IMG/VR virus record: IMGVR_UViG_3300035307_000034
Span: 1 to 38,482 of that record
DNA from: a virus
Taxonomy: Duplodnaviria; Caudoviricetes
Strand: one strand, 5' to 3'
DNA: 38,482 nucleotides
Of the stretch, positions 1-38,482 are shown one piece after another. Below the pieces are notes generated by a model that saw only the letters and a program-made list of their open reading frames with translations, was not told where the DNA came from and searched no databases. A program made the position numbers and the translations under genes. Numbering within the stretch: the stretch's first letter is position 1; every line of letters begins with the position of its first letter.

Positions 1-1
1 C

Positions 2-424
2 AGCGGCGACAGCGTTGTATTTTGCGGCGTCAATCTGCTCTAGAAACGTCTTGCGCTGCCTTTCCAGGGCGATGCGCGCCATCCGTTCGTTGCGTTCGGT
101 GCGGTCGTCAAATTCTCTTTTCTGAGCCTCTATGCGCTCCTGAAGAGCCTTCGCGGCCTCATCGTGCTTACGCTGGCGATCTTCGAAGTCTCGCCTCGTA
201 CGCTCGAACTCTTCCTCGCGTTTCTGCTGTTCGGCCTTAGCCCGCTCCAACTGAGAGCGAACGATAGGAAGAACCTCATGCCCCCGGCGCACGTATTCAT
301 CCGGACTACGCCAATGATCGGGGTTTCCGCGCCACTCATTTTTGTCGACCCATCCCATATCCTTCGCTTGGCGAATGATCTCGGGATCGAAAGTTACTTC
401 ATTGTCTTGGACTTCTATGTCCAT
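2..424 (-). CDS. Putative head scaffolding protein (partial, runs off the window; not in ORF track)
   Basis: ATG at 424 with GAGG RBS. Reads MDIEVQDNEVTFDPEIIRQAKDMGWVDKNEWRGNPDHWRSPDEYVRRG followed by a charged coiled-coil. Lies downstream of portal and GroES. Confidence 0.6.
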   Translation of the reverse strand, partial: MDIEVQDNEVTFDPEIIRQAKDMGWVDKNEWRGNPDHWRSPDEYVRRGHEVLPIVRSQLERAKAEQQKREEEFERTRRDFEDRQRKHDEAAKALQERIEAQKREFDDRTERNERMARIALERQRKTFLEQIDAAKYNAVAA

Positions 425-435
425 AATTACCTCGA

Positions 436-855
436 TTAAAAGTCGATAATAGCGCCGATGTCCTGATCGTTAACCATTCTATAGTCAACGCCATCTTTGC
501 CTTTTACGGTAGAACCACTATGCCGAGCAAAATAAACCCTATCACCTGCCTTTGGGAATACTACCCAATCAGGCCATTCATGATAAGAAAACGCTGCTGG
601 GGACAGATCGATGATCGTTCCCAGAATCTGCCCTCGTGACTCAAGATCAAAAGCCTCGTCAGGAAGGAGAATTCCACCTTTTGTAACCTTTTTAGTTTCG
701 TCTGGAAGAACCAAAACCTTAAACTGAAAAGGTCGAATGCCGCTGTGGTTATTTGGGCTCAACGCAAATGACTTTTTTCTATTGAGACTTCCCTTGGGAC
801 GCCCCTTTTTCTTCGGAGATCCTGCCCCGAATGCTGTGGCATGAACCACACTCAT
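436..855 (-). CDS. groES: Phage co-chaperonin GroES (Cpn10)-like protein with basic N-terminal extension
   Basis: IRPFQFKVLV...KVTKGGILLPD mobile loop, KAGDRVYF..HSG..V..DGVDYRMVNDQDIGAII. Confidence 0.85.
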   Translation of the reverse strand: MSVVHATAFGAGSPKKKGRPKGSLNRKKSFALSPNNHSGIRPFQFKVLVLPDETKKVTKGGILLPDEAFDLESRGQILGTIIDLSPAAFSYHEWPDWVVFPKAGDRVYFARHSGSTVKGKDGVDYRMVNDQDIGAIIDF

Positions 856-1070
856 TAAATATCCTCATATGCTAGATTGATTATTTCAGTCAGAACGCGG
901 GCTCTGGCTCTCAAATCCGCCAACGTAAGCGGATCAGGATTTCCTCGCCCCCATGAATGCTTCATCCATGTAACTTCCGCCTCTTTGATATGATCGCGGA
1001 GTTTATCCATGACTTTTATCGTGACTGGATGCTCCAGCCAGTCGTCAAAATCGCTTTTTTCGAACGTCAT
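855..1070 (-). CDS. Hypothetical head-module protein
   Basis: Likely start MTFEKSDFDDWLEHPVT at 1070. Stop overlaps the groES start (TAATG). Confidence 0.6.
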   Translation of the reverse strand: MTFEKSDFDDWLEHPVTIKVMDKLRDHIKEAEVTWMKHSWGRGNPDPLTLADLRARARVLTEIINLAYEDI

Positions 1071-1185
1071 ATGCCTGTTTTGGGAGAGTTGCTGTAGAAA
1101 GTGGGAGAAAAATAAAGACGCATCTTCGCAATAAACCAATTAAATTAAGAAGATGCGCCGAAAAAATTAGCTATATAATTATATT

Positions 1186-1213
1186 ATTCTATTTTTGGCA
1201 AAATACTTGTCAA
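1186..1213 (-). promoter_or_regulatory. Sigma70-like promoter driving groES/scaffold genes
   Basis: Minus strand TTGACA (1213-1208), 16 nt, TAGAAT (1191-1186) in an AT-rich intergenic gap. Confidence 0.55.
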
Positions 1214-1225
1214 CGCCATTAAAAA

Positions 1226-3223
1226 TTATTTTACGAGAGCTTCCGCCGCTTTATCTGCTTGCTCGTTCTGATTATTTATCTGCTCTTGTGCGAAATTCAT
1301 GCTATTTTGATCCATTTCCGCCGCCGCTTTAGCGCCACGAATATGAGTGTCTGCCAAATGGGCAGCGCCACGAGCATTGTTGAGGTCAATATCGCTTTGA
1401 AGCTTCTCAAGCTGCTTCTGCATCATTACCATCTGTATCTGACCCTGCGGCGTCTGTTCCGGTGGCGGAGCGGGCGGCGCAAGGATGTCAAGGAAGTTGT
1501 CGATTCCCGCAGCGGTTAGCAGCCGAACCAAAGTCTTGCTAGGATCAAGCAATTTATCATACGGAGCCTGAGACTGGAGTTGAGAGAGCATTTGAGCTCT
1601 TGCGATTCGCTGCATCTCTGTGATAAGATTTGGATCAGCGACCGGAGTGACGGCAATGTTATCTTCTGCGTAATCAAGGGAGACGCTCGCCGGTTCTCCG
1701 ACGATCCTGCTGTATTCTTCGTCAGACAAGTATTTTCTGTTAAGCCTGTAGAGTATCTTGTATTCTTTGGACAGAGCTTTAAAGATGCGCTTGTAAATGG
1801 CGGTGAACACCTTCAAGCCCTGCTCAATCAAGGCAAGCAATGTCGTTGGCTGAATCTGCTGGCTACGAACGTCCCCGGTGAGAATATCCTGAATAGACGT
1901 GATTTGCTTTGCGGATTCAACCATCATAGTGAGCAGTTGGAATAACGCCGCTGATGGTCCAGGGTGCTGCATCGTAACAATAGCGTTACGAATATCTTGC
2001 CCCATTTCCCCTAAAGTGTAGTAAACGCCGGGCTCGAATCGATACTCGCTTTTTTTCAGCGAGAGGCCAGAGCCGATAAATCCGCCGCCAGCATTTTGCA
2101 AATGACCAGCATCAAGCATCTGATTCATCGTACTATCGATAACGGCGGTAATGCTTTCCAGAAGCATTCCGAACCCAATAGGATAAAATCCGCCGTCTGG
2201 ATCGGGAATGAATGGATAGACAACAAAATAGTCTTCGCGCGGTATGCGAAGAATTTTGTCTTTCCGATATTTTATTTCACGTGGATCAAAGCCAGCCGTA
2301 ATGCGAAGGACTTGCTCCGAACGCTCATGGACGGTTACAATCCAGGGCTCTGGATAGCCGTCTCCATCAAGGTCATAGTAGCAATGTTGCTCAATAATTT
2401 TGTATGGAGCAGCGTCGTCATTCGCAGTATCGTCGTCATAAAGATCAGCGTCAATAAAAATATTAGCGCGGACTCGCTCCTCAACTTCCTGAGGATACAG
2501 TTCAAAAACATGACTTATTCTCGGGGCGTTTTCTAGAGACTTTACCTTTTGGTTTACGACTAAATTAATAAGACTGATGAATACGGAGTTGGGCTTGTCG
2601 TTTTCAAAACGCCAGAAACTTTTCCTTGCGCCGCCACCGATGATCGCCATCTGATGGAGCATGAGGTCGGTTTCCGTTTCCCAATCTTCCATTTCTTCGA
2701 GGCACTGATAGCTCATATGCGAAGATACGCGCGCGCTACGAGCCGCTTGCACGCCTTGGGGGTCAGCGCCAGTCAGTTTTGCCTTAACAACATCTCTGCC
2801 TGAGATGATGGCAGGATAAGCTCTTGCTGCGAATTGCAGAGCAGCGGTCGTTAGCAAAGGATAGTGAACGTTAGCAGCGCCAGGAAATGGATAGGTTTTT
2901 TCCTCACGCTTCTGCTTGGCGATCTCTAACGCACGTCTAGCCTTTTCTTCCCACTCTTCGCGAGACGCTTTATCAATGCGATAACCGTCCATAACCTTGT
3001 AACCAAGGGATCGGAGAGTGTCTTGATCAATCTCAGAGGCGACGTTAGGCATGGATGCCCAGCGTTGCAACTCAACCAGGGTCGGCGGAAAATCAGGCTT
3101 ACGATGCTCGGGAAGCGGAATCAGCCCTTTTGGGCCATCCGCCTCTGGTTCAGCAAGGGCGTTGCGAGTCGAACGGTAATCCCAGTCTTCCGAGGGCTTA
3201 GCGTCGGAAGCAGTAAAGCTCAT
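1226..3223 (-). CDS. Portal protein (P22-like podoviral type)
   Basis: 665 aa next to TerL. YPFPGAANVHYPLLTTAALQFAARAY, DLDGDGYPEPWIVTV, GFYPIGFG, NQMLDAGHLQN motifs and a Q-rich helical C-terminus. Confidence 0.85.
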   Translation of the reverse strand: MSFTASDAKPSEDWDYRSTRNALAEPEADGPKGLIPLPEHRKPDFPPTLVELQRWASMPNVASEIDQDTLRSLGYKVMDGYRIDKASREEWEEKARRALEIAKQKREEKTYPFPGAANVHYPLLTTAALQFAARAYPAIISGRDVVKAKLTGADPQGVQAARSARVSSHMSYQCLEEMEDWETETDLMLHQMAIIGGGARKSFWRFENDKPNSVFISLINLVVNQKVKSLENAPRISHVFELYPQEVEERVRANIFIDADLYDDDTANDDAAPYKIIEQHCYYDLDGDGYPEPWIVTVHERSEQVLRITAGFDPREIKYRKDKILRIPREDYFVVYPFIPDPDGGFYPIGFGMLLESITAVIDSTMNQMLDAGHLQNAGGGFIGSGLSLKKSEYRFEPGVYYTLGEMGQDIRNAIVTMQHPGPSAALFQLLTMMVESAKQITSIQDILTGDVRSQQIQPTTLLALIEQGLKVFTAIYKRIFKALSKEYKILYRLNRKYLSDEEYSRIVGEPASVSLDYAEDNIAVTPVADPNLITEMQRIARAQMLSQLQSQAPYDKLLDPSKTLVRLLTAAGIDNFLDILAPPAPPPEQTPQGQIQMVMMQKQLEKLQSDIDLNNARGAAHLADTHIRGAKAAAEMDQNSMNFAQEQINNQNEQADKAAEALVK

Positions 3224-3390
3224 TCGTAGCTACGCTCTTTCCTGGCTTTGCGGCGAGGCTTCCGGTCAGAACGTTCTGAGCCTTTCGCGCCCATAACGTA
3301 AGAGATAGCCTTGTGGAAAGGGATGCCGTCACGCTCAGAGAGCTTCATTGCGCGTTCGACAATAGCGTCGGGTTTTGAATTATCAGACAT
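3220..3390 (-). CDS. Small basic hypothetical protein (56 aa; not in ORF track)
   Basis: MSDNSKPDAIVERAMKLSERDGIPFHKAISYVMGAKGSERSDRKPRRKARKERSYE; ATGA overlap with the portal start. Confidence 0.55.
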   Translation of the reverse strand: MSDNSKPDAIVERAMKLSERDGIPFHKAISYVMGAKGSERSDRKPRRKARKERSYE

Positions 3391-3396
3391 TTTAAA

Positions 3397-3576
3397 TTAT
3401 TTGTGGAAAGAACTAAGGGTTTTTGCGAGATTAGCGCGTTTACGAGTTATTGGGTTCTTCGAGTGTGCAGCTTTGGCGAGCTTAGATGCTGGAATTTTCT
3501 TGTCAGCAGGCACGCCAAGGGTTTTGTGCAAGGCTCCAGGATTTTTTACCGCACCTTTTATCCAATTTTTCGCCAT
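3397..3576 (-). CDS. Small basic phage protein (59 aa; not in ORF track)
   Basis: MAKNWIKGAVKNPGALHKTLGVPADKKIPASKLAKAAHSKNPITRKRANLAKTLSSFHK; abuts the TerL-C stop. Confidence 0.65.
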   Translation of the reverse strand: MAKNWIKGAVKNPGALHKTLGVPADKKIPASKLAKAAHSKNPITRKRANLAKTLSSFHK

Positions 3577-4323
3577 TTAGTAACCTGTTATAGATGATTT
3601 GCCAGAGCGGAAAGGAACGACGTTATCTTCTTCGTCTTCATCTTCTACAGAGGGCGCGCACCTAGCAAATACTAGTCCGGAGACCATTGCATATCGAGTT
3701 GCGTCCATAAGATGATCGTTCTCTTTTACAATCATACCCTTCTTCGACCGCCTGTAAATGCGATACTCAGAAGCCCAGTTAGAGCAAGTTCTAAATACTT
3801 TTAATCGTCCTGACACCAGTCTGCTGTATACTTCGTAGATTCCAGCTTCCACAGCATTATCAGCAGGGCGGAGCTTAAGGCCGAGATTTCTATAAATGTC
3901 AATGAGCTTAGAACCATCCATTTGAGATGAACCAGCTCCAGCAGGATCAATAACGCCGGGAATATATTCGCCACGAGCCCGGATAGAATGTGCGTGAATT
4001 TGTGGAGGATTTTGGCCAAGGTAATGCTCAGAGTAAATGTAGACGACGTCGGAATCTCGGTCCCAGGCGCACCAGACGACAGCGGTTCGGTTCCAACCGA
4101 CGTCCATGCCGTAAACTTTCGGCCAGTATTCCGGGATTTTTATCGGGTCAATAAAGATGTCATCTTCGGGGACGGGGTAAACCTTGCCAGAACCAAGCAT
4201 AGGGATGCCCTTAGATCGGGCTTCACGTTCGTGTACGGGGAACTGCTTAAGCATTTCATCGCACATTGCTTTAGTTAAGTGTGGAACCTCACTCCACCCT
4301 ATAGTCGTGACCCACCTAGCCAT
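3577..4323 (-). CDS. terL: Terminase large subunit, C-terminal part (ATPase lid segment plus RNase H-like nuclease domain)
   Basis: HEREARSKGIPMLGSGKVY, GMDVGW, IDPAG and NDHLMDATRYA motifs, colinear with the P22 gp2 C-terminal half. Confidence 0.9.
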   Translation of the reverse strand: MARWVTTIGWSEVPHLTKAMCDEMLKQFPVHEREARSKGIPMLGSGKVYPVPEDDIFIDPIKIPEYWPKVYGMDVGWNRTAVVWCAWDRDSDVVYIYSEHYLGQNPPQIHAHSIRARGEYIPGVIDPAGAGSSQMDGSKLIDIYRNLGLKLRPADNAVEAGIYEVYSRLVSGRLKVFRTCSNWASEYRIYRRSKKGMIVKENDHLMDATRYAMVSGLVFARCAPSVEDEDEEDNVVPFRSGKSSITGY

Positions 4324-6155
4324 TAGTCGTCTTCGCCTTCGTGCTCATCCTCATATGGGCGAACACTATTTATGTCCGTAATATTTGGCGCGTATTCTGG
4401 CAAGTATAAAAGAACAACGTCTGATAGCCCATTAAGTGGAGTAAAAGTACAGATCATTATTCCATCTCTAGTCATAAGTCTAGTTAAGCATTCAGTGTAT
4501 ACGTCTAGAGGTCCTTCCTCATCCAGCCAAATTAAATCGCGTGCAGTTCCTTGGAACTTCTTCCTTCCCTGATCAAAACTCTTTAGGCCAAGCGTGCTAG
4601 CCCCACCTGACACATGTTTAATTCTTACGGTATCGACCGCGCCTGGGACGCCAGCCCTATGAGTTGGTACTCCCAGGATGCAATCTTTTGGAATCAGACC
4701 CGAGCCAAAATCACCGATGTCTCCTAAGAGTATCTGCTGAACGATGTCACGCGTAGTCTCAGAGGTATCAGAAGCACTCCATGCGTCAATCGGCCTCCTA
4801 AACCTCCTGCCTTCCCACCATTCAGGATATCTCCCCGTCAAGTGCAAAGATGTCTCATATCCTCCGATGCCGAAGCTCTTCCCCGAGTTGTGGCTGACGA
4901 TTCCGCCACTTTCATAACAATGCGTTTCCTCTACAGTAAAATCCAAAACTGGTTGATAACCAATGCTTTCTATGATATTTATCCTTTGGCCACCAACTAA
5001 CCTAAGATGACCGTATGGGATATAACAATCATAAATCGGTGTGCGAAGTGCACCATCAAGAAATTCTTCTTTTGATTGACCAAAAGGTAACCATCGTACA
5101 GATTGCACGAACGCTGGGAATTCCACATTCAGCGCTGAAAGGATATCTTGGGCGTCGTCATATCCATTCACAAAGCCCCGCCGATGCTTCCCACAAGGTC
5201 GATGAGAAGCGTGTCGCTGAGATGCTAGCTTTAGGAACAACTCATCGGATAATAGCCGAAGTTCTCGGCATTCATCGCTCGACAGTAGAGCGGACAGCGA
5301 AGAAGCTTGGCCTACAAACCGCGAGATCAGGTCCACGATCTGGTGTGGGTCATCCAGAATGGAAAGGGGGAAGGGTTCTTGAAAAATACGGTTATATCGG
5401 CATCCATGCTCCTCTGCATCCCCAGGCAAAAAAAACCAATGGGCGGGTTCCTGAGCACCGACTTGTGATGGAGGTGAAGCTTCAGCGGTTCCTGACAAGG
5501 GAAGAAGTTGTTGATCACAAAGACAACTGTCCCTATCACAACTGGCCAGATAATTTGGCCAGTTACGCTTGCAATGCAGACCACTTGAGAGCTGAACTAA
5601 CAGGGAAATGGGCGTCCAGCCCTCGGAAGTCAATAATAGGTGCTTACGGGTGCAATCAAAAGTTGAACCATTGTCCAAATGAAGACGAAACATTGGCTCA
5701 ATGCCCTTTAGAAATACGCCGCCAGCTTTTTTTTTACATCGAGAGCTTCCGTCCCACGACGAAACATAAAAACCTTCCTCGCCGATCAATTCTGAGATTA
5801 GGCGCGTGGAGGAACCCATTTCTATGGGAGTAAGTGGGCCTAAACAACGATTTGCCGCGATTGCTGCGCGTTCTCTGTACTCCCGTCCTGCTTTAAAAAA
5901 TTCCATGTGCTTCGGGTACAACTCCCTTCTCAGAGGACCTGTCTCGGGATACAGCGTTTGGAGCTTATTGTACTTGTTATGGTTTTCTATCGCCTCCAAA
6001 TGCTGGAGGAGTTCGTCGCCTTCTTTTTCAGGCAACTTCCCAATCGCAGTCGGTGATGGCTTCAGCTTCTGGAGAAGCGCCTTTACCTGATCTGGGGGCA
6101 ATGTTTTCAAGTAGTCTTGCAGGTTCTGCGGTGATTTCGATGGCTTCTGGGACAT
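4323..6155 (-). CDS. terL: Terminase large subunit, N-terminal ATPase part, intein-containing precursor
   Basis: Walker A AANR|SGKS interrupted by the intein; HLTGRYPEWWEGRRF; Walker B LIWLDEE; coupling motif TFTPLNG. Start uncertain because it overlaps terS. Confidence 0.9.
   Translation of the reverse strand: MSQKPSKSPQNLQDYLKTLPPDQVKALLQKLKPSPTAIGKLPEKEGDELLQHLEAIENHNKYNKLQTLYPETGPLRRELYPKHMEFFKAGREYRERAAIAANRCLGPLTPIEMGSSTRLISELIGEEGFYVSSWDGSSRCKKKAGGVFLKGIEPMFRLHLDNGSTFDCTRKHLLLTSEGWTPISLLVQLSSGLHCKRNWPNYLASCDRDSCLCDQQLLPLSGTAEASPPSQVGAQEPAHWFFLPGDAEEHGCRYNRIFQEPFPLSILDDPHQIVDLISRFVGQASSLSALLSSDECRELRLLSDELFLKLASQRHASHRPCGKHRRGFVNGYDDAQDILSALNVEFPAFVQSVRWLPFGQSKEEFLDGALRTPIYDCYIPYGHLRLVGGQRINIIESIGYQPVLDFTVEETHCYESGGIVSHNSGKSFGIGGYETSLHLTGRYPEWWEGRRFRRPIDAWSASDTSETTRDIVQQILLGDIGDFGSGLIPKDCILGVPTHRAGVPGAVDTVRIKHVSGGASTLGLKSFDQGRKKFQGTARDLIWLDEEGPLDVYTECLTRLMTRDGIMICTFTPLNGLSDVVLLYLPEYAPNITDINSVRPYEDEHEGEDD
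4887..5846 (-). mobile_element. Intein (320 aa) in TerL Walker A
   Basis: Begins CLGPLTPI (Cys codon 5846-5844); block B DCTRKHLLLTSEGW; block F VLDFTVEETHCY; ends SHN followed by +1 Ser. Removal restores AANRSGKS. Confidence 0.92.
5015..5833 (+). CDS. HTH-containing HNH homing endonuclease encoded antisense inside the intein
   Basis: Two HTH-like segments (TIVQIARTLGIPHSALKGYL; THRIIAEVLGIHRSTVERTAKKLGL), a NUMOD3-like GHPEWKGGR segment and an HNH_3-type core EHRLVME...EVVDHKDNCPYHNWPDNL...ADH. Confidence 0.85.
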   Translation: MGYNNHKSVCEVHHQEILLLIDQKVTIVQIARTLGIPHSALKGYLGRRHIHSQSPADASHKVDEKRVAEMLALGTTHRIIAEVLGIHRSTVERTAKKLGLQTARSGPRSGVGHPEWKGGRVLEKYGYIGIHAPLHPQAKKTNGRVPEHRLVMEVKLQRFLTREEVVDHKDNCPYHNWPDNLASYACNADHLRAELTGKWASSPRKSIIGAYGCNQKLNHCPNEDETLAQCPLEIRRQLFFYIESFRPTTKHKNLPRRSILRLGAWRNPFLWE

Positions 6156-6660
6156 GCTCTTTGAATAGCTCTGGGTTCGTCTTGGCTAATATTTCCAATA
6201 TACGCAAATTCCTTTCATCTTCGCTGACCTTATGCTCTATCTCATTTCGGACTTCAGAGTACCGAGTCCCATATTTCTGAGGAGCCAATCTTTCTGCAAG
6301 CTTAATATAGGCTTCTACTGCCTGTCTTCCATTCTTCGCGTCGTCTCTTGCGAGATGTTCCTCCAATTGGAAAAGCGCCCGATCCATCAGCGTATGTGAT
6401 TGCTGGGAGCGGGCGCGACAGAGCATTTCGGAAAATTCAGGATTCTTATAAGCCCATGTGTATATGGAATGCGTCTCAATCTTGAGGCGTTTCGCAATTT
6501 TTTCCATGGTTAACCCACTCGCGATCATCTCGCAAATGAGTTCCGCCCGTTCTTGAGTGTAAATTCCTGGGCCTATTTTTTTTGGTTTTAGTCCGACAAA
6601 GTCACCGAGACGCCCTTTTAACAGACTTTTGGCTGTTTTTGCGTTTGTCGGCTTTAACAA
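6028..6660 (-). CDS. terS: Terminase small subunit (Sf6 gp1-like)
   Basis: YTQERAELICEMIASGLTM..I...IYTW....PEF......AR and RLAPQKYG motifs, immediately upstream of terL. Start uncertain. Confidence 0.8.
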   Translation of the reverse strand: MLKPTNAKTAKSLLKGRLGDFVGLKPKKIGPGIYTQERAELICEMIASGLTMEKIAKRLKIETHSIYTWAYKNPEFSEMLCRARSQQSHTLMDRALFQLEEHLARDDAKNGRQAVEAYIKLAERLAPQKYGTRYSEVRNEIEHKVSEDERNLRILEILAKTNPELFKEHVPEAIEITAEPARLLENIAPRSGKGASPEAEAITDCDWEVA

Positions 6661-6769
6661 ACTCTTGTGCGACCTTAATTGGCGGGAGTTTGCCCTTGGC
6701 TTTTTTTCTTGACTTGGAATGTGCAGCCATTTCCATTAAATTATGCTGGGCTTGGCTAACGGAAGGCAT
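6602..6769 (-). CDS. Small basic phage protein (55 aa; not in ORF track)
   Basis: MPSVSQAQHNLMEMAAHSKSRKKAKGKLPPIKVAQEFVKADKRKNSQKSVKRASR. Confidence 0.6.
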   Translation of the reverse strand: MPSVSQAQHNLMEMAAHSKSRKKAKGKLPPIKVAQEFVKADKRKNSQKSVKRASR

Positions 6770-6770
6770 T

Positions 6771-6890
6771 TCAGCACTTCCCGCCCTTCTTGCGCGCCTT
6801 AACCTTGCCGCCTTTCTTCAAGCCCTTCTCTTTGAGCTTGTCAGCGATCAGCTTCTTGTCTTCCGCTTCGTCCATGTGTTTCTTAGCCAT
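6771..6890 (-). CDS. Small Lys-rich protein (39 aa; not in ORF track)
   Basis: MAKKHMDEAEDKKLIADKLKEKGLKKGGKVKARKKGGKC; first gene of the packaging operon. Confidence 0.55.
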   Translation of the reverse strand: MAKKHMDEAEDKKLIADKLKEKGLKKGGKVKARKKGGKC

Positions 6891-6994
6891 TATTTTTTCC
6901 GTATTTATTGAAGAAAATTGATGAGGCTTGAGTATGTTGCCTCGGTTACATGTCCCATTATAATTGAGCTCATTAGATTAACAACATATTCGCC

Positions 6995-7318
6995 ATGGCA
7001 AAATCATTTAAACAAAACAAATTCGGCGCTAAACCTCAGCGGCAAGACGGCATATTCTTCGCATCGAAAAAAGAGCTGAAAAGATGGAATGAACTGAAGG
7101 GGTTAGAGGAAATCGGAAGTATCTCAGACCTGCAACGTCAGGTGAAGTTTCCATTCAAGCTCGACGGAAAGCTAATGTTTAGCTATTACGCTGATTTCGT
7201 CTATAATAACGGTGAGGGAAAGGTGGTGGAAGACTCAAAAGGCTTCAGGACGCCTCTTTACAAATTGAAGAAGAAGATAATAGAAAATAGTTACGGAATA
7301 AAAATCCTTGAGACCTAA
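6995..7318 (+). CDS. DUF1064-family PD-(D/E)XK endonuclease
   Basis: DGIFFASKKE..R..EL, LQRQVKF, YYADFVY, VVEDSKG.RTP.YKLKKK. Confidence 0.85.
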   Translation: MAKSFKQNKFGAKPQRQDGIFFASKKELKRWNELKGLEEIGSISDLQRQVKFPFKLDGKLMFSYYADFVYNNGEGKVVEDSKGFRTPLYKLKKKIIENSYGIKILET

Positions 7319-7319
7319 T

Positions 7320-7523
7320 TCAGGCGGCAGGAAGCCAAACGCTCTCCATTCCTCGCTGTGCAAGCTGTCTCTTCGCGCTAGAAACGTTACGCGCCCGCAC
7401 AAAAGGGAACGGCGCAGCTGATTCAACACACACGAGACCGCTCGGAGTATTTTGCCATTTTGTAGCGGTAAAGCCACTGCTAGTGTTTATGATGCAAATC
7501 CAGATCTCTAATTTTTTTCCCAT
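7320..7523 (-). CDS. Hypothetical protein
   Basis: ATG with AGGAG RBS upstream; convergent with the DUF1064 gene. Confidence 0.5.
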   Translation of the reverse strand: MGKKLEIWICIINTSSGFTATKWQNTPSGLVCVESAAPFPFVRARNVSSAKRQLAQRGMESVWLPAA

Positions 7524-7665
7524 TGTCTTTCAACTCCTTATCTTATCTTAGCTTTCTCATTGATTTAATGGTGCATGGCTAGCGAAAGGTTGTCAATAAA
7601 AAAATGCATTTCCTTTTGCTCACAATGCGGTTATGATGCGCGGAATCGCAGCAAGAGGAGCAGAC

Positions 7666-8007
7666 ATGGATATCGAAGTTCTCAGCTACCATTTCACAGA
7701 AGAGCAGAAAAGAATAGGAGAAGTTGTCTGGAGAGAGTTAATGCAGCTCCAGAAATTTCTACGTGATAATGTCTATGAAACCGTTGTCACTGACGGACGA
7801 GCGACAAAAGGCCGAGAGATGGACATAACCATGACTCTTCTCTCTCACATCATGCTATCGGCTGTTGTTGATTTTATTTGGACAGAAATGGAACATAGCA
7901 AGAAAAACGCGGACGACATAAGAGTAATTCTTAATCCGCTGATTGACAAGCTCATCGACGATTTGAAGATAGCCCAAGCCATGGAAGCGCCTACAACTCT
8001 ACAGTAA
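7666..8007 (+). CDS. Hypothetical protein
   Basis: GAGGAG RBS before ATG 7666. Confidence 0.6.
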   Translation: MDIEVLSYHFTEEQKRIGEVVWRELMQLQKFLRDNVYETVVTDGRATKGREMDITMTLLSHIMLSAVVDFIWTEMEHSKKNADDIRVILNPLIDKLIDDLKIAQAMEAPTTLQ

Positions 8008-8010
8008 GTA

Positions 8011-8391
8011 TTGACGACCAATAGCATAGCCCGACCTGATTGCAGCCCAGATAAACGTCCGAAAATAAGCGCGTCTATGCGCTTAAAAGTGTGGGAGCTT
8101 CGGAAGGGCATATGCTATTGTTGTCGCCAGCCCATCATCGGGCATAAGGAGAAATGGATTGTCGAACACGTCATTGCGCGAGGAATCTGTGGAAAAGACG
8201 AAATAGCCAACTATTGGCCTTGTCATGAGACCTGCCGACGCGAAAAAGACAAGATCGACATCAAAATGATAGCGAAGACTAAGCGTATAAAAAAGCGCAA
8301 TTTAGGGATAAAAACGTCGAAATCTAATTTTGCGGGCGGAAAAAACTCTAAGTTCAAGAAAAAACTAGACGGAACAGTGGTGCTGCGATGA
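8011..8391 (+). CDS. HNH endonuclease (Zn-binding CxxC type)
   Basis: CYCCRQPI...VEHVIARG..G.D...N....HETC with a basic tail KKKLDGTVV. Confidence 0.8.
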   Translation: MTTNSIARPDCSPDKRPKISASMRLKVWELRKGICYCCRQPIIGHKEKWIVEHVIARGICGKDEIANYWPCHETCRREKDKIDIKMIAKTKRIKKRNLGIKTSKSNFAGGKNSKFKKKLDGTVVLR

Positions 8392-9131
8392 CCCTAACTA
8401 TTCGAAATCCAAGCCTCTTTCTAGCCGCTGCCAAGGCGAGCCATGGGCTTATCGTCGTAAGCAAAGACAGCCATCTCAAGCGAAACGGCGAAGTGCTGAT
8501 CGGGTTCGCCGATATTTTGCTACGCCTATGCGAAATAGAGGCGCAAACCGAAGGCACGCAAACGCTTGTTTGGCTGCTTGACGAAGGCGCTCTCGACTTC
8601 AGCGACGAAGACGCGCGGAAAAAATGGGTTAACCTCCAGGACCTGAGGGCGCGGTTCGCAGCCATCAAAAGTTTTTCGGTTAAGGATACACAGTGGGACG
8701 GTTTGTGGGAATGGCTCATCAAGCGGGCTGCTATCGTGATCAACCGCAAATATATCAAAGGCGATAGGCTCGCGCCATTTTTACTTCGAAGAGTTCCTCT
8801 AGAGTGGGAAGATAGTCCGGCGTATCATCGCCTGACGAAATATGACCTGTCGCCATCTTACGGAGTTTTTGTCAAACCGTCGGAAAAAAAGATAATGACG
8901 ATCATTGGCGTCGCTAACTCACCTTATGGCACATGTCAAAGGGTGATGCCAGAGATTCATGCATCTGTAGAATCGGAGATGCTAACGATCTTTGCGGCAG
9001 CAAGAATATTTCTGCGCATACAGCATTCAGTAAGCGGAAACGCCTATCTTGATAACAAACATGCGCTGACCTCTTTCACTGGGAGCGGCCTCGTATTCGG
9101 GACAGTTCCAGAGTTTTTGGATAAGTACTGA
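8388..9131 (+). CDS. Hypothetical protein
   Basis: 247-aa ORF coupled (ATGA/TGATG) to its neighbours. Confidence 0.6.
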   Translation: MTLTIRNPSLFLAAAKASHGLIVVSKDSHLKRNGEVLIGFADILLRLCEIEAQTEGTQTLVWLLDEGALDFSDEDARKKWVNLQDLRARFAAIKSFSVKDTQWDGLWEWLIKRAAIVINRKYIKGDRLAPFLLRRVPLEWEDSPAYHRLTKYDLSPSYGVFVKPSEKKIMTIIGVANSPYGTCQRVMPEIHASVESEMLTIFAAARIFLRIQHSVSGNAYLDNKHALTSFTGSGLVFGTVPEFLDKY

Positions 9132-9427
9132 TGAACTACAAACGCAAATACGCTCGGTCTGCTGCCCGACATCGGACATATTCTCGGAATGGATGGCGGG
9201 TTGCGCGCGAACTTTCACCATTCCTTCCAGGACAAACTGTTAAGGACGTTGAGTGGCCGCCTGAGTTTGGCTGTGTCACCAACTGGCCAAAATGGCACGA
9301 CATCGTTTACAACATAAGACCTTGGCGGCGGGAATGGAAATCTAAACTTAGCCAGATCAAACGTGGCGCTGACCCTGATTCCATCGCATTTCCACTATAT
9401 AAAAAACCGCATATATATTACTGGTGA
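9131..9427 (+). CDS. Hypothetical protein, paralog of 10288..10626
   Basis: Shares HDI....P.RR.W......IKRGADPD......KPH.YYW C-terminus. Confidence 0.7.
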   Translation: MNYKRKYARSAARHRTYSRNGWRVARELSPFLPGQTVKDVEWPPEFGCVTNWPKWHDIVYNIRPWRREWKSKLSQIKRGADPDSIAFPLYKKPHIYYW

Positions 9428-9434
9428 GGATATT

Positions 9435-10052
9435 TTGCCTACTATACGAACGCCTATTCTATTCCCAACGCCTATTGCAGAACTTCGCCCAACACAGATA
9501 ACGGTCGGTTTTAGAGAAGTCGCCGCCAAAAGGAAAAAGTGGCGCGATAAAACAGAGAAGGACAAGACTAAATTCTTTGAAAACCATATGATTCCCGTTA
9601 TTTTGGGGCCAAAATATCGGCGATATATCCTAGATCATCATCACCTATGTCGTGCGCTTTACGAGGAAGACGTTAAGGAAGTATTTACGGTTGTCCAGAA
9701 AGACCTGAGCAACCTGGACAAAACATCGTTCCTGACTTTCATGGATTTCCATAACTGGCTTCATCCCTTTGACAGTGACGGCCAGCGCGTGGCGTTCAGC
9801 AAGATTCCGAAGTCGATTGACAAGCTTGAAGACGATCCTTTCCGTAGCTTGGCGGGAGAGCTGAGGCGCGCGGGCGGCTATGCGAAGGATACAACGCCTT
9901 TCTCTGAATTCATTTGGGCGGATTTTTTACGGAAGCGAATAAAAAAGAAAGACGTCGAAAACGACTTTAATGAAGCGCTTGAAGCGGCGCTAAAACTTGC
10001 CAAAGATAAAGAAGCAGCGTATCTTCCTGGATGGTGTGGAGCTTTTAAGTAG
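9435..10052 (+). CDS. ParB-like nuclease-domain protein (ParBc_2 type)
   Basis: LRPTQITVG, IPVILGP, ILDHHHL, DDPFRSLAGELRRAGGYAKDTTPFSEFIWADFLR; TTG start after GAGG. Confidence 0.8.
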   Translation: MPTIRTPILFPTPIAELRPTQITVGFREVAAKRKKWRDKTEKDKTKFFENHMIPVILGPKYRRYILDHHHLCRALYEEDVKEVFTVVQKDLSNLDKTSFLTFMDFHNWLHPFDSDGQRVAFSKIPKSIDKLEDDPFRSLAGELRRAGGYAKDTTPFSEFIWADFLRKRIKKKDVENDFNEALEAALKLAKDKEAAYLPGWCGAFK

Positions 10053-10061
10053 GAGGTCAGT

Positions 10062-10301
10062 TTGCGCGGGGATCGCTTTGTAATGTTGCTCTGCGCGGGC
10101 GGCGCAGGGTATTTCGGTTGGCTATACTATAATGCGAACAACGCGGGTCCGGGCGCGATTATTTTGACGGTCTTGGTAATCTGGCTCTTCATTCGGTGGA
10201 ACGACAAAATTGACCGAAAAGCTGTGTTTGATCAAGCTTGGGAAGACGCCAGCCGCCGCGCGCGCTCATACAGAGATGCAAAAAGACGTGGCCAATTTTA
10301 A
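10062..10301 (+). CDS. Small membrane protein
   Basis: AGGAGG RBS and two hydrophobic segments. Confidence 0.55.
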   Translation: MRGDRFVMLLCAGGAGYFGWLYYNANNAGPGAIILTVLVIWLFIRWNDKIDRKAVFDQAWEDASRRARSYRDAKRRGQF

Positions 10302-10626
10302 GAGGAAACGCTGCCGCTATAAGGGAAGTCGGCACATGTCTTACGTTTCCTGGATGAAACGAATCGGCCTGGAAATCACGAATATGGACCGGACTTGGGC
10401 GCGTAGGATCGGGGTGGAAGGAACATCCGACAGCCTGACGTTCAGATGTCGCAGGCTTCCTGGTTGGGCGAACGGACCATGGTATCCTCGCGCGCACGAC
10501 ATCCTGTTTCATGTAAAGCCCGAAAGGCGGCGGTGGCAGAAGCTAGCCCACCGCATAAAAAGAGGAGCCGATCCGGACAATGTGCCACACTTACTCAGAC
10601 ACAAACCGCATAAGTATTATTGGTGA
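10288..10626 (+). CDS. Hypothetical protein, paralog of 9131..9427
   Basis: GTG start giving (M)ANFKRKR, similar to MNYKRKY; shared IKRGADPD...KPH.YYW. Confidence 0.65.
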   Translation: MANFKRKRCRYKGSRHMSYVSWMKRIGLEITNMDRTWARRIGVEGTSDSLTFRCRRLPGWANGPWYPRAHDILFHVKPERRRWQKLAHRIKRGADPDNVPHLLRHKPHKYYW

Positions 10627-10846
10627 GCCTACGGCCCAGCCGTCATATGACGCGGAAGAGATTGGGAAAATCGCAGGATTAATCTTTGATCGCGTCCCAG
10701 ACGCGTCTCCAGCTAATTGCGCAAAAGCTGCAAAGGAAATCTGGGAGAAATACGTGTTGGCTATAATCGATGAGGCGATCCTCGATGAAATGAGGAGCAT
10801 CGCAGCCGCCAAACGTAGACGTGCAGAAGAGCTTTCAACCGAGTAA
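10580..10846 (+). CDS. Hypothetical protein
   Basis: Fills the gap in the operon; start uncertain. Confidence 0.5.
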   Translation: MCHTYSDTNRISIIGEPTAQPSYDAEEIGKIAGLIFDRVPDASPANCAKAAKEIWEKYVLAIIDEAILDEMRSIAAAKRRRAEELSTE

Positions 10847-10857
10847 AAGAAAAAGCA

Positions 10858-11634
10858 ATGACTACAGACGCAGAGATTGAAAAGACAATATCAGCCAAGG
10901 GCTTAGTCGCCCCTAGAATAACTCCAGAAATAATTCAAAATTGGATTGCTGGAGAGTATTTCGCCACTGCTGATCAGATGTATCCTGGTGCGCCCATCCT
11001 CCCTGGAATGCACGTATATACGGTGTGTACTCTTGTCCTGATAAACGGCTTCATTGTCACAGGTCATAGCGCCCCGGCATCGGTGGATAATTTCGATAAA
11101 GACCTTGGCGCAGTGTTAGCTCGTCAAAATGCTGTGAATAAAATCTGGGAACTTTTGGGCTTTCAGCTTAAGTCCGAATTGAAGAAAGTTCGGCTTCTGC
11201 CAGAACAGCCAGAGGACAGCTTAACCATTGAATTCCTTGAATCATTGGCTCAAACTGTTCGGACTAAGCTCGAATATGGACGCACCATAGGCTCCATTCA
11301 ACTCGGCGCATATGCGCCAACTGACGAAGCATATGTATCATTCCGCGTTGCAATCTATCCCAACTATCTTTTTTTCCTGGAGGATTCCGAGGCCAAGAAC
11401 ATCCTAACGTTGGGAGAAAGGATTCCTCGACTTGATTCAAGTCTTGGCTGGCTATTAGACATTATTGCCACAAAGACAGAAGCATATTTCCAGGCGAAAG
11501 GCGCGACGATCTATTGGAGAATTACGCCAGAAGTCACAAGGCCAACTCTCGACGGGGAAAAGGTTCCCGTCCTGTATATGCGACTTCTTCTAACCGACCT
11601 CCCGCCAAGTCGGCGCTTCACCAACGATGACTGA
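10858..11634 (+). CDS. N4 gp49/Sf6 gp66-family protein with C-terminal extension
   Basis: APRITP..I, TVCTLVLINGFIVTGHSA..S..NFD..LG...A..NA..KIWELLGF.LK. Confidence 0.8.
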   Translation: MTTDAEIEKTISAKGLVAPRITPEIIQNWIAGEYFATADQMYPGAPILPGMHVYTVCTLVLINGFIVTGHSAPASVDNFDKDLGAVLARQNAVNKIWELLGFQLKSELKKVRLLPEQPEDSLTIEFLESLAQTVRTKLEYGRTIGSIQLGAYAPTDEAYVSFRVAIYPNYLFFLEDSEAKNILTLGERIPRLDSSLGWLLDIIATKTEAYFQAKGATIYWRITPEVTRPTLDGEKVPVLYMRLLLTDLPPSRRFTNDD

Positions 11635-11637
11635 TAA

Positions 11638-11659
11638 AAAGGCGGCAATTGCCGCCTTT
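11638..11659. terminator. Bidirectional intrinsic terminator
   Basis: Perfect palindrome AAAGGCGGCAATTGCCGCCTTT between convergent genes. Confidence 0.8.
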
Positions 11660-11660
11660 C

Positions 11661-11990
11661 CTACCGCCACACCTCTATAGTTGCGTCTGGATGTTCTTTA
11701 CACGCAGCCAGCACCCGTTCAACAAACGGGACGAAATCGTCATAAACTCCCCAGCCGTTCGGCGCGTCGAACTGACGGAAAAACGCAGGATCGGCTTTTA
11801 ATTTGGCCAGACCTTGCTCCAGAGGCTCGATAAGCTGTTCCGCTTTAGTGAATTCGTTCTCGTCTGGCCGCCAGAGGGCTTTATAGATTCCGGCTTGTGT
11901 CGCCATTTCACAAAGATTATGAGTGATATTTGCGTCGAAGACCGTTTTCTCTTCGGTGACGACTTTTTTTAGCCAGAAGTCTAAACCCAT
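11661..11990 (-). CDS. Conserved phage hypothetical protein
   Basis: NITHNL..MA..AGIY..LWRP...PNGWG.Y..F motif pattern; GAGGAG RBS. Confidence 0.7.
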   Translation of the reverse strand: MGLDFWLKKVVTEEKTVFDANITHNLCEMATQAGIYKALWRPDENEFTKAEQLIEPLEQGLAKLKADPAFFRQFDAPNGWGVYDDFVPFVERVLAACKEHPDATIEVWR

Positions 11991-12226
11991 TTTCCTACGC
12001 TCCTCTAAGAGAAGGTTATTTTATTCCAAGCCGCGATTTTAAGCTTCTTTTAAGGTTGCTTCCTGTTTAGAGGCTTCTTATTTAAGTCCTAAACTTCAGT
12101 TCAGATCGGTTCAGGCACAGCTCACCTTAAGCCAGGAAAGCTGTTTTATCCTAAACTTTCAGACGAGTCGGACGATTACAGCCTAGGTTTCGTGAACGAT
12201 TTTATCGTAGGGCAGGTCAGCGGTCG

Positions 12227-12380
12227 CCGATCTATATTTCTTACCATTTGCTAACATTATGTAGCTCCTGTGAACACTTCCTGCTTCACTGAGTTCAGTT
12301 TCACGACTTGCTCAAACAAATCGCCAGAGCTTTCCTCTCCACAGGCGTAAATTCCCGCCGATCTGGCGGTACCGTAGTCT
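12227..12380 (-). ncRNA. Putative omegaRNA/reRNA scaffold and IS right end of the TnpB element
   Basis: TnpB 3' end GCCTGTGGAGAG...GAAGCAGGAAG followed by ...GTAAGAAATATAGATCGG, resembling GG-ending IS607 right ends. Boundaries approximate. Confidence 0.5.
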
Positions 12381-13456
12381 TCTAAATTCTGCGCGGCGTT
12401 CTCGTCGCGGTCGTGATTAGCGCCGCAGTTGTCACATGTCCACTCGCGTTCGCTAAGGAGCAAAGTCTTGCGGACGACTTTGCAACGTGAACAGCGCTTG
12501 CTTGTCGGCTCAAACCTTGGCGCGAACATGATGTCCGAGCCGAATAACGCCGTCTTGTACTCGGACTGGCGGCGGAATTCGTACAACCCAACATCAGAAA
12601 TAGCGCGCGAAAGCTTACCGTTCTTCATCATCCCTCTAACGTTGAGGTCTTCAAGAACGATAAGGTTTCCGCTTTTGCAGATTGCTGTGGAGGCCTTATG
12701 TAGTGCGTCGGAGCGAATACTCGCGATCCTAGCGTGAAGCTTCGCCACTTTCGCTATGGCTTTACGCCGATTTTTCGAGCTTTTCTTGCGGCGCGCAACA
12801 ATCCGCTGAAGCTTCGCGAGTTTTTTCAGACGCTTGCGCAAAGCATCCGGGGCTTTGAACTTCATCCCGTTCGAACAAACCGCCATAGTTTTTATGCCGA
12901 GATCAACGCCGATAACGCCTTGGCTTTCGCACGTTTCGGCTTGATCTTCTGTCTCTATGCTCAATGCAACGAACCAGCGATCTGCTGTTCTTGAAACGAC
13001 TGCGGATCGGACTTGGCCACTAAATCGTGTTTCTTCACACATCCTCACCCATCCGATGACCGGGAGCTTAACGCGCTTGCCGTTGATCTGAACGGCCTGC
13101 GGCGTCGCTTCTCCAGTCCCCCCGTCAGCCCGGAAGCTATCGCGAACGCCCTTGCGCTTGAAACGTGGATATTTCCCTTGTCCTTGAAAAAAACGCTCGA
13201 ACGCTCGGCCCAAGTTCTTGATGGCTTGCTGTGGAGCGTTCTTTGTCACCTCATAGCACCATGGGAAATCAGTCTTTTTCAGAGCATTAAATTGTCTGCG
13301 CAAGGACACTTCAGATGGCTTTCCGCCAGCTTCGTACTGGCGTTTCCATTCTGCCAGCGCCCAGTTATAAGCAAACCGCGCAACACCAGCAGACTTAGCC
13401 ATAAGGCTAGCCTGTCTGTTATTCGGGTTCAGCGCTATTTTATGGGAGCGAAGCAA
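12257..13456 (-). CDS. tnpB: RNA-guided endonuclease TnpB (IS607/IS200-IS605 type), no tnpA
   Basis: N-terminal GVARFAYNWAL; RuvC residues GVDLG, LEDLNV, HDRDENAA; zinc finger CSRC...CDNC. Confidence 0.93.
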   Translation of the reverse strand: MLRSHKIALNPNNRQASLMAKSAGVARFAYNWALAEWKRQYEAGGKPSEVSLRRQFNALKKTDFPWCYEVTKNAPQQAIKNLGRAFERFFQGQGKYPRFKRKGVRDSFRADGGTGEATPQAVQINGKRVKLPVIGWVRMCEETRFSGQVRSAVVSRTADRWFVALSIETEDQAETCESQGVIGVDLGIKTMAVCSNGMKFKAPDALRKRLKKLAKLQRIVARRKKSSKNRRKAIAKVAKLHARIASIRSDALHKASTAICKSGNLIVLEDLNVRGMMKNGKLSRAISDVGLYEFRRQSEYKTALFGSDIMFAPRFEPTSKRCSRCKVVRKTLLLSEREWTCDNCGANHDRDENAAQNLEDYGTARSAGIYACGEESSGDLFEQVVKLNSVKQEVFTGAT

Positions 13457-13600
13457 TTGTCATTTCCTATTAATAAATATTAAAATTTAACGCGCTGCTG
13501 TATAGTCTTGGCTAAGCTCGTAGGCGTCTCTCCCGATAGACGGTATTGGATATGGAACGCTACAATAACATAAAACCAAGAATCAAATCAAGAACTTTTT

Positions 13601-13849
13601 TCAGGAATTCTCAACTTTTTGCGAAAAAATTTTACCCTCGCTCTCATCGCGGCGATACGCTCTCAGAAATTCAGACGCCAAGCCACAGCCGCCCATCAAC
13701 GCCATCCCTACTGTCACACAGAACGATAATCCGCCAAACTGATCTGAAGTTATCGAGCTCTGAGTGATCGCTAGGGAAAGCATGGTTAGTAGCCCAGACA
13801 CAGTCATAACTGCTCCGAATACTGCCATCCCGATAGATAAAGTTCTCAT
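13601..13849 (-). CDS. Small membrane protein
   Basis: Two hydrophobic helices; operon coupling. Confidence 0.55.
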   Translation of the reverse strand: MRTLSIGMAVFGAVMTVSGLLTMLSLAITQSSITSDQFGGLSFCVTVGMALMGGCGLASEFLRAYRRDESEGKIFSQKVENS

Positions 13850-14031
13850 TCCCTGACCTTTGATCTCAAGATTTCCTCTAGAAATTCATCGTCCTGCGGC
13901 GTCCATTTTTCTCTTTCTACGCTCCTGCCAGCCTTCCTCAACCGGACGAATACCTTGCCTTCGTTAAGAAGACAAGGGTACATTTTCTCGATTACCTTGA
14001 CCGTTGTCAATCGTTTCTTAGGGGGTTCCAT
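13846..14031 (-). CDS. Hypothetical protein
   Basis: Likely start MEPPKK; ATGA overlap downstream. Confidence 0.45.
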   Translation of the reverse strand: MEPPKKRLTTVKVIEKMYPCLLNEGKVFVRLRKAGRSVEREKWTPQDDEFLEEILRSKVRE

Positions 14032-14230
14032 CTTGTCTTCGCGCCCAAAAAATCGCAGTGCACGCCACGAAACCCGCCAATCCAACCACTGCACCGAAAA
14101 TGTATGAATACATATCGTCATGGGAAAGAGCTATGCCCATTATCCACGATAAAATCAACGTGAATAAACAAGCGCCCATCCCTATGGCAAAAATAGAAGC
14201 GATAAATCCCAGCGCACGACTGCTCATCAC
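14018..14230 (-). CDS. Small membrane protein
   Basis: Two hydrophobic helices. Confidence 0.55.
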   Translation of the reverse strand: MMSSRALGFIASIFAIGMGACLFTLILSWIMGIALSHDDMYSYIFGAVVGLAGFVACTAIFWARRQDGTP

Positions 14231-14799
14231 ATCACCATCAACATTTCTTTTTGCCGCCGAATATGCTCAGCGCGCGGAACTCTCTGTTTCTTCTGATTAC
14301 GCCCCGACGTTTCGAACACTTCGTCGCGAAGGTCTGGACGCCATTCCCAGGTAATCATGATGCCTTTAAAGTTCTTTCTCGGAGCCCAAGGGTGTGCCGT
14401 ATGATAGGCCGTCCGACGCGTAAGATAGTGTTTAGCCATCTCAGGCCAGCAAGTGAACCCATCCTGGCAAGCAAGCTCGTAAAGCTCCTCCGCCGTTAGG
14501 ACGCGATTGGCGAGGCCGACAGTCATGCCCCCTTCGTCTAAGAGGAAAGGAACCACAGACTTGAGAAGAATCTCATTCTTGGCAATAGTCCTCTGATTCT
14601 GAAATCGACCATCATACCTAATAATCGTCAGAAACTTCCCAGCCTCGAAGCTCACCAACGTAGGGTCGTTGAACCTCAGCATAAAGGTTTTAACCCCGGC
14701 TTCAATCAAATCAGCATGTTTGCCTGTGCATCTAATAACACAGACGCCACGTTCCCTTTTTGTCTTGGAACCATGACGCTTAGGCATAAAAATATCCAT
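14227..14799 (-). CDS. ASCH/PUA-like domain protein
   Basis: DLIEAGVKTFMLR and ELACQDGF...EM..HY resemble the ASCH GxK.xR and A..DGF motifs; AGGAG RBS. Confidence 0.55.
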   Translation of the reverse strand: MDIFMPKRHGSKTKRERGVCVIRCTGKHADLIEAGVKTFMLRFNDPTLVSFEAGKFLTIIRYDGRFQNQRTIAKNEILLKSVVPFLLDEGGMTVGLANRVLTAEELYELACQDGFTCWPEMAKHYLTRRTAYHTAHPWAPRKNFKGIMITWEWRPDLRDEVFETSGRNQKKQRVPRAEHIRRQKEMLMVM

Positions 14800-14844
14800 T
14801 GTTCTCCTTGTTTGGCCGCCCGAACAATACCGAGCGGCCTGTTC

Positions 14845-15228
14845 TTACCCTATTACGTTTAACTCTCGCAATAGACCATTTTGCAGATTATCTGTCATCT
14901 CGCCCAAAATCATGATCTTAGACATATGCGCAGATACATTGATTATGTGTTGGAGCTCCACAGGATGGCATATTCTCCCAAGGCTCACCGCTCCTGGAAC
15001 GCCTTCCAGCAAGAGCAATACCTCCAACGTAGCATAAGCTATCGGCGTAAACCACACGAGCGACTGGCTGAGTTCTCCTCTTACTTCGCCATTGCCAAGA
15101 CCGACGAATATGGTTTTTTCACATGAAACAACGCGAAAAACCATGGCGCGCACTTCGTCAGCTGTTGTTTCCTCCTTCAGGTACCGGGGCGTCGGGATCG
15201 ACTGTTTCACCATCGTTGACCGGATCAT
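14845..15228 (-). CDS. Hypothetical protein
   Basis: ORF in the minus-strand operon. Confidence 0.5.
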   Translation of the reverse strand: MIRSTMVKQSIPTPRYLKEETTADEVRAMVFRVVSCEKTIFVGLGNGEVRGELSQSLVWFTPIAYATLEVLLLLEGVPGAVSLGRICHPVELQHIINVSAHMSKIMILGEMTDNLQNGLLRELNVIG

Positions 15229-15550
15229 CGGGCGTTCTTTCGAGTAATCGAGCTAAATGAGCGGCAAAAACCCCTTCGAACATATCTGCCAAAATCGTCT
15301 TCGAAGTCTTAGACGTTTCAACGAGCTGGAGCGATAGAGCCGCCGCCGTCGATAAGGAAGTCGCCAGGGAATACAACACATCATCTAACGGGACATCATC
15401 ATTGATGTAGGCATCGAAGATGATATCACAAAAGCGGCTAACAAGCTGCCATGAAAACTCTTTCTCTGGCGTGCTTCTATCCCGCGTTAGGAGCTCTTCG
15501 TGAAAGCCTTTTCGCCACGTTTCGACGGCGTTCTTGGTTTCTTCCGACAT
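15158..15550 (-). CDS. Hypothetical protein
   Basis: ORF in the minus-strand operon. Confidence 0.55.
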   Translation of the reverse strand: MSEETKNAVETWRKGFHEELLTRDRSTPEKEFSWQLVSRFCDIIFDAYINDDVPLDDVLYSLATSLSTAAALSLQLVETSKTSKTILADMFEGVFAAHLARLLERTPDDPVNDGETVDPDAPVPEGGNNS

Positions 15551-16422
15551 ATTTTCTTTGCTTTCTCCGCTGTTTCATCTATCTGCTTCAAACTTTCCAT
15601 TATTTCCCCACGCGTTATATCGCATGCGTGAGGGTCGAAGTTCGCGGCGTTAAGGTCGTATCCCTCATAACCACGCTGGTTAGAACATACTACTGTGCCT
15701 TTTACTCTGAATCTAGAATTATCATGCGTGTGTCCATGAATCGCGAGGACAAGCTTGTTTTTATTGCCCATAACTCGCTCAAAATTCGAATAGTATGCCC
15801 AATCCATGTCACCCGGAGGATACGCCGAAAACTTCTTGCTCAACCAAGATGGAGCATGATGAGTAATCAGTATCTTTGCTCTCTCCGGATATTCCTTAAT
15901 AAGCTTGGCGATATTGTACCGGCACCTCTTATGCTGATCGTAAACATCTTTTGGCGTGATGCAACGCGTATAACCCTTTTGGTCCGTCATCCGGATCGAA
16001 CGGCAATCAGACATCCGCGCCCTTATTAACTCCATTTGGCTCACATCGGGGTAACCATAGCTTGCCCAGAGTGTTGACCCAATAAAGACAAGGCCGTATT
16101 CCAAAACGATCTGATTATCAAGCAACTTAGCGTTAGGAGCATTCTCCGCTAGGAATTTGCGGATAATATCCGACGTCTCCGACCAGTGACAACCGTAATG
16201 CTCGTGATTGCCATTAACCAGAAACACCCGCTCATACTTGCTAAGCTCATCAGCGCAAAAACGACGAAACCTGTCCCTAACCTTAAGGCCACTCACGCTA
16301 GTACAGTCGTCTCTCATCGGCGCGGCAAGCCAAGTGTCTCCCGCTAGGAGAAGAATGTCGCCGCCTGGAAGCGTCAAGTCGCCAAATTCCAGGTGTAGAT
16401 CAGACATGGCGCTGATTAGCAT
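15487..16422 (-). CDS. Calcineurin-like metallophosphoesterase
   Basis: SDLH, LAGD, NGNHEHY, THHAP, HGHTH motifs. Confidence 0.92.
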   Translation of the reverse strand: MLISAMSDLHLEFGDLTLPGGDILLLAGDTWLAAPMRDDCTSVSGLKVRDRFRRFCADELSKYERVFLVNGNHEHYGCHWSETSDIIRKFLAENAPNAKLLDNQIVLEYGLVFIGSTLWASYGYPDVSQMELIRARMSDCRSIRMTDQKGYTRCITPKDVYDQHKRCRYNIAKLIKEYPERAKILITHHAPSWLSKKFSAYPPGDMDWAYYSNFERVMGNKNKLVLAIHGHTHDNSRFRVKGTVVCSNQRGYEGYDLNAANFDPHACDITRGEIMESLKQIDETAEKAKKICRKKPRTPSKRGEKAFTKSS

Positions 16423-17447
16423 TCGTTTTTCTCCTTAAGTAGAAACCTGTTATTGATCGCCTTGAAACTATATTCTCGTTCTCCGTCGCGATAGTTCCGC
16501 CAAACAACTCCTTCGGCTTCAACACCTGACAACAACGCAGATTCGACCTCAGAAAGCGCTAATATTTCCTGAATTGTTCCTGGCAAATAATCCATTTTGT
16601 AGATCAATGGGCAAATGTCCAACCCCAGACCTTCTGCGATCCCCATGAATTCGGTCTCGTCTACATAGCATTCCTTTGCTATATCATAGACTGAGAACAG
16701 CCGCCATTCAGGACGGTTGCGCCGATATCTGTTTTTCTGGATGCCAGGGCCGATAAGCTCGCCTTGAAGGGCGTAGCAAGTCCTTTGACCCGCAAGGAAA
16801 GCGGCGACGTCATGCTCTCTGGCGATTTCCCATGCGGGATGAGATTCTTCTTCCTTGAGCTCCCAGTTACGAGAGCAAACACCGAATTCCGTTCCGTCCC
16901 AGTACATGGAAATCGACGTTCCATCGAGCTTTTCGCGGCCATACCAGCCCTTGGATATCCTCATGTAGTCCAGAATCCTGGTGCAATTCTGGATACGAGG
17001 CTCATCCGTTTTTGGGAACAGCGCTGTCGGGAAATTGCCTTTCATTGTTCCAGCGATTTGGACAGGAACGGCTGGCTCCCATTTCGTGACGCCAAGCTCT
17101 TCGGTGAGGTCATCACCCTCTTTGGGCGCGATGTCCCAAGGCGCGCAAACCTCATCAAGCGGCATGAGAAGCCCTTGGCTCAGCTGCCCTCGCAGCCTGA
17201 TGGTCTTTAAGCGAAATCCTTCTGTTCCATCAACCATCTTCTTGTATGAGCTCTTGCGAAGAAACTCATATTCTGGCTTGATAGGCAGAAACGAATCGAT
17301 TTCGTAATAAGCCGCCAGATCGCCAACTCCAAATTGACCCTTTTTGGTGACAACCTCCCAGCCATCCACACGCGCAATCTCTATGGCGTCCGCGCCAGGG
17401 ATAGGCGACAGCTCTTCAATCTTCCTGACGGTGACTAATCTCCGCAT
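16416..17447 (-). CDS. ATP-dependent RNA ligase, DRB0094/Rnl5 family
   Basis: N-terminal OB-fold PIPGADAIE..VDGW.VV..KG and LRGQLSQGL; motif I EKLDGTS; CSRN, QGELIGPGIQKN, EGVV, SFKAI. Confidence 0.92.
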   Translation of the reverse strand: MRRLVTVRKIEELSPIPGADAIEIARVDGWEVVTKKGQFGVGDLAAYYEIDSFLPIKPEYEFLRKSSYKKMVDGTEGFRLKTIRLRGQLSQGLLMPLDEVCAPWDIAPKEGDDLTEELGVTKWEPAVPVQIAGTMKGNFPTALFPKTDEPRIQNCTRILDYMRISKGWYGREKLDGTSISMYWDGTEFGVCSRNWELKEEESHPAWEIAREHDVAAFLAGQRTCYALQGELIGPGIQKNRYRRNRPEWRLFSVYDIAKECYVDETEFMGIAEGLGLDICPLIYKMDYLPGTIQEILALSEVESALLSGVEAEGVVWRNYRDGEREYSFKAINNRFLLKEKNEC

Positions 17448-17526
17448 GGATTCTCCAAAAAATAATCCCAATCGATATCATCGACCAGGATTATAACTCA
17501 ACAGTTAAACTTTAAAAAATGTATTT

Positions 17527-17704
17527 TTATTGGGGGATGTCGATTACTTCAACGAAGTCCGCTTTCGCTCTCCGTCGCATATCCGTCTATAGCCTCCGGG
17601 TGCAGCGACAACGATATGCGGCTGATCCTTGCCCAACATCTCCTGATTGCGCGTAGGGACGTGCCACAGACTAAAACCCTTACTTTGTAGCGTGTGAGGT
17701 CCAT
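17527..17704 (-). pseudogene. Remnant of a YspA/SLOG (DUF2493-like) gene
   Basis: Three frames give VRVLVCG / RNQEMLGKDQPHIVVAAPGG / TDMRRRAKADFVEVIDIPQ*, i.e. the N- and C-terminal motifs with the middle deleted. Confidence 0.6.
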
Positions 17705-17707
17705 AGT

Positions 17708-18088
17708 TCACTCAAGAGGAATTGAGACTGGGCTTCTATCGATCTGCTTTTCCGCCTGCAAAGCAACGAGCGGACGACTAGGTGTTTCCTTCCATCCTTC
17801 CTGTTTGAGAATCGGGAGCTCCTCAGGAAAAAATCCAACAATCACAAGCCCCTGATATTTTGGCGAAAAGAAATACGCCGCAGAAGTTATGATCCTAACG
17901 GTCTCTCTTAGAATAGACGCCCGATCCCCTCTGATGTGTCCAAGGTTAAAAGTAATCTTACTTGTCGGGGTCTTTGCTGCATAGAGATGGATGCTGTCGA
18001 CGCCGACTTTCCCTTTGTCGAAAGGTCCCGCAGCAAATGCCGTTATCTTGTGGCGAAGCGCGTCTTGCCAGTCTCGTCCCATCGTCAT
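17708..18088 (-). CDS. Hypothetical protein
   Basis: ATGA overlap with the upstream phosphatase. Confidence 0.5.
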   Translation of the reverse strand: MTMGRDWQDALRHKITAFAAGPFDKGKVGVDSIHLYAAKTPTSKITFNLGHIRGDRASILRETVRIITSAAYFFSPKYQGLVIVGFFPEELPILKQEGWKETPSRPLVALQAEKQIDRSPVSIPLE

Positions 18089-18525
18089 AGTTCGGCTCCA
18101 TCCGTAACTTGACAGCAAAATATTCCATTCCGCCGCCACATATCCACACAACGCTGACGGTCTTCAAACGCAATGTCGGGGACTTCGCCCCATGCTGTGA
18201 TGATCTCCGCTAGCAAGTCCTGTTTTACAGTATCGTCGGGGCGATAGTCATGAGCAGGACGAAAATACATCGCATCGGCAGCTAAATCGTGCCTCTTAAG
18301 CCAAAGCTCTGTTGCTGGACGACATCCTTCATTGCGACCACTACAAACCAAGATCGTTGCGCCATAGCGCTTCAATGCGCGCCAGATAGTGGCTGTTGCG
18401 TCGATAATAGCATCCTCGTCAAGCGCAGCATAGAACGCCTCCCGACTGGGAGGCGTCTTCTGCACATGATAACGCCGATGGGCACAATCAGCGACTGTCC
18501 CATCAAGATCGAAAATCGCGATCAT
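18085..18525 (-). CDS. HAD-superfamily phosphatase (T4 PseT/PNKP 3'-phosphatase-like)
   Basis: DLDGT, CSGR, RP.HD.RPDD.VK, FEDR..CVDMWR..GI.C.QV. Confidence 0.88.
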   Translation of the reverse strand: MIAIFDLDGTVADCAHRRYHVQKTPPSREAFYAALDEDAIIDATATIWRALKRYGATILVCSGRNEGCRPATELWLKRHDLAADAMYFRPAHDYRPDDTVKQDLLAEIITAWGEVPDIAFEDRQRCVDMWRRNGIFCCQVTDGAEL

Positions 18526-18788
18526 TTCGGGCCTTCCTCGTCTAACGCAGCATGAAGTTGCGCCTTCAGATCGGCCCTAACGTCGACAAAAACGTCATCG
18601 CATCCAATAGCGATAGAGTACATTACGATAGCTATTCCGCCTAATCCGCCAATAAATATGGCGAACAAGCGCACAGAAGTCAGATTATGATCAAAGACGC
18701 CAGAAAGCAGCATGATCAAAACACTAGCAAGAAATATACCTTCTCCTAGCGTCGCAAAATCTAGTTTCTTTTTATTGTCAACTATCAT
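18522..18788 (-). CDS. Membrane protein
   Basis: Two hydrophobic helices. Confidence 0.55.
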   Translation of the reverse strand: MIVDNKKKLDFATLGEGIFLASVLIMLLSGVFDHNLTSVRLFAIFIGGLGGIAIVMYSIAIGCDDVFVDVRADLKAQLHAALDEEGPK

Positions 18789-19213
18789 GCTGATCTCGTT
18801 TCAAGGCTATGTACAAATTTCGTGAGGGTCGCCATGAACTGCTCCTGGGCGGCTTTGTCTCCTACGTTAGCGAGCAAAGCAGCTTCGCGTTTTTGGACTT
18901 CGACAGAGAATAACTCCATCGCCTTACGCCCAGCCTTAGTGATAGTTATGGCCTTGCTCTTTTGATCGTACATCTTTCGGTTAATAAAACCTTTTTGGAC
19001 GAGTCTTTCAACAACATCGCTGGTGGTAGAACGGTCGATCTTGGTTGACGCTGATATCTCGGAAATCGCATCCACTCCGCCATCCTCTAGCGCAGCTAAT
19101 GCGGCGTACTGCGAAGAAGTAAGGGCTGCATTGCGATGACGACCGCTCTTAACCTTCGCCACGTTATCAACACGTCCGAGTAGGTGAAATACAACATCTT
19201 CAACATTTCTCAT
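18785..19213 (-). CDS. MarR-family winged-helix regulator
   Basis: LTSSQYAALAAL...ISEIS....IDRSTTS.VVERLVQKGFINR....ITITKAG. Confidence 0.85.
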   Translation of the reverse strand: MRNVEDVVFHLLGRVDNVAKVKSGRHRNAALTSSQYAALAALEDGGVDAISEISASTKIDRSTTSDVVERLVQKGFINRKMYDQKSKAITITKAGRKAMELFSVEVQKREAALLANVGDKAAQEQFMATLTKFVHSLETRSA

Positions 19214-19398
19214 TGTAGCTCTGTGTCCTCTTTTGCACATAGAATAGTTCCTACTATTATGGCGACAACGCCATAAGCCCAGACAATAATCTTATACCAA
19301 AACAGCGCGTCGGGAGGTATCGTCAGTATGGCGAACAGCCCTAAAAAACACATCACCGCAAAGAGTAAGATGTTAATAGCTCGCTCTATCTCTTTCAT
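19210..19398 (-). CDS. Small membrane protein
   Basis: Hydrophobic 62-aa ORF with GGAGG RBS. Confidence 0.55.
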   Translation of the reverse strand: MKEIERAINILLFAVMCFLGLFAILTIPPDALFWYKIIVWAYGVVAIIVGTILCAKEDTELQ

Positions 19399-19684
19399 GC
19401 CCCTCCGGTCTCCATTTCAACGACCGATCACCTTCGGTCGCGAGCCTGATCACCATAGCGCCAAGCTGTTCGAGCTCTCTCATTACGTGCTCTGTTGTCG
19501 TCTTTCCTTCTTCAAAGTCAAGAAGAGCCTGAGTGGCTTCTCCAAGCTCCTCAACTAAAGCAGCTATTCGATGGGTGTTCTCTGGGAAAATAGCGCGCGC
19601 CCTGGTCACTTCAGCCAATGCAGCCGCTACGAACGCTGCCTCTTTATCGAATTGTTCCGAGCTTCGCGTCTTCTTCGGTTCCAT
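19373..19684 (-). CDS. MazG-like NTP pyrophosphohydrolase-fold protein
   Basis: ALVEELGEATQA...RELEQLGAM pattern; AGGAG RBS. Confidence 0.6.
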   Translation of the reverse strand: MEPKKTRSSEQFDKEAAFVAAALAEVTRARAIFPENTHRIAALVEELGEATQALLDFEEGKTTTEHVMRELEQLGAMVIRLATEGDRSLKWRPEGHERDRASY

Positions 19685-19698
19685 ACTTCGCGTCTCCT

Positions 19699-19989
19699 TT
19701 AGTGGGAAAAACATACCCATGATAGCCAAACGAAGACAGCAATCCACGCTTCGATAGAGGCCATGTTATTTATGTCGTCCCAATCATCAAGGTCATCTAT
19801 CAGGTTTTCAGCCGCAAGGAATACGATGACCGGAAGAACGGCAAAAGCCAACGCCTTTAAACCCCACACCATTATGCTGAGAACGACCATAAAGGACACA
19901 AGAGGGAAAGCTTCTCGAAGGACGTGATAATAAACCTTTCCGATGGCCAGAGGAAGAGCCAAGATGATTATAGCGTATCTTCGTCCCAT
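19699..19989 (-). CDS. Membrane protein
   Basis: Hydrophobic segments. Confidence 0.5.
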   Translation of the reverse strand: MGRRYAIIILALPLAIGKVYYHVLREAFPLVSFMVVLSIMVWGLKALAFAVLPVIVFLAAENLIDDLDDWDDINNMASIEAWIAVFVWLSWVCFSH

Positions 19990-20402
19990 ACTTTGCGAGC
20001 GACTATGCGGCTGGATTTTTTCAATTTCACCCACTTGACGTTGTCCTTATTGACAGGCTTGACTTTATCGATCACACGCAACCAGTAGTCAGCACCTGGA
20101 GCTTCGCCAACTTCAGCGAGAAAGACTCTATAGTCGATCCACCTTTTGTCTAACTGTCGCAGGTAACTTCGACGCAAATATCTCCATGCGTAATGAGTTT
20201 TCACGTGAAACTCTGGAGGTCTCGCGTTTACAAACTCTCGACACCCGAAGCAACCTTTAGACTTCCCACTTTTTAGGTTGTCAGCGCGAACCCTACGCCT
20301 AACGCCGCATGTGCAGCGGCAAAGCCAAAACCCAATGTCGGATGGGGCGATAACAGTCCATTTGCCGAAAACTTTCCCAGTTAGGTCTGCTCTTGGCGCC
20401 AT
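19968..20402 (-). CDS. Degenerate homing-endonuclease-like protein (CxC N-domain)
   Basis: DLTGKVFGKWTVI...WLCRCTCG...LKSGKSKGC; eroded RxD...Y..DN..W tail. Confidence 0.65.
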   Translation of the reverse strand: MAPRADLTGKVFGKWTVIAPSDIGFWLCRCTCGVRRRVRADNLKSGKSKGCFGCREFVNARPPEFHVKTHYAWRYLRRSYLRQLDKRWIDYRVFLAEVGEAPGADYWLRVIDKVKPVNKDNVKWVKLKKSSRIVARKVWDEDTL

Positions 20403-20782
20403 CTCCGCTCTTTCAGCATAATATTTCCCGGCTCATAGTTTCGACTGCGATCTTGCCTGACCACACGCTTATCTAGATTATCCCGCCCGACGTACTCCAA
20501 AAAGACGTCCCAGTCCAGCCATTCCTTGCAGAGAAGGTTGTCGTCTCTAAGTTCAGCCCAACAACGTCGAAGAGCTGAACGGCTTAACCCATGAGTGGTT
20601 ATCGCGCAGCTGCGGCATTTTGGCCGGATACCGGACAACCTGACAATGTTTTCGCGGCCGCAGCTGCATCTAACACGACAATAAGTCTTAGACCCACGAT
20701 TCGGAGCGCGGCCTAGGATGACGCGGTCGCCTACCTTTGTCCCGATGAGATCGTCACGCCAGTAACTATGTATGCCCATCAT
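20381..20782 (-). CDS. Degenerate homing-endonuclease-like protein
   Basis: VRCSCG, CRSC..THGLS, LCKEWLDW..F, RQDRSRNYEPGN. Confidence 0.6.
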   Translation of the reverse strand: MMGIHSYWRDDLIGTKVGDRVILGRAPNRGSKTYCRVRCSCGRENIVRLSGIRPKCRSCAITTHGLSRSALRRCWAELRDDNLLCKEWLDWDVFLEYVGRDNLDKRVVRQDRSRNYEPGNIMLKERRWRQEQT

Positions 20783-21252
20783 GCCCCCAAATCATAGACG
20801 TAGACAGGAATGTGCCTCTTGATAAAGTGCTCAAGAATAAGGGGCTCCACTTCGGACCATTCGCCACCTGCCAAGCCACAGCCAATGCGAGGCATATGAA
20901 TACTGTTTCCCATGCCCGACGCCTCCGCGCAAGAGAAGTTCAGAATTTCTCCTAAACATTGAAAGCATTGAGCAAGAGCGTCATATTTAATGCCCAGCGC
21001 ATCAGCTATCATATGACAGGCCAAAACCTTGAATTCGACAGGAGTGAACTTGATCGCGCCGAGTTCGAAAAGTCGTCCAGAAGCATGCCATTCGCGGAAT
21101 TCTTTCTCAGCGACGGGCCAGCGGCGAGTTAAAGCGTCCGCAAAGCTTCCGCTCCATTTCCCTTGGACGTTGCAAAGATGGGCAATAATGCGAGCTTGGT
21201 TGCCACAGTCTACAGGCCGAGTCGCGTCGCCCGTCAGATAGGTTATTGTCAA
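20779..21252 (-). CDS. Macrodomain (Appr-1-p processing / ADP-ribose hydrolase-like) protein
   Basis: YLTGDAT, IIAHLCN..GKW, IHMPRIGCGLAGGEW. Confidence 0.88.
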   Translation of the reverse strand: MTITYLTGDATRPVDCGNQARIIAHLCNVQGKWSGSFADALTRRWPVAEKEFREWHASGRLFELGAIKFTPVEFKVLACHMIADALGIKYDALAQCFQCLGEILNFSCAEASGMGNSIHMPRIGCGLAGGEWSEVEPLILEHFIKRHIPVYVYDLGA

Positions 21253-21539
21253 TGCATCACCTCTTTATCGTCCATTATCTTAACGATGATGTAGGCTAAC
21301 GTCTCGGCGTAGTCTGCGCGCCCCGAAGCGTAAGTTTCAGCGCGGAACATCACATAGGAAGGGATGTTGACGCCCCGGCGATATGCTTCATCCAGAAGTT
21401 CAAAGCATAAGGACTGGATAAATCGTGGCTTACCCGATGGCTCTATGGGCTCATACACTGACATATCCACTAACGGCGCGTTGACTGCGTGGTTGACTAT
21501 GTCAAGAAATGGCCTCATCTGCGCTTTTATCATGGACAT
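21249..21539 (-). CDS. Hypothetical protein
   Basis: ORF in operon; start uncertain. Confidence 0.5.
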   Translation of the reverse strand: MSMIKAQMRPFLDIVNHAVNAPLVDMSVYEPIEPSGKPRFIQSLCFELLDEAYRRGVNIPSYVMFRAETYASGRADYAETLAYIIVKIMDDKEVMH

Positions 21540-21864
21540 GCCTTTCAATTGCCTGGATGGCCTGTGTGAGAAACGCTTCACGTTCGTCTTCCATGAAGCA
21601 ACCGTCACCTCGGGGCTGCGCCTCAAAGACGAGAGTTCCGCCAACGTCAGGGCAGGTTACAGTGAAATTGCCATGGCGAAGACGAAGATACCCGACTTGA
21701 CGCTTGCCGAGATAAGCGTCGTATTGCTCTGGGCAAGCTCCGCAGGTCAGGGCAAGCTTGATCCTCGTGTTCTGAGTGACAGCGGCAATCTGTTCTTTTA
21801 TGATCTGCTGTTCTTTCTCATAGTCTTCAGCGAGACGCTGGGCGTAAGTGGATAACGTTTTCAC
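21502..21864 (-). CDS. Hypothetical phage protein
   Basis: TCGACPEQYDA.....VGYLRLRHG motif. Confidence 0.6.
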   Translation of the reverse strand: MKTLSTYAQRLAEDYEKEQQIIKEQIAAVTQNTRIKLALTCGACPEQYDAYLGKRQVGYLRLRHGNFTVTCPDVGGTLVFEAQPRGDGCFMEDEREAFLTQAIQAIERHVHDKSADEAIS

Positions 21865-22214
21865 AATAATTTCCTTTCGATTATTTTCCGGATGTTCTTC
21901 AGCTTTTCGGTGTCAGGAATGTTGCTGTTCAAATTGAAGTAGACCCAACCGAGCTTCTCGCTAAGTTCGCGGAAGGCGGCTCGCTCTTCTTCGAACGCTT
22001 CTCCAGCCGCTTGGATCGGAACGCCTGGAACGGCAAAGACCTTTCCGCTATTCCAATCGAAGCCCAAAGAGAAGCCGGTGATCGGAATCGTTGGAAGGCC
22101 ACCAACAGAGCCAGACAAAGTCTTCCGCGCGACAACGATAGAAGATTCTCCATCTCTGTCCAAATAACGCATAAGCGTCTCTATCGCGCGAGAAACTGTA
22201 ATGCTTTCCGTCAT
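21861..22214 (-). CDS. Hypothetical protein
   Basis: ORF in operon. Confidence 0.55.
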   Translation of the reverse strand: MTESITVSRAIETLMRYLDRDGESSIVVARKTLSGSVGGLPTIPITGFSLGFDWNSGKVFAVPGVPIQAAGEAFEEERAAFRELSEKLGWVYFNLNSNIPDTEKLKNIRKIIERKLL

Positions 22215-22342
22215 TTAATCCCCATAAAAATGATAATCGTCATGCCGAGAACTAAAACAACCAAAGCTAGGATCTCGCCTTCCATATTTGCTCTCCATTA
22301 GCCTTAAGAAAGCTGGACCCTACGTCAGGTGGGATTCGCGTG

Positions 22343-22735
22343 TCAAGCAGAAACCGAAGCGCGCCACCGAGCATAATGAAGCTCCAATTCTTTAAGATCA
22401 CGCTTGCCTTTAACAGTAAGGTTTACGATGCGATTGTCACATTTTTCGCCGTTGATATGCGAGACGAAAGCGGGAGTCCAGTTAAAAAGATAGAGAAGCG
22501 CCAGCCTGTGGGCGAGGTTGCGCTGGCCATCAATGGCGATGACGAGATGCTTGTCACGTGGGCATTTGAAACCCGCAGGCGAGCCGCGTAGCTGACGGCC
22601 CTGGGAAACCCGCCACCGAAAAATCCCAGTGTCGGGATCATACGTCAGAAAACGTTTTAGCTTCGCTTGCGTCATGTTTTGCCCCATGCTCTGCGTCGGC
22701 TTCGCCTTCATACTTCGTGTCTCCTGCGGCTCCAT
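22343..22735 (-). CDS. HNH endonuclease, truncated (no AP2 domain)
   Basis: LTYDPDTGIFRW, AHRLA, VSHINGEKCDNRIVNL. Confidence 0.75.
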   Translation of the reverse strand: MEPQETRSMKAKPTQSMGQNMTQAKLKRFLTYDPDTGIFRWRVSQGRQLRGSPAGFKCPRDKHLVIAIDGQRNLAHRLALLYLFNWTPAFVSHINGEKCDNRIVNLTVKGKRDLKELELHYARWRASVSA

Positions 22736-23099
22736 GCTTGCCTCCTTTAAGATGGAAGCGACGATACATCAGAACGACGGATTCGGGAAGTCTGCCGCCG
22801 TAAAAAAATGTTATCGGCGACGCCTTCAAAAAAAATGAGGGGGCCTCGAACGCGAAACGGGGGGGCGGGGATAGCGGAAAGGCGATTCTGGCCAAGGGGG
22901 AACCTAGGATAAACGCGTTTAAAGTATTCGGGGAAATGTCGTTCTTGAGAGGAAAACTCGCGGTCGATGAGCCGACGGATGGCTTTGGTATGGGGAATGC
23001 GAAGTCAGCCGTTGGGATAATGCCCGATGGTTAAGCCAAAAAACAAGGAATACGGCGTGTAATAGAAACTGTACGGCATCAGAATTTTTGGCGCGTGGG

Positions 23100-23489
23100 T
23101 TAGGGGACTTCCTCACCCAAATAATGAAGAGCGGCATCGCGATAGGCATCATAGGCTTTAGCGCGGTCATAGAAATACCCGAGACGTATACGTTTCCGCC
23201 GGACAATGATGTAACCTTCCCACATCTTTCGGTCAGCGTCAAAACGAACGCCTTTGAACTTACGCTGACGAATCTTTCTCGGCGGAGGGTCGCCATTAAC
23301 GTACAAGTAAGCAAGATGATTCGCCGAAAAAACTTTGCCGTCAATCTCAATCAGGCGATACCCGTCCTGGTCAGTCCAGGTGGCAAGGTCACCAGCTTTC
23401 GAGCCTCCATGCGCAACCCGCCACCGGAAGTCGCCGGTCTGTGGCTCATAGTCCAAAAGGCTCTTTAAGTATGCTTGTGTAGTCGTCAC
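23100..23489 (-). CDS. HNH-AP2 endonuclease derivative lacking the HNH core
   Basis: LDYEPQTGDFRW...ANHLAYLYVNG joined directly to AP2-like FKGVRF...W...I....IRLGYF....AY..AA. Confidence 0.7.
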   Translation of the reverse strand: MTTTQAYLKSLLDYEPQTGDFRWRVAHGGSKAGDLATWTDQDGYRLIEIDGKVFSANHLAYLYVNGDPPPRKIRQRKFKGVRFDADRKMWEGYIIVRRKRIRLGYFYDRAKAYDAYRDAALHYLGEEVP

Positions 23490-23773
23490 TGTGGCTCGCG
23501 AGGCTTCTTGCTGCGCTTAAAAATTTCGGCGCGCAATTCAGGGATGTCCCGAATAAGTTCAAGAATAGTCCAAATGTGAGAGGGAGGAGGAACCATTCGT
23601 ATCCATTCCCGGATAGTGGGATAGTCAATGCCAAGAGCTCGCCCAAATTTAGCCGCATCTAAACCAAGAGATTTAAGCTCCGACTTGAATTGAGACGTAA
23701 TCTCTTTGCGCTGTCGGACTTCACTAACCGTATAACCTCTGCGTATGGCCGTTCCGCTAAGCTCTTCTGTCAA
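23486..23773 (-). CDS. HTH (XRE-like) DNA-binding protein
   Basis: LKSLGLDAAKFGRALGIDYPTIREW. Confidence 0.65.
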   Translation of the reverse strand: MTEELSGTAIRRGYTVSEVRQRKEITSQFKSELKSLGLDAAKFGRALGIDYPTIREWIRMVPPPSHIWTILELIRDIPELRAEIFKRSKKPREPQ

Positions 23774-23952
23774 TATTCTTCTCTTTTCCTATATGGTTAA
23801 TACGTCACTGTTTTTTGTTATACAAGTCGCCGCTTTAAAAAAACAGGCCCCTCTTAAGCGAATTTTTCTCATCGTTCCAAAATTTTTGGCGCGTGGGAAA
23901 GGGATGCTCCATCCACGCGCCTCTGGCGTCTTGTTCCACGTCGCGTTCCGCT

Positions 23953-24258
23953 TCAAGTGAATCGTTTTCCCATAGTGTTACCTTTCTCGAAAGGCTTCCC
24001 TCTAGGCTTAACCTCTATAGGATACGCTCTCTTGTACTCCGCAAGGGCTGAATAATCAGCCTCGAACAAAGCAAGCTGCCTCATAGCCCAAACAGGAGCC
24101 TCGACAAATGGTCGTTGCCCACACCAGGATTTAACCGCGTCAGGCGAAACGCCTATGGTTAAAGCATACGTGCGAGACGTAAAGCCAAGAGCAGTGATGC
24201 GGCTGAGGAAATCGTGGCCCGGATTTTCGGGCGCAAAAGTAGGGGAATTCTCCGTCAT
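23953..24258 (-). CDS. HTH DNA-binding protein
   Basis: ALGFTSRTYALTIGVSPDAVKSW; C-terminal PRGKPFEKGN. Confidence 0.6.
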   Translation of the reverse strand: MTENSPTFAPENPGHDFLSRITALGFTSRTYALTIGVSPDAVKSWCGQRPFVEAPVWAMRQLALFEADYSALAEYKRAYPIEVKPRGKPFEKGNTMGKRFT

Positions 24259-24513
24259 GTCTTCTTACTCCTATTCAATACCAATATCCTATATTCTTCA
24301 CACTCCCTTAAATCAGATAAGATTACCCATACATAAGAAGGAGGTGGGATTAACCGTATCCAGTTCCGAACAGTCATCGGATGGATGTTAAAAGCTCGCG
24401 CAAATCGCGCCGCATTTAGACCAAGCTCACGTAGTTCCGCCTTAAATTGTGACGTGATCTCTTTACGGAGAGCAGTTTCTTCAGTCGTGTAATGAGAAAT
24501 TATAGCTTCCCTA

Positions 24514-24693
24514 CAAAGAGGTAGGACTTTACCCTTTGCAAAAGTGTTTTACCGGGAAAATCGGTGCCTTAGGGTATAGTCTTACCCCTTTTTGGTGCTT
24601 GTAAAGGGCTGTTTACGCCGAAAAAGCTCTCCGTTGTATGGATTAAGCTCAAAAGCGCCGCCTAAAGCAGTCCAAAGAGGTAGGACTTTACCC
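24514..24693. repeat. 21-bp direct repeat CAAAGAGGTAGGACTTTACCC (24514-24534, 24673-24693)
   Basis: Exact copies, each followed by similar GCAAAAG...GGGRAAATCGG. Confidence 0.75.
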
Positions 24694-24816
24694 TTTGTGG
24701 AGGCAAAAGCCGGGGAAATCGGAGACAAAAGATGGGAGCATAGGTTTGCGTCCGTAGGGTGAGGGGCGGATTCCAAAAAATTCTGGCGCCAAGAAACAGG
24801 GGTGTCCCCTAAAACT

Positions 24817-25311
24817 TCAATCGAACCTAGCAAACTCTCCAAAATGATGACGAGCAGCTACACGATAAGCTTCATGAGCCTCCTCAGGAGTAGAGAAGTA
24901 ACCGAGATGGATGTTCCGGCGATTGACCTTTATCCGGCTTCGCCACTTTCTTTTCTGCTGGTGAAACCCAACCCCTTTGAAACCAGAACGATTATGAGAT
25001 GGACGTTTGCAATTGGCGCTGTTCTGAAATGGAGTAGCTGGACGAAGGTTGGAAATTCGATTGTCAAGGGTGTTCCCATCTCGATGACCAATTCTCGGAG
25101 GAACATAACCATGGACATAGAGAAATGCTAGCCGATGTGATGAGTAACGCTTGTTATCTATTTGTATGTAATGGTAAAATCCGTATTTGTCACGCCTCGT
25201 TGTCCCCGCCACAGTACGTTTTAGGCCAGAGCCTTTGTCGATAAGCCACGTAAAAATCCCGGTGCAGGGGTCGTAAGTAAGTATCTTCTTGAGGTATTCT
25301 TGGGTAATCAT
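24817..25311 (-). CDS. HNH-AP2 homing endonuclease
   Basis: SHRLAFLY, GHRDGNTLDNRISNLR, SGFKGV...KWRSRI...HLGYF..PEEA..AY..AA...FGEFA. Confidence 0.9.
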   Translation of the reverse strand: MITQEYLKKILTYDPCTGIFTWLIDKGSGLKRTVAGTTRRDKYGFYHYIQIDNKRYSSHRLAFLYVHGYVPPRIGHRDGNTLDNRISNLRPATPFQNSANCKRPSHNRSGFKGVGFHQQKRKWRSRIKVNRRNIHLGYFSTPEEAHEAYRVAARHHFGEFARFD

Positions 25312-27051
25312 GGGTCGATGTTAACATGCGGACCCAACTTGACAACCCGCTCATGAGGAAAAGTTCCGTATAGGGGATAGGGGAGCCGGACCAGGGTCAG
25401 GGGCGGCGAAGGAGGGGGTACACCCCTCCGTACACCCCCAATATGGAACCTTATACTGAAGGTCAGCCTACAGACCGACAGTGGGATGAGCATAGGGCAC
25501 TGAATATCCGACGACAGATCGGGGAATGCTAGCGATATCAATGACTTAGCGAAACGTTATGGGAAATGTAGAATGGCAATTAGACGCGTTCCATTCTTAC
25601 GCGTGTTGCATATGAACGATGGATGTTCGATTCGCATAAACCCTATTATGGAATGTACATATCTTTGCGTATTTGAATATACGAAACTGCGACGCGCTAT
25701 CGCCACGATTGCACACTGATTGTCCGAATTTGGAGCGTTTTTGGCAGTCTACGGCGGTGAATTGTGGCGGAATTGTGGCGAGAATGTGACGCATGACGTT
25801 GCTGCGAGGTTGTCTCAGCCCGGCAATTTTGATCATTTTTGGGGAAATTGAGCGTTTTTGCCACATTTTCGCCATAATTGAGACACATTTGGAGCAAATC
25901 TCGCGCGTGTGTGGGGTGCTGTGAGCGACTGAGCCCCACTTTTCCCTCCGCTTTCACCTTATTTAGCCCGAATTTGGCTATCTTTCCCTTCGCTTTCACC
26001 TTATTCCGCCCCATTTTGGCGTGTTTTCCCTCCACTTACCCAATTCCCGCTTGTGTCGCCTACTTTTCACCGATTACGTTACTTTTCCTTGGTCTTTTCA
26101 CCTATACCGTCACCCATCTGTCTAGTGTCTATAGACAAATTTTCTGGCTTCCGTGACGTTTTTTTTGGGCGCGTGTTTTAAACTGCTTTTTTTTGCCATC
26201 TACGTCATTCGACGTTGCCTCCACACTGGCGGAAAGATTAGGTTTGATTGCTGATGACACTTGAACTTTAGAGGCTTCCTTACGCTTCTATAAGCTTTCT
26301 AGACGCTATCAATTTAGAGGGCGTTTTGGGGCTTTTCTCGCCTGTTGCGTTGTTTCTGCTTTCGTGGGTTGCTTTCTGGTCTTTACCTTAGTCTATATAG
26401 CTTAAGTTTGAGGGGATTTCCCTTTTCTTTGGCGCCGAAAATTTTGAGGCGTCTACGCAGTACGGGCGTCCGGAATTTTCGCCTAGCCGCTTATCTCTCG
26501 TGTCGTTTACTGCTGTGCTATCCGCTTGACCTAGCCCCTTATGCTGACTGGCCTTTTCTTAGCTTCTTTTAATGGTTCTGAACTGGGAATTTCCCTTCTT
26601 TGTTGCGCCGAAAATTTTGCGCCAGAGACATAGCGGCAACTTTCGCGGACTTCCGTTGATATCATTGAACAATTTCCGCTCAATCTAGCCGACTCGTCGC
26701 TCGTGAACCATGTTCATTTTGCAGCTCGGAGCGCATAGAACATTCATCTGACGTTTTTGTTCTCACGTGGTTCGCGTAGTTATCAACACCTGACGCTAAC
26801 GTTAGGGAATATTTTTTCACTCACGTATTTTTTTGTTGCCGTCGCACGTAGGAGTCGCTAGGGTTGTTTTCAAGGCGGATGTAACTCTGCTGAGTTGACT
26901 GGCAGTGGCGCTTCTCCGGGAGGGAATATCCCTTTCTTTTGGCGCCGAAAATTTTCGGTAAACCTTTGAGTAGCCTACGCATTTTGATCTTTGAAAATTG
27001 AATATCCTTCTGTGCTTTCCTACCATAGGCCAACTCTTAGGAGATACGCCT

Positions 27052-27273
27052 ATGACCTTAGAAAGTATGGTTCGCTGGAGCGAACGTAAACTATTCGACG
27101 GTAGATATCTGACTCGCCATGGCGTCTCTATGTTTGGGCGTTGTGTGCGAGTTTGCGAGAATACCATTGAGATAGCTACGCCCAATAGTGAGCAACCTGG
27201 ATTTAACGCCAGCGTGCTCATTATCGGATTTTTCTCAATTCAGCGTATCACCTTCAACCCTAGGAAAGCCTAA
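27052..27273 (+). CDS. Hypothetical protein
   Basis: AGGAG RBS before ATG 27052. Confidence 0.5.
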   Translation: MTLESMVRWSERKLFDGRYLTRHGVSMFGRCVRVCENTIEIATPNSEQPGFNASVLIIGFFSIQRITFNPRKA

Positions 27274-27533
27274 TGAACCATTGGACTCAGACGATAGCGC
27301 CTAAGCATGATGCATGGTATGCGGCGATGAATGAATTTAATCGCCAAGCTGGATTGCTGCGAGCCGAACGGGACTTACGCATTAGAATACGTATCTCGCA
27401 TAGGCAACTGATACGCGAACGGCATAAGCCAAGCGCTTTCGCGCTGCAACAACGTTATCTAGACTTTATTGACCGCGAATATGCATTCTGTAACGCTAAG
27501 ATTGAAGCGTTACGCCCTATTTACCCTAGATAG
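27273..27533 (+). CDS. Hypothetical protein
   Basis: TAATG coupling. Confidence 0.55.
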   Translation: MNHWTQTIAPKHDAWYAAMNEFNRQAGLLRAERDLRIRIRISHRQLIRERHKPSAFALQQRYLDFIDREYAFCNAKIEALRPIYPR

Positions 27534-27549
27534 CGTTTCACATGAAACG
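27534..27549. promoter_or_regulatory. parS-like palindrome CGTTTCACATGAAACG
   Basis: One mismatch to the GTTTCACGTGAAAC core; intergenic. Confidence 0.5.
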
Positions 27550-27811
27550 TAGGGCGTTCGCGACAGCATGAAACATAGTTAGAAACAACGGCCTATGATA
27601 AGAAAGCATAAGAGGGATTAGAGAAAGGAGGCGTTAACTTGCTGTGGAGGCAAGCGGTCTTTAACATTGTTTATGATCTTGCTGCCTGATAAGGCTTTAA
27701 GACTTTTAGGGAAATCACTCTTTACTTTTGCGCCGAAAATTTTTGCTTAATCGCAATAATTGGTTCCGCAAAAGCATCGAAGAAAACTTCTAAAAGTCTT
27801 TGCCTTATTTG

Positions 27812-28206
27812 GTCACGAGACTTCCAAGAAAGGCGGCAAAACCGAAAGGTTGATGCAATGCCAAAATATTTGATTAGCGGATTGCCCGTACATTATCGCT
27901 ACGAAGGTAATTCGATTATTGAGCAGACTAGACTATCCATCGAAGTTAAGAAGGGCGTCGACGTCAAAAATTTAGCCGAATTACAAGCGGAATTTGACGC
28001 ACACTGCGCCGAACTGACCGGCAACGGTAAACAATGTTATCGAATGGACGCTACGCCATACGCAGGCGTTAGGGCGTTCGCTGGCTTTAAAAAGGCGTCA
28101 GCAAAGAACGGTCCATTGAATCGAGTCATCAATTCAGAGGAAGCAATCGCTAAGGCGAAAGCTACTGTTTGAACCTAACCGCCGCCTTTCTTGGAAGTTT
28201 CGTTAC
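27812..28206. repeat. 26-bp inverted repeat (24/26; 18-bp perfect core) flanking gene 27858..28172
   Basis: GTCACGAGACTTCCAAGAAAGGCGGC at 27812-27837 vs GCCGCCTTTCTTGGAAGTTTCGTTAC at 28181-28206. Confidence 0.85.
27858..28172 (+). CDS. Hypothetical early protein
   Basis: GAAAGG RBS. Confidence 0.65.
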   Translation: MPKYLISGLPVHYRYEGNSIIEQTRLSIEVKKGVDVKNLAELQAEFDAHCAELTGNGKQCYRMDATPYAGVRAFAGFKKASAKNGPLNRVINSEEAIAKAKATV

Positions 28207-28217
28207 TTTAATGGAGA

Positions 28218-28439
28218 TTGAAAATGCAAATTGACATTGACACATCATGCTTGGACGCTGGCGTAACGGTTTATCTTGAATCAGCTATGTATGATTTTGA
28301 AGGTGAATTGCTTCATGGTGAAACGCCTGAAGATATCGAAGATATAGATACAACGGGAATATTCTTTATCCTTTGCTCTGATACCAATGAAAAAATCAGA
28401 ATAAATGGATGGCTGTTTAGTTGTGAAGTTCTGAATTAA
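28218..28439 (+). CDS. Small acidic hypothetical protein
   Basis: GGAG RBS; D/E-rich. Confidence 0.6.
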   Translation: MKMQIDIDTSCLDAGVTVYLESAMYDFEGELLHGETPEDIEDIDTTGIFFILCSDTNEKIRINGWLFSCEVLN

Positions 28440-28523
28440 TCGGAATTTTCCTTTGTTTTGCGCCGAAAATTTCGGTTAACGCCTTTAATGACGAACGAAG
28501 TTAACGCTAATTTGGGGCTAACT

Positions 28524-28919
28524 ATGAAATATTTTGTGAGAGAAAACGCGACAGGAAAAGTCCGTTTTACTGCAAATATCGGCTGTGGTCCAAGTTCTGG
28601 ACGCGCAACTAAACTTCGCCAAGCGGTTGTTTGGGCTATCGGAAACAATCAATCACTTGAACATTGTGATTTATCTGGCGCTGATTTGGCTGGATTTGAT
28701 TTCTCCGGAAGGGTATTTTATAACTGCAATTTTACCGATGCTGATTTGACAGACACTAGTTTCCGCGCAAGTGATGTTCGCCGCTGTGACTTTATTCGCG
28801 CTGATTTAACAAATGCGTGTTTTCGTAATGCACTAGCAACAATGGCAAATTTTACCGATGCAATAACGACAAATATGCTTTTTGCTACACACAGAAACGA
28901 TGTTATTGGCTTAGTTTAA
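28524..28919 (+). CDS. Pentapeptide-repeat protein
   Basis: CDLSG ADLAG FDFSG...ADLTD TSFRA...ADLTN ACFRN. Confidence 0.85.
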   Translation: MKYFVRENATGKVRFTANIGCGPSSGRATKLRQAVVWAIGNNQSLEHCDLSGADLAGFDFSGRVFYNCNFTDADLTDTSFRASDVRRCDFIRADLTNACFRNALATMANFTDAITTNMLFATHRNDVIGLV

Positions 28920-28980
28920 CGATAATTCCTTGGGGCGCACACAACGCCCTTAGTGATTAACCACAACGAAAGGCTTGATT

Positions 28981-29478
28981 ATGTTCACAAAAGGTTTTGA
29001 CGCGCATGTGTGTGAAGGCGACTCTATCACTTGCGAAGTTGACGGATTCGAGATTCGCGCAACTATTACGCGCGACGATGACAGCACACGTCCAGATGCA
29101 CGCGATTGCGGATTTTGGCCGTCGAAGAATCCTTTGAGCAATGGTTATGTTGGGGAGAATCCTCCCGTTCCATTCGAGACACAGATGAAAAAGGCGCAAG
29201 CGGTAATGGATACTTGGCTTGCCGACAAATGGTTTTATTGCGGCGTTTGCGTCGTTGTATCGCGTAAAGGAATCGACTTAACCGACAGATACTCGAATTC
29301 GTGCTGGGGAGTCGAATGCAATTATCCTGATTCTGACAACAGTCATTTGATGGAAGTTGCTAACGATTTGTTGGGTGAGGCATTGGCGGAAGCGAAAGCA
29401 AAGTTAGCGGAATTGTGCAGCTTCTATAAATCGATAGATACTAAGATGAAAGACGCCATTACTTCGAAGAACAGTTGA
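28981..29478 (+). CDS. Hypothetical protein
   Basis: GAAAGG RBS after the hairpin repeat. Confidence 0.7.
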   Translation: MFTKGFDAHVCEGDSITCEVDGFEIRATITRDDDSTRPDARDCGFWPSKNPLSNGYVGENPPVPFETQMKKAQAVMDTWLADKWFYCGVCVVVSRKGIDLTDRYSNSCWGVECNYPDSDNSHLMEVANDLLGEALAEAKAKLAELCSFYKSIDTKMKDAITSKNS

Positions 29479-29547
29479 CATTAACCCTTGGGCTAGCTGG
29501 AAACTAGCTCAATAGTTAACGACAACTACTAACATAAGGGTAAAACT

Positions 29548-30069
29548 ATGGGCGCACCATTTTTAACCGCTAATGATGTTGTGATTATCGCCACAGATAG
29601 GGGCGGAATTGCCAGCGTAAACGGCTATGATCCAATTAAAGTTGTTGTGGAAGTCACAGCAATCATGTCAGAAAGTTGTTCACTGAGGGGCAGCAATTTA
29701 TCAGAACTCAAAGGAATGATTGCAAGGGAATTAAATCAGCAATTTGAGAATCGCGCGCCTCAGCGCGTAAGGCTTGTTTGTAACAACGAAGCATTGCGCG
29801 GGGATTGTGCGGGATGGAGTAATGAGCCAACTTGGCGATTGGCGCTAGCGTTTGCGAATCATAGGGGACTCGCAAGCGCAAAGGCCAATTTTATGGCCAA
29901 GCTTACTGAGTTGGGAATTGAGCTTACGCCTAACATCGTTAGAAATTTCGCCATTAAGACAACGGAGCAATTGGCGCAAAGTGATTTTGACGACATTATT
30001 TTTGATGATGTCGATTGGGGCGAACTAACGAAGCAATGGATGGATCAAGCTAAATTCGACGCAGGTTGA
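29548..30069 (+). CDS. Hypothetical protein
   Basis: AAGGG RBS after the hairpin repeat. Confidence 0.7.
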   Translation: MGAPFLTANDVVIIATDRGGIASVNGYDPIKVVVEVTAIMSESCSLRGSNLSELKGMIARELNQQFENRAPQRVRLVCNNEALRGDCAGWSNEPTWRLALAFANHRGLASAKANFMAKLTELGIELTPNIVRNFAIKTTEQLAQSDFDDIIFDDVDWGELTKQWMDQAKFDAG

Positions 30070-30130
30070 CGCTAATTCCTTGGGGCGACAACCCGCCCTA
30101 AGTGATTAACGACAACTGAAAGGCGCTATC

Positions 30131-30457
30131 ATGTATATCTCTGAATATGACGAACATTCATTTGAATTAGTTGCCAGTGTTCTGTGGCAAATTAACCCTT
30201 GCTTGCGGGAAAAATACGCGAGCAAGATTGAACTTATTGAATCTATGAAGTTTCAAACTGGTTGTCATCTGCATGAACCTGGATTCTGGGGAACGGGCGG
30301 TTATTACGTCACTGTTATTGATAGGGGTGAGCGTGGTTATTACGCCATGGCTTCACTTGGCGGATATGTTGTTAGTGAGTATCTGAAAGATCATAGCGAA
30401 GATGACTGGAATGTGCGCGTTGCCTCTAAAGATGAAAGCGCTCCGCGCATAGTTTAA
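30131..30457 (+). CDS. Hypothetical protein
   Basis: GAAAGG RBS after the hairpin repeat. Confidence 0.7.
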   Translation: MYISEYDEHSFELVASVLWQINPCLREKYASKIELIESMKFQTGCHLHEPGFWGTGGYYVTVIDRGERGYYAMASLGGYVVSEYLKDHSEDDWNVRVASKDESAPRIV

Positions 30458-30522
30458 CGCTAATGTTTGGGCTATCTTTCCTAGGATAGTCCAACGATTA
30501 ACGCTAAACACATGAGAAGGCC

Positions 30523-30837
30523 ATGACAAAACCAAAGGAAAGCACAGTAACGCGCCAACAACGGCTTTACATTGCGTTAGGAGTTGGCACGCATACCGCA
30601 AACATTATCTATCAAGGCAAGGAATCATCGGCAATCATTACGATAACTACAAAAAAAGATACACGCATATTGGTGTATCGCGACACATCCACAGTAGGGT
30701 TTGAATGCTTACTCGCTTTCACTATTATCGATAACAATATGGGTAAGGCGTCAACCATCTTCACAAAGCGGAATATTGCTGAATTTCAAAAGGCGATGGC
30801 AGAATTTCCGCCGCAGAAAACGATTAACCTTAACTAG
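30523..30837 (+). CDS. Hypothetical protein
   Basis: GAGAAGG RBS after the hairpin repeat. Confidence 0.6.
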   Translation: MTKPKESTVTRQQRLYIALGVGTHTANIIYQGKESSAIITITTKKDTRILVYRDTSTVGFECLLAFTIIDNNMGKASTIFTKRNIAEFQKAMAEFPPQKTINLN

Positions 30838-30849
30838 AAAGATTGCGAC

Positions 30850-31263
30850 ATGGCTTGGGACTGGTCTTACTCTGACGACGCGACTGCATACGCCGAAGAA
30901 CAGCTTGCGAAGTTTTCACGTGAAACACTGCTAGAAATAGCGGAGGAATGGAAAGCCAGAATAAACGAGTTGGCGGAAACTAAGCACAATGAAGACGAAT
31001 GGATGGCGGAGGAAGGTGAAGAAATTCCGCCATTTGTTGTGCCTTGTACTCTGGACTTTGCGGAAATAATCGAAGATTCAGAAGGGAAAATACAAGTTTT
31101 CACCGACTCCATGCTTGCTAGCTGGATATGGGAACAAGCGTCTAGCTGCGAGCATGGCCGTACGTGTTCTAATGGTGGCCATGAGTTGTATGTTTGCCCA
31201 CATGGTTGCCACACAGTCGATTTAGGCGATATGCCTGACGATTGGTCACCAGAAGAGTACTGA
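30850..31263 (+). CDS. Acidic hypothetical protein with C-terminal Cys/His cluster
   Basis: TCSNGGHELYVCPHGCHTV. Confidence 0.65.
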   Translation: MAWDWSYSDDATAYAEEQLAKFSRETLLEIAEEWKARINELAETKHNEDEWMAEEGEEIPPFVVPCTLDFAEIIEDSEGKIQVFTDSMLASWIWEQASSCEHGRTCSNGGHELYVCPHGCHTVDLGDMPDDWSPEEY

Positions 31264-31264
31264 T

Positions 31265-31366
31265 ATGACACGCGACCAAATACAGTTATGCATAACGCTC
31301 ATACTCGCACCCGTAGTGCTCGCTGAAATTATTATAGCAATAGCGCTATGTTTCGGCGCAATGTAG
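31265..31366 (+). CDS. Small hydrophobic protein (33 aa; not in ORF track)
   Basis: MTRDQIQLCITLILAPVVLAEIIIAIALCFGAM; ends exactly at the next hairpin repeat. Confidence 0.45.
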   Translation: MTRDQIQLCITLILAPVVLAEIIIAIALCFGAM

Positions 31367-31436
31367 TTGATAATTCCTTGGCCTTTCTTTGGAATGGCTA
31401 AGTGATGATTAACTATTCTTACGGAGAATTCCTAAA

Positions 31437-31682
31437 ATGCTTAGCAAAAAAGAGGAATCCATCTTGCGCCTCTATTGGGGGCGCGAACGCTTCTATCACG
31501 CAATTCGTGTCACAGCACAAGGCGAGGTACAAGCGAAACAACGCCATGATTCCCCTTGGGGAGTCCTTGGAACCGCAGAACAGGCTAAGCGTTCAGCGGC
31601 GGAGTTGATAAAACGTGAGTCTGAATATCTAAGATGGAAAAGCTTTGAAAAGATACCTGGAAGAAAGGTTAGGAAAAGATGA
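31437..31682 (+). CDS. Hypothetical protein
   Basis: GGAG RBS after the hairpin repeat. Confidence 0.6.
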   Translation: MLSKKEESILRLYWGRERFYHAIRVTAQGEVQAKQRHDSPWGVLGTAEQAKRSAAELIKRESEYLRWKSFEKIPGRKVRKR

Positions 31683-32140
31683 TAGCAAATATTAATCCTG
31701 ATACGGGAATTGCGTATGGTTATATTTCCGCCAATGCGCTGGACTCCGAACTGGTCACTGAGTTGATGAATTGCGGAAACAATCTAACGGCTAGTGAGGC
31801 TTATTCGGCGTGGGAAAAAGAGAAAATAGCGCATCTTCAGGTAAACAATCCTAAAATGAGCGATACAGAAGCCAAGGAAGAAACTGGATTGAGTTCTCAC
31901 GAGTTTTGGGAAACATACGAAGATTATGAACCAACTATTGAGGGCACCAAAGACGGTGTTAATTATCGTACATCATGGATTGGCGGAGCGCTTAACTTCT
32001 TTATATTTTCGTCGCCACATATAACCCAAAACGCTAGACTGGCAAGCCCTTGCGTTCCCAATGCGGGGATTCTTGACACATTAGACGGCGGAATAACGTC
32101 TTATAATGTTCCTGACGATTGGCGACGCGTCGAAGATTAA
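31679..32140 (+). CDS. Hypothetical protein
   Basis: NINPDTGIAYGYIS...SPCVPNAGIL pattern; ATGA coupling. Confidence 0.7.
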   Translation: MIANINPDTGIAYGYISANALDSELVTELMNCGNNLTASEAYSAWEKEKIAHLQVNNPKMSDTEAKEETGLSSHEFWETYEDYEPTIEGTKDGVNYRTSWIGGALNFFIFSSPHITQNARLASPCVPNAGILDTLDGGITSYNVPDDWRRVED

Positions 32141-32202
32141 TGCTAATTTCGTGGGGCGGAAACGCCTCACGTGGTTAGTGTTAACCAAAGAAGGGCAACG
32201 CA

Positions 32203-32574
32203 ATGGATATGGAAAAGCTTCGTATTTACTCTCACAGAGAATGTGGGATCATGCGTTTCGGGGATTTTGAAGCGCTTAAAAAGCTTCCAGAAGGGAAAGA
32301 GCTTTACGAAACGTATAGAATCGTGCTCGACGTTGCCGTAAGAGCTTGGCGCAATAATATTTCGTTCACATTTGGCCCAACAAACTGTGACGCGTCAATG
32401 GGAGACACGCGAACGGATCATTGCGTGTGGAAATGCTGGGGAACGACGTTAAGCTCTGACCGCAAGCGAAGTCATCCGATAAAAGGCATTGGCGCAACCC
32501 CAGAGCTAGCACAGATAAACATGTGTACGAACGCAACGAAAGTACAGAATAAGTTGGACGGCCACGAAGAATAG
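32203..32574 (+). CDS. Hypothetical protein
   Basis: GAAGGG RBS after the hairpin repeat. Confidence 0.6.
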   Translation: MDMEKLRIYSHRECGIMRFGDFEALKKLPEGKELYETYRIVLDVAVRAWRNNISFTFGPTNCDASMGDTRTDHCVWKCWGTTLSSDRKRSHPIKGIGATPELAQINMCTNATKVQNKLDGHEE

Positions 32575-32585
32575 GATTGCAAGCT

Positions 32586-32891
32586 ATGACATGCAAAATA
32601 AAGGAAGTTCTTGGTTTAGAGTTAAATATGTACCAAGTTAGCGCAGTAAGAATCGAGTATTCAAAAGATTCCTCGTTTTACTCGCTTATTCCCAATAAGC
32701 ATTTAGCGCTAGCTGTCACAAACAGCGTAAAAGTGGTGGATATCATGAAGGGAACGCCCACAAATTTAGCGGAAGGAAAGCGCGCCTGGACTCAATGTGG
32801 TTATCCACCTGACTCCGCAATAGAGGAAATGGTTTGGATTATTGTTGACTACGAATCGTTTAAAGAGCATTGGTTTATTCCGCAATACTGA
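32586..32891 (+). CDS. Hypothetical protein
   Basis: ORF ending at a hairpin repeat. Confidence 0.55.
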   Translation: MTCKIKEVLGLELNMYQVSAVRIEYSKDSSFYSLIPNKHLALAVTNSVKVVDIMKGTPTNLAEGKRAWTQCGYPPDSAIEEMVWIIVDYESFKEHWFIPQY

Positions 32892-32999
32892 CGCTAATTC
32901 CTAGGGCTGGCGACAGCCTTAGTGATTAACGCCAATGCGTTAAGTGTTAATTGCTTCACGTCGCATTCCGCTTCATAGTGCAACCCAAAGGGAAATACC

Positions 33000-34265
33000 A
33001 TGACCGCCATTAGACTCCCTGATTACAGCAACACAAACGTTTCTCATGCGCCAAAATTCGATGGCTCTCGCGTCACTGGCGCGTACGCCGTCGATGCTGA
33101 CAAAATGGGAAACGTCGACTTCACAATGACGAAACAATGGGCGACTCGCGCGCCAGATGAGCGTTTTAACAGTCTTGATGATTTGTACACAAAAGCGCTG
33201 TGTTACGAAGAAAATTCGCGCGAGAATCTTATCGACGTAAATAGCGTTGAAGTAACTCCATCAATGGACTTGCTGTTGCCTTATCTCACTGGCGGACAGA
33301 TAACGACTACGCCGACACACCTTGCTTTCCAACAGTTGTGCGCTTTGGCGAATCCGTCAATCCCTTGCGATTATGTGGTAAATTTAGCGCTTGTGGGGGC
33401 AACCGGCGAAGTGGCCACAGCATTACGCAACGGATTACGCAGAAGCGCTGCGAAGAAAATCTCAGCCTATACAATGCCTGAAAACGGCGTGAATATTCTT
33501 CGTTCGTGCATGTATAACGAAGATACGCGTTTAACGTTAGCGCAGATTATCCGCCAACTCCAACGCGCGGTCGGCAATCTAACGGGATTGGATGGGTCTG
33601 ATTGGAAGACTCCAGGGAAGCTTAACTGGTCAACGATTGAACATAATCCATTTGACATGGCAGGGCAACAAAGCCTGTTCATGTCGGACAGGGACATGAC
33701 GCTGTTTTTCTGCAAAGATGCTAATCCGCTTGAAGCTGGAAAAACGCGTCGTGGGTTGCCGGATGTTTATTTTCCTGGCGCGATTATCAGCGCTAGCGAA
33801 ACTCAGCAAATGGCGATTCATATCACATTGATGATGCTGCGCGGCGTATGTTGCAATCTGTCGCTAAGAGGCGTGGAAGGCAAGCGGTCGTTACAAATCA
33901 AGCACAAGGGCAATGCTACGCTACGTCTGGAGCGAGGTTTTGATGTTCTGGACTCGCCGCAAGATGGCGCGAAATTCGTTCGCCAGATTTTGAGTATAAA
34001 AGAGGAACGGATTCCTTTGCTCAGCTATCGCGACAGCCACGCTGACCAGGATGAAACGCGAGTGCAGTTCTTGCGAAAAATTGGTTTCACTATTAAAGCG
34101 TCTGAGGCTATCATGTCCGCGAGCATGAAGCACGAACAGCACCCATTGGAAACGATCTATGACGTTTACCAAGGCATAACGCAACACGCACAATCGCTGC
34201 CAAACTATTCCGATAGAAACGCCATGGAATATGCGGCAACTAAGTTGCTACCTAAGAACATTTAA
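33000..34265 (+). CDS. DUF932-like protein
   Basis: QWATRAPDERFNSL, PTHLAFQQLC, LFMSDRDMTLF, LRGVCCNL, QGITQHAQ...DR..ME..A.KLL, as in alphaproteobacterial plasmid/phage DUF932 proteins. Confidence 0.75.
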   Translation: MTAIRLPDYSNTNVSHAPKFDGSRVTGAYAVDADKMGNVDFTMTKQWATRAPDERFNSLDDLYTKALCYEENSRENLIDVNSVEVTPSMDLLLPYLTGGQITTTPTHLAFQQLCALANPSIPCDYVVNLALVGATGEVATALRNGLRRSAAKKISAYTMPENGVNILRSCMYNEDTRLTLAQIIRQLQRAVGNLTGLDGSDWKTPGKLNWSTIEHNPFDMAGQQSLFMSDRDMTLFFCKDANPLEAGKTRRGLPDVYFPGAIISASETQQMAIHITLMMLRGVCCNLSLRGVEGKRSLQIKHKGNATLRLERGFDVLDSPQDGAKFVRQILSIKEERIPLLSYRDSHADQDETRVQFLRKIGFTIKASEAIMSASMKHEQHPLETIYDVYQGITQHAQSLPNYSDRNAMEYAATKLLPKNI

Positions 34266-34343
34266 CGCTAATTTCTTGGGGTGGTTTGCGCCACCCTAAG
34301 TGGTTAACGCTAATTCTAAAAACCATACAGAAGGGAAATTACC

Positions 34344-35012
34344 ATGAAATTCGACGTAACAAATCGCTGGAGCGGGAGTATCATTTTTACTGCTGAGATT
34401 CAATGTGAGGAAGGCGCGAGTTACGGCGTCAGGCTTGGCTTCGCGGTCAAATGGGGCATCACTAACACCGCTAACCTGTGCAACGCTAACCTGTGCAACG
34501 CTGACCTGCGCGGCGCTGACCTGCGCGGCGCTGACCTGCGCGGCGCTGACCTGCGCGGCGCTGACCTGTGCGGCGCTAACCTGTGCGGCGCTGACCTGTG
34601 CGGCGCTGACCTGTGCGGCGCTGACCTGCGCGGCGCTGACCTGTGCAACGCTGACCTGTGCGGCGCTGACCTGCGCGGCGCTGACCTGCGCGGCGCTAAC
34701 CTGTGCGGCGCTGACCTGTGCGGCGCTAACCTGTGCAACGCTGACCTGTGCAACGCTGACCTGTGCAACGCTAAGAATGCCCCAGTTATCATCAACTATC
34801 TACCTTGGACGACATATGTATACAAAGATTATGCGATTATAGGATGTCAGGAGATTAGCCGCTATGGAATTGAAACATGGGGCAATGATGTTACTCGCGA
34901 ACAATACAAACAATATTTTCCGTTTAAGCAAGTCCTTATTGCCGTTTGGGAATACGCATTTCCAATAGGAAACTATTGTGGAGGAATGACCAGCGCAACA
35001 GAGCAAGATTGA
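34344..35012 (+). CDS. Pentapeptide-repeat protein (20 near-identical A[DN]L[RC][GN] repeats)
   Basis: Translation and 15-bp tandem DNA repeat. Confidence 0.9.
   Translation: MKFDVTNRWSGSIIFTAEIQCEEGASYGVRLGFAVKWGITNTANLCNANLCNADLRGADLRGADLRGADLRGADLCGANLCGADLCGADLCGADLRGADLCNADLCGADLRGADLRGANLCGADLCGANLCNADLCNADLCNAKNAPVIINYLPWTTYVYKDYAIIGCQEISRYGIETWGNDVTREQYKQYFPFKQVLIAVWEYAFPIGNYCGGMTSATEQD
34470..34769 (+). repeat. 15-bp tandem repeat x20, GCT(G/A)ACCTG(C/T)GC(GG/AA)C
   Basis: Read directly; 300 nt. Confidence 0.95.
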
Positions 35013-35064
35013 CGCAGCAAAATTTTACGGAACATCTGCAAAGCTCTAGAAAAAAGGCGCAGAC

Positions 35065-35730
35065 ATGCGGTTTAGCATATTCGGTAACTGGGGCCATTCT
35101 CCAATAGCAACTGTGGATATCGACAGAGGCGAACATAACTCATATTTCGATAACTTAGGGAATGCCGTCAAGTTAGCGATAGCAAAAGGGAAAAACCTAT
35201 GGGGTGCAAACCTGTGGGGCGCGAATTTACAAGATGCTGATTTATCTAATGCTAGTTTCTGTAGCGCATCTCTACGCTTTGCCGATTTTACTCGTGCGAA
35301 ACTATGGGGAGCGGATTTTCGCGGCACAGACCTAAGAGGCGCAAAAGGATTGCCGCCTGAAATGGTGCAACCTTTGCTCTTCTTGCGTGACCAGCCAGGG
35401 AAAATAAGGATGTACAAGCTAGTTACGGCAGACGGGCAAGGGCCATATCATCGGGGAATCCTATATGAAATAGGGAAAACCGTTAGCGTTAAGAGCGCAA
35501 ACACTAACGATTGGCAAGAATGCGCAGAGGGAATATCTGTCGGAACTTTAGATTGGTGCTTTAAGCACTGGAAAGAAGGATACCGAATACTAATAGTCGA
35601 GTTCGAGGCAAAAGACATTGCCGCGATCCCAACGGCGGCCGATGGAAAAATCCGGTTGTTTAGATGTACTGTCGTTGCAGAAAAAGAATTGAATTACGTA
35701 GCGCTCGGTCTGAAAAAACCAACGGAATAG
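35065..35730 (+). CDS. Pentapeptide-repeat protein with distinct C-terminal domain
   Basis: KNLWG ANLWG ANLQD ADLSN ASFCS...; C-domain YEIGKTV...CAEGI...DGKIR. Confidence 0.85.
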   Translation: MRFSIFGNWGHSPIATVDIDRGEHNSYFDNLGNAVKLAIAKGKNLWGANLWGANLQDADLSNASFCSASLRFADFTRAKLWGADFRGTDLRGAKGLPPEMVQPLLFLRDQPGKIRMYKLVTADGQGPYHRGILYEIGKTVSVKSANTNDWQECAEGISVGTLDWCFKHWKEGYRILIVEFEAKDIAAIPTAADGKIRLFRCTVVAEKELNYVALGLKKPTE

Positions 35731-35743
35731 TTTCACGTGAAAC
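35730..35743. promoter_or_regulatory. Perfect parS-core palindrome GTTTCACGTGAAAC
   Basis: Matches the bacterial parS consensus core; sits at a gene boundary. Confidence 0.6.
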
Positions 35744-35755
35744 GAGGGGAGAAAG

Positions 35756-36043
35756 ATGAACAAGAAAGTAAACATTTCGATAAACGACAAGGCCAAACTT
35801 TGCTATCTAAAACATGGCGAAGAATCGATAAGCGGAATAATCGGACGCTTGGTTATGTGGGGAATTTCCGCTGAGGAACTATTCCAAGCGCCGAAAGTTA
35901 TCATCGAGTTCCATGGCGAAGATGAAATTGTCGCCACGTACTACGCCTCCGAAAGTAAATTAGCAACGTTACGAGCTATTTACTTTAACGCCCAGCAAGA
36001 ATGGATATTTACCTATACCGGCAGGGTAGCAAATGACGAATAA
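35756..36043 (+). CDS. Hypothetical protein
   Basis: GGGGAG RBS. Confidence 0.6.
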   Translation: MNKKVNISINDKAKLCYLKHGEESISGIIGRLVMWGISAEELFQAPKVIIEFHGEDEIVATYYASESKLATLRAIYFNAQQEWIFTYTGRVANDE

Positions 36044-36311
36044 AGAGCCTTTACTAAGAAAACCCATAAAAGAAATGACAAGCGAGGAAAGGAAAGCGTA
36101 TCACCGCGAAAGACAAAAAGCTTACCGCCTACGTCAGTATGCAACTCCGGAAACGCGAGCGGCATACTTGGAAAGGCTGCGTCGCGCAACAGCTAAATGG
36201 CGAGAAAAGATATTGGCCGACCCTGAGAGGGCGGTGGACTTGAAGAATAAAGAAAAAGAACGGCAGCGGCGGTATAAAGAAAGGAAGAAAGAACGGAATG
36301 ATCGAACTTAA
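36033..36311 (+). CDS. Basic coiled-coil hypothetical protein
   Basis: R/K/E-rich ORF overlapping its neighbours. Confidence 0.55.
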   Translation: MTNKEPLLRKPIKEMTSEERKAYHRERQKAYRLRQYATPETRAAYLERLRRATAKWREKILADPERAVDLKNKEKERQRRYKERKKERNDRT

Positions 36312-36959
36312 AAATAAATATGGCGTGGTGCTTTTTTCCTGCGGCAGAGAAGAGCTTAACGCATCGCAAGATGCGAACGACAACAAAGTAAGAGGTGCGG
36401 CAGTTGTGCTTGCTGTATCCAGAAAGGTAGATCTATCATTCGCTAATCTAGAAAACATCGAAATAACAAACGAAAGCTTGTTTCAAGCGAAACTTGGATT
36501 TGCGAACTTTAAATCCGCGAAATGTCTATCCTGCAATTTCTCTCAAGCTGACTTGGAAAGCGTCCAAGCGCAGGATGCAAATTTTCGCAATCGATATTTG
36601 ATGGAGCCGACCTCAAGAGGGCCAGACTCGACAGAGCAAATTTGACCGATGCGAGCTTGGATCAGGCGGTGCTTTCTGAGGCGCGCATAGACGACGCTCA
36701 GATGCATGGCGCAAGCCTGACTGGCGCGAATTTCTTTGGGTGCGGCCTTGGCCACGCGAAAGATGCGCCGGTTATCATCGATTGGCTTGATTGGCGTGCC
36801 CACATATACGAAGACCGCGCAGAAATAGGATGCGTTGTTATACGTCGTCATTTCATGCCAGACGAAATATGGTGGGAAAATGACGATGCACGTGTGCACC
36901 TCAAGTATAAAAGCTTGCTTACAGCTATCTGGGAGACTGCGTTCCCCGAATCAGCCTGA
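36298..36959 (+). pseudogene. Pentapeptide-repeat protein split by a -1 frameshift at AAATTTT (36579-36585)
   Basis: The -1 frame continues the repeat register ANFSQ SIFDG ADLKR ARLDR ANLTD; C-terminus is homologous to that of 34344..35012. Confidence 0.75.
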
Positions 36960-37023
36960 TGTCGTAATTTATCTCGGTCAAGGTGGGGCCGAGATTGATT
37001 AATACATCGAAAGAAGGCGACAA

Positions 37024-37614
37024 ATGAAAGATTTAATCCGGAAAATATGCGAAAAAGCATTAAATGACAGCAACCCACATCAATGTCTCCATGGTGACCA
37101 ATGGGAAAAGAATCGAGGTATTCTGCGCGAGAGGTTTATTGCGTTTAGCAAGAGGCGTGGCCCGAGGATTGGCGACTACATCAAGAGGCTGGACGGCAAA
37201 ACATCGCGGTTGAGCGTTTCTTGGGAAGATACGTTCCAATCTGGGAGTGGGGATTATTATCTAGGAGATAATGGAATAAGTTTTAGCGGAAGCTGTGATA
37301 CGGGAATCATTAGAGAAAATCTGGAAAGAATTCCAGGGCATTGCAACGCCCTATTCTGGTTTTTTAAGGATGATTTTTGGTCGGCAAATAATGGGGTTTC
37401 TTTCAGTATTCCTGTGCGAGTTTACCAAGAAATAAACGTGTATCGTTATTTCGTAGAAAGAATTCCGCATATAACGGACAAAGATAGGTGGCGGGTTTTC
37501 GTTGGCATGGATTACCTTCGCGGATCAAACGGCCACGTTAAGCAATATATTAGCGAAAAGAAAGCGCGTGAAATTCTAGAAGACGCGTCGACGCGAAAAT
37601 GGGGCAAGAAATGA
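37024..37614 (+). CDS. Hypothetical protein
   Basis: GPRIGDY...SFSGS...FWFF...A.NGV pattern; GAAGG RBS. Confidence 0.65.
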   Translation: MKDLIRKICEKALNDSNPHQCLHGDQWEKNRGILRERFIAFSKRRGPRIGDYIKRLDGKTSRLSVSWEDTFQSGSGDYYLGDNGISFSGSCDTGIIRENLERIPGHCNALFWFFKDDFWSANNGVSFSIPVRVYQEINVYRYFVERIPHITDKDRWRVFVGMDYLRGSNGHVKQYISEKKAREILEDASTRKWGKK

Positions 37615-38066
37615 AAAATTACCTTGTCGTCAACAAAACCACTCAGGAAGTTTATGCGCAGATTGACGCACAAAACCTTGTCGACCTTCGCCATGAATGG
37701 GCAAGACGATGCGGATGTGAAGACTGGAATGACCTTTTGTCTAAGGCGTCGATTTCGATGGATGATGTTCAGGTTTACGTCACCATTCAAAACGATAACG
37801 CGGAATCCTCGACTCAGCCTAAGGAGCTATGTTCCATAGCACAGAACAGTATCGAATCATGGTTTTTCGTTGCGCTGTTGCATGGTTCCACCTACGCATT
37901 TTGGTTTCTTGAAGACAACGGCGTTGTGGTTGATCGTGGCTTTTCTGTGGACGGGAGAGGTGAATATACCGTTGAGAAAAGCGCCTATCGAGCTTGGGAC
38001 GACGTTCCTGAATGCCTTAAGAAAGCCTTGGTCGACAAAATTGAAAGGCTTAAATCATTGAGCTAA
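37611..38066 (+). CDS. Hypothetical protein
   Basis: ATGA coupling. Confidence 0.6.
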   Translation: MKNYLVVNKTTQEVYAQIDAQNLVDLRHEWARRCGCEDWNDLLSKASISMDDVQVYVTIQNDNAESSTQPKELCSIAQNSIESWFFVALLHGSTYAFWFLEDNGVVVDRGFSVDGRGEYTVEKSAYRAWDDVPECLKKALVDKIERLKSLS

Positions 38067-38087
38067 AACAATTTGCTCGAAATTTAC

Positions 38088-38122
38088 GCCTCTGATAGAA
38101 TCGCCTGTTACCTATCAGAGGC
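38088..38122 (+). terminator. Hairpin after the last plus-strand gene
   Basis: GCCTCTGATAG / CTATCAGAGGC 11-bp stem; no U-tract. Confidence 0.4.
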
Positions 38123-38482
38123 AATCACATGCTATGCAAAAACTGCCAGACAGCATGCATATCTACATATTGTAGCACAGCATGCAAGGTGGAATATCGA
38201 GCCGCCAACAAGTTAACGCAAACCAAGACATGCCCCGAATGTGGGGCGACAATCCATAATAAGCGTGGCGTCTATTGCGGCGAGGCATGCAATCGCAGCG
38301 CTGAGGAAAAAAGGCTGAAAGCGGCGATAATGGCGTGCGTCGCCAGTGGCATGTCCGTCCATGAAATCGCGCGGAAATATAAGACATGGCCACGCAAAAT
38401 TCACAAGTGGCTGCACGAAAGCGACAGGCAACAAGACGAAGACGCAACCGAAGATGTACCCGTTCCTGTCAGCGTCGCGCTC

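Follow-up and report, generated by a model that had tools for sequence, protein, structure and literature searches.

An antisense HTH-HTH-HNH gene within an intein of the phage large terminase subunit

Results

The terminase locus and its intein

The stretch of DNA analysed here (the window) is a virus record of 38,482 bases. At its terminase locus, an ORF for the ATPase domain of the large subunit TerL (the phage DNA-packaging ATPase; 4323-6155, minus strand) sits between the small-subunit gene and a separate TerL nuclease ORF with the portal gene (Table 1). TerL is likewise divided into ATPase and nuclease ORFs in 20 of 74 intein-bearing representatives and in several empty (intein-less) alleles, and is fused in 41; since other loci share the split, we regard it as a lineage trait and not a sequencing error.

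The Walker A motif of this TerL is split by a 320-aa intein, corresponding to residues 104-423 of the ORF, with the junctions AANR/SGKS. All of the residues expected of a canonical intein at this site were located, as had been originally predicted: C1, T66xxH69, D302, H319-N320 and a Ser at +1. The window intein falls below the Pfam and NCBIfam intein cut-offs. A profile of the N-terminal region from 36 family sequences matches 28 solved intein sequences (DnaB/DnaE/RecA; best 7.9e-7), and C1 and H69 are invariant in 36/36 inteins. Homologous terL alleles without the insertion (L131 and 57 other distinct alleles) establish that it lies in frame and is absent elsewhere. An intron was considered, but the open host frame and the conservation of the splicing residues led us to reject it. 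From these residues, the intein is predicted to splice from TerL by a class 1 route. Consistent with the expectation that its centre would hold no recognisable in-frame endonuclease, no PHROGs family was found in the TerL frame, where dN/dS under the HNH core is 2.13. A single-sequence AF2 model of the intein (pLDDT 30) was set aside.

Table 1. Features of the terminase locus in the window
Feature	Position	Strand	Remarks
TerL nuclease domain, own ORF	3577..4323	-	Pfam Terminase_6C 9.2e-13; TAATG stop/start overlap
TerL C-extein, remainder of ATPase domain	4323..4886	-	Pfam Terminase_6N 7.2e-11
Intein, 320 aa, in Walker A of TerL	4887..5846	-	Pfam Intein_splicing 2.6e-4 (below cut-off)
C-terminal splicing region, last 42 aa	4887..5012	-	Outside HNH ORF; antisense strand is HNH upstream region
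-10-like hexamer TATGAT	4971..4976	+	Weak candidate; 6 nt upstream of the position conserved in the family
HTH-HTH-HNH gene, 272 aa	5015..5833	+	Antisense to intein
Two helix-turn-helix domains, aa ~11-47 and ~58-99	5045..5311	+	Pfam HTH_23 2.7e-8; AF2 model; fold matches
HNH core	5315..5605	+	E147-H148-R149, D167-H168, N176, N180, N187, H190
C-terminal tail of HNH protein	5606..5830	+	No recognised family; antisense to N-terminal splicing domain; selected as protein
N-terminal splicing region, aa 1-92	5571..5846	-	HNH tail overlaps on opposite strand; retained in mini-intein P0122
TerL N-extein, C-terminal end ...AAIAANR	5847..6155	-	
Terminase small subunit (TerS)	6028..6660	-	Pfam Sf6_terminase 2.7e-17

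An HTH-HTH-HNH gene on the opposite strand

The 272-aa ORF predicted on the opposite strand is present at the coordinates given, and its phase is also as described: first codon positions of the HNH and TerL frames coincide, and each wobble position faces position 2 of the other gene. Its two HTH-like segments are supported by Pfam, by an AF2 model and by fold matches to HTH domains. Pfam on the window copy returned HTH families only, the HNH cut-offs being unmet; the PHROGs HNH matches (E 6e-18, 1e-15 and 5e-13), together with Pfam HNH_3 matches in 38/66 family members, uphold the proposed HNH_3-type core. H168, N176, N180 and H190 are invariant in 66/66 members, and the codon of H190 (5582-5584) places the end of the core close to the anticipated ~5585. 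By analogy with I-HmuI, we take H168, N187 and H190 to have catalytic roles. At the level of structure, the protein matches predicted viral HNH nuclease models at E<1e-3. Foldseek against the PDB gave no match at E<=0.001, I-HmuI (1u3e) standing at rank 32 with E 1.5, and a VIA fold search returned HTH domains only, which filled the list (best Z 7.2). The tail of the protein has no recognised family, and the ESM Atlas gave no usable match for it. The nuclease is likely to be the homing enzyme of the intein.

Three further readings of this ORF were discarded. The NUMOD3-like label originally given to a GHPEWKGG segment has no Pfam match in the window copy, and lies outside the top 25 families of its relatives. 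A C-C-H-H zinc motif in the tail is not claimed, as all four residues occur in 30/63 members and the window copy reads C-C-F-H. A frameshift route to HNH expression was rejected because the gene lies on the other strand.

Family size and carriers

A protein search gave 128 matches among 1,099 candidates, and at least 85 of the 120 matches listed are relatives, with 41-62% identity over 72-98% of length. DNA scans, one of which covered the best 80 of 143, gave at least 130 loci. In 130/131 loci (window and duplicates included) the antisense frame stays open along the match and keeps its phase, the lone exception (L048) being frameshifted. Dereplication at 97% identity reduced 123 complete inteins to 74, with 8 incomplete loci dropped. 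When 56 exteins were scanned, 49 matched a terminase family and 7 no family. Two insertion sites recur, three residues apart, before and after the Walker A Gly-Lys. Other inteins also occur after this Gly-Lys (L147, L161, L170, L266 and L267), mostly Ala-first and in both mini- and longer forms.

A scan that took in more distant relatives confirmed at least 542 of 600 stretches with 26 of 64 parts scanned. Its best 80 stretches represent 74 distinct loci, some overlapping the first set, and the antisense frame is open over 337-961 aa in 74/74, with several automatic end calls wrong; two of the HNH ORFs are short.

The element is also found in cultured phages, namely eight Pectobacterium/Dickeya phages (the Ymer group) and Pseudoalteromonas phage PHS3. 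The GenBank annotation of Ymer shows the TerL strand only, and the main text of the Ymer paper uses neither of the terms 'intein' and 'HNH' (PMC11445585). For PHS3 (L212, KX912252.1, 541-2519), GenBank lists the HNH as free-standing next to a truncated TerL whose start lies inside the C-terminal region of the intein; the TerL frame is in fact open throughout the 300-aa intein. A long-tail family member (P0047) is also found in the complete Sphingobium phenoxybenzoativorans genome (QUT04043.1, hypothetical protein).

Selection on the two reading frames

We used stop codons and dN/dS as measures of constraint on each frame. Under the HNH centre, synonymous codon choice across the 74 inteins would be expected to give 290 stops in the TerL frame, of which none was observed, extending to the family the stop-free centre seen in the window; stop counts in non-overlapping control regions were as expected. 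The antisense phase of non-overlapping regions contains 3.3-5.4 stops per 100 codons, and at this rate a frame pair open in 130/131 loci is not open by chance. Fourteen independent pairs (68-91% nucleotide identity) gave dN/dS values in the HNH/TerL frames of 0.18/2.13 for the HNH core, 0.35/1.60 for the HTHs and 2.41/0.17 for the C-terminal splicing region. Purifying selection acts on each frame, and the dual coding originally proposed, with conservation of both ORFs and per-frame dN/dS as its check, is borne out. The dN/dS of the centre and its absence of stops also indicate that the centre is an HNH gene, and that the intein frame there need only stay open.

Where the HNH tail crosses the N-terminal splicing domain, dN/dS was 0.65/0.59, both frames being constrained. 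The suggestion that the two frames evolve fairly independently thus fails over the last ~70 HNH codons. Intein wobble positions point the same way: they differ at 0.21 across the N-terminal splicing domain, against 0.46 across the C-terminal region, and some of them are fixed in 63/63.

The HNH stop codon falls at intein position <=11 in 63/74 inteins and at 39-70 in the other 11/74. Over the tail, the 63 have 0 stops where 94 would be expected, a comparison that is circular as the group was defined by tail length. Therefore, we built a tree from the HNH core alone (98 columns, midpoint root), in which the 63 long-tail members, the window included, form one clade (99/81), with Ymer and PHS3 as its sister and short-tail forms outside. 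Within the tail, frame identity was 0.72 vs 0.32 when shuffled, and substitutions were conservative (BLOSUM -0.45 vs -1.29; control -1.41 vs -1.48). These patterns argue that ~70 splicing-domain codons are selected as protein on both strands in the 63-member clade. The tail of Ymer and PHS3 is unmatched by the tail profile of that clade.

Expression signals inside the intein

Counting from the intein end, 63/74 inteins have a start codon at codon 41-42; as the start was defined as the first candidate in a window of positions, an ATG shuffle test would be biased and was not used. SD duplexes of -5 kcal/mol or stronger occur in 54/73 (30 when shuffled). A -10-like hexamer stands at one position in 35/74 against 5.0 expected, with an extended TG in 30 against 12. 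Matches to a -35 are not enriched across the family (3.35 vs 3.29). A further TATAAT-like site is enriched as well (24 vs 6.0), and local codon bias may therefore contribute to the -10 signal. In the window copy, the SD is weak (-1.3 kcal/mol), the family's -10 position reads ATTTAT, and a promoter scan gave a single site where 2.6 were expected.

Empty alleles, mobility and ancestry

The nearest terL allele (L131, 77%) has the same AANR/SGKS junction and is empty. The closest 80 of 333 confirmed viral terL loci comprise 61 distinct ones, with 58 uninterrupted and 3 carrying other inteins three residues downstream. In the extein tree, the window groups with empty alleles. AU tests on a 46-row extein tree, with groups picked after inspection of the tree, rejected a single clade of intein carriers (p 3e-5) and also a grouping of the window and L064, its sister by HNH (p 6e-72), with a marginal result in a third test (p 0.037). 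Taken with the patchy distribution, these are the signs of a mobile element that the original prediction had led us to expect, and the empty alleles, the mini-intein derivative described below and the incongruent trees suggest that the element is probably mobile. No near-identical inteins were seen in divergent exteins, and present-day homing thus lies beyond the sequence evidence. The element is present in each of the eight Ymer-group phages, which fits vertical inheritance within that group. The +1 residue of most empty alleles is Val or Ile, neither of which can support splicing at AANR/SGKS, so usable targets are few.

Among the closest relatives, P0123-P0125 share 100% of their first 100 C-extein residues and only 72-79% of the N-splicing region, a pattern that could equally reflect extein exchange around old inteins. 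We infer the antisense ORFs of P0121-P0125 from their match to the centre profile (E 1e-20 to 2e-41). P0122 has a mini-intein of 150 aa at this site, with 80% identity to the N-terminal region of the window intein, which would most simply have arisen by deletion of the HNH from a full element. It is the sole mini-intein found, and so gives no support to the proposal that an HNH gene invaded a mini-intein. The proposed kinship to free-standing HNH genes fared better, as relatives of the HNH core exist outside any intein. A single-protein scan for endonuclease-less relatives returned one already known locus only. The closest TerL relatives (P0121-P0125; L218:2408-4078) carry up to two extra inteins, following LGFK and TARDV, one of them with LAGLIDADG Pfam matches, making up to three inteins per ATPase domain.

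Discussion

Relation to known systems

The architecture had originally been thought undescribed, which it is not. In the text available to us, Gosselin, Arsenault and Gogarten describe inteins whose endonucleases are HNH (in-frame), LAGLIDADG or VSR-like (both antisense) or EndoVII-like (out-of-frame), and they propose the same origin, by invasion of inteins by free-standing HENs (bioRxiv 10.1101/2025.01.02.630785). As in their antisense-HEN inteins, a separate opposite-strand endonuclease ORF here overlies a contiguous, stop-free host frame, and many of their non-canonical inteins are likewise in TerL with a patchy distribution. The nuclease type is what differs, being HTH-HTH-HNH here as opposed to LAGLIDADG or VSR-like (EDxHD), with HNH appearing only in-frame in their main text; unlike their cases, the HNH family is also large in environmental phages. 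We found no antisense HNH intein in the literature searched, which covered few subscription papers and to which the supplement of Gosselin et al. could add cases. The element is therefore an HNH variant of a published architecture, to which the selected tail and the cultured carriers add most.

Other systems share parts of the arrangement, as far as the available portions of the reports describe them. The cyanobacterial DnaX intein has an out-of-frame LAGLIDADG in a +2 ORF (Phillips et al., bioRxiv 10.64898/2026.09.14.751524), and the Synechocystis case is classed as antisense by Gosselin et al. (10.1101/2025.01.02.630785). It resembles the TerL element in its separate overlapping ORF, its frame-dependent dN/dS and its coexisting full, mini and empty alleles, and differs in its LAGLIDADG nuclease, its bacterial host gene and its description as a +2 ORF. 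The ShiLan HNH insertion in phage methylases (PMC11855218) similarly hides an HNH ORF over a stop-free host frame, but in the third frame with respect to the host gene, with the opposite strand unmentioned in the portion available and without a splicing domain. In the split-intein fractured genes described by Dassa et al. (PMC2677866), an endonuclease also lies between intein halves, in one case in a terminase; there the intein is split and the nuclease, GIY-YIG or Vsr-like, is on the same strand. Over the HNH core, Mycobacterium phage Thibault gp148 and halovirus phiH gp74, both free-standing HNH proteins, are 44-48% identical, but these are ordinary co-oriented genes outside any intein.

Proposed mechanism and alternatives

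We consider it quite likely that the locus is a two-transcript selfish element, consisting of a Walker A intein and an intact antisense HNH for homing. Late terL mRNA would give a precursor from which the intein is removed by class 1 splicing (C1, block B His, terminal His-Asn, +1 Ser). A promoter antisense to the C-terminal splicing region would drive the HNH message, and since it would lie inside the intein, the element would take its own expression signals along when moving. The two HTH domains would bind DNA and the HNH core would nick or cut a co-infecting phage's DNA close to the empty junction, after which the cut intein-free terL would be repaired by copying the element across. The ~170-aa centre would be passive filler in the intein frame, required only to be stop-free. 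We infer that splicing and homing would be timed separately.

Another way to view the antisense gene is as a dead relic of an old invasion, so that the intein would amount to a mini-intein carrying a long insert. The weak SD and -10 of the window copy would fit this, as would the decay seen in the family (the frameshifted L048, two short HNH ORFs and the mini-intein), but the window ORF is full-length with every conserved core residue, and a family dN/dS of 0.18 with an intact frame in 130/131 loci makes a relic highly improbable. Alternatively, a working HNH may have been co-opted by the phage, for instance as a packaging cofactor, a competitor-cutting nuclease or an HTH regulator, and not serve homing. 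HNH proteins do act as packaging cofactors. The element is always in terminase genes where the host can be named (49/56 exteins; 7 no family), it is fixed in all Ymer-group phages, and the selected novel tail suggests an extra role. However, close relatives lack the element or have the HNH deleted, the distribution is patchy and incongruent, and insertion is always at the conserved Walker A site; on balance, we regard co-option as unlikely.

The remaining alternative concerns the tail alone: the nuclease would be real, and the constraint on the N-splicing domain would come from an RNA or DNA element, with the tail a neutral read-through. ORF ends in the sister group do vary (intein positions 39-70), no family or fold is recognised for the tail, and that of Ymer and PHS3 is unmatched by the clade's tail profile. 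Set against this, all 63 members of a clade defined by the HNH core are open to intein position <=11, the amino-acid substitutions are conservative and the wobble sites of the intein include some that are fixed in 63/63, so that we hold neutrality to be very unlikely. For a selected tail, we propose that in the 63-member clade the HNH would have read on across the N-terminal splicing domain, gaining ~70 aa that are now selected, most likely because the tail adds DNA contact or stability. We lean slightly against going further, to an ~70-aa domain born antisense to the splicing domain and needed by the homing nuclease, in a self-contained two-strand parasite. If that were true, one strand would encode a splicing enzyme, and the other a promoter, a ribosome site, a nuclease and a de novo domain; such a birth may even have occurred twice, as the tail of Ymer and PHS3 is unmatched by the tail profile of the clade.

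Antisense-endonuclease inteins have been described as rare, yet the HNH version occurs at well over 100 distinct loci of environmental phages, as well as in cultured phages whose annotation shows one strand only. Its empty, short-tail, long-tail and mini-intein forms provide a natural series for studying how inteins acquire endonucleases and how new coding sequence is added to overlapping genes, and the cultured carriers put antisense expression and homing within experimental reach.

Other features of the window

Elsewhere in the window are a 399-aa transposase-family ORF (12257-13456, minus strand; phrog_506, 1e-113) and two more HNH-type ORFs by PHROGs (8011-8391, plus; 24817-25311, minus). 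A metallophosphoesterase, an RNA ligase and a polynucleotide kinase form a cluster at 15487-18525 (minus) that resembles an RNA repair module. Two adjacent, related ORFs of ~220 aa at 34344-35730 (plus) repeat phrog_7713 segments, the second weakly matching RIIB, and downstream of the portal lies a GroES-like co-chaperonin ORF (436-855, minus).
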